A stretch of DNA of 64,000 nt from Sphyrna mokarran (lineage: Eukaryota), in NCBI GenBank assembly GCA_024679065.1, contig JAGIQG010000032.1, forward strand, positions 13,888,001-13,952,000. The letters run 5' to 3'. Of the stretch, positions 1 through 64,000 are shown one piece after another (position 1 is the first letter of the stretch; each line of letters starts with the position of its first letter). A model generated the notes under the pieces. That model ran no database searches. It saw only the letters and a program-made list of their open reading frames with translations, and had not been told where the DNA came from. Both the position numbers and the translations under genes were made by a program.

Positions 1-454
1 AGTACTTCAAATCAGCATCCTTCAGCTCAGGAAGCAGATAGCAAAGATAAGAAAGTAAAGTAAGAGAAGAGAAATACTAACTTTAAATGGAAGAGAGTTT
101 GTATAAAAGGGAATGACAAAGTCAAAAGATAAGCCATAGGATGCTAAAAGCTTTGGTAGATCTGCCAGAAATTGATGAATTTTTATACTTAGACGACCAT
201 CAATATTTTTGAAATGTGTCAGCTATATCAAATGAATTATAGGAGGCTTCAGTGTGAGTTCACAGTGCTTAGTGCCAATGTGAAAATAAAGAATCAAAAC
301 CTTCAAAATGCTTCAAATCAACTGAATGACATTGAGAGCTCTGATTTTTAAAAATAGAAAAGAACAGGCTGGCTGAAGAAAAGGAAAAGGTAGTTGGCAA
401 CAAAACTTCAATTGTAGAGAAACAGGTCGAGATGATTAAAGCAAATTACTGCAG

Positions 455-1418
455 GTTACTACAGCAAATAAAATAAGATCCTAAAATGGCAGGTAGGCTT
501 ACTTAGGTGGAGAGTTGAAGAAGATGCTGTGTCTACACTGCTTGCAAAGTAGTATGGTCCAGAGAGACATTTGTTTTGGAAATTAGAGTTAAACAAATGT
601 AATAGCATTCAGTGAACCCTGAAAACTGAACCTATGTCATCATGGAGATGGGTGAGCCTAAGAAGGTACACAGGTTTCAATTTATCTGAGAATTTTGCAG
701 CAGAGGATGAGGCTAGACACTGAAAATATCCTACTGTTAGTAAGCTTCAGGCAGTTAGGGGTCAGATAAAGTCCTGGAGCTGCTTGGTGCAACTGAGAGT
801 TTCAGTTTGGACTTTCCGTGGTTTGCAGCTCATACAGGGGGGTCAGAAAACAGTTCAGTACAGTTTATACTCAGGAGAAGTTCTGGGAGCTTGAGAAGGC
901 AGCTCGTTCTGTGCTAGAGAAGGTTTGGGCTCAGAGAAATACAAGGGCAGTACCAGTTTTACGAAGCTTCTGGTTTCAGAAGGAGCTAGAATTATGCTGC
1001 TAATTAGAGGTAGGAGTGCAGATATGAATTCCGGAGAAAGCACTGGGAGTTGAACTGAAGAGCTGAAATTCCTCATGAGGAAGAGAGAGATTTAACAAGA
1101 TTTTGTGACTCAGTGGTCACTGACATCTAGTTGGGTTACTGAGAAATCCATGGGATCACTCGTGGTTTCATTTGCCATTTAATATGCTGTGAGGTATGTT
1201 TGAGCACAGTTTATCTATTAATACATATTTACTTCATTTTAATTCTGAATGCTAAAGAATAAGATAGATTGTTTTACATTTTTGAAGTTGCATAATGAAG
1301 TTTATTTCTGTTTGTTTAAAATTCTAGACTCTTGGGTATTTATTCTTCTAGTGGATAACTGAAAGTTCAAACTTTGTCTACTAAACAAAAAGTTATTGAT
1401 CCCAAACCAGACTGTAAC
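455..1418 (+). mobile_element. Probable solo LTR (~1 kb)
   Basis: Ends in ...ctgtaaca with an AT-rich U5-like 3' part. Layout resembles 38707-39701. The 5' boundary is uncertain and there is no clear TSD. Confidence 0.4.
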
Positions 1419-1439
1419 AAGTCCTCTCAGGGTGTGTTA

Positions 1440-1900
1440 CCTGAGAATGAGTCACATTAGGACATCAACCAAAATCTTCTAGTTAATGAAGGAAATAAGC
1501 TGACTATGCTATGTGATCAAAAGGTCTGATGGGCAGTTTCACCTCTATGGAAACCTGTCTTTTAAGAGAGTTATCTATACAGGTGTCATTAAAATTACCA
1601 CAAATACAAGAAATACAATGGCTATTCAAGAATTTAATGAAATAATGAAGTAATATTTAACGTAGAATGGATGGCCTGTAATATTTGTATCAATGGTAAA
1701 CGCTTCTCAGAATATTGGGCTCTGAGAAGAAAGGAACAACCAATTTAAATTCTTGTACTTGCAGAGGCAGACTAACAGTGTGATTAAACCGCCTTTCCCT
1801 GAATAGATCAAAGGAGTAAAATTAGCAGTAAGCAGACTGCTTGTGCAACAGAATAACTTTGTGTAGGTAAAACTGTAGCAGAGAGGAAGGCAAACTGAAA
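1440..1900 (+). mobile_element. Highly decayed Gypsy-type pol remnant (RNase H-integrase linker)
   Basis: Fragmentary translation EIMK*YLT*NGWP followed, after a frameshift, by EYWALRRK, resembling the GWP / PYW..R motifs of Gypsy pol. Confidence 0.3.
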
Positions 1901-2479
1901 GCTGAGCATCTTGCCTTACTGTGCTACAGGGAAATGAGCAGCACCGCTGTGACAGAGTCATCAGAACACTGAGCCTCAAGGTTAATTACAATCCCACAGG
2001 AGGGCATTGCTGCACAGCAGTACTTGATGCTTCCAAGAAAGCAAGTAAAACCGTAGCACACCTGTCAAATGGCCTTGCTGATGGAATGACATCATGTGAT
2101 AATATTTCTTGAAAATACAAAGGTGCAAAACTCCCACAGCATTCAAAAGTGTGCTAGGTTAAAGCAGTGTGAGCCTGCATTTACATGCCATTTTTCAACT
2201 AGTTTTAACATTAAAAGGTCAGAAGCATTATTTATTTATCATAATTTATAAACATTTATAATTTGAATAAATATTGCACGTATATTCATTGTAAAAAATT
2301 AAATACAACAGGATCACTGAGGGAGGTATAATTCTTTAACCTCAAAAATATTCAAGAAATACACATTGAAGATATTCAAAATTATGGTGTTGTAATATGA
2401 TAAATAGGTTCGCACAATATCAGGGTCTAAAAAGACGAACATAGTTTGGAATAGAAATATCTGCACACTTGGCCAAATG

Positions 2480-2620
2480 ACCACCCTTGGTTAAAGTTGA
2501 AGGGATCCAATGAAAAGCTTGTGACAATGGCATCAGAGAATGAAGAGGATTCTTGATTGTTGAGTCAATGAGGATCACATACTTTTGTAACATGTGCCAC
2601 ATCAATTAGCCCCATTCCAT
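2480..2620 (-). mobile_element. Possible PIF/Harbinger transposase relic
   Basis: Minus-strand GLIDVAHV followed in another frame by HSL resembles the GAIDGTHV...GFHSL DDE motif; very short and degenerate. Confidence 0.25.
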
Positions 2621-2629
2621 GAAAATACA

Positions 2630-5290
2630 TTGAACATATGAATGAGGAGGAGGTCACTTGGCCCCTTGGGCCTAATTCATCATTCAATAAAATCATGATT
2701 GTAACTTCGAATCTGCCTTTCTGCCTTGTCCCAATAGCTTTTCCACACTGTTTTTGTCAAGAATCTATCTGGCTCTGCCTTACAAATATTCAATGAGGAA
2801 GAGAGTTCTAGAGACTCACAACCTTCACAGAAGAAAATTCCCTCATCTGTCTTAATTAAGGGACCCCTTACTTTTAAACAGCTGTCCCTAAATTTAGATT
2901 CTCTTACAAGAGGAAATATCCTCAACACATTCAGTCTGTCAATATTCATCAGGATCTTAAAAGGTTTTGATCAAGTCACCTCTAAACTTTAGTGGATACA
3001 AACCTAACCTCCCCCAACCTTTCCTCATAAGACAACCTGCCCATTCCCTGCTTCTAACATATTTACATATTTCCTTAAAGGAGACCAAAACTGTGCACAA
3101 TACTCCAGACGTGGTCTCACTAATGCTGTGTACAGCTGAATCATAATCTTTTACAATCCATTCCCCTCACAATAAATGATAACATTCTATTAGTTTTCCT
3201 AATTCCTTGCTATACCTACATATTAGTCTCTTGTTATTCATGCACAAGAACAACCAGATCACTCTGCATCTCAGAACTCTGCAATCTCTCACCATTTAGA
3301 TAAGAAGCTTATTTTTATTCTTCCAGCCAAAATGGACAATTTCACATTTGCCTACATTATACTCCATTTGCCAGATTCTTGCATATTCATTTAACTATGA
3401 CCCTTTGTAGCCCACTTATGTCGTCTTCACAATTTGCTTTTTGACCTGTCTTTGCATCATCAGCAAATTTAGGTGCATCAGCCTTATTAAACTGCTCCTT
3501 AGTATCCAAATATGTGTAGGTTAGGTGTATTAGCCAAGGGAAAATGCAAAGTTACAAGGATAAGGTAGAAGGGAGGGATTGACCGGAATGCTTTCTCAGA
3601 GTTAGAATCGATGGGTCAAATGGCCTCTTGTGCACTATAGGAATTCTATGGTTATATGGTTCTAAGTCATTTATATAAATCGCAAAAAGTTAATGCCCCA
3701 GCATTGATCCCTGTGGCACACCACTCATTAATCCTGCCAACCAGAATAAGACCTATTTATGACAACTCTGTTTCTTGTTAGCTAGCCAATTTTCAATCAC
3801 TGCAATATATCATCCACTCTACAATGAATTTTCACTTTATGTAATAACCTTTGATCGGTACTTTATCGTATGTCTTCTGGAAATTAAATATAGTACACCC
3901 ATAGGTTCTCCTTTATTCACATGCATGACTCCTCCAGAAAACTCCATTGATTAAACATGATTTCTCTTTCACAAAACCATGCTGACTCTGTCCAAAGGCC
4001 TTGAATTTTCCCAACTGCCCTGCCATAATATCTTAAATAATTGCTTAACTGGTCTGTAGGTTTCTGCTTTCTGTCTCTCTTTTTCATTAAAGGAGTTACA
4101 TTTTCTTTCTTCCAATCTAAAGGGACCTTCCTCAAATCTAGAGAATTTTGGAGAATTAAAACCAAATATTTCAACCCTCTCATTGGCCATTTCTTTCAAG
4201 ATCTTAGGATCAAGCGCATCTAACCACAGGATTTGTCAGTCCCAACAATTTGTTTAATATCACTTTCCTGGTGATTGTAATTTTCCTTATTTCATCCCTC
4301 ACTTCCATTCCTGATTGATAGCTATCCCCTATAATGAAGACGGATGCAAAATACCTTTTCAATTCATTTGCCATAGCCCTACTTTCTATTACCAATTCCC
4401 AGATACACTCCCTACTGGACTAGTGCTCACTTTGCTAACTCTTTCCTTATTTGAATATCTATTGAAACTTGTACTGTTGCTTTATATTATTGACCAACTT
4501 TCTTGTATACTCTAATGTTTCCCTTCTTATCATTGTCATTCTTTGATATTCTTTATATTGTTTCCAATCATTTGGCCCACTATTCATCTTTGTGCAAATT
4601 TCTGCTTTATCTTTAAGTTTAATACTGTCTTTAAGTTCTTCTTAGCTTACTACAGAAAATGAGCCCTCCTTTTGGAATCTTTCATTCTCAGTAGAATGTG
4701 TCATATTTACTAGTTCACTTTAGCAACCTCTGCTTTCATACTCTCATTGTCATCTTTATTTAAATTTAAAATACTAGTTTTGAACTGATTCTTGTCTCCC
4801 TCAGATTGGATATAAAATTAAATTATATTATGATTATGAGAATCCAGAGGTGCCTTCACAGTGAGGTTATCAATTAATACTCTCTCATTATATGATGCAA
4901 TATAATCTCATATAGCCTACCCTCTGGTTGGCTCCAGAATATGTTGTTCTAATAAACTACCCCCAAAACATGAACTACCTTTGCCCATACATAGGTTAAA
5001 ATTCCCCATGATTATTGCAATAGCTTTCTTATAAGCTCCCATTATCTTTTCTTTTATACTTTGTTCTACTGTGTAATTGTAACTAAGGGCCTGTATGCAC
5101 TCCGCAAGTGATTTCTTGCTTTTGTAATTTCTCATCTCAAATCAAAACTGTTTTTACAAACTGCTTTCCTGAATTTAGGTCATCCCTCTCTCATACACTA
5201 ACACCATTATTAATTAACAGAGCTTCCCTCCACTCTTTCTTAACTTCCTGTCCTTCCTAAACATCACATACCCTTAACATCCAGGTCCCA
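2630..5290 (-). mobile_element. CR1-clade LINE fragment (ORF2 endonuclease/RT to 3' tail), decayed
   Basis: ORFs 2680-2949, 3917-4183 (VPLDWKKENVTPL), 3969-4199 (ETYRPV) and 4917-5135 (IIMGNFN) are typical CR1 ORF2 pieces. Confidence 0.85.
3480..3650 (+). mobile_element. 3' half of an HE1-like SINE nested in the CR1
   Basis: caaatatgtgtaggttaggtgtattagcc ... gatgggtcaaatggcctc...gaattctatg tail shared with the other copies. Confidence 0.7.
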
Positions 5291-6539
5291 TATTCAGGAA
5301 AAACTCAACTGGAGAAGTCATATATTTGTCTGAATTTCTCTTGAACTTTTGCATATTTTGTTTTTTTTTAAGGCTAAAGCAGCAACAATGAAAGGAAGCA
5401 CTCACCAAGGAAGGAAATCAGCAATTGATGTTCAATGCTTTGTTTAGAATTGTGTGCATAGCTTAGCTAATTGAAAATCTAATTTCAAGGTATTTTGTTA
5501 GTAAGATTTTACAATTAAGGCGTTTTCCTAGCTTTGGAATTTAGCCCAAACTTCTGTCTGGGTATAGGAAATTTTGACAGGAAGACTGCAGTCTGCAACA
5601 TTGCAATGTAAGGAATTTCACAACAAAGGAACCTAAATAAAAGGAACAAAATGAAGGAAACTGACTTGAAAATGAAACAGTGGGGTTATTCCTTAAGCAG
5701 TGATGTCACTTTTCAAATAAGGTCCATTAGAAATCTCAAAAGAACATAATTTTTATGGGTCAACTATTTATACAATTATTCACAGCTCCAGCTGCAGATA
5801 TGAACATGTACTTAGAACACATGAGCAGTTGGACCTGGAAGAATGCATGTAGATAAAATTGAAAGAGATTTGAATAAGTGAAGTTTATAATAATAGTTAA
5901 GAAAAATTCCTACAGCCTTTACAAAAGCTCAAATGTTACCATAATCTGTTGGCAGCCTTTGACAAGGTTAAGGGGGATATTGCTAAGAAGTGAGATATCT
6001 ACACACAAGTGACAGACACAGTCAGCGGCCATGACCTCCCACCCCCTCTCTGTTTGATAGAGTCGCAGTAGACATGAAGTTGCATGAGATGGTTGTGAGA
6101 AGGTACTTTTGTTTATCAGTCAACCACAGCATACTTATGCATAATGTACCTAGTAAGATGTGGAGGTAAGTTGAAAGCTCCGGTTGTGCCAATTCTATGC
6201 TGCCCTTAGTCGTAGGATAGCTCAGCCCAGCATCTGGGATTTTCCCTGACCCTCAATCTGTGGAATATTTGCCAAGGTCATTTCCAGGTTGGCCTAACAT
6301 ACTTTGTAACTGGTGGCATCTTGCCTAATATGGTCAGTCAGGCAACGCTAGCAGATGTCACCCTGACTTGCATTCTTTTATCCAGTACCATTGAAAATGA
6401 CATGGTTGTTAAGCTTTTGAAAAACTATGCAGAATTATAGGTGGACAGGACAGGTTGTCACTGATTGTCACTGTCATTCAACCTGTTGCCACAACCATTC
6501 TTGGATGAACTGGAATTTTTTTAATGGTTAAATCATTCT

Positions 6540-7960
6540 ACAAGAGTTAGAGACTCTGCACAGACTTATCTTCTTTTAAATCAAGGTATGTGCACCTTCA
6601 TGGATAGATATAGTGGTGCATAGATAGTCTTTTGCAAAGCAATGCCACTTCATCTTAATTCATCCACATATGTACAAGTGACTATTAATTTTGTCCCAGA
6701 GTATAATTTCTAAATGAATTCCCAACCCGAGGCTAAATTGACTGGACTAAATATTCGAATCTTGTTTTGGCCGAGTGTGTAACATTTCTTCAGTCTTCTG
6801 GCATGACCATATATCTCTGCTTTTCCACCCCTAACTTCCCTCAATATCCTTGGGTGCATTTCGTCTGGTCCTGGTGACATAATTTTAAAATATAACCAGC
6901 CTTTATAAAACCTCCTCTTTCTAAACCCTGTGTTTTAACTGCCTTTTCTTTCACTATGTCTTCAGCAACACTTTTTTATTGGCAAAGGCAAGTGGCTCAA
7001 TTATAATTTTGCCTGCAAATCTTTTGCTCCAATTTTCACAAGCCAATTCATTTTCCATCTTACTTAGATTGGCCCTTCACTAAAAATTTTTTTACTTTAG
7101 ATTGTTTCTTTTCTGTCTTTGTTCATAGCTAACTTAAACTTATGATGCTACGATCACTCGTGTGGTACCTTTGCCAGAGCCTTGGTTCCATATATAAAAT
7201 CCCTCTGTGGCCCTAAATGGCCTCATATCTCTCTTTAGTAATTTTTTTTTACTGTTTTTATGCCTTTGGATTCTTATTTGATAGTCTCTTATCATACTTT
7301 CTCTTTGCTTCTCATTTCTTCTTTCACTTCTCCTCTGAACTTCCTAGATTCAGTTTGGTCTTCACTTATATTATCGAACCTTATATCTGTCTGACTTCTT
7401 ATCTCACAAAAACAAGTTAAAGCCCAACAGGTTTATTTGGAATCACAAACTTTCAGAGCGCTGCTCCTTCAACAGGTGATAAGGGAGCTCACTTTGCTCA
7501 CGTGATGAAGGAGCAGCACTCCAAAAGCTCGTGATTCCAAATAAACCTGTTGGACTTTAACCTGATGTGTGAGACTTCTTACTGTGCCCACCCCAGTCCA
7601 AGATTAGTATCTCCACATTCTACTCTCTATCATTTTATAAACACAGGGAGCTATGGTATTGTTTCTCCTAGCTTACCCCTTCATAAGAATATCCCTCAAC
7701 TATAGCCAAACCACCTCCTCTTTGGAGGCAGCAAATTATCCTGTTACAATTTTGCCTGCTGACTTTTCATTTCAATTTACCTGATCCAGATTTGCTCTCA
7801 TCCACTGAAATCGGCCTTTTTCTAATTAACTACATGATTGCCCCCTGTCCATTTTTCTACTAACCTAAACCTTACGATAGTATGATCATTGTCCTAAAAT
7901 ATTCCCCTATTGACACTTGATCCCACCTCATTTCCCAGAATCAGATTCAGTGATGTCTCT
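6540..7960 (-). mobile_element. Old CR1-like LINE fragments, interrupted by the Penelope-type palindrome
   Basis: Degenerate antisense CR1 ORF2 phrases (e.g. ccttgggtgcatttcgtctggtcctggtgac; tatgatcattgtcc). Confidence 0.55.
7402..7618. mobile_element. Penelope-like element pLTR inverted repeat (family 1) with two decayed minimal hammerhead ribozyme motifs
   Basis: Arms 7402-7479 and 7498-7574 are reverse complements around an 18-nt spacer. Their consensus is TCAC-CTGATGA-A-GGAGC-AGC-GCTCC-GAAA-GC-TC-GTGA. Confidence 0.8.
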
Positions 7961-8485
7961 TTTTATTATGTCAAGTTGTCATAAGAGTATGGGACATGGA
8001 ATAATGAGGGATCAGTTACGGAGGATCAAACTAAAAGATTTGGAAAAAGGCAGTTGGAATGGCCTAGAACAAAAAACTGCAGAGAATGTTAACAATTCAC
8101 AATATCCCCAAGTAGATGAAGAAGCGTCCCATAAATGCAAAGAAAGGTAGCTAAATGACAACTATTGATATAGCAACAAGGAGTAGTAGTTTGTATAGAA
8201 GAATGATAATGGCAATAAAATAAAAAGTAGCATTTGATAGCAACCAATCACCAACTCAAGATGGATGAGAAGGGCTACAATGTGGAGCTTTTCTCCACAA
8301 ATGTGACCAGACTGGCCTAGCATTTTCTGTATTTCAGATTTTCAGCATGCACATGATTTTGCTTTTGGAATCCAAGGGTTTGTTCTTAATCATTATGGTC
8401 GATTTCAACATTTCAGGTGTAAAGCAAACACGTTAGGAACAAACAAAATATTGTAATGAAAGTGGGAAGAAATTGCACACAAATA

Positions 8486-8749
8486 GGGTGGCATGATGGC
8501 ACAATGGTTAGCACTGCTACCTCACAGCACCCCAGATTCAATTCCTGGCTTGAGTCTCTGCCTGGGTGGAGTTTGCATGTCCTCCTCGTGGCTGTGTGAA
8601 TTGGCCATGCTAAATTGCCCCTTGTCAGGGGGACTAGCCAGGGTAAATGCATGGGATTGTGAGGTTAAGACCTGGGTGGGCAGGGAGGGGGGTGGTCAGT
8701 GCAGACTTGATGGGCCAAATGGCCTCCTTCTGCAGTGTAGGATTCTATG
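8486..8749 (+). mobile_element. HE1-like tRNA-derived SINE
   Basis: A-box tggcacaatgg, B-box-like gattcaattcc, CR1-derived tail gatgggccaaatggcctccttctgcagtgtaggattctatg. Confidence 0.85.
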
Positions 8750-10502
8750 AAATAACATATAAAAGGGGGATTGAGGGAGAAGCTACTTTTAGTTTAGTAT
8801 TTAGTTGTAAATTTGGCACGAGAAATACTCAATGTCCCAAAAACGGACAAACAGAAGTTTGAGTATTCATTGAATTTTCAGAAAACAATGACATTTGTAG
8901 AGCTATTAAAGCAGATTAAGATTGATGGAATTAATGGCAATTTACCACAGATAGAATGAAAGCTGGATTGGCAAATAGTGCAAAATGGTGATAAATGAAA
9001 TGGCTTGAACTGAAAGTTAGCAATGAGTAAAGCTCACAAAATGTACTCAAGCAACTGATGACAGCGTGTAAAGCAGTTAAAATAAACCAACATATTCTGA
9101 GGAACAGCACGCGTTCCCAGTGGAAACTCTTAAGGTAATTCACCTTTGAACAGGAATCAGATGAATGAATCTTACTTTACAACTGTCCAATTGCCAGGTC
9201 GAAAAAGGGAAATGATCTGGGATTGTATATTGCTGTTCAATTTGAATTTTTAAACTGATGTGAAGTTATATTGATCAAGATTGATTCAGACCTGGAAGGA
9301 CCCTTCAAAAAGATCTGTAACAAGAAAGTCAATTTTAAAAAATTCAATCTAAATTCAGACTGAACAAGTCAGTGAAACAGCAACACCTAACAGGGGCTGC
9401 ATATTTGTAACTGAAGTTTATTTTTTTCCCTTCAACTTCCTCTGGACCAAGGATTGACATTATTGCAGAAAGCCTTCGGTTTGCTTGGGCTGTGTGCAAA
9501 ACATTTCACATTAATCACAAAACCTTCTATTTGTAAGTTTTCTCTTTACAGCACTGCTGGAAACAATATTTGTGTAGATTTATTTTTTGCAAATAAATAA
9601 AGATATAACAGTGGAAAAATAACTGTGCAGTGTCATCAATCACTCAGGTTAATTTAGTCTCCTAAACTTGCTTCATTAGAAGTGTGGTGTTAAATGTGAC
9701 CAATTTCCACACCTTTATAAACCTAATTTAAGAAACTGCTTTCATCATTCGCAAATACAGCCCATGATGATTCCCAAACTCTTGACAACTTAATGTCAAA
9801 AAAGCAAAGCCAGCCTTGGGAAGACGTCAGGACTCAGGCATATCAAAGTAAATACAAGCTGCTGCTCAGCAGCCAGTCACATACCTGACCAAGCAGAGGA
9901 GCTAATGAGAGTCAGTACAGAGTTACTGGAAGGAGTGGTAGTTTTCCCAGATCAGTAACTTATATATTTCTCACCCTCCAAGCTGAAATTAGTGCTATTT
10001 GAATGACAGTCTGTAACGTCAAGAGCTTCATGTCAATTATTGCCACAGACTCAAAGGAAGTATCTGATTGTTCTATGACAGATTTGCAACTTATACTGCA
10101 GCCAGATTTATGAAGTTCCACCAAAGAATTGGCAGCTTGTGATTTTATATGTGTAAACTTGCATTTTTTAGGTATCTGGCTCCCAAGCATTTTCAAGTAA
10201 TTCTCCTATTAGAAATTAAGATCGTTTCTTATTATTCTTTCCATTGATCTAATGGTATTAAGCTCACCAACTATGGCAAGCCAGGATAATGCCAATTACA
10301 TTAGTGCAGAGCTTTTAAATGTTCTAGTTAAATGCCAATACTTCTTATGGAATTCTTTTTGAGTACAAATTGCTTCCATGATAACTAGCCAAATACACAT
10401 TGTTCTCATTGAATTGTTGCTTGCTTTGCCATGGAGGCCATCCCAATTTAGCTTCATCCTGTTTTCACCCTATAGCCACACACAGTAGGACACATGCAGT
10501 AT

Positions 10503-10855
10503 GGATCACTGATGGCACAGTGGTTAACACTGCTGCCTCATAGCAGCAGGGCTCTGGGTTCAATTCCAGCCTTGGGTGACTGTCTGTGTGGAATTTGCAC
10601 ACATTCTCCCCAAATCTGCACAGGTTTCCTCCGGTGCTCTGGTTTCCTTCTAAAGATGTGCACATTAGCTGGATTGGCCATGCTAAGTTTCCCCAAGTGT
10701 CCCAAGATGTACAGGTTAAGGGGATTAGCATGGTAAACACGTAGAGTTACAGGGATAAAGTGGGATGTGGGCCAGGATAAGATACTCTGTTGAAGAGTCG
10801 GTCAGACTCGATGGGCCAAATAGTTGCCTTCAACACTGTAGTAATTCTATTCTAT
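10503..10855 (+). mobile_element. HE1-like tRNA-derived SINE, near full length
   Basis: A-box tggcacagtgg, B-box ggttcaattcc, shared central body, CR1-like tail. Confidence 0.9.
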
Positions 10856-11099
10856 AATTTGAGTGGCAAACCTCCTGGCTTTTCCCACTTGAAACAAGGG
10901 GTGCTGAAACCAAATGTAATGCCTGGCTGAGACTATTTATTTGTACAAACCTGAAGATGAGTAGATGGCTGAAAGATTGATGAGGGAATAAGACCAGCAC
11001 CAATAGTGGGACAAGAGAAACTATCATAGAGACAAGCCTGAACTAAACTGACACTAGTATTCTAACAGATCCTTAATATTTTCTCCCATATACTTGCAG

Positions 11100-12740
11100 T
11101 ATACATATAGCTGTCGCCAGAACCATAGGACAAAATCCAGTAAGCAGGAGTAGAGGAGTTGGTGGGGAAGAATGTGTGAATGCTGTTGTTGTTGTTGTGG
11201 AGCAATATGTTGAAAATAACAAGTCTGAAACTAAAACAAACAAGAAACCAGAGGTGAAAATAGAACTCTGACCATGGGAAGTTTCAAGGGTAACATAAAT
11301 AGTCAAAGAGTAAATCCACTTATATAAAAAAAATGAAAGCAAATATAAAAACATTAAAAGCAAGGTCAAATATACAATGATTGAAGAAAAATTAAACTGT
11401 CTACAATGACAGCATTCAAAATAAAATAGAAAACAATAATCCATAGCAAAGATGCAGATACAATAGGAATAGCTGAAATATGACTGCACAGTAACTTCAT
11501 TTCAGTGTTAATGTAAGCCTATTTGTGACACTCAAATAAATAAACTTTAAACATTAACAGTACTGGCATCTAAATATTGCAGCTAATAGCATAATCATAA
11601 AGGATAGTAAAGCAAGGGGGTTATGATTGGAGTACTGGTTACATGTAACAAAATAGCAGCTGAGGAAAAAGAACATAATTAACAGAAGGTTAGAAATAGA
11701 ATCCCTACGGATTGAAATAAAAAGTAAGGGATTGATCATATTTATACTAGCAATCATACAGGGCAACAAATTATCAAAATGAGGAAGAAGAAATTTGTGA
11801 AAATTATGTGAAATGAGTAAAATACATAGAATAGTCATCACTAAAGGTCTTACCTACCCCTACATAAACTGAGAAGAGAAGGATGCAAAATGTGCAGAGG
11901 GATTGGAATATACATTTTACAATATGTGCAGGACTCCTTTCTTACTTAGTTAAGAGAAGCATCAATGCAATAGAGATCATAACATAAGATGTAAGAAGTC
12001 CAAAGAATTAAAGTAGATAAAAGCTGCTGTTAAGGGGATGAGAATGCAACTAACAAAATAAACTCAAAATAATTACTGACAAAGAAATGGAACAGAAATG
12101 GGAAACATTTGAAATGATGATCAGTCGAGTTTGGGGGAAATATGTCTCACTAAAAAGTAAAACAGCAAGCAAGTTTTGGTACACCCTGGCTGATTAAAGA
12201 AACTAAAAAAAAATGCATCAAGTAAAATAAAAAAGGAGAGGATGACAAAAAGACAGAAAGAGTGAGGAGAAATGAAAATATAAGGCAAAGAGAAATTACA
12301 CATTGAATTATCAAGGAAGATAATATGAAATATTATTCCTTAGACACAACTAATGAAAAACAAGTTGAAGCACTAGAAACTGAAAATACAATGGAATCAT
12401 CAACTTGCTTTTCAAAATGGAAACTATTGATTAACCTTATTGAATTCTTTGAAGAAGTTACAGTTAGACAAGAGGTAGACAAGAATAATGTGGTATATTA
12501 ATATATTTAGATTTCCAATACAGCTCATTTGTATGGTACCACATACTAGATTCATGACTAAAATGAGAACAGGTGAAGTCAAGGAACAAGTAAAAGAATG
12601 AATAGAATGCTGGCTAAAAAAGGAAAAAAGTGACTAGGACCGGCAAAAGTGGCATTTCACAAAGAGTGGTACTGGGATAACAACTGATTGAGACCTGGGA
12701 TTGAAAATTACTATTTCAAAATTTGCAAAGCACTTCAAAG
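11100..12740 (+). mobile_element. Old CR1-like LINE ORF2 fragments, with a SINE tail at ~11489-11550
   Basis: ttgattaaccttattgaattctttgaagaagttac (L.NLIEFFEEVT) and ttagatttc...ggtaccacat (LDF...VPH) RT motifs. Confidence 0.65.
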
Positions 12741-12758
12741 TAGTCTTGGGAGATGGGG

Positions 12759-12760
<2 letters not shown>

Positions 12761-12789
<29 letters not shown>

Positions 12790-12808
12790 TGGGGGGGGGG
12801 GGGAGGGG
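12761..12808 (+). repeat. Poly-G tract (G29 T G13 A G4)
   Basis: Direct reading. Confidence 0.9.
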
Positions 12809-12959
12809 AGAGCTGTTGTGGATCATTTTCTCTTATGACAGTTGGCATGGAAAAAGCTACATTTGAATGGCTTTCATGTTGAGTCATAAAGAAGCCACTT
12901 CACTGCGTCTTGGATCAGATATTTATCTTGAACTGCTCTTACAAACATACGCATGATTT

Positions 12960-13105
12960 TCCTCCCCAGCAACACTGGATGTATTCACACTCAGGAACTG
13001 CAGCGGTTCAAAAAGGCAGCTCGCCACCACCCTCTCAAAGGCAATTAGAATGGGCAATAAATGCTAGCTTAGCCAGCGATGCCTGCATCCTGTGTATGAA
13101 CTTTT
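12960..13105 (+). mobile_element. LINE 3' tail (CR1/L2 type); related copies at ~61560-61800 (+), ~63205-63275 (-) and ~63600-64000 (+)
   Basis: ctgcagcggttcaaaaaggcagctcgccaccaccctctcaaaggcaattagaatgggcaataaatgc recurs at 61700-61790. Confidence 0.7.
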
Positions 13106-16100
13106 AAAAAGTGACTTTAATGTCACTAGTACAATGTATATAGCCAACAGTAGGTAACAATTAAATATTTGGAAACTTCATCAAGTTAAACCTGAAATCT
13201 GCTCCCTGAAATTAATAATTAAAAGCCAAAACAAAACTAAATACTTGTCTAAATGAAATGCCTCCTTCTTAATGTTCCTTATACAAATAAAAAGGAGGAA
13301 GACTTTAAGATCAACCTGATGTTACATATTAATCCTATAAGGAGGATGCCATGATCTTACATCCCTTTGCGCAATTTACTTTTTATCCCACTTGATTATA
13401 CCTATAACATTACAGAACTGTTTATATTTCTGCAAGAAAACTCTTGTGATGCCTGCTTTGTATTTGCAAAACACTTAAATGTGGGGTGGGTCCAAAGTAT
13501 TTGCAGTGAAATGATTTTCATAGGTTGGGCCATGAAAATTAAAAATACAAACTGTTCTATGGAACAAAGAATTCACTCAATAAAGAAAAGCAGTAACATT
13601 TGACCAAAACAGTTCAAAATGTTTCTGCATTGATTTTATTTTCATATAAGTTCTGGAGAATGGAACATTTCTAGTGTTTATTAGCTTGACGAACAGCAAA
13701 GCTACCTCACTACTGCCTTAAGAATCATTTCATTTCTCATTTTCCAATTGTCTCTCTACTAAATTTTTTTCCTGAATTGTCAATAGAGTATGTGCCATGG
13801 TTATAACTCTTTAAATGATTTTCCGAGATGTTCCTTAAATTCACAAAAGTAGTGGGATTTTCATGCCATCATTTAGAGCTAACTTTGAAGTAAGATTGAA
13901 GTGAAAGGAAAGAAGGTGAACTATCTCCTTCCTTAACACAATATCTGTATGGAAACATGTATATTGTATTAAATGTTACTTAACAATCATCACAAGTTTC
14001 TTTGGAACTAAATAGTGGATAATATTTTCTTAGTTTTTAAAAATAGTACAAATTCATTCATTTATTTTGCCAATCCCAACAGTGTACAAAATCAAATTAA
14101 CATTTTGTTTAAATCCTCCTTTTGTTTTCCTTTTATTTTTTATTACATACAAAGCTGAAGATCGTGATCACTAAAATCAATATTTACTGTCTATATTTCA
14201 TTTCAAATGGTAATAAAATCAATCTGATCACTGCGTTTACCTGAGAATGGTGAATACACATATTAACTTGTACTCCAGAGATACAAACTGCTGTACAGGT
14301 GAAAATAAGCTAAACAGTTTGACAAGTTATTCAGTACAGTATATGAACTCTCCTCTGCCCATTTTGCTTTCATATAAACAGATATAGCTCAGGTAGTTAA
14401 GATGTATTCAACAGTTAAATAGAAATTCCTAGTTCATGAAATTATATGAACTGAAGTGAGGTCTTTGAACACAACTCGTACTTTGAATTTGCAGTCAACA
14501 TTCTAATACCACAACTTAGTATACAAAATCATTCATGCATAAGTACTCCAAGACCCACCAACAAAATAATAGATGTTAACAAGCCAAATAAGAAGCAACA
14601 CATCAACATTGTTAAAATTACTATTCCACAGCATTTTGATGTCACTGAGGTTAACAAAATGTTTCAGCAGCTGGAATATTAGTTCATCGGTCAGTACAGT
14701 CCTTCACACTGTGATTTTGAATTGCAATTTGCATTGGGTTAACACCAAAAATGAATCTTGCATTGTGGCACCTGGGCCATCAATGAGCCTATTTTTCTAT
14801 TGGTTTGTCTTGGAGTGTTATATCACTTACTATAAAGATTTAACAGTTAAGTTTCAAAATCACCTGGCAATTGTGAAATTGCTCAATATATACTGACGCA
14901 TTCAGAAAGAAATAGTGTGTGAATAATTATTTCAAAAATCCATACATTCAGTTAACAAGTCACCAGGCTGGTTATGTTGCATGCACAGGCAGCATAGGCT
15001 TTAGCTATGGTTGGACAGGGAAGCAATGGTTAGTACCATCATGCAGTTAGTGCATGGCTTTAATGCCATGCAATAAACCTACATCAATGAGCCTGGAGTG
15101 CGTTTCCTGGGTAAGACATGACATGAAACAGGGCTTGGTTAGTACAGCAGCGATAGATCGAGGGAAATTGCTGTTACTATTTAAAAAAATATTTTACCAG
15201 CACTATATTAATTGTATAAATATTTCCACATCAGACGCAAGATAAATATTTTGTTGTCCTCTTCGATAGCAAGTGGAACTGGACCGATTTTATTCCAGAA
15301 GGGCGCTTGCCATTTTAAGCAGTCCCATAATTGTTTTCATTATCAACAAGTTATTAGCCCTTACCATATCCAACAGCATCATGTGGTATCATCCATTGAA
15401 TCTATTTCCATTACATACTCACCATAAACAACCTAACATCTTTATTCTCAAAGTCAGGTATTTTCAAACAAACCATATGCATCTGTCTCCAAAATGGCTA
15501 CCTGTATCATGTAATTCCACAATGAACATATAAGTGACAGCCAATAGTTTTCCCCTTCAACAAGTATTTTTCATCTTCCTCCTCTTGCAATTGACTGCAC
15601 TTGATTCCTATGTTTAAATTTGATTCTTAGGATAGGATTGTTAAAGAAAGCAGAAGTCCTTTTGTTGGCCCACAAAATCTAGGATTAACAGCAACAAAAC
15701 TGAATGATATTTATCAAATAGCACATAAATGTGCCATCCTCAACTTGAGAGATACAAGTCTATATAGACTAACAGAATATATAGACCAACAGAAGGTAGC
15801 TAAAGTAACTAGGGGTGAGCATGGGTAATTATTGCAGGTTTTAGTGCGTTATTGATAGCGTTGGCATTAGATGAAGCCATGTCCATGTACTAAACATAAA
15901 ACATCCCATAATAAACACACTAATTTTAAAACCATCCCTGTCATTAGATTAAAAGTTTTATCATTTTGACAATCATGTTTTATTTGTTCAATGCATAGAA
16001 AACACTGGATTCAAAATGGTACATGATTAAACCAGTTCTCAACCAAAAGAATTCTCCATTCTGAAGAGCCGTAATCTAATGCCTCTCTAAAGCATGATAT

Positions 16101-16799
16101 ATCCAATGAAAAGGTATTTCATTAGGGCAAATGAAGTTAATTTCTACTTTCTTGAGCCAATGTGGATATTTCACATTTCAAAAGCTTCAAAGAACATTTA
16201 TGAATCAAATCCTTAGTTTGTATGTATTGGACTTCCATCACAAGAATAACCACCCACATTTGTAAATATATAATTCATAGATTAAAACATAGATTATTCT
16301 GACGTTCATCCAAATCTGATCCTTACAGAAGGCTCAAGAATCCAGGAATTAATTTGCATTGACCATAATGAGGCAAATAATTGGCATATTAGCAAGATTG
16401 TAAAAATACTGAACAAATTACCTAATTTTTCATGCAACAATATTAATTCCAAATAGAAATGTAACCAGTATCGGAATTCTGGTAACAAATCAGCATGTTT
16501 TAGAGCAGGTAACACTTTAGTATAATTTACACTAATATTAATTAATCTCATTTTTCCATCAGTACGATTTAATAGTTTGCCTTTGAAATGAAAAGACAAG
16601 TTTGATCCCCAGATCAGGATAAATCTTACAACTATATTGACTCTGTACTGCAGCCATTCTGTGGGATAAACATCTTCTATTTTCTACTGGAGAAATTCAA
16701 CACATTTTCCAGAAACAATCTGTCCAGGTAAGAGTGAGTTAAGAAATAAACGCTCAATTATCTCAATTCCACTGACCCCAAACATTAAAATAAAGTAAA

Positions 16800-17045
16800 A
16801 AAAAACTGGAGATGCTAGATATCTGCAGCAAGAGAGAGTGCTGAAAATACTCAGCAGGTCAGGCAGCACCGGAGGGAACAGGATCAAGAGATAATAATTT
16901 TGGTTGCTAACCTTTCAACGGTTCAACTGGTTCTGAGGAAAGCTCACTGACCTGTAGTATTAACTCTGTTCCTCTCAAAACTGCCCGAGTTGCTGACCGC
17001 TTCCAGCGAGCAGTACTCTTTTTTTGACCTGTGATTTGCAGTACA
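16800..17045. mobile_element. Penelope-like pLTR inverted repeat (family 2), decayed; single-arm copies at ~8260-8370, 33485-33577, 38510-38610 and 46870-47130
   Basis: Left arm ...gtgctgaaaatactcagcaggtcaggcagc... is complementary to the shared ...ctgctgagtatttccagcattttctg... arm. Hammerhead-like remnant GTT-CTGAGGA-A-AGCTC-ACT-GACCT at 16930-16964. Confidence 0.65.
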
Positions 17046-17699
17046 AAATGATGCAAGAAAATTCCTAAAATAGGTCTGGATCGCAATTTTAAAATTGCGG
17101 ACATACAACAACTCATCAAGTACCAAACTTCTGTTTGGTTTTGCAAAAGAGAATCCCATTATCCAGCAGCAAAAAGATCTCTGAAAAACAGGGAAGATTA
17201 TGCAAAGCAATGAGCCAGACCTTGTTAATTACTACCCATACCAGATCTCTGAAGAGTTTTGTAAATACTGCATCAGTTATAACACAATACACTTTACAGT
17301 CTTTATTAATTGTCAATATGTGGCAGTTGTCCAATAACGAATGCATTATGCAGATTAACATTTCTCATGGAAAGTTTATTTTTGCCACGGCACCTTTCAA
17401 GCATGGAGAAAGTCAGTGATATAATCAATGTCATCTTACTGTGTTTTGTACATAATGGTAATCACATCATTAGGCTAGGCATTTTTATCATTACTCATTC
17501 AAATTTATTTTCCATCACATAAATGACAACCTATTCTAGACTAAAACTTATGATTAGTGCATTCCAATTCATCGTATTTATCCCAAATTTGAACTGTCTA
17601 TTCCTATACAGCACTGATGGATATAGTTCTTCTGCATCATTTATCCATATACAAGTGTGATAGGAACAGTGTTTATGTATTCAATGTTCTGTTGCACAG

Positions 17700-18460
17700 A
17701 GCACAAATACATCTGCAATTAAAATTTTAGATGAATAGGCAAAACTGTGGCAGATGAAGTGAGGAAGTGTAATGCAAGAATCCAAGGGCAAAGCAAGATT
17801 AGAAATCATGAAGAACTGAAAAGTATTGGGTGCCCGGGTATAAATTTACTAAAAAGGTACCCATGAAAACATACTAAAAAAAGCCCTTTTTTTTAAAACA
17901 AGGGCTTTATTGTTGGAATACAAGGGGCAAAAAGTTATTCTTCAGCCATACAGAGCCTCAGACTCCCATCTGGATTCTGTTTTATTCACTGTATCATAGA
18001 AAGTATAATACTGGCCTTGGATGGCAACAGCACATGCTCATCAAAATTATACGAGGATTTAAAGGGTTAAGTTATCTGAGACATTTCACATATTTGTATT
18101 CCCTGAGTGTAAAAGTTTGAGCGGCAGTGTTTAAACAGATGAAGGGATTCAATAAGAGTAGATACAGACAGCCCTTGTCTCAAGAGGGGAGAAACAGAAC
18201 AAGGAGGTCCAATCTCAAAATTACAGTGAGACCATTCTGGAATGAATAGTGGAAGCATTTCTCCACATGATGAGCAGTGAAATGTGGAATTCTCTCCCCT
18301 AAAAGATGCTGAGTCAAGTGAAATTTTCAAGACGGAGATGGGTAAAATTTTTGTTATGCAAGAGTCTCAAGGGACAGAGAGAAATAAATCTGAGGTGCTG
18401 ATTGCTACAATCTAATTGAATGTGGAACAAACTTGAGGACTAAATGACTTACTGTTCCTA
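17700..18460 (+). mobile_element. CR1-like LINE 3' end, old
   Basis: gaataggcaaaactgtggcagatg (W.K.WQM-like), atgtggaattctctccc, and a tail ending in ctaaatgacttactgttcctat. Confidence 0.7.
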
Positions 18461-18519
18461 TCTTTCTAATTAAATACTAAGTTCATGATTCGAGAAATTA
18501 ATAATGATAATGTCTGACT

Positions 18520-19150
18520 GTTCCAATGATCAAAGATTGAATGCACCACGTTGCATAATATGGAGTCTTATAATTGATGAAGATTGAGGTTCAGTTATCA
18601 GCTTCTGCAAGTGATCTCACCTCGATGTACAATGAGTACTTCACAACTGACTTCAATGTTCTTCCATTAGGAAGGGAAAAATTGATAGCTATATATTCAA
18701 CCCTGCTTGGAATATATGCAGAAGTAGATGTCAGATGAGGACATCATTCGATTCAACTGATTGAGAAAATTTTGCTTCATTCATAAACAGTCAAATGCAG
18801 GGTTAACCAACTCTCGCATGGCCACATAGGTTATTATATGAAGTTGCTGCAAGAGATGAAATATGTGCTCCAGCACCCTCAGGGAGGAGGGAGAGATGAA
18901 GGAAAGTTATGAATTTAACCTACTTCCGGCAACACAGGTCCTATTCTTCAAACTGTTGCAGTTATAATGGCTTTTCCTCCTCAACATTCATGAGGCTTCA
19001 TTCCCTTTGCGATGTGGCAGAGGGCTTTGTGTCTAGTTGATTCTCAGGGAACCTACTTTAAGCGATGTCATGTATATCCATTTATTGACAAGCTTGGGGC
19101 AAAAGATATAAATGCAACATATTACCAGGTTAAAAATAACAAATGAATGG
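18520..19150 (+). mobile_element. Decayed Gypsy-type integrase remnant
   Basis: ctctcgcatggccacatagg = (L)SHGHIG, resembling the integrase HHCC region H.GH.G; heavily frameshifted. Confidence 0.3.
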
Positions 19151-21489
19151 ATGGTGGTTTGGGTAACAACAATTTTGCTTTACCGGAAAAGAAGCTATTC
19201 AATCAGGTCTAACATTTAATAATGCATTTTCATATATTAAGGTGGTTGATATTAGCATATTTCTGCTTTAAATCTGTGCAACACTAATGCTTCAATAATT
19301 ATGGGGGGAAATTTTTCTTTGCTTTTCATTTCCACTTCTGAGCCCCCAATTAAATTGCTACACATGTGCATACGTTGGTAGCCAGGTGAATAAATAAATT
19401 TAGGTCACATGTGCACTGTATTTGTATAACAGTCTTAACCCCATATAATTGATTTGGATTTACTCTATCTTCAGTCAATTCTTCACAGTGCAATTCAGTT
19501 TGAATGTTCAAAGCAGTTCAACTTTCCACAGGAAGCTAGGGGATTTTAACGTAACCATGGTAGCAGACAACACTTGCTTCTGGCCTCTGAAGATTGCCAT
19601 GTAAGTGGATAAGAATGCAAACACTGTTGCTGTAGATGTTTTGCAGATTAGCTAAGTTCTTCCACGATCATACCATTTACCAGAAAAACATTGAAGGCAT
19701 GTCAAATTTTTGGATTACAATCAACATTTTTTTTTAAGAGCAAGTAGACCCACAGAATCAGTTTTACATGAGCCTCTCCTGCAAATTTACTTAATGCGTT
19801 GGTGATAAATTTCTCCTCTTTCAGTTTATATTCCTTAATGACAGAAAACTGCAGTGTTGTTTTGCTCTATTTCTGGGTTCTGTTTCACATCTCTAGAGAA
19901 AGAACGATATATTTATACAGCACCTAATGGCCCCAATATTAGTAGGGAAGGCACAGAAGAGCACATGGAAAACCCAGCAAATCAAGGTGGTCATGGAGTC
20001 ATAATTAAGGAAATCTTGGATTTAACATGTATATTTTTCCGCTTCCTGAGTGTTCGCCTGTCAGTTTGGCTAGAAAATCAGGGACCTTTGAGGAGGTTGG
20101 GGGGACAGAGTTGGTGAGATTAGTTTTTGCTATGCTTTGTCCATATAGCACGCAAGAAACAATACTTTTCACTCTGACAATATCAAATCAAATCAAAAGA
20201 GGTGGTCAACCATGATTACACATGCAGAAATAGCCAGAGACTGGAAAAGCGGTGGTGAAAGTCTGCTTTATATCAGTGGGCCGTGGACAGAGACTGCCAT
20301 CAGCAGCATAGTGACCAAAGGTTTCCTTGAGGACCCTAGAGAAAAGAGCACTCCTGCTCCTTGTAGCTCAACAAAAAGTGCTGAATGAATCATTTATCTT
20401 CTTGACCGGACAATTCCTGTCTTGCTCTAACTACCAGCTATTTTAATTTGGATCAGGCTTCCAATGCCATTTTGGAATTTCTGGTGACTTGACAATTGTA
20501 ACTACAATAATTGATGTAAAAGAAGTCCATTTCTCCAGGAACTCAGCCATTGGCCGCAAAGTATTTTAAAAAATTGTGCACTATTTGTTACATCTACAAG
20601 TACAAGCAATTGTTCCTCTTCAAAAGAGGAACCAAGTGTTTAAAAGTAGTAGCCACTTGCCACAGTCCATAAAGTCGACAACATTCATTCATTACCAATA
20701 AAAAAGCATTCTGGGAGGGGAGGAATTCTCTCTCATCTCACAGACTGCCAATAATTCATGGCATTCCTTGTTTGAATAGCCAGGCAGGTAAATGACTGCT
20801 CTCAAGCTTCTGTCAGTACAACTCTGAGCCACCCAGGCAGAGATCATAGCAGCTAAAAATGGCATCCATCAGATTCTCCTTCCCTGCTATGAGAAAATCA
20901 CTGGTTTTTGCTAGCATTTTGCACAGCCATGAGCAATAACACAATCTTCTGATATGTATACCATTCAAGCATCCAGATTCCCCTTCCAAAACTAATGAAA
21001 AACAAAATAAAAATGAGATACAGATATATAAAAGTACACATTTCTTTTTTGTTCTGTCAACATTTGTCCAAGATTCATACTCATTACTTGAAAATTCAAT
21101 ACATTAATGAAATTATTAAATTAGATATGATCAAATTTTCTTTCTAACATTTCTATCCTTCTTTCATATGAATGACTCTTGCTTTAAAAGCACACTAAAT
21201 ATCATCTTTTCTAAAATTCCCAAATGCCAAAAAAAGATAAAACAAATTGGAAGCTGGCTTAAAGTGCTTGTGAATTTGCTGTTTCCTACAAATCTCACCT
21301 TAAACTCATTAAGTTTACTGTCAATTCAAGAACTCAAAGGAGCTTCAAATATTCTTTGAACGCCATTTCACAACCAAATGTGCTGGGAAACTCATGCTTT
21401 TTTCTTTTGATTGAGACAAGTGCTGAAATAAAAATCAAGCAACCAGCACTAGTCTCATAATCTAGATCTGAAATGCCATCTTTTGACTT

Positions 21490-21850
21490 CTATTTCCCAG
21501 TAACGTTACACAGTTCAAAAGTTATTCTAAAGTGCAGTTGCAGTTATTCTGTATTACAACATCATTTTCTTGGTAACTCAATCCTATGAGCAGTAATGAG
21601 ATGAACACACAGTTAATTTCCTTTTTTTAAGTGATGCACTGATCAAAAAATGTAGCCTGCGGCATTGAATATTGCTAAAGGATCTTTAGCTATCATAAAA
21701 AGAACAGAACCTCTGATTAACATATTAGTGATGTACTTGAGTGTCAACTGTGATTCAAATTTTGGACCAGGGCCTGAACCCCACCTTCCGAAGTGGGAGA
21801 GAAGTGGACAACAAGTGAGCCAAGATGATTACAGATCTACTCACTTGGTC
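21490..21850 (-). mobile_element. Ancient DeuSINE-like (SacSINE1/AmnSINE1-type) SINE
   Basis: Minus-strand head cttggctca...ggttcaggccc plus a degenerate central domain; related to 55895-56150. Confidence 0.4.
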
Positions 21851-22937
21851 AATTAGGACTGTCCAAGTAAGGAAATTCTTTGAAGATGAATTCAACCACG
21901 TTTAGGCATGCTTTGAAAATTTATTACAAAGGTATAATTAATAATTACAACACATTAAATTTCTACCACTTAAATTATTTATTTCAGTGATGTTTTACCT
22001 CATCAGTTTCCAATTAGTGGGAAAATAATGTGAGAGATAAACACGTTCTTCAGTATCATATGAAAGGAGTTAAATTCTATGGTTTGGTAGTAGTGGATTC
22101 ATGGTACAGAGCGCAAGAAAAGGTAACAGTAACTCTGAACATTGTTCAAGGGGGAACAAAAGACAGGATAGAAAAGATTGAACTGTGTTCTGGAAGTTGG
22201 AGAAATTCTTTGTATCTTGCATTGACTTTGAAGAAAATGGCAACCACAAACAGAAAGCCCATAGCAATAGCCAAACTGAAATACTAGAGAACACTAAACA
22301 GCCTAGTTTTATCACACTGAGAAAAGAATTCTTGTATCTATCCTCTCTTGTCCTGTGATGAAGATTGTTCATTTTGCTGGAAATATGTTGCATTAATTAG
22401 GAACCATCAAAAACTTTGGATCAAAGTACCTGGAATATTAACATGGTGGAAGATCTGGCTATTGACAGTCTAATTGTGAAATTATAAACAAATGGGGTGA
22501 TTTGGGATCAGACAAATGTTTGTTTTTCAACATTAGAGAATAAACTTGAGTCTTTCACAGAAAGAATTTGAAGAAGTTTGAAATACTAGTTTCTGAGAAG
22601 TTTCCATTTGATGATTATTGGGCCAAGATGAGTGGAATGAATCTATCCCTTGCATAAATAATTAAACTAAACCGGCAGAACTTCTGACTTGGTGACAATA
22701 ATGAAAAGTTGCTGAAGCTTTCAGTTCACATACTAATTCAGTGCACTGAACTCTAATATTATTATTATGATCATGTGCACAAGAACATCAGTCTGGTGGT
22801 ATAAAATGTATAATTTGACAGACTTTAAATAAACTGATCAGCCTTTCCAAATCCAGCAATACTGTCTAGGATTGCAATCTATAAGCAAGATTTTGATAAT
22901 GCTACTAATTTTAAGGGTTCTACATCAGCTTGAAGAA

Positions 22938-23180
22938 AGGTCCTGTGGCACAGTGGTCATGTTCCTAACACTGGACCAAAAGCTCCAAAGTCCCATGTCA
23001 GCCCTTGATGATCACATTCATAACGTGGCCAAACAGGTCAATTGTCAGCCTGTTAATCCTTCCAATACACCTCTTGGCAGCGGTCAGAGCAGAAGAGTTT
23101 CCTGATCAATTACATGCAGTATTTTGCCTAGCGTAATCATGGACCAATCCAGTGGAAGTCCATGGCCACCAATTTAGGGC
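22938..23180 (+). mobile_element. tRNA-derived SINE of a further family
   Basis: A-box gtggcacagtgg followed by a body unrelated to HE1 (tgcagtattttgcc...catggaccaatcc). Confidence 0.5.
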
Positions 23181-23910
23181 ATTGTAACTAAGGAGCAGGA
23201 GTAGGATATCAGCTTGAACTAACATCTTAACAATATGCCTCAGCCATCTTTTTAAACAGTCTAATTTGAACACTTGCCTGTTGAGTGGGACAATTGAACA
23301 GTTAAACAATAGAACTCGCAGCTGCAATAATTTAAATTATTAGTCCTGCGAGATTAATGTACTGAGGAGGGCCTGATACATGCTAACCGGAGAAGTTATC
23401 ATTCCCTTTGGCCTCCGTGCTAGCTTTAAATAAGCAAAATATTTTGAACTTAACGGCTTGAACTCAACATGACTTCTTTATCGAGATACTTGTTAAAAAG
23501 AGCAAAAATTTTAATTAGACTTCTCTTTGTTAATACCTTGATCTACTAACTATGCCCATGGGGTTACCAATATTTCACAATGGGGATACCAATATTTCAT
23601 GAAGAATTCATGTATTCAATCTGCATGAACAGCTTGGTCTGTTTATGTGAATCAATGTAATGGTTCATAGCAGAGGATGTAACACTGCTTGTGTAAGTGC
23701 TACCTGTATCTACAAGGATGTGTTCTTGCCACAATGGAATATAATCCAAAAGCCTATTAAAAAAACATTTTTCTCATCCTACATGACTCTAGCTACAGAG
23801 ATGAGGCAACATCAGGTGACCCTGGTCAGTAGGAAAGAAAGGTGTAAACAAATAATGATACTTCCAGTTTTAAAATAATTACAGCATCAGAATCCAGAAT
23901 CTACAGCATA

Positions 23911-24036
23911 GAGGCGTCACAGTGGCACAGTGGTTAGCACTGCTGCCTCACTGTGCCTGGGGACCCGGCAACAAGGGAATTTTCACAATAACTTTATTGT
24001 AGTGTGAATGTAAGCCTACTTGTGACTAATAAATAA
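23911..24036 (+). mobile_element. Internally deleted tRNA-SINE (head joined to a type-B tail)
   Basis: tggcacagtggttagcactgctgcctca head fused to the ttttcacaataac...gtaagcctacttgtgactaataaataaa tail. Confidence 0.75.
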
Positions 24037-25730
24037 AGAACATAGTACAGTACAGGCTCTTCAGCCCTCAATGTTGTGCTGAGTTATGTCCAAACCCAAG
24101 ATTAAGCTATCCCATTCCCTATCATTCTGGTGTGCTCCATGTGCCTATCCAATAATCACCTGAAAGTTCCTAAAGTGTCCAACGCCGCTATCACAGCAGG
24201 CAGTGCATTCCACATCCCAACCACTCTCTGAGTAAAGAACCTACCTCAGACATCCCTCCTATATCTCCCACCATGAACCTTATATTTATGCTCCCTAGTA
24301 ACAGGTACATCCACCTGAGGAAATAGTCTCTGCATGTCCACTCCATCTATCCCCCTCATCATCTCATAAACCTCTTAAGTCGCATCCTCCTCTCCTCCAA
24401 AGAGAGGAGTCCTAGTTCCCTCAGCCTTTCCTCACAAGACCTATTCCCTCCCTCCCTCCGCCCCCCCCCTCCCAAAATACCGAGCAGAATCCTGGTAAAT
24501 CTCCTCTGCACTTTCTCCAATGCTTCCACATACTTCTTATAGTGAGCTGACCAGAACCGCATACAATCTTCCAAATGTGATCTCACCAAGGTCCCGTACA
24601 GTTGCAGCATAACCCCATGGCTTTTAAACTCAATCCCCTGTTAATAAACACACTATAAGCCTTCTTCATGGCAACACATTCCTTAGAACCCTGCTGTCGC
24701 ATTCAAGTTTGTCCTACCAAAATGAATCACTTATCAGGGTAAACTCCATCTGCCACTTTTTTGCCCAGCTCTGCATCCTATCAATGATTCTTTGCAGCCT
24801 ACAAAAGCCCTCCACCTCATCCACTACTCCACCAATCTTGATGTCATCAGCAAATTTACTAACCCACTCTTCAACCACCTCTTCCAAGTCATTGATAAAA
24901 ATCACAAATAGCAGAGGACCCAGCACTGACCCCTGCAGCACCCCACTGATAACTATCCTCCAGTCTGAAAATTTTCCCTCCACCACCACCCTCTGTCTTC
25001 TATGAGACAGCCAGTTATTTATCCAATTGGCCAAATTTCCTTCTATCCCACACCTCTGCTTACTTTCCTCATGAGCCTACCATGGGGAACCTTATCAAAT
25101 GCCTTACTAAAATCCATGTATGTGACATCAACTGCTCTATCTTCATCTACACACTTAGTTACCTCCTCAAAGAATTCAATCAAATTTGTGAGGCAAACCT
25201 TACCCCTCATGAACCCGTGCTGACTATCCCAGATTAAGCTGCATCTTTCCAAATGGTCATTTATCCTATCTCTTAGGACCCTTTCCATTAACTTACCACC
25301 AAAGTACGATTAACTGGCCTATAATTACCAAAGTCATTCCTATTTCCTTTCTTGAAGTGAGGATTAGTATTCACCACTCTCCAGTCCTCTGGCACAATCC
25401 TCCTGACAGTGAGGACTCAAAGATCAAAGCTAAAGGCTCCGCAATCTCATTCCCTGCCTCTCAAAGTATCCTAGGATGTATCCCATCTGTCCCAGGGGAC
25501 TTATCAACCCTCAGGTTTTTCAAAATTACTAATATATCTTCTCTCAGAACATCTACCTCCTCCATCCTATCAGCCTGTACTACACTCATCCTCAAAACAT
25601 GGCCCCTCTCCTTAGTGAGCACTGAAGAAAAGTATTTCATTCAACTATCTCTTCTGACTCCATGCACAAGTTCCTACTACTACCCTTGACTGGCCCTAAC
25701 TTCACCCTGGTCATTCTTTCATTTCTCTTG
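24037..25730 (-). mobile_element. CR1-clade LINE (HER1-like) 3' 1.7 kb, RT domain, frameshifted
   Basis: ORFs 25043-25288 (SQHGF...CLTNLIEFFEEVT...YMDFSKAFDKVPH), 24714-25034 (GVLQGSVLGPLLFVIFINDL...KFADD) and 24359-24610. Confidence 0.95.
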
Positions 25731-25794
25731 TAAGAAATAAATAAGAAATAAATTTTAACTTAATATAGAAACATATTACAGAAACATTACTCCA

Positions 25795-25952
25795 AAGCTG
25801 TGCAGATTAGGTTGGTTGGCCATGCTAATTTAACCCTACCGTATGGGGGATTAGCAGAGTTAAAAATGAAGAGTTATGGGAAAATGGGAATTGTGATCTG
25901 TATATACTCAATGGATTGAGTGGTCTCCTTCCATTCTGCAGGGATTCTATGA
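25795..25952 (+). mobile_element. HE1-like SINE 3' fragment
   Basis: gtgcagattagg...ggccatgctaa ... gggattctatg. Confidence 0.65.
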
Positions 25953-26710
25953 AATTCGAATAATCTGGCTGTTATGTATCCTGAAAGAAAGTGACGAGCT
26001 TTAGTATGTTGGCTGTTTATTCATGAAAATATACATTCAACTTTTATATCCAAGCACAAACAAATTTGCTATGAGAAGTCTACGGTTCAAACTGTATGGT
26101 GTCCTCTAACTGAAGAAGCAGGACACATGCAAGGGACCTAAAATAGAACGTTGCAAAATGATTAACTCCCTGGAGATGTGTTCAAACAGACTGTGCTTCT
26201 TTTGAAAATACTTGTACACGATTTGTTTACCAATTTTCCCTATTTTGATACTGCAAAATAAGTAAGGCTTACATCAGATAAAAACTGGGTTGTTATAATT
26301 GTTTGCACTGCATCCACTGACTAAACAATCTCTACTTCCTGCAGGTTAATGGACTGGTTCATCTAACCTCAATGAAACACCTTTGCAGCAATAGACTGCT
26401 TCCAAGGCCAAAGCTACTGTGAACTGTCACACCAAGTTGGTCAGATGGTCTCAAGGTGCTACTATCCTCATTAATAGTAATCTGGATAAAAACTCAAAGA
26501 TGGAAAAACTAACAAGTTTAACAGTATTTTTGGCTACTTTTGATTTTCTACTGGAATTATAGAAGGTACTAAAACATTTCTGAACTTAATGAGCGAGGGA
26601 GGTGAATTATCATCGGAAAAGGCCAAGTAACTCATAATTTAATCAAATAACTCTTCAGTTTTCTCACACCATTGGACTCAGTAACTTCACCAGTGTTTCC
26701 ACTGGGATTT

Positions 26711-27039
26711 TAGAATAGAATTATAGAATCTCTATAGTATAGAAGGAGGCTATTCGGCCCATCAAATCTGCACCGATCACATTCCCACCCAGGCCCCATC
26801 TCTGTAACCCCATATATTTACTCTGTTAATACCTGACATTAAGGGTCAATTTAGCATGGCCAATCAATCTAACCTACACATCTTTGGATTGTGGGAGGAA
26901 ACCAGAGCACCCAGAGGAAACCCACGCAGACATGGGGAGAACATGCTAACTCCACACACAAAGTCACTGGGACTGGAATTGAACCCAGATCCCTGTGCTG
27001 TGAGGCAGCAGTGCTAACCATTGTGCCAGTGTGCCACCC
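26711..27039 (-). mobile_element. HE1-like SINE, full length
   Basis: Reverse complement of the head (gcagtgctaaccattgtgcca), B-box (ggaattgaaccc) and tail (tagaatc...ggcccatc). Confidence 0.9.
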
Positions 27040-28550
27040 ATATTTACTTTATTTTAAGAAAGTACTGCATTAGTTGCACACTTTTTACATTTCCTGCTGG
27101 ATATTCATGACAAATGTATAATCTTTTCAAACACAGTTCAGGTCCACAGTATAAATTAAGCCTCTTCCTGAAAACATGAAAGTGTTATTTTAAAAGAGAA
27201 ACCAAGAGAAAAAAAATGAAGTGATTGGCAGAGTAAAAGGTGAAGTATGATTTTTTTCCAGGAAGCAAAAATATAGAACAGAATTTCAATTCAAATTCAA
27301 GTCTTGTCACATCAAACTAATCCAAGACTATGTTAATTCTATGTAAAATAGAAGAAATGAGGGAAGAGGATTCAAGTTTAAGATTTCCTTTGCAAATAAA
27401 TCTTCACTTCTTTAAAATTCCCTTTTTGAAATATAAGTCACTGTTTAGTATAAGTATGCAGATTTCAAGCACAACCTCCTTCGATCCTGCTCCATGGCAT
27501 TTAACATAATGCATTATAAGGGTCAATGGCTTACGGTGACTGAAATTGCTTGTGAAGTATGAAACTATGAGAAGTGCATGTTGTGCGCATTTATGTATGT
27601 ACATATAAAACATACTCGAAGAATCAAAAATTCAAATCAATGCGTAAAACATCTGAAAGGAGGAACAGTGGGTTTCAGTGGGTTCTGTGATTTCCCCCCC
27701 CCACCCCCCCACACTTGTACCATGAAAAAAACTTGACAAATGGAGGTTTACTGTTTGAAACTTTAGTAATTATTCAATTAGCTTGCGATTTAAACCGCTA
27801 GCCAGGAGTGAAGCATTGATAGCCACAAGTTTGGTTACTTGCAATGGTAATGTGCACAGCAATTTGAAATACCAGAAATTCATGAAAAGTCTTTGCAGAA
27901 CTTTTCCAAATAATAACAGTATGCTCCTAAGTAGTTGCCCTTTTTACTCACTGAATCGAATTGAAATAATATCATTTAATATTGTTGGATCATAATTTTT
28001 ATAATATATTTTTGATGCAATACATTTGTGGTTAGTGCAACAAGTACACAAAATTTTTAATATAACAATTGTTCTTTTAATAATTACTTTTTGATACAAG
28101 TAGCCAATGCAAACTATAATGATCTGAATCATTTGAGACTTACAAATAAATCAATGATTTGGATTCCAGTTGACCCTATATGTTAGGGCGCTGGATACTC
28201 TAAAGATCATTGTACATTAGACAAACCTATTTGCAGGATGACAGACTTGATAGTATCCACGTCAGGTGCAGTTTCTAATTGCTCCAATTCGGCTTGTGAA
28301 ACTGAAAAATCACCCTCAAGCAGTAATTTAATTCTGAAAGCACTATTGTTACAATGTATATTATTGACTGTGCAATACCGATATAAATTAAATTCTGCAG
28401 TGTACAAACATCTAGAAAGATAATGAACTTTTTTTGCTGCATATTTATTTGTTTGATGTGTGCAAATTAAGTATCTTTGTGCTTTAGCCAAAATTGTCTT
28501 AATTTGCACATCTCTTTTAACATTGCACCATACATTTTTACTGCTCAGTT

Positions 28551-30330
28551 TGTCATACGTTGATAACTTTACTATGTGCTTGATTCAGTTAGACTGTTGT
28601 GAACATCTGCAGTAGAGATCATAGCCAATCTGAACACCTAACATGGAGGCTATACCTTTTATCCTCCAGCCCTACACAAGCTAGCGTCATAATGGCGTCT
28701 CTATGAGCTTCTTAGAGGTACATGTCACTGTCTTCATCCAACGTCATATCAACCCCTTTCTTTTCTGACAAAAGAAAAACTTTGTGAGAACAGCGAATCT
28801 CAGGCATAAAGACTCGAGTCTTTATGTATGAAGATAATATGATGCCACTGTATCTTATTCTCATGTCATTTTCAGGGTAATGTGTGACATTCTGTGGTTG
28901 TACCTTCTCAGCGGGATCATCTTGTCTTAGAATATCGGTACATGTTACTCTCTGTGACTGACCTGTGTGTTTGTAGATCAGAACTCATGATGCGAAGATG
29001 CAAATATGCTAACGGTTCCTTCTGAAGATCTGTCCATTTAGCAATCAACTTCATATAACAGTGGCTGTGCGCACTTTTGCAGTACTTACTCTTGTACCCA
29101 CGTCTTCATGTGATGGTCTGGCACGTTTTAACCTCCTTTTATCAGTGTTATCGGTTTTGGACAGGAGTGATATGGACCTTCCTCGCAAACATCAACTTGG
29201 GAGGTAAGACTGTGGTGTGACACAAAGATTGAGCACAGCAATTTTGAAAACGTGTTTGGTTGCCCTAAATGTTGATGTGGCAGTGGTCTTGAAAACTTAA
29301 CGTTTACAGTGGCAAATGCTGCAACCCGTCTAACTCCACTGACATGATGAGGGAGGTTGACCTTACAGCTTGGTGCACTGGAGATGTCTTTCACTTCATT
29401 GATATGTTTACATTTTGTGGGATAAGTCTTGGGACTATTATTTGTGTTGATTTCTGTGGAACCCTTCTTTGTGGTGAGTTTTGTACTTTGGGTTATGTCT
29501 GGTTTGTTGAGACGGTGGCACATTCTTGCTTAATGCTGTTGGTTGAGCATGGCATGCTCATGTCAAATGTACTGGACACTGTCTGGTAAGTGTTTAGGAC
29601 CACACTGCACGCAGTGTTTGGATGTCTTTGATGTTCTGGTCACCTCGGCAGTGGTAGTTTTGTGACCAGCAACTATTGCCTCAAATTTTCTATCTTCATT
29701 TAGCAGCACATCTATTGAATAATTGTTGGCTTTGTATAGTAGTGCCTTTCTAAAAGACTTGATGAATGATGAAGCTCCATTAGCCTCTCCACACAGTCAT
29801 CTGATTGAAGTCATATTCACCTCCTTTGCACTAGCACCACTTCATAAGTTGATCATTTGGCTGTTGCTGGTAATGACATGAACTTTAGCCTGCGAATTCT
29901 AAAGTTGACTCGGACTTTTAGTTCATCCTTAATGAGCTTGAAGATTTTATTTGGGTCCGTTTGTTTTTCATCTGATAGATCTGAAGAGTTGACATGCCAT
30001 TGCCGAGAGAAATTAGCTCTCTTGTCCCTTGGTGTGCTGTGCCTGTTCATCTACAAAGTGTAAATGCCTTTTTGTCTAAAGAGTTCTGCAAGAAGGTCTC
30101 TTATAGGACCAAGACTTCCTCTGGTGCATTCCTATTCAGTGGTCACTGGAGGTCATAGTCAAATTTCTATTTGCCATTGCGATGTTCCTGGTTTTTGGCT
30201 ACACTGGGTGCTGCACAGGTGGAGCTGCTGAGTGCTGCATCTCTTTGGGTCGAGAGTTTGCACTTTGCTGCCTGTCTGCTTCCCTTGTGCTTTTGGAGAA
30301 TAAATGCGGCAACAAGCATCACTGTTGACT
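28551..30330 (-). mobile_element. Internally deleted Gypsy LTR retrotransposon: gag remnant, integrase C-terminus, polypurine tract (PPT) and ~200-bp 3' LTR
   Basis: ORF 29853-30050 (LKVRVNFRIRRL, gag-like); NGQIFRRNR*H at ~29005-29038; PPT agaaaagaaagggg (28753-28766, minus) next to a TG-starting LTR at 28751 that ends ...TGACA at 28551. Confidence 0.7.
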
Positions 30331-32939
30331 CATAAAAGTGCACTGCTAAGGGAGAAGCTCTCCTGTTTGCTACAGATTTTAAAAATAGCCCTTGAGATGT
30401 ATGGCCTTATTTGAGTATGGTTTGAAATAAGGAAAAATAACTTGAAGTTGCCATGCTGATTATTTCTGCTGCAGTGTCAAAACTTGCTATTTTATTCTGC
30501 GGGGTTGCCACCACATTGTCGGGACTGGAGAGTTGGTTTTGGTGCTGAAACTGAAGAAACAGACTAACCAACAATCATACTGAGCTCCGTCAAGAGCCAT
30601 TGGGACTTGTCTTTCCTAGGCCCCTTAGCTTGAAATATTATTTGTTTTTTTAAAGAAAAAACTCAATGCTCTAAGCTTCACTGTTAGGATGAGTGGTGTA
30701 TAAACAGCTGATCTCGATGTTCAGACAAAGCAAAGCCTTTTACCCAAATCACTGAGCTGGCAGTGAGGTCTTCAGTCACCTTTGAACTCAGGATGTCTTT
30801 GAGAACTAGTTGCAATGCCAAACTTTGAATTCCAAGTTCTTGTGGTTGAAGGACTGGGATTTTTGTTCTTTTTAAACTGTTCTTCCCTGCCTAAATCACT
30901 TCTCCAGTCTACCTCACTTTAATGGGGGGAAAAAACAAAGATTTGCTGAGCTAAAAACTGACCATCCACTGCATACCAACTCACCCAATCCGAATTACAA
31001 AACAAAAGGACACCTTCTCTTTTATCCTTTGTATATCCTTGCATATTCTGTGATAAACATTTTCAAACAATACAGATCTACAGTCTGATAATCAGCCACA
31101 CTGGCTGCAAAATAACTGATAATCTTGCTATTGCTGACAAACATTGAGTGAGGAACGGCAGTTTAAGTAACCATAAGGCATTTTGCTTACAATAGCCTAG
31201 AATGTCAGAAAGAAATTACACGGTACAAACCAGAACCTTGTAACAGAGAGAATTTTGCAATAATTTGACTAGCATTTTCTGGCAACATAAAAGCAAATTT
31301 TCACACTGTCCTTGAGAATATACTATCAACTGTATCAAAGCCTGATAAGCAGAAATGCATCTAGCCTAGTCTCTCTTTAAAAGAAAAGGATCAATTGCAA
31401 ATAAATGGAAGCTTCTTTCTGACACAATCTCAATGCTTCCTGTATCTGAGAACCTTCATTTTGCTCTATGCAGATAAACTATTTTATCCACAAAAATCTC
31501 ATTTTGGGTTTATCGAAATCCTAGTGATTTGCTGTTATTTCAAGGCCTTGTTCAGAGCCAGCTAAGAAAAAGGGTATCTTTGTTAGGCAAATGTTAGAAC
31601 TGTACACATCCTGGGGCATTATGAAACAAACAATTTCTCATAATAATTTAGAATGTAGATAAAGGAAACAAAAACATTATCCTAGTTATTAATTGTAATA
31701 TTAGCCTGGCACCTAGACTTGCAAATCATGTTGACATGATAATACTAACCCTCAAATTTTCAAATGTTATTAGCATTTCACAATGCATGATTAATAATAA
31801 AATTAATATCATACTTCCGCAATTCATCCTAAGGTCGTCAAATAATTAAAGTGACTTTAATACTAGGAATGCATTAGTTCTAATTATTATTCTTCTGTCA
31901 TTCAGTTCCCTTCCTTTGTCAGAAGCTGTGATGTATATAGCCAAGGCTGGAAGGCGTGAGATTGCCTGAGGCACTGTGCTGGAAAAACCATCAGCTTGAG
32001 GATAAAGGTTTTGGAAATCTAAGCTGAAAGAACCAAATGATTTTTGAAGCACAGCCGTGGAGTAGCACAAGGTCAGCATGAATTTGTGGCAAGTAACCGC
32101 ATAACCAGGCTACCGCGCTACAAAAATGGCCAAATTATGGGCCTAATCAAACGATACAGAACTGAGGTTTGGCTCCTGAAAGTTGTACTCCCCACCATGA
32201 GGCTGCAATAGTTGTGAATAAATCAGATCTGCTGATCCAGAGGCCTGAGCACACCTGCTCTTATACCAGAGGTCTACAGCCAGAAGCTGCAGTATTATTT
32301 ACATTTTTCATTCACGTAACTGAGATCATTGAAAGACAGGGCAACTTAAAGATAGATTCATTGAAGGAGAGGGCAACTAAAACTCTTACAGATAGATTTT
32401 ATGAATCAAAGTCAACATATCCAGTCTGGCACCCAATTACACAAAGCTTCAGTTTGATTTTGAAGTATTGCCTCTTTTTCTGCCTTGTTCCAAATTGTAA
32501 TCAAAAGCTCTCACTGCTCTTATTTCTGGAAATAAAGCTGGACTATTAACCTCCCAGAAATTAATTTAACAAAAAGAAATCAGATTCTTATCTGGGCTAT
32601 TTACCCTCATGTTGTTGTTGATGACACTCTTCTGACTCTTCCAGAATATTCTTATGTGACTCAACAAAATACACTGTTCATTTGTGTTCTTCAAATAATT
32701 TGCCCAAGATTTGTTAGTGATTCCAGGAGGGATATAATAGTAACTTGACATTCCTCTTAACTGGAGCACAACTGTTGATTTGAGGGCAAGCTTCAGCCTC
32801 TCATTTGCACCTTGTGCCAAATCATCGTCATAATTTTGGAAGTATGGCTGGACAGCCGTGCTCCTGTGGAGTAACAGACTGGCACACTGATACACTATGA
32901 GAGATTTATCTGCTCTAAACTCAAGTTAAAAATAGTTGT

Positions 32940-33420
32940 CACTATCTAAAGAAAACCTATCCAAATTGAGGAGATGGCCTAAGTGATCGACAAGAGGAAT
33001 GAAGGAAGGTTGGGCAGTCAGTGATCTCAGAGTAGAGGACAAAGCAAGTTGAGATGGAAGTTGGAATCATTGTGGATGAGAAGTTGCTGAATAGAAAAGC
33101 AAGAGGATTGCACCAAAGTAAGATAGTCACAGGGGGAAGTAGTTGCACAGATCAAAATCATGTCTGTCAACTTGAATCAAAATGTTAAGGTTTGGACATG
33201 GATGTAGAAGTTGAGTAAGACCAGGAACTGAGACACAAAATAATCAGTGAGAGCACTGCTAAGAGTAGTTCCATTTAAAACTGAGAGTCCAGGACATAAG
33301 CTGAATTGACCATGAACTAGCAGAAGTGAGTGGTGGCCTCAGCTATTAGTGATGCACAGGGTAGATCCAGTAGATCACTGGAAGGATAAGTGGAGCAACA
33401 GAAGGAACACAGCAAAGGTC
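32940..33420 (-). mobile_element. L2-like LINE fragment (endonuclease region); a similar fragment lies at ~41300-42130
   Basis: gtcagtgatctcag (SEITD..) and gatgtagaagttgag (NFYI, cf. DFNIH) in purine-rich antisense context. Confidence 0.4.
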
Positions 33421-34129
33421 AGTTATAACAGTATGTTCAAAACAAACACTGAAAGCTAATGAAAATGAATAAGAGCTACTGAGTGAGCTGACAAAGGCTC
33501 ACTGAACTGAAATGTTAACTATTTCTCTCCATTGATGCCATTAGAGCTGCTGAGTATTTCCAGCATTTTCTGCTTTTAACAAAATCCAAATGCTTCCATG
33601 GCAATCAAGTCATCAGCGTATGCAATATCAAGAGAAACAGTCTGCATCTGACAAAATAGCAGGAGTGCAGAGTTGGTGGGTGGAATTATTACTAGCTGAG
33701 ATGCAGGCAGCAGTGGGGGTGGGAGGGTCATCCAGTGGTATACAGAAAATCCAGAAGGTCTGGGTTTCACTATGTGCTATGGAGTTTCAACTCCATGTGT
33801 GACCTTTGAGCTTAACAGCCCTAAATATCAGCCTGATAGATTGCCTGGACTTTCACTCAAGAAAAGCACTCAAGGAGACTGCAAGACTAATCCTGATCTT
33901 GGGCTTCTTGAGAGCCAATGTAAAACACACAGAGCAAATTAAATCTGAGGCTCTTAGCCATAATATCATATTTAAACTGTCAATCCAATCTCAAGAGTGG
34001 ACTGGCTGCACCCATCTGCCCTCGTGTAAACTCAGTAAAACCCAGAAGTCAGGGTCAGGAGGTTCAGGGTCAACTTTTCCTCACTGTCAGAATTTTTGCC
34101 CATTTAACCCTTCAGTCACATCAAAGTCC

Positions 34130-35260
34130 AAAGGACCACAGCAAAATTACAGCAGGGAAGGAGGCCAATCAGCCAATTTTGTCCATACTAGCCCAGTGAC
34201 ACCCAGGTGCCCTTTCTAATCTCACCTTCTTGCACCCAGCCCATAACCCTGTACCTTATAGCAAATTAAGGTACAAATCAAGGTATTTTTTTTTCCAAAA
34301 GAGGTCTCTACCTCCACCAGCATCTTGGGCAGTGAATTCCAGACACCTACCATTCTTTGCATAAAAATATTCTTCCTCATTATCCTCTACATCTACTATA
34401 ACTTATCTTGAATCTATGTCTCCTGGTTCTCAAGAATATCCACTACTGGATACAATTTTTTCCTGTCCACTCTGTCTCTTTCCCTGATAATTTTGTACAC
34501 CTATATCAAGTCACCCCTCAACCTTCTTTGTTCCAAGGAAAATAACCCCAACCTGTCCAATCTCTCCTCATAGCTACACTTTCCTAGCCCTGGCAACATT
34601 CATATAAACCTCCTCTGCACTTTCATTAGAGCAATTATGTCCCTTCTGTAATATGGCGACCAGAACTGTACACAATACTCCACTTGTGGTCACACCAGCA
34701 TTTTATACAATTCTATTATGGGCAGAATTTTCCCATCCCACCTGCCATCGGATTCGTACAGGGCGGTACATAGACCATGCAAAGTTCTATTGACCTCAGG
34801 CAGGATTTTCTGGACTTGGGTTGAGCGCAGCTGGAAAATCCCATCCTAAATCCATACTTTTATATTCTATACCTCTGTCAATGAAGGAAAGCATTCCATA
34901 TGCCTACTTTACAAACTTATCTACTTGAACTGCTGCCTTTACAGACATGTGTACTTGTACGCCAAGATCTCTCACTTCATCTACCCTTCTTGATTTATTC
35001 CCATTTATTGTGTATTCTCTACAACTACTTGACCGCTCTAAATGTATTATTTCACACTTCCCTATGTTAAAATCCATTTGCCATTTTATTACTCACTCCA
35101 CAAACCCATCAATATCGTTTTGTAGATTATAGCTTTCCTCTACACTATCCACCACTCGGCTAATCTTTGTCACCTGCAAATATTCCAATTGTGATCCCCA
35201 CATTCGCTTCCAAATCGTTAGTATATAACACAAACACCAAAGGTCCCACTCCTCAATAAT
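34130..35260 (-). mobile_element. CR1-clade LINE 3' fragment
   Basis: ORF 35093-35287 (KISRVVDSVEESYNLQNDID); ccagaactgtacacaatactcc = EYCVQFW. Confidence 0.85.
34720..34846. mobile_element. MITE, probably PIF/Harbinger-type, inserted in the CR1; second copy at ~50276-50392
   Basis: Terminal inverted repeats (TIRs) gggcagaattttcc / ggaaaatcccatcc, flanked by tat/taa. The internal gaccatgcaaagttctattgacctc recurs at 50330-50354. Confidence 0.65.
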
Positions 35261-36444
35261 GTTACAACTCTCCCAGTGAATCAGCAACTCTACAGCCCTC
35301 CTATTTGAAATGGCTCTGAAATCACAGTTTAAGAACTTGTTGACTAAACTGAAGCTACAAAATAAAAACTAAGTTACAGGAGAGAGAAGGTGCAGCCATG
35401 ATAGTTTTACAAACGGTTCCAAGTGTGACAAGTTGTAAAGGAGAACAACTGGTCAAGGCTTTCATTCCATTCTACAGTGGATATCAAGCAACAGCATGAT
35501 CGTGGTCAGATTCACACACAAATATGCATACTGACATTTTGACTACAATGGAATATTTTGTCCAAATTCTAAATTCAGGCTCCAATATATATGAAAAAAA
35601 GAACCTACAGAATAGGCAAAACCACCACCTTCAAGACAGGAAAGGTGAGATAACATTTGTGCTATCATTCTAAAGTCAAATTCCACCTATTCTCCCCTTG
35701 CAATAACTGACCAGTAAAAAGTTCCCAGGTAGGAAATCCATGCTCCCCGACCCCAGGATCCAAGATTATATTTCCACACAACTAAATTCCTTGTGCTTCA
35801 AAGTCGCTATTCAATAAAATTGTTATGAAATGATGTGTCACAAGCCATTGAATATGGCGGATATAAGAAATAATTTTTGTCAAAATGGTTTAGTCTTCTA
35901 CTTCAGTTGCAGAATATTCTAGCTATTTATATTCCAGGCTTTATTCAATGTGACCTGCTAAATGACTCATACACATAATTGGTTATATGATAGAACATCC
36001 TTCCCCACCCCCCATAACACTTAAATGACTCACAAAATTAATTGTTTGTAGGATGGAACGCATTTTCCCTTGTGGATTGTAAAGTAACCCTTGTCGGTGT
36101 GATTATTTATGACTGCAAGTGATACTCAGTTGATTGCAGTTGTGACTAAATGCTGGAAGGTTTCTTCTGTAGATTACATACAACCTGCTGTAATCAGCCC
36201 AGTATCCGCATCCCAGGAGGGAAATAGAGGAGCTGACAGTCGCATTGAGGCTGTAATTAACGTCACTGAACCATTGAAAACTCCACCATTAAGGCAGGCA
36301 GTTGGCAAAGCCCTAAAGTTCCAGAGTAGATTTAGATTTTTTTTGTTTATCCCTTAAATTAACCCCGCAATGGTACAATATAAATATCTTAAATGTTTAA
36401 TAGTTAGTTGTTTAGTAATACAGCACTGGAGTATTTCTGAAAGA

Positions 36445-37330
36445 GAGATAAAGCTTTTCATCTTGCACTCATTAGGACAGTTCACAAGAACATCAATAGT
36501 GGAGGAAACAACATTTTACCCTGTGTGAAGAGAGGATGCTGATTGATTGGTAGAGGCATTGTTAGGCAGGATGTACCAGAAACATTTAAACTGCCAAGCT
36601 TCTATTCAAATTCAAGGCAGGTAATTGGTCAAGGCATTGCCATGGGTAATGAACTAGGGAACAGTTGTATCCCAAGCTTGTGTTTATTTGCCCGTCAAAC
36701 TAACACATTTATATAATGTATTATATAAATTTCAGTGCCGGTATGTATCAGTATGTAGGCCATACTAATCCATCCATCCACCAGTTGTTGGAGTGTATGT
36801 CCCTCTGATTGCCCTCAGACGAAGGACTGACTGTACCCAAACGGCCAGTGTCTGCAAACCTCAAAACAATGTCTAAATTTAGATGTGTTCCCAAGATTGG
36901 ACAAGTCTTGCTAACCAATTCTGACTGTGCTGATAATACACAGAATTATTATTAACAACACAGTAAAATAGTTATCAGTCAGACTCAGTGTGGCTCACTT
37001 ACACGTGCTAGAAGCTACATATATTCACATATAGGACTTTTTTTTTTGCGGACAGAAGGGTTATGGCCATGCATGCCACCTTTTCAAAAGAGCAAAAGTT
37101 TGATTATCAACAATTCCCTGGTCTACTCCCCATGGCAGTGCCTTAAACCAGGGTCCACTTGCCTGATTTGGATTTAGAGAAAAGCTTGGCAGTTAATAGT
37201 TCCCTGGTGCATTCTCCATGTGATGCCTCTACCAGAGACCATTTGCCAACCAATGGGCACTCTCTTCTCAGGCAGCGTAAATGGTTTTTCTCGCAAGGGG
37301 TCCTAATGAGTGCTTAGACAGGAAGTATTT
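36445..37330. mobile_element. Penelope-like pLTR inverted pair (family 3), ~245-bp arms, with a minimal hammerhead remnant at each outer end
   Basis: 36445-36690 is a diverged reverse complement of 37085-37330 (e.g. aactgccaagctt / aagcttggcagtt; aaggcattgccatggg / cccatggcagtgcctt). The motif GTC-CTAATGA-GT-GC occurs in both arms. Confidence 0.75.
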
Positions 37331-38050
37331 TCTTCAGCAATCCTAAATGTTCAATATTCAAGGGATGCTGTGTTAAACTGACAGGCTATTATTTGACACC
37401 TAATGTAAGCCTTTTCTTTGTTGAATATTATAATCTTTTCCAGTGAATAATAAAATGGAATTCCTTCATAACCTCATTTATAAAATTAATTATTTTCATT
37501 TTGAGGGAATAAACCTTCGTCAGAGCATATTTTCAGACAGACGTAACATTAAAGAGATACTGTATTCATGAAGAATTGCGTGTTGAGTAGATCAGAGGTT
37601 AATAATTTTAGATCTTGGTCCATCTGGGTACAATGAACACTGCAAACTGGACACTTTTGATGGAGGACTTATCTTAAAAGAATCTATTTATCATTTGAAG
37701 ACGCAGGAAAATCCATGTAACAGCCCATTTCGACATGATATACTGCTTGAAAATACAGAGCTCCACTGTCCATTCTGGTTCAACCAAAAGCTAAAAAGGT
37801 GAGTTAGACACGTGTGTGGTAGAGTGAACCTTTTTAACCAGTACATTATTTTCTGATGCTTTTTCCAACCTTTTGTTTGTCCTTGGCTTTTGTAACAAGG
37901 ATTTTTATTTTTCATTCATTTTTATTTTGAAATATGTAGTTCGCCTTTCCTTGAGCATGAGCTGATTTCCTATCATATCTTCTCTATTGTAGATGTAACA
38001 CTTTGATTCTACACTCATTCTGGCATCTTAATACTTGATTATCTAATTAT

Positions 38051-38368
38051 GGGAGACGGCACAGTGGCATAGTGGTTAGCGCTGCTGTCTCACAGCACCA
38101 CAGACCTGGATTCAACACCTGGCTTGGGTTAGTGTGTGTGGAGTTTTGCATGTTCTCCCCATGTCTGCATAGTTTTTCTCCGGATGCTCCAGTTTCCTCC
38201 AACAGTCTGAAAGATATGCGGGTTACGTGCATTAGCCATGCTAAATTTACCCTCGCTGTCTAGGGGACTAACTAGGGTAAATACATGGAGTGATAGGAAT
38301 GGGGCCTGGATTGGAGTTGGTGCAGACTTGATGGGCTGAATGGCCTGCTTTTGTATTGTGGAATTCTA
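38051..38368 (+). mobile_element. HE1-like SINE, full length
   Basis: A-box tggcatagtgg, B-box ggattcaacacc, shared body and tail. Confidence 0.9.
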
Positions 38369-38706
38369 AATTGCCCTGTTTTACATGCTTGTATTTGATA
38401 TTAACAGAGAATGGGGGATGGCCTTGAGAGTACAGGTCTTGGCTAAGGGCCTCAAAGCAACTTTAGTAACCCAATTTCTGCTTTAATGATGAAATCAGTC
38501 TACTGCCAGGCCCAGATGAGGACAGGTCATGATCTGGAACTCTGTTTATCTCTTTATAGATGTTGCCTCACCAACTCTGTATTTCCAACATTTTCTATTT
38601 TTATTTCAGAATTGTCTTTATAGGGCACACGGAATGAATCTTCTTCCAGATCCTTCCGAGTAACTTTGGCCACGGGCAGCCCAAACTTAGCTTGCTGCAA
38701 ACTCAA

Positions 38707-39701
38707 TATTACAATCTCCGTTTTGATTTAGAACATTGAAAATGAAATTCGAATTCCCAATGAACAATTTAAAAGGATTATACAACAAGAATTCAAGCAT
38801 TATAACTTTTACTGCAGCAAACTAAACACAATGTGGACTAAACCCTTTAACGTACAGAACAGATTTTTCCCTTTTAATATTTAAAGCAACCAAAAATCTC
38901 CCTCTCCATGGCTGTACTTTACTTTATCCCTTAACTAGTCATTCAATTTTCCCAGAACCCATCCAAAGTCATTCTTCGCTCCCACGGACTCACTTCAGTT
39001 CTTTTTATTTGCAAGCCTGTTTAATTTTAACCCCATAAGTGTCTTTGGTAAGGACTGTCCTGGAGATTCTCCCTCTAGTTCAAGCAAGGCAAATTGTCCA
39101 GCCTTGTTTTAAATCCTTATGAATTTGGTTTTTCAATTCAAGCACGAGTTCACATTAGCATTTCTGCATAGCAAACCAAACAATCTTGCCACCTTTTGAT
39201 CCTCCATCAGATTCTAGCAGACTGACTTTGTCCATGAGATTTAATTATATTTTAAAGAGACAAAAAAAAGTAAGCTCATATTACAAGGTTTCTTATACAC
39301 TACTCCTTTCAAAAGAATATCCCCATGGCAATTTGAATCATATGGGCCATGTATTGTGACAAAAGTGCTAATTAACTATCCTTTAGACACCTAACTTAAT
39401 TCCATCTTTAAATTAAAGACAGTTAATATGTAACTATTTACAAAATCTGACATTCTTAAAATATTCCTAAGACTTTGAAAACTGTCAGTCTATCTATAGT
39501 CAGCACAGAATCTTCTGTCATTATGCACAAATCTGAATGTCCTTCCACTCCAACTCTGATTTTCCCCTTAATCTTTAACAATTGACCCATCCAGATTTTC
39601 TGTCAACAGAATGCCGAACAGGTCACATGACCCCCTTCACTCCTCCATGTTATACTAAATTAGAAACAGTCTGAAAACCTATAAATCTCACATTTGTAAC
39701 A
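38707..39701 (-). mobile_element. Probable solo LTR (~1 kb)
   Basis: Minus strand starts TGTTACA and ends TGTAATA (inverted termini); flanks tcaa/taaa. Confidence 0.45.
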
Positions 39702-40439
39702 TAAACTACAGTTCATTGAACCACAGCTGGACGCTCAATTAGCATTCCGCAGTTCAGCAGCTATCGGAAATGATGCCACGGCCTTCGAGTAGTGACCATC
39801 TCTTCATACCAAAAGCAAGCAGCTAACCCATCAGCGACATCAGTCTGTCATCCAAAAAATCAAAACCAAACCCATGATCTATTAAATTTGCATCTGTTTC
39901 ACCAACAGATGCCTATATGATCCTGCCAGACTTGGCCCACTGCCAAAATTCAACATTCATCCCAGTGTGTGCTCCATAAAGGGCACTGTCAAACAGAAAC
40001 ATAGAAAGTAGGTGCAGGAGTAGGCCATTTGCCCTTGCACCACCATCCAATATGATCATAGTTGTACAATCAAATGCTCAACAGGTTCTCAGTTTCCAGC
40101 TTTTCTTTATCAGTCATTTGTGGAGACACTAAAAGGTATTGTACATTCTCTATTTCTAGTGTCTTTACATTGACACCAAGATGAAGATTTATATCCTTTA
40201 ACAGAATCCTACTTTTCTAACGAATAGTTTGTGGATTGGTCACTCCATTTACCTCCTCTCATTTCTGCATCTCTCTTCACTTTTCTTTCCTCATCCAAGA
40301 TATAAGGGTTTGCTTAACTTTTCTGATTGCGGTTTGCCTCATGGCCTGCAATGATGGCCAACTGTGAATTTCCATTTTTAGTGGCGAGAACTTTATCTTT
40401 CTACGTTATTGCACTGAGATTATAATGATCAGATTACAG

Positions 40440-40708
40440 TGACGGCTTACAGGGCCAGATTTGATTCCCGGCTTGGGTCACTGTCTGTACAGAGTCTGCA
40501 CATGTTCCCCAGGTCTGCTTGTATTTCCCTGGATGGTCTGGTTTCCCTCCCATGGTCCAAAAGCAATGCTGGTTACATGCACTAGCCATGCTAAATTCTC
40601 CCTCAGTGCACTGAAACAGGCGTCCTACAATGGCAACTAGGGGATTTTCACAGTAACTTCATTGTGGTGTTAATGTAAGCCTACTTGTGACACTAATAAA
40701 TAAACTAA
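40440..40708 (+). mobile_element. tRNA-derived SINE with type-B tail
   Basis: gatttgattcccggcttgggtcactgtctg ... ggggattttcacagtaacttcattgtggtgttaatgtaagcctacttgtgacactaataaataaac. Confidence 0.85.
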
Positions 40709-40724
40709 ATATTCATATTCAACC

Positions 40725-40902
40725 ATATTAAGTTGATATGCATTAAATCGATTTTTCTCTGTACCCTAGCTATGACTACAACACTACATTCTGCACTGTC
40801 TCATTTTCTTCTTTATGAACAGTATGCTTTAGCTGTATAGCACTCAAGAAACAATACTTTTCACTATATATTAATACATGTGATAATAATATATCAAATC
40901 AA
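40725..40902 (+). mobile_element. Rex1/Babar-like LINE 3' tail
   Basis: Matches the tails at 43980-44138 and 60170-60315 (ctgtatagcac..aagaaacaatacttttcact...gtgataataa..atcaaatcaaa). Confidence 0.7.
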
Positions 40903-42304
40903 ACTGGTTGCTCTTACAAGCTTACTGAAGTTTATCGTTTGGAAATCTGAATGCCAACAGCAACCAAAGGCTTTATTAATTTGTGGACAGTCAGCAAACT
41001 ATATAATGTACTGCAAGATGAGGTTTCTCCACCCTGGGCATATGATAAAGTATAAAATTGTTTTGACATCAAGTCTACTTTGATCCAATACGTCTCTTAA
41101 CACATGACTCTAATAGAGGTGGAGATTTAGAATAAACTAAGCTTGGACATAATATAGATTTTATCTTAGATTCATAAGACAGATTTTACACTGAACTATG
41201 ACTGTGACAAAACTTCAGTGTTATCTAAAACCTAAAATTTCTTTAATTCCATCACAAAAAGCAAAGAGTTGAAAATTAGATTCACTTTCATAAATCATCT
41301 CACACCTTAAATGATCCAATTATTCAAGAATTTAGTCGAATGGCCTACTTCTGTGATCATAATGACTCTAAGCCAAAGTCAGAGGATCAGAGTAAATGGA
41401 GTAGTGAAGATAGAGAAGAAGGTTCAGATGAGGCAAAATGAAATGTTGAATTTGATATATTGGAGGAAGAAAAAAACTGAACGAGAACAGGAATGCACGC
41501 AAGATCAGAAGAGGGCACTGGGGATTTGGACAGGTTAGAGATGGAGCTCTTAGATGATGATCAGAGAATTCAGGAGACTGATGAGCAAAGAGGTAAAGCC
41601 AAAATAGATAATGTTCTGGAGGTGAAAGTAAAAGGCCTTGGTTATGGACAAAGGTATGAAATTTGAAGTTCAATTCTGGAATTAAAAGCAATACGAAGAT
41701 TTTACACCTTCAGTTTTAGTCTGATTAAGTAGTCAGGAGGAAAATATACTCATAGCTTGGAGTTTTTGGCAGGAGACTATAGGTTAATTTTGATGTTCAC
41801 AATGTTCAAGTGGAGGGAACAATGGCTCATCTATGACTTGATCAAAGAAAGGTATCTTAACATGGATTTTTGGGAGCTGAATCAACCTGGAATTTTAATA
41901 CACACACAGAAATTTACTTCATCCCATGAGAAAATGAATCTGAAAGGAAACATATGACAGCAAAATAATGAGGGACAGGAATGAATTCTTGCAGGTCAGG
42001 AAAAGAAATAATTCTTAGAAGTCCATTTGCTATATTATGACTGATCAGCAAAGAACGATATGAGAGAAAAGTGTCGCAAAGACAGGTCATGGAGAAGATG
42101 TTTGGAAGTTATTGATACCATCACCAGGGTGCACTGAAACCGTCACTGTAATATGTTCATTAAAATCTTGGTACAATAACACGGAAAAATAAAGTTCTCT
42201 TCACTTCAAATGGAAATTCAAGATTGGTCTTGCATCATTATTGCAGGCCATGGGGCAAAAGCTCAATCAGAAAAGGAGGCGTAACAGAATTGAACAATGA
42301 CACA

Positions 42305-44660
42305 CAGAACTATAGAATATTACCTTCACTAAACCAACTTGTGAATTCCAGATGTCCACTATCCTCTGGTTGAAGATTATCCTCATGTCCCCTCTAATCC
42401 TTCCACCAATAACCTTACACCTGTGCTCCTTGATAATTGACCATCTGGTAAGGGAAACAAAGCATTCCTGCCTACTTTATCTAGACCCCTTCTAATCTTG
42501 TAAGTCTCAATTAAGTCTCCTCTCAGTCTACCTTGCTCTAATCAAAGTAACTCCAGCCTATTGAATCTTCCTTCATAGCTGAAATTCTCCAGCCCTGGCA
42601 ACATTTTTGTAAATTGCCTTTCCATAACAATTACGTCCTTCCTCTAATGTGGTGACCAGAATTACATACAAAATTCTAGCCATAGCCTAATCAGCTTTTA
42701 TACAGTTTGAGCACTGAAAATTACATCTGTTTTTGTATTCTATACCTCATTCAATAAAGGAAAGCATTCCATTTGCTTTTGTTATCACTATTCACCTGCT
42801 CAGCCATCTTCAGAGACTTGTGAACAATGACCCCTAAGTCTCTCACTTCTCATCCCCTCCCAGTATCCTCCTGTGTATTTCCCTGCTTTGTTTGTCCTCC
42901 CCAAGTACATTATCTCTCACTTTTGCAGATTGAATTTCTTCGCCATTTTTACACCAATTCAGTCAAACCACTGATAATTCTGGAGTTGGCAGCTATCCTT
43001 TTCACAACTACATGGGGTAAACTTTTGTGTCACCTGTAATTATGCCTTCCACATTTAAGACTACATCCCCAAAATATACAAAAACAGCAATGGTCAAACA
43101 CTGAGCCCTGTAGAATCTCACTGGAAATCACTTTCCATTTGCTAAAACCTCTACTGACCGTTATCTTTATTTCCTGTCAACGAGCTGGTTTTAAATCCAA
43201 CTCACCACTTTCCCCTGTATCCCATAGGCTTTTACTTTTCTGACCAGTCTATCGTTTAAGACCTTGTCAAATACTTTACTGAAATTCATGTAGACATCAT
43301 CCATAGCAATATCCTCATCAACCCTCCTTGTTACTAATTTACTTACATTTTTTGAGGAAATAAGACGTGAACTTCCCTGACAAATGATGTTGACTATCCC
43401 CAATTAATCAGTTCCTTTCCTGTAATAAATATTATGTCTAATATTTCATAACCCTCCTCTTTAAGAAACATAGTGAAAGACATGCTCTTGTGATTAAGTG
43501 GAAATGGTCAAGATGTTCAGGTTTTGAGATGTTTGGATCACCAATAATCTGTCCTGGTCCCTCAACACTGACCTATAGTTAAGAAAGTCCACCAACATCT
43601 CTAATTTCTCAGGAGGCTAAGGAAATTCGGCATGTCCATTCTGACTCCCATCACTTTTTGTAGATGCACCATAGAAAACAACCTTTTGGATGTATCACAG
43701 CTTGGTTTGGTTCCTGCTCTGACCAAGGCTGCAAGAAACTATGAAAGGTCATGAATGAAGCCCAATCCATGATGCAAACCAGCTCCTATCCATTGACTCT
43801 GCCTATACTTTCCGCTACCTCAGAAAAGCAGCCAGCATAATCAAAGGTCTCAGCACCCTGGACATTCTCTCTTCAACTTCTTCTGACAGGAAAAAGATAC
43901 AAGTCTGCAAACATGTACTAATTGACTCAAGAACAGCTTCTTCTCTGCTGCCATCAGACTTTTGAATGGATTTATCTTACATTAAATTGAACCTTCTCTT
44001 CACCCTGTCTGTAATTGAAATACTATATTCTGTACCCTCTCCTTTCCTTCTCCCCTAATGTACTCTATAAACAGTATGTTTTGCCTGTACAGTGTACCCA
44101 CTGTATCCCAAGGCATGTGACAATAATAAAATCAAACCAGAAATTTAATTAGAATGTATGTATCATTCCTTTCCACTGTGAAGACAAAGTACTCATTAAG
44201 AACCTCCCTACATGTTTTGCACAAATAATACTGTACACCACTGATAGTACCTGCCCTTTCCTTGGTTATCCTCCTGCTCTTAGCATACTAATAAAACATC
44301 TTGGGTTTTCCTCAATTATACATGCCAACATTTTAATATCCTGTATTTGCTTTCCTAATTTCCTTTATTTTTACTTCATTCCTGTATTTTCTATACTCCT
44401 CTAGGCTTTCTTCAGTATTAGATTTTTTTTTATGGCTGTCATAAACTTTTATTTTTCTGCATTATTTTACCTTGTACACTTCTGGATAACCCAGGGGCTC
44501 TTGATTTGGCAATAACACCATTTTTCTTTGGTAGGGGTCAAGTCTACCAGCGCCTCTAAAATCTTGTTCTTGAATGCCTCCTGTTGATCTCTCACTATAA
44601 CCAGTCCATTTCACCAGATCACCTCGCAACTTTATAAATTTGTTTCTTATCAATTTAGAA
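42305..44660 (-). mobile_element. CR1-clade LINE fragments interrupted by a Rex1 insertion
   Basis: ORF 43191-43403 (DDVYMNFSKVFDKVLNDRLVRKVKAYGIQGKVVSWI). Confidence 0.85.
43530..44138 (+). mobile_element. Rex1/Babar-clade LINE 3' end
   Basis: ctcaggaggctaaggaaattcggcatgtcc = LRRLRKFGMS; tgtagatgcaccatagaa = CRCTIE; tgtatcacagcttggtttgg = CITAWF(G); ctcaagaacagcttcttc = LKNSFF. Confidence 0.85.
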
Positions 44661-47659
44661 ATGTTTCCGTTATGCTGGATAAATTAGTATGCTCTGCACA
44701 CTAAGTTTCTGTTGACTGTGAGAGAAACTAGACTATATATGATGCTATACAATTCTGCAGGCTCTGGACTCCATGTTATGAAATCATAATTTATCTATTC
44801 CAAAAGCAAAGGAAATCATCATTCCATTTAAACATGTTAATTCTGGTGCAGCTCATTTTATGGCCAACTTAACAAAAGCCATAAAAAATAATCAATATTT
44901 TGGGGCGCCTAATAGTTATTTATTACAGTATTCACTCAGTTTGTTGCATCCATTTAATCCAGAATTTTAAGATGAGAGTAAAATTCCTGAAGAAGAATGG
45001 ACAAGTTGAAACTCAGGGGAATCTCATTACTTTTCAGCAATAAATTGGAAAAGTTTTGCATTTTTAATTCTCATGTTGATCAGACGATCGATTAATCATC
45101 GTCAGTGCAACTGAAAGACTGCAGACGAGAATAGACTAATATCTGCTTCAGCATCTAAAACAGCTAATCAATTGATAAAGTAGAACGTCTCAATGAATAG
45201 GTGAACAGAAAAGAACTCTGGTTCCAGTCATTTGCCAGGAGAGAATTACAAGAAAATCAAGGCAGCCAACTATTTACACCCAACATCTGCATTTCCCACT
45301 GATCATTTGCCCTATAAAATAATTCAACACAGAAACATAACACCAAAACTGCTGAAGCTGCATTAAAAACATTGTAATACATTTTTTTTCAAAAAACTTA
45401 AACTGTTCTACTAAAATAAATATAAATAATGACGGCCATTTCTAATTCATGCAATGCTATTTTCTATCTACAGAAAGCATTCCCAAATCAGCAAATGACT
45501 ACACTAACATAGAAAGAACTAATTGAAGAGAAAGGCAGTTGCTAATAAGTTCAATAGGTCTGTCCGAAAGTAAGTGGGTGAGGGACCGCATGCTTCTGTG
45601 TTTGAACAGCAGTTCTACTCAACACTACGCCTCTAACGTGTCTACATTCCTCAGCAATGCAAATGTGTCTAATACAATCAAGAGAGTGAAACAAGAGCAT
45701 GCACATCTTACCTTGATGAACTAATAATTTGATATTTTAAGAGGAAATGAATGGGAGAAAGAGCTGGTATTAGATCAAGTTATTTTTGATGGCAGATTCC
45801 ATTAGTAAAATGTTAGCATGTAGCTTTTCTCAGAAAAAAAACTTGTAATCTTTAGCTTTCCAGCCAGTAAGCACCAGATAGCTTTTGACAAAGTTGCTGC
45901 CGCCACCAAAGCTGTGCAAAGCAGCTAATGAGAAAAGTACTTCAGATGTTTTGTCTTCCCCTCAGCAGGCTGGGATGAATGATATCAGGGTTGTGTGTTG
46001 CAAGGAAACAAAAAAGTCAAATGAAATAGCACCAATGACATTTGTGCACTCTCCTCTTCCCAAACATCTGTAACCAATGTGATTCAGAAGAAAATCAGTC
46101 CAAAAGCCACCTCAGTTGAGCACAATAAACCCAGTGCACTCTGTTTCCAAAATGGTAACACTTTAAGACTTTAAAAAGTAAACTATTGTTTCCTTTTCCC
46201 TTGTTCTATCCAATCAACCAATAAAGGACTGAAACATTTCATCTACAATTTGGTGTAAATGTTCACTAAATCCCATTGGTTCCCATTCCAGGCTTGTAAC
46301 TATGGATCGTCTGCCATCAATTTCATTTTGAAGTTGGGTGGGTGGCTTATAATCAAAAAAACTTGCAAAAATTTTAATTATGTCAAACTCTTAGGTGTTT
46401 TGTTGTAGTACTATTGGGTATGTTCAATTTCACTGGAAGGTCAGTGACAAGATTAAGAGCTGGATGGTTGATGCTCAAAGATTCCATCGTCTTCCTCATC
46501 TCACTGAACTGCTGAAGCATGAGACAATACTCATAAAAAAACATGATGCTCGATGTTGTAGGTAGAATTAAAAAAAGGTTGAAAATTAAACTTAAACAGT
46601 CAGTGAGTTCTGTTTCTTACAGCAGTATTTTCTATAAGAGTTTAGAACCAATGGTGGCAACTTGTCAAATGCCAGCTGAGCATTTTAAGGTTGCCAGTTA
46701 CATTGCACCATCTAATTTGTGGTTTTATTTGATCATCATCAGAATGTGCTGAGAAAGCTGTCAAATTTTCTTTTATCTGCATATTTTATGGTAGAAAAAA
46801 GTTCTTGGACAGCAGGGTCTGGTAATGGTTGCCATTTACATCCCCTGGATAGATCTTTTGTTTATTTACTGTCCATTAACACCCTCCTTTTGCCTTGCAC
46901 CATCATCCATTTTATCATTCAAATACTTCTGGTCTCTGCCCTAACAGAGATCTCGTCCTTCCTTCTTTCAATCCCACCAACCTTTTGCCTTTTGTTTCCT
47001 GACTCAGGTGCTGCTTATAAACAGTTGTATAATTTCTTTCAGTTCTGTTGAAAGATCATCAGTCCAAAATACTACCTTTGTATCTCACTCCACAGTTGCT
47101 GCCCGAGCTTTTGAATGCTTCCAGTATTTTGTCAAGTAATTGGCAGCCCTGTAAAGACATAGTTGTGCCTGCTCTTTGAAAAAAAATTAATTAGTCCTAC
47201 TCTCCTGCTCTTTATCTATAGCCTTGCAAAATTTTCCTTTTCAGATATATATCCAACTTTTTTGAAAGTTACTATTGAATCTGCTTTCACCACCAGTTCA
47301 GGCAGTGCATTCCAGATCATAGCAGATGATTGTGTAAAATAAGGCATTTTACATCGGCTTCTTTTGTCAATTATCTTAAATCAGTGCCCTCTAGTTACCA
47401 AACGTACAGCAATTTTCAAAAAAAAAATTCCATTTGCAATGCTGTCAGCATAAGAAGGATATACTTCTTATAAATAGAAGTGATCCTCCTATTGACAAAT
47501 TATGAGAGAAAGCAGCTTATTTCTTTTAGACTGCAATCCAATGTAAAATAAATGCATCCTGGAGAAAGACTGCCATCGACTAACTGTTAAGAAAAAGGCA
47601 AGGAGAACACATTAAAATGCTCCCAAAAGTTATGGATTTCATACTTTTAAATCAAATTT

Positions 47660-47678
47660 AAAAAAAAAAAAAAAAAAA
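47660..47678 (+). repeat. A19 homopolymer (U19 in the KCNMA1 pre-mRNA)
   Basis: Direct reading. Confidence 0.9.
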
Positions 47679-47851
47679 TCGCAAAATGTAGAATAGCAGA
47701 TAAATAGTTTATATGCTGGAAATATTTATTAACATGTGTATTAGTTCACAAGTTATTCCGAAAGTGTATACAAAACTATAAATAGAAATGATTAGCATTT
47801 TTGCCTATACTCCATTGGAAAAGCCAAGTTAAAAGATAATGTGGTACTTAC

Positions 47852-47913
47852 TCTGAAGAATCTATGAAGTATATTACAAGTGCACCAATGCTGAGAGCAA
47901 AGACCAAGACCAC
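47852..47913 (-). CDS. KCNMA1: KCNMA1 (Slo1/BK channel alpha subunit) internal exon encoding transmembrane segment S1 (human exon 3 equivalent), 62 bp, phase 0 in / phase 2 out
   Basis: Minus strand reads ...tttcttctgtctttttcag|GTG GTC TTG GTC TTT GCT CTC AGC ATT GGT GCA CTT GTA ATA TAC TTC ATA GAT TCT TCA GA|gtaagta = [20 protein letters not shown]+GA. This matches the vertebrate Slo1 S1 sequence as I recall it. It has a canonical AG acceptor with polypyrimidine tract and a consensus GTAAGT donor, and is too short for the ORF track. Confidence 0.97.
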
Positions 47914-47965
47914 CTGAAAAAGACAGAAGAAACAGCTTTTGAATAGAAGATCAAAGAGAAGTGAA
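47914..47965 (-). promoter_or_regulatory. 3' splice site / polypyrimidine tract of the KCNMA1 S1 exon
   Basis: Minus strand ttcacttctctttgatcttctattcaaaagctgtttcttctgtctttttcag directly precedes the exon. Confidence 0.9.
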
Positions 47966-48299
47966 TTATAAATACAATCAACACATTCGTATTAATGTGG
48001 ACTTCTAATCAACTTTTACACAAAGAAGGTGCCAAATTAAACGTGCCAGTGTTTTGCTGAGACAGGTTGTTGTGTCGCTTTGTTATAAGTAATACTTTTT
48101 TATCCTTATGTTTCATTTATAAATAAACCCTTCAAGTTCTGGGCTCTGAATTCAATGTTTCAGTAACAGTCGAAAAAAATTATGCAACAACTAACTTGTG
48201 GTCAGACATTTAGGTTAATCATTTGATGAGCCTGTCAAATTTGATCTAAAATTAATTGTATAGCCATAATGAAACCTTTTGAAAGATTTGAGGCTGGAT

Positions 48300-48690
48300 C
48301 TCAACTTTTTACTATATGTGTAGAAATGTTTTGATGAAATGACTAAAGGTACAGTTGCTAAATTTGCATAAAGATAGGTAAGAAAGTAAATTGTGAGGAT
48401 GCCATAAGGAGATGCAGAAAGGTGAGTGAGTGGGCAAAACTCTAGTAAATGGAGTATTATGTGGGGTCATTGTCTGTGTAGAGTTTTCTCATTCTCCTGT
48501 ATCTGGTTGGGTTTCCTCTGGATGTTCTGATTTCTTCCCACAGACCAAAGATGTGTGGATTAGCCATACTAATTGATCCTCATATCAGGAGATTAGCAGG
48601 GTAAATATATGTTTACCGGAATAGGGCTTGGATGGAATTATGATCGGTGCAGACTCAATGGGCCAAATGGTCTCCTTCTGCACTGTTTCT
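48300..48690 (+). mobile_element. CR1 RT fragment joined to a 5'-truncated HE1-like SINE
   Basis: gttgctaaatttgca (VAKFA) and gagtgggcaaaa (EWAK), then SINE body gggtcattgtctgtgtagag... with tail gggccaaatggtctccttctgcactg. Confidence 0.7.
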
Positions 48691-49943
48691 ATCGTTTTAA
48701 AGGGAACTAAGCCCAAAATTTCTAGCCTCCTCACCACGATTCTGTGATTCATTCAAGTCCCTTGACCAGGCCGAGGGGACATGTGGAGCCTGAAGGGTCA
48801 GTCCTTCGTGAATATCCTTTCCACCTTGCAAAATCATCACAACTGATGATTAAAGTGACTCTGGGTTTCACAGCTTTATGTTGTGAGATGAGATTTGCTG
48901 AATGTGACATTTCATGGGTGAAAAACTTGGCAAGGTCGCATGATCCAGGTCTCTAACGTGCAGGCTGCATGCAGGCTATGTAACTCAGGATGTGAAGGTA
49001 ACAAAGAACGTAGGTCCAAAATTCTAAGCCTGAAGTGAGTGTCAACATCAGAACATTTTTTTTCCCCCATTGTGCTCTGCAGCACCATGAGTAACCCTAG
49101 GCTAAAAATGTGGGATGCAAGCAGTAGATTGTCCCTTACACATTTAGATCAATAGCCACTCAGCCCCAAGGAAAAGCAAACATGCCATGTATAGCTGGCA
49201 TCAAATAAAAATATCAGCTGTTGTAACATCACATCAAACACCTGAAGTACAATTACAATTAAAAACAAAATAATACATCAGCTATGTCACAGTCACTTAA
49301 TTTCAGCTGTTGACACCAGGAGCCTGTGAAAAATTGTGTATATGTTTTAGTTGCTTGAAAGAAATTGTGATCAGCATGAAGGGAAATGAAACTTTCAATA
49401 GACATATTCTGCATCGCTTTTGCGGAAGGGGTCTGAATCCAAGGGAATCGAGCTGGATTTTCATAACTTAAAACTAATCCAAAATTCAGGCACTAAATTG
49501 AGACCAGAGCTTATGGTTATTTAGAGCAGTCTACATCATTCAAAAATCTCATTTGTCTTCATAAAGACCAGGAAACGATATCCAGCCTCAATGACCCTTC
49601 TCCCACTCTTTCACCATCACCAACAATAGTAAAAGAATAATTCCTTGACCAAACCAATTAGTATTTAAATCTGTCCATTATCTATTACCGCACTTTGAAT
49701 TTGTATTTATATCTTTCCCCCAGCTAGAAGATGGCTGGTTGTCTGCCAAACAGCCTTCAGCAATGATGGTCTTGAGCTAGTCACTGTGGCAACATAGGTG
49801 AGAGCACAAAGAGAAACAGACTATCAACCTGCAGGTAAATTAATACAATCAATCCCCATAATATATTCTGAGGCTTCGTTTTTCCAACTGATATAAGTTT
49901 AGAATTATGATTGCAGTCACTCATTTTGCCTATACATAGATGC

Positions 49944-49999
49944 ATACAGACACATATATAAGTGCACGTGTATATACACATACACACACACAAACACAC
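49944..49999. repeat. Imperfect (CA)n/(TA)n microsatellite
   Basis: catacagacacatatata...tatatacacatacacacacacaaacacaca. Confidence 0.8.
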
Positions 50000-51107
50000 A
50001 AATTATTCTGTGTTCAATTGAAATCTTTAGTTTTTCTGCCTGGTACATACTGTTGTCATTCTTCGAAAGGATGACTGACACATTAAAAAAATAGTTATAG
50101 GTGATCTGTAAGGTATAACATTCAGCGGAACTAGTAATTTTTGCTCTCTTCGTACTCTTAGTGAAGGAAGCAAAACAGGCACATTACTTCATTCAAACTG
50201 TAGCATGTAGCCACAACATTGTTCAAAAACCTGAGATTTTCATTTGTGCAAAACATTGATATTTCTTAGATATATAGGAGGAAGTTCTCCTGTTCTGCCC
50301 GCCACAGGAATTGTAGCGGGCAGAGAGTGGACCGTGCAAAGGTTCATTGACCTCTGACAGGATTTTTCGGTTTTGGGGTGAGTGCGGATGCACACCCGCG
50401 TACACACACCTCTCTTCTTCTGAGGCAGTCCCCCAGGATTGACGATGACTTGCTTCCATTGTGATTTGATATGTTCTAAAATGGTCAAATGTGAGGTCTG
50501 CAGTCTCTGCAACATGAAGGGCATGCCGAGCCTGAAGGGTCAGGTATTTTATATATACATATGCATTTATAAAATACTGTAAAAAATATTTTATACATGT
50601 GTCTGTAAATTCTGACAGAACACATACAGGTGTAACCAAAGAAAAAGTTTCAAAATGATTCAAGTTTTCTGGACAGCACTACAGGAACTGCATGGAATTT
50701 TGTCTGAAAAAATAAGAACTCCATCCAAGTGTAAGATTACTTTACTGGCCAACCACATGCTCAGATTGCCAGTTATTGGCACGGTTTTCTATAAGGTTTG
50801 AGTACAACCTTGACAATGAGTAATAAAGGGGCCATCAACATTACCACTCCCCTTGAATACAAATAACTAGTATATTCTGAAAGCCTAATTGACTTATTTT
50901 AGAGAGAAAAATATGCTTAAATTTAACATTCGTATTAGGACGGCCAAATATAAACTGAAATATAAAATATATTAACAGTCCAGGTCACCATGGTCATGGG
51001 CTTGCATTAAATTGTGGTGTTTCCACACAAACTGCTTTAGGTAAATATTTAAATTATGCAATCATTACACACATAATGACAACAAACATCAAATGTTCTA
51101 TAAACAT

Positions 51108-51199
51108 GGACAGGGATCACGGGTAGAGGTGGAACATCGGGGTGGCGGCACGGACTCGTTGGGCCGAAGGGCCCGTTTCCCATGCTGTTTTGTTCTTTG
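51108..51199 (+). mobile_element. Young, severely 5'-truncated CR1-type 3' tail with a 6-bp TSD
   Basis: ggcacggactcgttgggccgaagggcccgtttcc tail with 7 intact CpGs; aaacat at 51102-51107 and 51200-51205. Confidence 0.75.
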
Positions 51200-51438
51200 A
51201 AACATAAGCTAGAATGTTCTCTGAAAGAAATAATGAAATATCAATCTATTGCAACATGTGGAAATCTCAAATTTTTGAACAATATTGGGGTTGCAAATTA
51301 TACTTTCAGTAAAATTATATTCTGCCTCAGCCCCATTTTCAATAAGTAAGGAAAATTTACCAGTTCAGCTGAATGTTGTACCTTACAAATCCCCTATTAC
51401 TATTTTTTAATGTGTCAGTTACCCATTCTTTAGAAGAA

Positions 51439-52241
51439 TGATAATATGTACCCAATGTGACATTAGTGTACCTTTAAGAGATTTCTTTTAATCATACTCT
51501 CTGTAACTCTCACATTTCAGCTCTCATTGTTGCCAGATTGTCTGTATAAGAGTACTTTCATTGCTCCTTCAGTGCTTAAATGTGGCTATTTATTTTAACC
51601 TTGGGATCTTTTATGACATTGCATTGTTAAGAGGAAGACTGTTTAGCAGGACAGCTTTCTGTTCTTCCTAATGAATTTAAGGTTTCAATTTCTGTTTGGC
51701 TGGCAGCAGTTTGAGTTTTAGAAGGGACATCAAGCTGAAAAGAAGTTTTTCTCTCTTGCCCTGGTTTTAGAAATTCTGCTAGTTAGCTGAAAGAAAGGCT
51801 TCTTTGTCTTCCTGCAGCAGAAAATCCGTTGCTGGTGGCTTGACCAGAGTCTCTCCCTGGTGTTCTGCAAGTTGTTCTGATTTCAGAGTGTTCTGAGTTT
51901 ATCATTCATATTAAGGCATTAGTCTTTGTTATGTTACATCTGTGGAAAGGTTTTGTCTATGGGAAGTTTTGTTTGATTGGAACGTTTTAGATATATTTGT
52001 TAGGAGTTATACATTATCATGGTTGTTTTGTGTGTAATTGATAAAAGTTATTACTAAGCTTCTTTCTACATACGTTAACTATATGCTTAAATAAACTTTG
52101 ATAAAAGCTCCTTAGTAGATTATTTCAATCATACCTGAGGTTTAACATATCATGCTTACCCTAACCAAATTCAAAGTGCAAAACATATGATCGAGGCTGG
52201 CTCCATAAAACACTTGGGTGTTCCTGATCTGAATTATAATA
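51439..52241 (+). mobile_element. Probable solo LTR (~0.8 kb)
   Basis: Starts tgataata, has AATAAA at ~52089 and ends attataata; no clear TSD. Confidence 0.45.
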
Positions 52242-52961
52242 CCAGCAGAAAAATACAGGTTCTAACTAATCTCAGAATAAAAAGTCAAGCACACAAGTGG
52301 AACCATAAATAGATAATAGCATGAGGCAAATGTCGAAGGACACAAAGGCATTGAATATGAAAGTACACAAGTAATACGCTGTAATTTGCGGAAATAAACT
52401 TCAGTATCTAGAGGCTGCTATTTAATGCTCACTAGTACAATTGCAAAACATTCTTCTGTGTAAAAGACAGAACAACAATTTAAGTATCACTATTTACACG
52501 AAGAGACAGTCTCAATACTTTACAATCCAAAAACACCAATGAAGAGATGTGTGTTGTAGAAAATAACCTTCATGCACAGGTAAAGATAAAACTGCAAAAA
52601 CTAAAGCACTCAAGAAATTGCCTGCTCTCTGAACCCTGCTATCCGTTCAAAGGGTGATTTTTGTTAGCAGTCTGTAAAGTAATTTGACATGGCTAAATCT
52701 GCCTGGAAACATCCCAATAAAGTGAAACTAGTTGTCACTCTCATCAAACACTTGGGGACATTTTGCAAATTGGGCCTTACATGCATTAAAAGTTTAAGTA
52801 TCAGCAATGCAGCAGTTAACAATCTGAAGCTATTTACGCAATGAAGTAACTGCTGTACTGTGTGATTTACCAGCAATATAATCACTTTAGGTAATTTCAA
52901 AAAGAGTAATTGAATGATTGCAATCAGATTAGTAAATCCTATGGTTTCAATGTGGACACAA

Positions 52962-53270
52962 AATAGAATCCTAGAATCACCACAGCACAGAAAGAGACCA
53001 TTCGGCCCATCAAGTCTGCACTAAACAATCCTGCCCAGGTCCTGACCTGGTTAACCCGCTAATCCCCTTAGCACTAGAAGGGCAATTTAGTATGGCTTAA
53101 CCCCAGACATCTTTAGAGTGTGGGAGGAAACCACAGCAACCAGAGGAAACCCATGCAGGCACAGGGAGAACATGCAAACACCACATAGACAGTCACCCAA
53201 AGTCAGAATGGAACCCATGCTCCTGGTGCTGTGAAGCAGCAGTACTAATCACTATGCCACCATGCCATCC
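52962..53270 (-). mobile_element. HE1-like SINE, full length
   Basis: Same structure as 26711-27039. Confidence 0.9.
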
Positions 53271-54759
53271 TTAAATAATTGGGTTGCGGCTGTACGTACT
53301 CAGTGATGATTTGTCTAAGGAGCTGATTTTAATGAAAGAAGGTTAAAGATTTATAAACTAGCTTTTTCAAAGTTTAACATCTGTAAAATTTTAGAGAAAT
53401 ATAACAGCTCTTTTTTAGTCAAATTTGAGTATTGTCAGGATGCTGCTAAAATCATTTGCTTGCTGTGCAATTGTCACAAGACCATTTTCAAATGATATAC
53501 ACCCAAAACAGTTTAAAAGTCTCCATCACTATTCCCCATGAAAATATGCTGAGAATAATATGTGCACTATAACAATAAAGCATGTGCTTTTATAATCAGT
53601 ATCACAAAGGGTGAGGGACAGGAAAAGTGGAGAACAGTCTAGATTTAGCAGCAGCATGGTCTTTAAGAGTGCTCTGAACAGGAGCACTAAAAGACAATGC
53701 AGATCTGAGTGGAGTTTACAGATTTAAAAAAACACTAAAACACTGTGCTCAGGTCACAAATAGCCACAATAACTTGCATTAATCTTTGAGGAAGTAAGTC
53801 CGAAGGATCTTGACAAAAAGGGACAGAGTAATGGCACTGAGCATAAATTAAGAGAAGAGTTGCAGAGGCAATCAAAGCCGTAGGTCTTGAGAAGAGTGGC
53901 AAATCGAAGAATGTAGTTCTTGACTGATTGGCCTTGGGGTGGTTCCAGAGTGCAGACTCATGGCACAGGGAGGGGATCGCAGCTACAATGCAGATCGGAG
54001 TTAGGATAGGTGGTATGAACTGGGATACATTTGTGCAGCAGGTTGCATAGGTAAAGTGGGGTGAGGTAAGGGTGATCACTCCCCTAGTGACTTGTTGACA
54101 GTTTTCACCTTGTCTCAATGACCAAAAACCACAATAAAGGCCACAAACAATAGTTCCAAATTCAGATAAGTTTGACCTGGGAAAAGATGGATACATGCAA
54201 TTACTGGCACACCTGCAGTGGTTAGGGCAGTAATGGAGCTCTTAGAAAAACTGTTAAGTGGCAAGTCTAACACTTAAATAAGGTTGGAGTGGCACTTTTG
54301 TGTGCTTCTCCTTAGAAAACAAATTCTCACAAGAAAATAAACCTCTTAAGCCTCTGCAATTGTACTTGGATGTTTATCCAGTTAGTTTATACTTGGGTTA
54401 TGAAATGTAACCAGTCTGATTGATAACTCAGGCTTTCTGTAGTCATGTGGCTGTGTCATGAGGCTGCCTCTGGAGGCAACAACTTAAACGCAGTTCAATG
54501 AAGACATCTCACTGACTACATACTGAAGACTGCTGTCCTTTATACTTGAAGTAGCATGCAACGAGTTGGGAATATTGGGATATATGGACTGCAGTCAAAT
54601 GCATATTTAAAGAACTGGAACATATTATTTGCTTTGTGTTAAACTTGCTTTTATATGTAAAAGGGATTTGTACTAGAATGATCAAGATACGTGCATTTGT
54701 TATTCAGAATGGACAATGTACAGTATTTAAAATGAAGCACCAGGAAGTTCACTTCTCCT

Positions 54760-55185
54760 TAGATAAATTAAGGTTAAAAAAATCAGAGCAAATTTCAACC
54801 ACCCTCATATACAAAGAAGAGACTTAATAATAGTGTTTAAAATGATGAAGGGTTTTGATAAAGAAAGAAAGGGAAAAATTGTTTCCTTTGGTAAGAGGGT
54901 CAGAAACCGGAGAAAGCTGATTTTGGATAACTGGCAAAATATCCAGCCAGGAGATCAGCAGAATCTATTTTCCCTTGCACAGTGAATTTTATAACCTAGA
55001 ATGCACTGAATGAAAGAACGATGAAAATAGATTCAATAATAATTTTCAAAAGAGAATTAGATAAAAATTACTAAAAAAGGAAAAATCAATGTAGGCTACT
55101 GAGAAAGAGAATGGGAGTGGGATTAATTGAGCAGCTCCTTCCAAGAGTCAGCACAGACATGGTTGACTGAATGGCCTCCTTCATG
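54760..55185 (+). mobile_element. CR1-like LINE 3' end, old; another at ~63000-63430
   Basis: aatgatgaagggttttgata (M.GFD) ... gaatggcctccttc tail. Confidence 0.65.
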
Positions 55186-55209
55186 TACTTTTTAAATTAT
55201 TCTTTAGTG

Positions 55210-55595
55210 GTCGTGAGCTATCTCTTGAATCATCGTAATCCATGTGTTGTTGATAGAGCCACTCTGGGTCTTTCTGTAATCGACTGATATGACTGAGTGG
55301 CCACTTCAGAAGACAGTTAAGAGTCAACCACATTGCTGTGAATCTGGAGTCATTTGTAGGTCTGATAGGTATGGGTGACAGATTTCCTCCCTAAAAGGAC
55401 ATTAATAAATCAAATGAGTGTTCATGACAATCCAGTATTATCATTATGATTATTAATCTCATTAATAAGAAGAGCATTTTAATTTCAGATTTATAATTTG
55501 AATTTAAATTCCGCCAGCTGCTGTAGTAGATCTGAACTCATGGATACAGAGCATTAGTCCAGGCCTCTGGTTTCTAGCCCAGTAACATTACCACC
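55210..55595 (-). mobile_element. tRNA-headed SINE of another shark family
   Basis: Minus-strand head gtggtaatgttactgggctagaaaccagaggcc...gagttcagatc; body gactccagattcacagcaatgtggttgactcttaactg. Confidence 0.6.
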
Positions 55596-55894
55596 TGCTC
55601 TCATCTTCTTTAATATTCAATATAAATGTACCCTGCACACTTTAGAAACAGGTCAGTGATGCAGTCAAAGACAAACCTTTAGCAATAGCTCAGTGCAGCA
55701 AAGTGCACTTAACCAGAACCAACAATTAAATTATTAGATGAGAGGTTTCCACCAAAGTATTAGCCATTAATTCAAAACAGTTATTCATTTTTCCTGTTGC
55801 AAATCATCTTAAATTTGTTAACCAAGAGCAAACATAGCTTTCACTAGCAGCTCTGCACAACATAACCGCGGAACACATTATTTTTGTTGAAGAT

Positions 55895-56150
55895 GGTCAG
55901 CCTGGCTCAGATAGTAGGACTTTTACTTCTTAGTCATGTGTAAATCCCATCCCAGCACTTAGGACTTAAACTAGGCTGTTACGTAATGCAGCACAGAGGA
56001 ACTACTGGACTGTGAGAGATGCTGTCCTCCCAGTGAAAGATTAAAACAAGGCCACGTATTATTCAGATGCTGGCTAAACGCCCAGGGCACTATTTGATGA
56101 AAAACAAATAGTTTTCTTGTTGTCCTAGCCAACAATTCTCTAATGATAAT
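55895..56150 (+). mobile_element. Ancient DeuSINE-like (SacSINE1/AmnSINE1-type) SINE 5' part
   Basis: cagcctggctcagatagtag head; gcagcacagagg..., gatgctgtcct..., gcactattt...gttgtcctagccaac body. Confidence 0.5.
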
Positions 56151-56963
56151 AGCCTTCAAATAACCAACATATTTATTAATCAATATACATCATATTATGA
56201 ATCCTTTAATGTGGATGTCAATACATATCAATTATGAGGATTGCCTTGGTTATTGATGTTTTTGTAACTTTGTCAGCCCAAAGATAAGTAGGAAAGGTTG
56301 GAGATAGATTACGCTTGTGAGGGTAGAGTAAAATAATATTTGCAAGTGTTTTTACAACTGTATTATCATCTGAAGGTTCAGATGGCAATTTACAAACTGC
56401 ACAAACTTTAATCATTCACCATAACATCAGAACTTTTGGTAAAATTACGGACTTGCAATTACCCGAATTAGCTTTTCTCTATCGAGAACAAATGATACAA
56501 AGTGATCTTCTGTAACAAGAGAAATATTTGAACACTAATTAGAAGTAGAAAAGGGGTGAGTTTCGATCCACACCTGAAAGTGCACATGAATTATCAATAG
56601 AATGTTAAATAGTGGTACCACAAGCATGAAGACCAAGGGTGTGGGAATAATTCTGCATAATAGAATACCTGAACAGTTCTGGTCTGCATAATGCTTACAA
56701 ATCAACAGTGATTTATTAGAATGAAAAAGGAAAGCAACAAAAAACCCTCCAGTTAGATTACTATAGCATAGCAATTAATGGAAGAATTGAAATTAGATCA
56801 TGTACAATGGTGTGTGAAGTAGTGATTTATCAAATGACCTGCTTCAGGAATGTGGAATCTGAATCCAAGAAAATGACACTCTTTAATGCAACATCAAACC
56901 ACAGAAAAAATGATTAGTTAAGTAAAACCCCGGTCCTTAGAAATGCACTTGGTCGGACCTAAT

Positions 56964-56978
56964 CCAGCAGATGGCAGC
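56964..56978 (+). promoter_or_regulatory. CTCF core motif overlapping two E-boxes
   Basis: CCAGCAGATGGCAGC fits the CCASYAGRKGGCRS consensus; the site includes CAGATG and overlaps CAGCTG (56974-56979). Confidence 0.55.
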
Positions 56979-57759
56979 TGCTAGTCTTTAGCATCAACTG
57001 GCTTAAAACTCACAATTTCACAAATGCATGTTGTAGCGATAGGCGATGCGGAAACTGGAAAGGTCACATAATAATACCATGCTGGGATTGAAGTGGCGGT
57101 TTATAAACTGCGCAAATTTTGCTCTTGACCATTCGTAATGGCAACAAAACCCCTTAGTGAGGTGAGGTTACTGCCTTGAAGTCATTCTCTGGTGCTGGCT
57201 GCTCTCTATTTAAAATATACAGCTTGTGAAAGATTAATTTGTGTTCCAAAATCATTGGTAGACCCTTAATTAATGTCAAAAGAGGATGATTTAGGGGTGA
57301 TTTTTCATAATCCATGAAGTGGTGAATTGTAAATCAGGTAGATATTACTGAGTGGCAATTGATACTCCTTTGTTTCAGCTAAATTTTGTTATTTTTTATT
57401 TTTAGTATGAAACATATTCACTGTTATAGAAAAAACAGGGTTTCTATATTGAGATTTGAAGCTTATCATTCTTTACATGCATGCTTAACCTGAACATTGG
57501 GTGTAAAAATACAAAGCATGCATTCCTCAGCACAATCATCTAATGATGGAACAAAATATATTCTCTTCAAAGTAGAGACCAAAAGATGATTAAATTTGAA
57601 TAGTCCTTAAAGGCATACAAATTTCATGTCAAACAACACAAGGGAGATTTAAAGAGAAGAGTGACACTTTGGAGAAGGATCAAATTTCAGAGAATATTAG
57701 ATGGGTTCAGTTAATTAGCAGAAATTTGACAGGAAAACAGGTTAAGATATCTATGAGTA

Positions 57760-58125
57760 GTATGGTGGCAACATGTCAGCACTGCTGCCTCAGTGCCAAG
57801 GACCCAAGTTTGATTCCCAGATTGGGTCACTGTCTGTGCAGAGCCTGCATGTTCTCCTTGTGTCTGCCTGAGATTTGAGGCTTATCACTCTTTACATGCA
57901 GACTCAATCTGAACATTGAGTGTAAAAATACAAAAGCATGCATTCCTCCAGGTGCCTCAGTTTCCTCCTACAGTTTGGTTAAAGACATACTGGGTAACCG
58001 CAGTGACCATGCTAAATTCTCCCTCAATGTACTCGACCAGATGCTGGAGTGTGGCGAACAGGGGATTTTCAAAGTAACTTCATTGCAGTGTTAATGTAAA
58101 GCTACTTGTGACACTAATAAATAAA
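57760..58125 (+). mobile_element. tRNA-derived SINE with type-B tail, carrying an 80-bp foreign insert
   Basis: Head cactgctgcctcagtgccaaggacccaagtttgattccc; tail ggggattttcaaagtaacttcattgcagtgttaatgtaaagctacttgtgacactaataaataaa. Confidence 0.85.
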
Positions 58126-60029
58126 ATCTAAATGAATTTAGATCTCTGTAATTTGATCTCTTTACTGCAGTATCTACATTTTAAATATTTTAGAAAGAGC
58201 GTCACTGATAAGTGACACTCATGTTTTACGCTTCTAAATTTTAAATTTTTTTGGGGGTACAAAATGTATTCACTGTTTAGTTTGAGGATAACAAAAATGA
58301 ACTTTTTTCTTTAAATAACCTCATGCACCATCGTGAGAACTTAAATCAACTTGTTTTACCATGCTGACAGCAATTTAAGGACCATGTAATTATACTTTGT
58401 GTCTTTGAAGAGGCACAAGTGAAGCAAATCTACATCCAAAAAGCCCTATTACCAATTTGCATCCAAAAAAATAACATGTTTGAAGGATAGAGTTCAGTTA
58501 AAATGGCAAATAAAAAGGAGCTTTGCAAAGGCTGAGATAATAGACCTATGATTCAACACATAGAGCAAGTATTCTGTATCAAAAAAGTGGGTGAATATTT
58601 TTTCTTACCAGATGACATTTTACTATTAATTTTCTCTGATGCCACTTTCCCCCTGATTATTCAATGTTCCTCCAAAAGATGCAATGATTTCTGTCTGAAG
58701 CACTTAGCATGAGAACGATATTCCATGTTCCCATATTAAGTGTCTTAAAACATTTGTTTATTATGCCAATTCAAAATTGGCAATGTCACTGAATACCCAG
58801 CCAAAGGAAATAGCTGTTTACAATCAAATCCCTTTAGAATTTTTTAAATCTCTTAAAAAAAATCTGTATTAAGTCTTTTTTTTGCCTCTTCTTCAGTAAC
58901 GCATTTCAGAACAAGTCTTCCCTCGTAACTTTAGTTTATTTGTGTTGGAATTATCTTGGTGATCCTACTCTATGCACTTACTATTATTTTGATCTCTACA
59001 GGTGCAACTCAGAATTTCTTTCAGAGGGACAGATAGAGTACTGGTTGAACTTGAACTGAGTGTTTGGGCTTTCTTACTGGCAATTTCACTTGCAGTCAAT
59101 CCCGTTAAGAAAGCAGCAGTTTTACCACAAAGTGTTATACTCTAATCGGGATTGCGCTTCCATCAAAATTCCTGTTCACATCTTCGTATTGGGACCCAAT
59201 AAATTAAATCACAAAGCAATCAAAACACAAGTGGAAAAAGGTGGCATAATTATTCCATGTTTTCCACGTAACTGATCAAAATCTCAACAATGTTGCTGTG
59301 GCTTAGAGTGAATTTGCAGTGCAGATCAATTAAGTTTAGATGTTAAGAAAAATAAATAATTTAAAGGACAGCTTAGACTAATATGATAATCAAAAATTGT
59401 GCTTGGCTTAAAAATTTACTGAGTAGGTCTGGCATATTGAAATTCCACAACATAAAAAACCCTCCTCATTCCATTCCAAAGGCATGTTTATTCTCAGATA
59501 GATATACAATGTGACCAACAATATTTGTCTGATATACCCATGAGCTTTCTTAAAAAAAAAGTGACAAACAGCACATTTTCTTCAATGAAACTGACTCGGT
59601 CCCAAGAACTATATCTACCAAAGTGACTAGAAGGTTTAAATGGCATTTGCTCTTGAAAAGGAATTCCTAATTAAAATTAGGAAAAGTATTCTGAAATGGA
59701 AACATTTTTCACTGCTACAGTCTTGTAGCTGAATTAAGTACAGATTTCAGAACACTGACTTCACATTTACCTAAAATGTTTCTTTCTCAGCAAATGTAAC
59801 TTTGAGTCCAAGTGCTTATGCAATTTCCCAAATTGCACAATTCATTTTCTCATACACTCCATAGATCATGGTGACAGGTTACATGCAAATGGCATTATAA
59901 ATCATGACTATCAAGCTTCAACAGTTACTAATATTATCAGGATGTGGAAATGTTGTGTCCTTGCGACATAATCCAATCCATGTGGCTCTGCACAATGCAC
60001 ACGGATTTCATGATGCCAATGTATTCCAA

Positions 60030-60315
60030 TTGTATTCCAATTCCTAGACATACACTCTTCCACCTTCTTCCGTCAGAAAAAAGATACAAAAGTCTGGGGT
60101 CAAGTACCAATCGACTCAAGGACAGCTTCTTCCCTGCAGCTATCAGACTTTTGAATGACCTCTCTCATATTATGTTGATCCATCTCTACACTTGACCTAA
60201 GACTGTAATAGTACCCTCTCCTTTCCTTTTCTATTAACGGTTACTTTGTCTGTATAGCACAAGAAACAATGCTTTTCACTGTATACTAATACAGGTGACA
60301 ATAATAAAGCAAATC
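60030..60315 (+). mobile_element. Rex1/Babar-like LINE 3' end
   Basis: ORF 59944-60195 HTLFHLLPSEKRYKSL...RLKDSFFPAAIRLLN. Confidence 0.85.
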
Positions 60316-62179
60316 GAATTCCAGGAAAAATGTTATGATTTCAGCTGACGCAAATAGTTTTTATTTTATAAGGCAATCGAGTCTACCTAACATTCTTAAA
60401 ATAATATAAATCTTGCTCACCCATCACATCCAAAACATTATATTTGAAAAACAGCATCGAAAAATTTGATTAAAATAGCTATGAAAACAGGCCAACATTT
60501 TCAGAAAAAGTACCAGTCAGAAGAAGCAATCAACAAAATCCAAGAAACATTTGAAAACTCTTGATAAAGACAGTGCTCAAAATAAAGTTTCAACATAATA
60601 AAGACAAAATACACAGCAGCATTAGTAAACTTAAATTCTTTTAATATTTTCTTTTGGAGGCTTGTGCCTCCTCTCTCTGAGTAGCCTAAGGCTACAGTCC
60701 ATTAAACTTCTCACTGATCCAATTCTTAGCTGAATATCGTCAACAAGCTAGCAAACCACAACTTTCAGCAAGGCTTTATGCTTACAATGTCAAGGATATT
60801 TAGACAATTGACAGCAAGGTAGGTCATTTACATTCACTACTACGGGATCTGCTGTTTCTAAAGTTTTCGCATTTCCTCTGTTCCATTTGTACATTAAGAA
60901 AATGTTGGAGTAAAATCAATAGGTAAGCCATTATTAGAAGCAATCAAAATAACTGGAAATTTACAGATAGAAGCAGATTCCAGAATACCCAAGCACAACA
61001 CTATGGGCCATCCACTACTACTTGTAGCTGCAAGATTGCTAAGGCAAGGGAAATGATTCCTTGCATGCTCAGGCTAAAAATATTTCATTGCGATTTCAGT
61101 ACCATGGACAGGTACTAAGCTGTTGTTTCACCACGGAGTTGATATCCAGGCTTGAAATCAGTGGTCGTAGCCTGTTAACATTGACAGGAATGCTAGCAAC
61201 TGCCTTCTGCTGACTTCCACAGCTGCTAAACAATGCATTGGGGAGGTACTCTATTTGATATCTGCACCATTTTAGATGCATTTCAATCACTTGAGATACA
61301 TAGGAGCATAGGATTGAGATGCAAGAGTAGTCTGGGGAGAAGCTAAGGAATAAGTCCCAGCAATCCAATCCCAGAAACCATTTGAGGGGAACTATCCTAA
61401 ATCTACAAAGAATGCTGAGAGATCTGAGCACATGGGCAACATTGGAAAGGATCCACAGGTCTAGCCATCAGTTTGATTGTTTGTTACACATTACATCTGT
61501 GTCATGGAAAAAGGCCAGATGAAATTCCACTTCTGTCTTCATTAAGATACAGAGAATACTAGAAGGTCAAAGGCAGCAGATACCACCACTTGTAAGTTCC
61601 CTCCCAAGCAACTCAAGGAAATATCTTGCCATTCCTTCACAGTCAAAATTCTGGAAGTCCCTCCCTAACGGCATTTTGGGTCAACCCATAGCACGTGAAC
61701 TGCAGCGATTAAGAAGGCAGCTCACTACTACTTCTCAAGGGCAACTAAGTATGGGCAATAAATGCTGGTCAGTCAGTGATGCCCATGTCTCACGAATGTA
61801 AGAGTTTATTCCCATCTACTTTCAAGAAAACCATAAGTACATCCCAATTTGAAGCAGGATTTATTTTTCCTATATATTTTCTTGTGCTGGGATAGCAACG
61901 AGGTGGCCAGTGATTGATCCAACTCCAGTGAAGGTAGACAATACAACTCCTTTAAAAATGACTAACTACAACCCAGTGACAGATCCTCATGAGTGTTATC
62001 ATTTATCTGAGAGGCATGAGTGAAGTTGAAGAATTAAAAAGTTACTGGAAGTAAAGAAATAGATCCCCTCACAATACAAAATGCTGTCGTTAATGTTCCC
62101 AGGGTGTTATACAATGATAGAATGTGGGTTCTATGTTGGGAAATCTGAAAGAAATGAGACAAATCTCTCAGTCCCTCGT

Positions 62180-62304
62180 GCAGCATCCAGTGGAAATCCA
62201 TGCCGACATGGGGAGAACCAGCAAACTTCACACAGTCACCCCAGGCTGGAATCAAGCCTCCATCCCTGGCATTATGAGGCAGCAGTACTAACCACTGTGC
62301 CATC
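62180..62304 (-). mobile_element. HE1-like SINE head fragment
   Basis: gaggcagcagtactaaccactgtgcca is the reverse complement of the A-box head. Confidence 0.75.
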
Positions 62305-62525
62305 TTGCCAAGAATGTGGCAGAGGAATTGCTGATGGAATTTCTCTAACATTCTTCTTACGTGTCACTAATGTACAGTCCAGTTCTCACTGCAGTACAGA
62401 ATGTGGTGGCAATAATTGTTCTGTATACTAGGGTGTTTGGGGAGATCTCTTGTCAAATACTTATTGCCATAATTCGTAGAAGCTGATCTAGCGCAGCTGG
62501 TTGAGTGTTGGATCTCCTTGTCAAT
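62305..62525 (-). mobile_element. RTE-clade LINE ORF C-terminal fragment
   Basis: Minus strand IDKEIQH ... LVYRTII ... YCSENWTV ... LEKFHQQFLCHILG, matching the RTE pattern (LLYGSETW...LE.FH.RCLR.IL). Confidence 0.7.
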
Positions 62526-64000
62526 CGGAACATGAAAACTATTTCAAGCCTGGATATCAACTCCATGGTGAAACAACAGCTTAGTACCTGTCCATGGTAC
62601 TGAAAACGCAATGAAATATTTCTAGCCTGAGCATGCAAGGAATCACTTCCCTTTGCCTTAGCAATCTTGCAGCTACAAGTAGTAGTGGATGGCCCATAGT
62701 GTTGTGCTTGGGTATTCTGGAATCTAAAGTACACTCTATCAGCTTAAGGCTACTACTCAAATACTACTTGCAGGAATGTAAGTAATTGTGTTTGCTTTTA
62801 TATACCACAGGGCAGTAAATTACATGCTAATTTCAAGCTCCAGAATAAACTATATGGTCATGGTTCTCTCATGTCATTTTGCATCAGTAATAAAGTGCAA
62901 CGTCTGAAAGGCTACAAATGTGCTCTTGAAGCAAGGTATTTTATGAGTTCCTCTTAAAAATAGAAATTACTAATCAGATTCATGGCTGAAATACAAGCTT
63001 ATAATAAAGATCTTTAAGATAATGACAGGGTTTGACAGAGTAGCAGCAGAAAATACTGACACTTGTAAACAAGTCCAAAATTAGACATTATCAAAACAGT
63101 CACTAATAAATCCAATAAAAAATTCAGAAGCGCATTTACGAAGAGTGGTTAGAATACACCCAACAAGGAGTTGTTGAGACAAAGAACACAATTGTTTTTG
63201 TTCATTTGTTTCTGGGACGTGAATGTCACTGGCTCAACCCACATTTATTGCCCATCCCTAAGTGCTCTTGAGAAGGGGAAATTTGATAAGTACATGAGAC
63301 ATTAGAGAATAGGAGACTATATTGTTAGCGTTAGATCAAGGAAGAGTTGAAGGAGGCTCAAGAGGAGCATAAATGTTGATATAGACCAGTTAGACTCACT
63401 TCTGGATCTATGCTGTAGACTCAATGCAACTTGTCTGCAAAACTAAAACAATTTACTGTGGAAACAACAATCTTTAAGTGCAGCAGATGTACTACTCATT
63501 TGAGATATAAATATCAGAGCATAATGGAAGTCTTTTGTGCCATTTCGTTCTAGATTAGGTACGTTTCCAACCAGTTTGTTGCTACAAAAGCAGAAGTTTG
63601 GTATTCCCTGCTGAGTAACTCACTCATTAACTCCCCAAAGTGTTTCTACATACACAAAGCACAAGTCAGGAGTCTGATGGAATACTTTCAACCTAGATGA
63701 GTGCAGCTCCAACAGCACAAGAAGCTTGAGTACAATCCAAGACTAAGCAGTTTGCATAATTAGCATCCTAACCACCGCACTGAATATTCACTTTCTCCGA
63801 CTTAAGCACACAGCATATTATTATCTATATGATGCACTGCAGCAATCTGCCAAAGCTTCTTTCTCAAACAGTACTTCCCAAACCTGTGACCTCTAACATC
63901 TGGGGGGGATGAGTGCAGTAAACACAAGAGAACATCATCACTTGGAAGTTCTCCTCCAAATCACACAACATCCTGTCACTGGGTCAAAATCCTGGAACTT

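Follow-up and report, generated by a model that had tools for sequence, protein, structure and literature searches.

The window analysed here, a stretch of 64 kb (64,000 nucleotides) of the Sphyrna mokarran genome, contains a palindrome that lies within an intron of KCNMA1. The minus-strand exon listed in Table 1 shares 20 identical residues with the BK channel alpha subunit (E 0.0013), and the same contig has two further BK_channel_a exon matches, 178 and 205 kb downstream on the minus strand. Since exons lie on both sides and on the same strand, the palindrome is intronic, as the first-pass annotation had stated, and its left arm is the sense copy. The closest identified exon is 40 kb away. 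The ungapped inverted repeat (7413-7479/7498-7564) has 67-nt arms that are 87% complementary and separated by an 18-nt spacer. A gapped alignment of the two arms covers 77 positions with 11 differences. The minus strand of 7390-7590 was predicted to fold at -119.3 kcal/mol (z -16.6), and none of 200 shuffled sequences folded equally well. The first-pass extent of 7402 to 7574 is too short: the right arm runs to about 7618, and a tail of 35-40 nt had been overlooked.

Table 1. Features at the palindrome and the host gene exon (window coordinates; pLTR positions in family numbering)
Feature	Position	Strand	Basis or remark
Older host interspersed repeat, interrupted by the element	7255..7815		
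Candidate target duplication, left copy	7396..7405	+	8/10 identical to 7618-7627
Left arm, inverted pLTR copy	7402..7479	-	Alignment to family, +1 to +78
Left hammerhead motif, decayed minimal type I	7443..7479	-	Comparison with family majority
Junction between both 5' ends, 18 nt	7480..7497		
Right arm, pLTR copy with long end	7497..7618	+	Family positions 0 to +122
Right hammerhead motif, decayed minimal type I	7498..7534	+	Comparison with family majority
PLE tail	7583..7618	+	Stretch between the family's 3' end classes, +85-90 and +123-125
Candidate target duplication, right copy	7618..7627	+	Pairs with 7396-7405
KCNMA1 coding exon	47854..47913	-	BK channel alpha match; fixes host gene and strand

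Both arms were compared with the majority sequence of the repeat family described below, numbered from the T of TCAC in hammerhead stem I (+1). The left arm differs from it at 9 of 78 positions and has a short end without a tail; its 3' end falls at +74 to +78, short of the usual +85-90. The right arm shows 11 differences in 122, and many of the differences in the two arms are CpG decay. The hammerhead-like sequences read at first pass were recovered as quoted, on the plus strand of the right arm (7498-7534, TCAC-gTGATGA-A-GGAG-CAGCA-CTCC-aAAA-GC-TC-GTGA) and on the minus strand of the left arm (7479-7443, TCAC-CTGtTGA-A-GGAGC-AGC-GCTCt-GAAA-Gt-Tt-GTGA), and their lesions do fall at different positions. 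The right motif carries C3G at 7502, G12A at 7523 (a CpG site) and one stem II mismatch, and its ancestral cut position would be after 7530. The left motif carries A6U at 7472 and C to U changes at C11.1, C16.2 and C17. The core is intact in neither arm. No third copy of the motif and no PLE coding sequence were found within the 64-kb window. By eye, the 18-nt junction weakly resembles the upstream sequence of the element.

The element interrupts an older host repeat whose paralogous copies are continuous across the insertion site, with 5 of 7 paralogous loci matching both flanks. The candidate target duplication has a low score (2) and is not significant alone, and its left copy overlaps the arm by 4 nt; the two copies occupy the same columns of the host repeat in the alignment, and it is plausible from this alignment that they represent a worn target duplication. 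A micro-inversion, suggested by a 9-nt direct repeat (7393-7401/7573-7581), is less likely because the left copy of that repeat aligns with the host repeat. Contigs from one other organism (X2) match both flanks and end at the element edges, with a right-flank/tail overlap of fewer than 31 letters, a pattern that hints at an old shared insertion. Contigs from other organisms (X4, X6 and X13) share the left flank no further than 7352, with no bridging joint among the matches listed.

The palindrome belongs to a repeat with thousands of copies. Searching the 2.77-Gb genome for the right arm yielded 2,392 first-look candidates, 40 of which were scored, and a pattern for the intact core gave 358 exact matches genome-wide (reversed control, 0). 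Copies continue upstream into an untranslated stretch of ~210 nt, a stop codon and GIY-YIG-like sequence and, in locus L083, on to RT motifs. L083 has a pLTR with 86% identity to the right arm, preceded by sequence that shows 58-79% identity to the protein of L113 (E 9e-114), a locus of a young sister subfamily; L083 joins an old pLTR to an L113-type protein and therefore ties the two subfamilies together. The young subfamily has 3,133 exact intact-core matches genome-wide, its copies are about 93-96% identical, and its frames reach 806 aa (L113:301-2726, L120:1296-3074). The 806-aa frame of L113, which has a hammerhead motif at both ends of the ORF, matches RVT_1 (E 8e-9); the 593-aa frame of L120 matches RVT_1 and also GIY-YIG (E 4e-4, 21 bits, below the Pfam cut-off of 22.6). 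In the young subfamily one ORF encodes RT and, at its C-terminal end, GIY-YIG, and the pLTR lies downstream of it; this arrangement is decayed in the old subfamily, in which three L083-derived fragments had no Pfam match and no full-length copy was found. The pLTR occurs at both ends with a tail of 30-40 nt, as seen from bimodal 3' ends and from inverted copies at 61 of 89 loci. The young subfamily has a DKG motif and, in the L120 frame, a C-X4-C-X2-C linker between RT and EN; a CX2-5CxxC linker at this place defines Neptune/Nematis (PMC8557442). By this linker motif the family would be a Neptune/Nematis-type EN+ PLE. Two further features of young copies were noted: the stem II loop varies widely between copies, and at L091:3358-4109 a young PLE insertion has two GIY-YIG ends in opposite orientation that are joined via short tandem repeats of the GIY-YIG segment.

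With the motif placed in a pLTR downstream of RT and GIY-YIG coding sequence, the first-pass proposal of an insertion from a ribozyme-bearing Penelope-type family was borne out, and we are nearly certain that the palindrome is a Penelope-like element insertion. The further statement that the retroelement family is now inactivated suits this copy and its old subfamily but not the young sister, whose 3,133 intact cores and long frames stand against it and which may still be active. Short, palindromic and present in many copies, the element could at first sight pass for a MITE-like DNA transposon with terminal inverted repeats that resemble hammerheads by chance; this is refuted by the upstream continuity into 3'UTR, GIY-YIG and RT sequence, and with unequal arms, variable 5' truncation and covarying stems against it as well, we give it practically no credence. 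Non-LTR retrozymes are likewise non-coding and PLE-derived with a type I hammerhead (bioRxiv 10.64898/2026.07.22.740005), and the same preprint reports retrozymes and PLEs in one chondrichthyan. Their units are head-to-tail tandems capable of forming dimers, whereas the present pair is head to head on opposite strands; a retrozyme needs at least two complete head-to-tail units, and the window has two opposite-strand copies only, so this candidate was rejected.

The family majority was taken from 26 copies, chosen by their 3'UTR and irrespective of the core, out of a set of 32; six copies were excluded, three because they came from earlier sets or had a deletion and three because they were interrupted. 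It reads stem I TCAC/GTGA, CTGATGA, an extra A, stem II GGAGC/GCTCC, GAAA and a palindromic AGCT, with the cut after C. The consensus thus has the intact CUGAUGA and GAAA core that was predicted at first pass. The CUGANGA and GAAA core with a UH cut site is present at the family level, as are the extra nucleotide 9/10.1, the G10.1-C11.1 pair and a palindromic helix III (AGCU self-duplex, -2.5 kcal/mol). G12, a CpG position, is G in 12 and A in 10 of 24 copies of the majority set, and position 17 is C or A in 20/20 variants tabulated. Between subfamilies, TCAC/GTGA in stem I gives way to TTGC/GCAA, and GGA/TCC in stem II to GAC/GTC or GGC/GCC. In stems I and II 93.6% of cells are paired, with 21 double-sided changes (4/7 pairs, 18 sequences); none of 500 shuffles was as good and slid controls gave 19-41%, in a set gathered by a regular expression with fixed core letters, which tests the stems only and in which cells are not independent events. 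The two subfamilies together hold at least 3,491 exact matches to intact minimal-hammerhead cores. We concluded that the family carries an intact minimal type I hammerhead motif, its ribozyme activity being assumed from structure and published relatives. The majority shows the traits listed for the minimal type I hammerheads of metazoan PLEs in PMC4209133, with a helix II of 5 bp here against 7-8 bp in the Schistosoma families; the present locus differs from the hammerheads of that study in that its two motifs are only 18 nt apart and both mutated. Sharks are not named in the sections of PMC4209133 considered here.

Both copies in the KCNMA1 intron have lost core bases. A6 and G12 are essential positions of the hammerhead core. 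C3G abolished cleavage in the Anolis element PAc (PMC11167929). The core mutations are likely, judged from these substitutions, to abolish cleavage in both copies. When the motif is folded in isolation the left arm keeps the pairing of stems I and II, and GAAA is also retained, so one might ask whether this arm still acts as a ribozyme in the KCNMA1 pre-mRNA, by itself or together with its partner arm. This is highly improbable: A6U is present, the stem III palindrome is weakened, the window has no second sense-strand copy, and single minimal motifs showed no cleavage in PMC4209133. In the predicted fold of the locus, in which one arm pairs with the other, stems I and II have a probability of 0.000. 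The arm duplex in the KCNMA1 pre-mRNA is predicted to exclude the ribozyme fold, so that most likely the locus is inert. The first-pass idea that the two arms together reconstruct a ribozyme is sound insofar as it reflects independent decay of two copies, but with one arm on each strand and the two predicted to pair together, there is no complementation between them and no joint ribozyme or dimer. Old dispersed arms had changed at 18/287 core non-CpG positions (6.3%), 144/1647 non-core positions (8.7%) and 58/164 CpG positions; selection on the core was not seen in these copies, and all 11 core bases were kept in 5 of 29 unselected arms. Rfam gave no hammerhead match at the locus, only generic miRNA hairpins far below the cut-offs, and none on the intact copy L051; Rfam is therefore blind to such a minimal form.

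The ends of old-subfamily copies were classified at 89 loci (L031-L060 and L126-L185). These were 90 of the 358 core-intact places, less one duplicate; the 90 were the first of 100 places listed, with one omitted because it lay at the edge of a contig and the final nine left out. Short 3' ends (+76 to +95) were found at 44 loci, long ends (at least +105, mode +125) at 36 and others at 9, and the ORF has its first in-frame ATG right at the long end. An inverted upstream piece was present at 61/89 loci, and 52 of these pieces score at least 40 and reach +76. Leaving out three with an unclassifiable forward end, 49 classifiable inverted pairs remained: 47 long+short, 2 short+short and no long+long (Fisher p 6e-12). 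Among the first 100 of the 3,133 young-subfamily matches listed, there were 15 opposite-strand neighbours no more than 6 kb apart; all were long+short, each with an exact target duplication of 11-16 bp, chance overlap included. With both subfamilies combined, just one of the two ends bears a tail in 62/64 head-to-head insertions, and no insertion has two tails. In the right-arm search loci, which were selected for the long arm, and in one further set, every nearest pair was long+short; five other combinations in those loci arise across adjoining separate insertions. Target duplications scoring at least 8 were found at 17/47 old-subfamily pairs against 2/154 control pairs; a duplication was seen at only 2/19 solo copies. 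We also observed a GUUGGA/UCCAAC stem that encloses the short end site in both subfamilies (L045:1534-1626, L113:343-440); conserved RNA structure around the two end sites was unsupported (z -1.08 and 0.31). L052 and L053 (C2:16657349 and 16659411) are a local inverted duplication: the two copies, at a distance of 2 kb, have opposite orientation and the same upstream flanks.

Tight palindromes akin to that in the KCNMA1 intron occur at 24 of the 89 loci, and the palindrome shape is therefore routine and needs no selection. This bears on the possibility of host co-option, with the hairpin serving KCNMA1 as intronic dsRNA (an editing substrate, a source of small RNA or a splicing modulator), a reading that would draw on the very stable predicted duplex on both strands and on the X2 contigs suggesting an old shared insertion. 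The arms differ at 11/77 positions and share no derived change but one CpG site, as under free drift, the distance to the nearest identified exon is large, and the Rfam matches are generic and below cut-off; we consider co-option very unlikely. The palindrome is instead, in all probability, an old head-to-head insertion of two 5'-truncated PLE pLTRs, one of them tailed, with decayed copies of a hammerhead motif that is intact in the family.

How the two ends came together can be approached from the arms themselves. Subfamily marks are common to both arms at 54/80 against 41.8 expected (p 0.003), and young arms show 0.86 differences within loci against 2.7 between loci (14 pairs, one having been dropped for a microsatellite); shared non-reference alleles between old arms (19 against 14.4 expected, p 0.10) were not significant. 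In 16/47 pairs it is the untailed arm that extends further 5', by 15 nt or more, and the 5' ends of the two arms lie within 15 nt of each other in 25/47. The 5' start was within ~10 nt of +1 in 60/89 forward arms and 28/52 unselected inverted arms of the old subfamily, and in 4/26 young copies (p 3e-6 versus old). This truncation hot spot is the first base of hammerhead stem I and lies ~30 nt below a TATA-like motif in the old subfamily, the young subfamily being without such a motif, which suggests that the hot spot may reflect run-off at the pLTR transcription start site. In the TATA-bearing old subfamily, both cDNAs would then in many cases end by run-off at the hammerhead's first base, likely the pLTR start, and yield ribozyme palindromes such as the present one.

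PLE protein in vitro cleaves and extends both strands and uses two RT start sites one tail apart (PMC11167929, in which the PLE tail was defined). We give a little better than even weight to a twin-priming route for the present locus. The two strands of the target would be cut by the element protein at positions about 11-13 nt from each other, and each target 3' end would prime a cDNA on the element RNA, one cDNA starting at the long site (+125, the first ATG of the ORF) and the other at +86, the short site. Synthesis of the two cDNAs would end near +1, they would be joined in head-to-head orientation, and the two arms would later decay neutrally, mostly at CpG sites. Against this route stand the allele test at p 0.10, the unusually short left arm and degenerate target duplication of the present locus, the solo copies with duplication (2/19), on which the model is silent, and the lack of a strand difference in vitro: the account in PMC11167929 gives start site choice as alike on both strands and does not report coupling. 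A single priming event on the same element followed by fold-back or self-priming, with an endonuclease cut at the pLTR/tail border giving the short end, is a real though less probable alternative. It likewise predicts one tail per insertion and accounts for junctions that are often near-symmetric or show microhomology (L223, L225 and L228) and for the closely spaced 5' ends in 25/47 pairs; self-priming on an antisense template has been proposed (PMC3846280; also PMC8557442). Against it, the untailed arm in 16/47 pairs begins too far 5' to have been copied back from the tailed cDNA, and both end classes map to RT start sites in PMC11167929; antisense-RNA self-priming is compatible with the data. 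It is an even call whether PLEs use obligatory coupled twin priming, in which one protein dimer would make cuts ~12 nt apart in the two target strands and use each of two RT start sites once, one per strand, leaving a tail at one end only of every inverted insertion.

Minimal pLTR hammerheads, opposite-strand pairs, inverted pLTRs and one-sided tails are already in print. The one-tail rule was given qualitatively for Neptune/Nematis-type EN+ PLEs (PMC8557442) and is counted here (62/64). PAc, a Poseidon element of Anolis, likewise has 3' ends of two classes, which differ by the tail and lie downstream of the pLTR hammerhead (PMC11167929); its ORF starts in stem II and RT starts 111-118 nt inside the ORF, whereas here the first in-frame ATG is at the long end itself. 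Poseidon elements have no linker zinc finger. Adineta Penelope insertions likewise have head-to-head inverted pLTRs, an optional 31-bp tail on one of them and target duplications, which are 8-10 bp there (PMC3846280) and 11-16 bp in young copies here; in contrast to Adineta, the insert here consists of two pLTR ends only. We found no account of this family or of a counted long+short rule in the literature, though repeat databases, supplements and subscription papers may hold one.

Elsewhere in the window, a 185-bp inverted repeat pair (60975-61158/62541-62725) is 97% identical with its copies ~1.4 kb apart and no long open frame between them; it may be a non-autonomous DNA element or have arisen by local inversion. 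An older inverted pair (50042-50265/51235-51452) is 72% identical over 229 nt. Broken frames on the minus strand, at about 24200-25640, 42270-44700 and 2700-4640, resemble by eye LINE reverse transcriptase fragments.

The locus itself is an ordinary fossil of known architecture, and its modest interest lies in the family-wide end rule. The origin of inverted pLTRs and tails in PLEs has been called unresolved in the published work considered here, and the near-strict long+short pairing with a duplication of fixed length is a sharp constraint on the PLE insertion mechanism. The genome holds many ready-made long dsRNA hairpins and at least 3,491 intact cores that are missed by Rfam. If coupled twin priming is true, this genome would hold thousands of records of such events, and the rule could be tested at scale.
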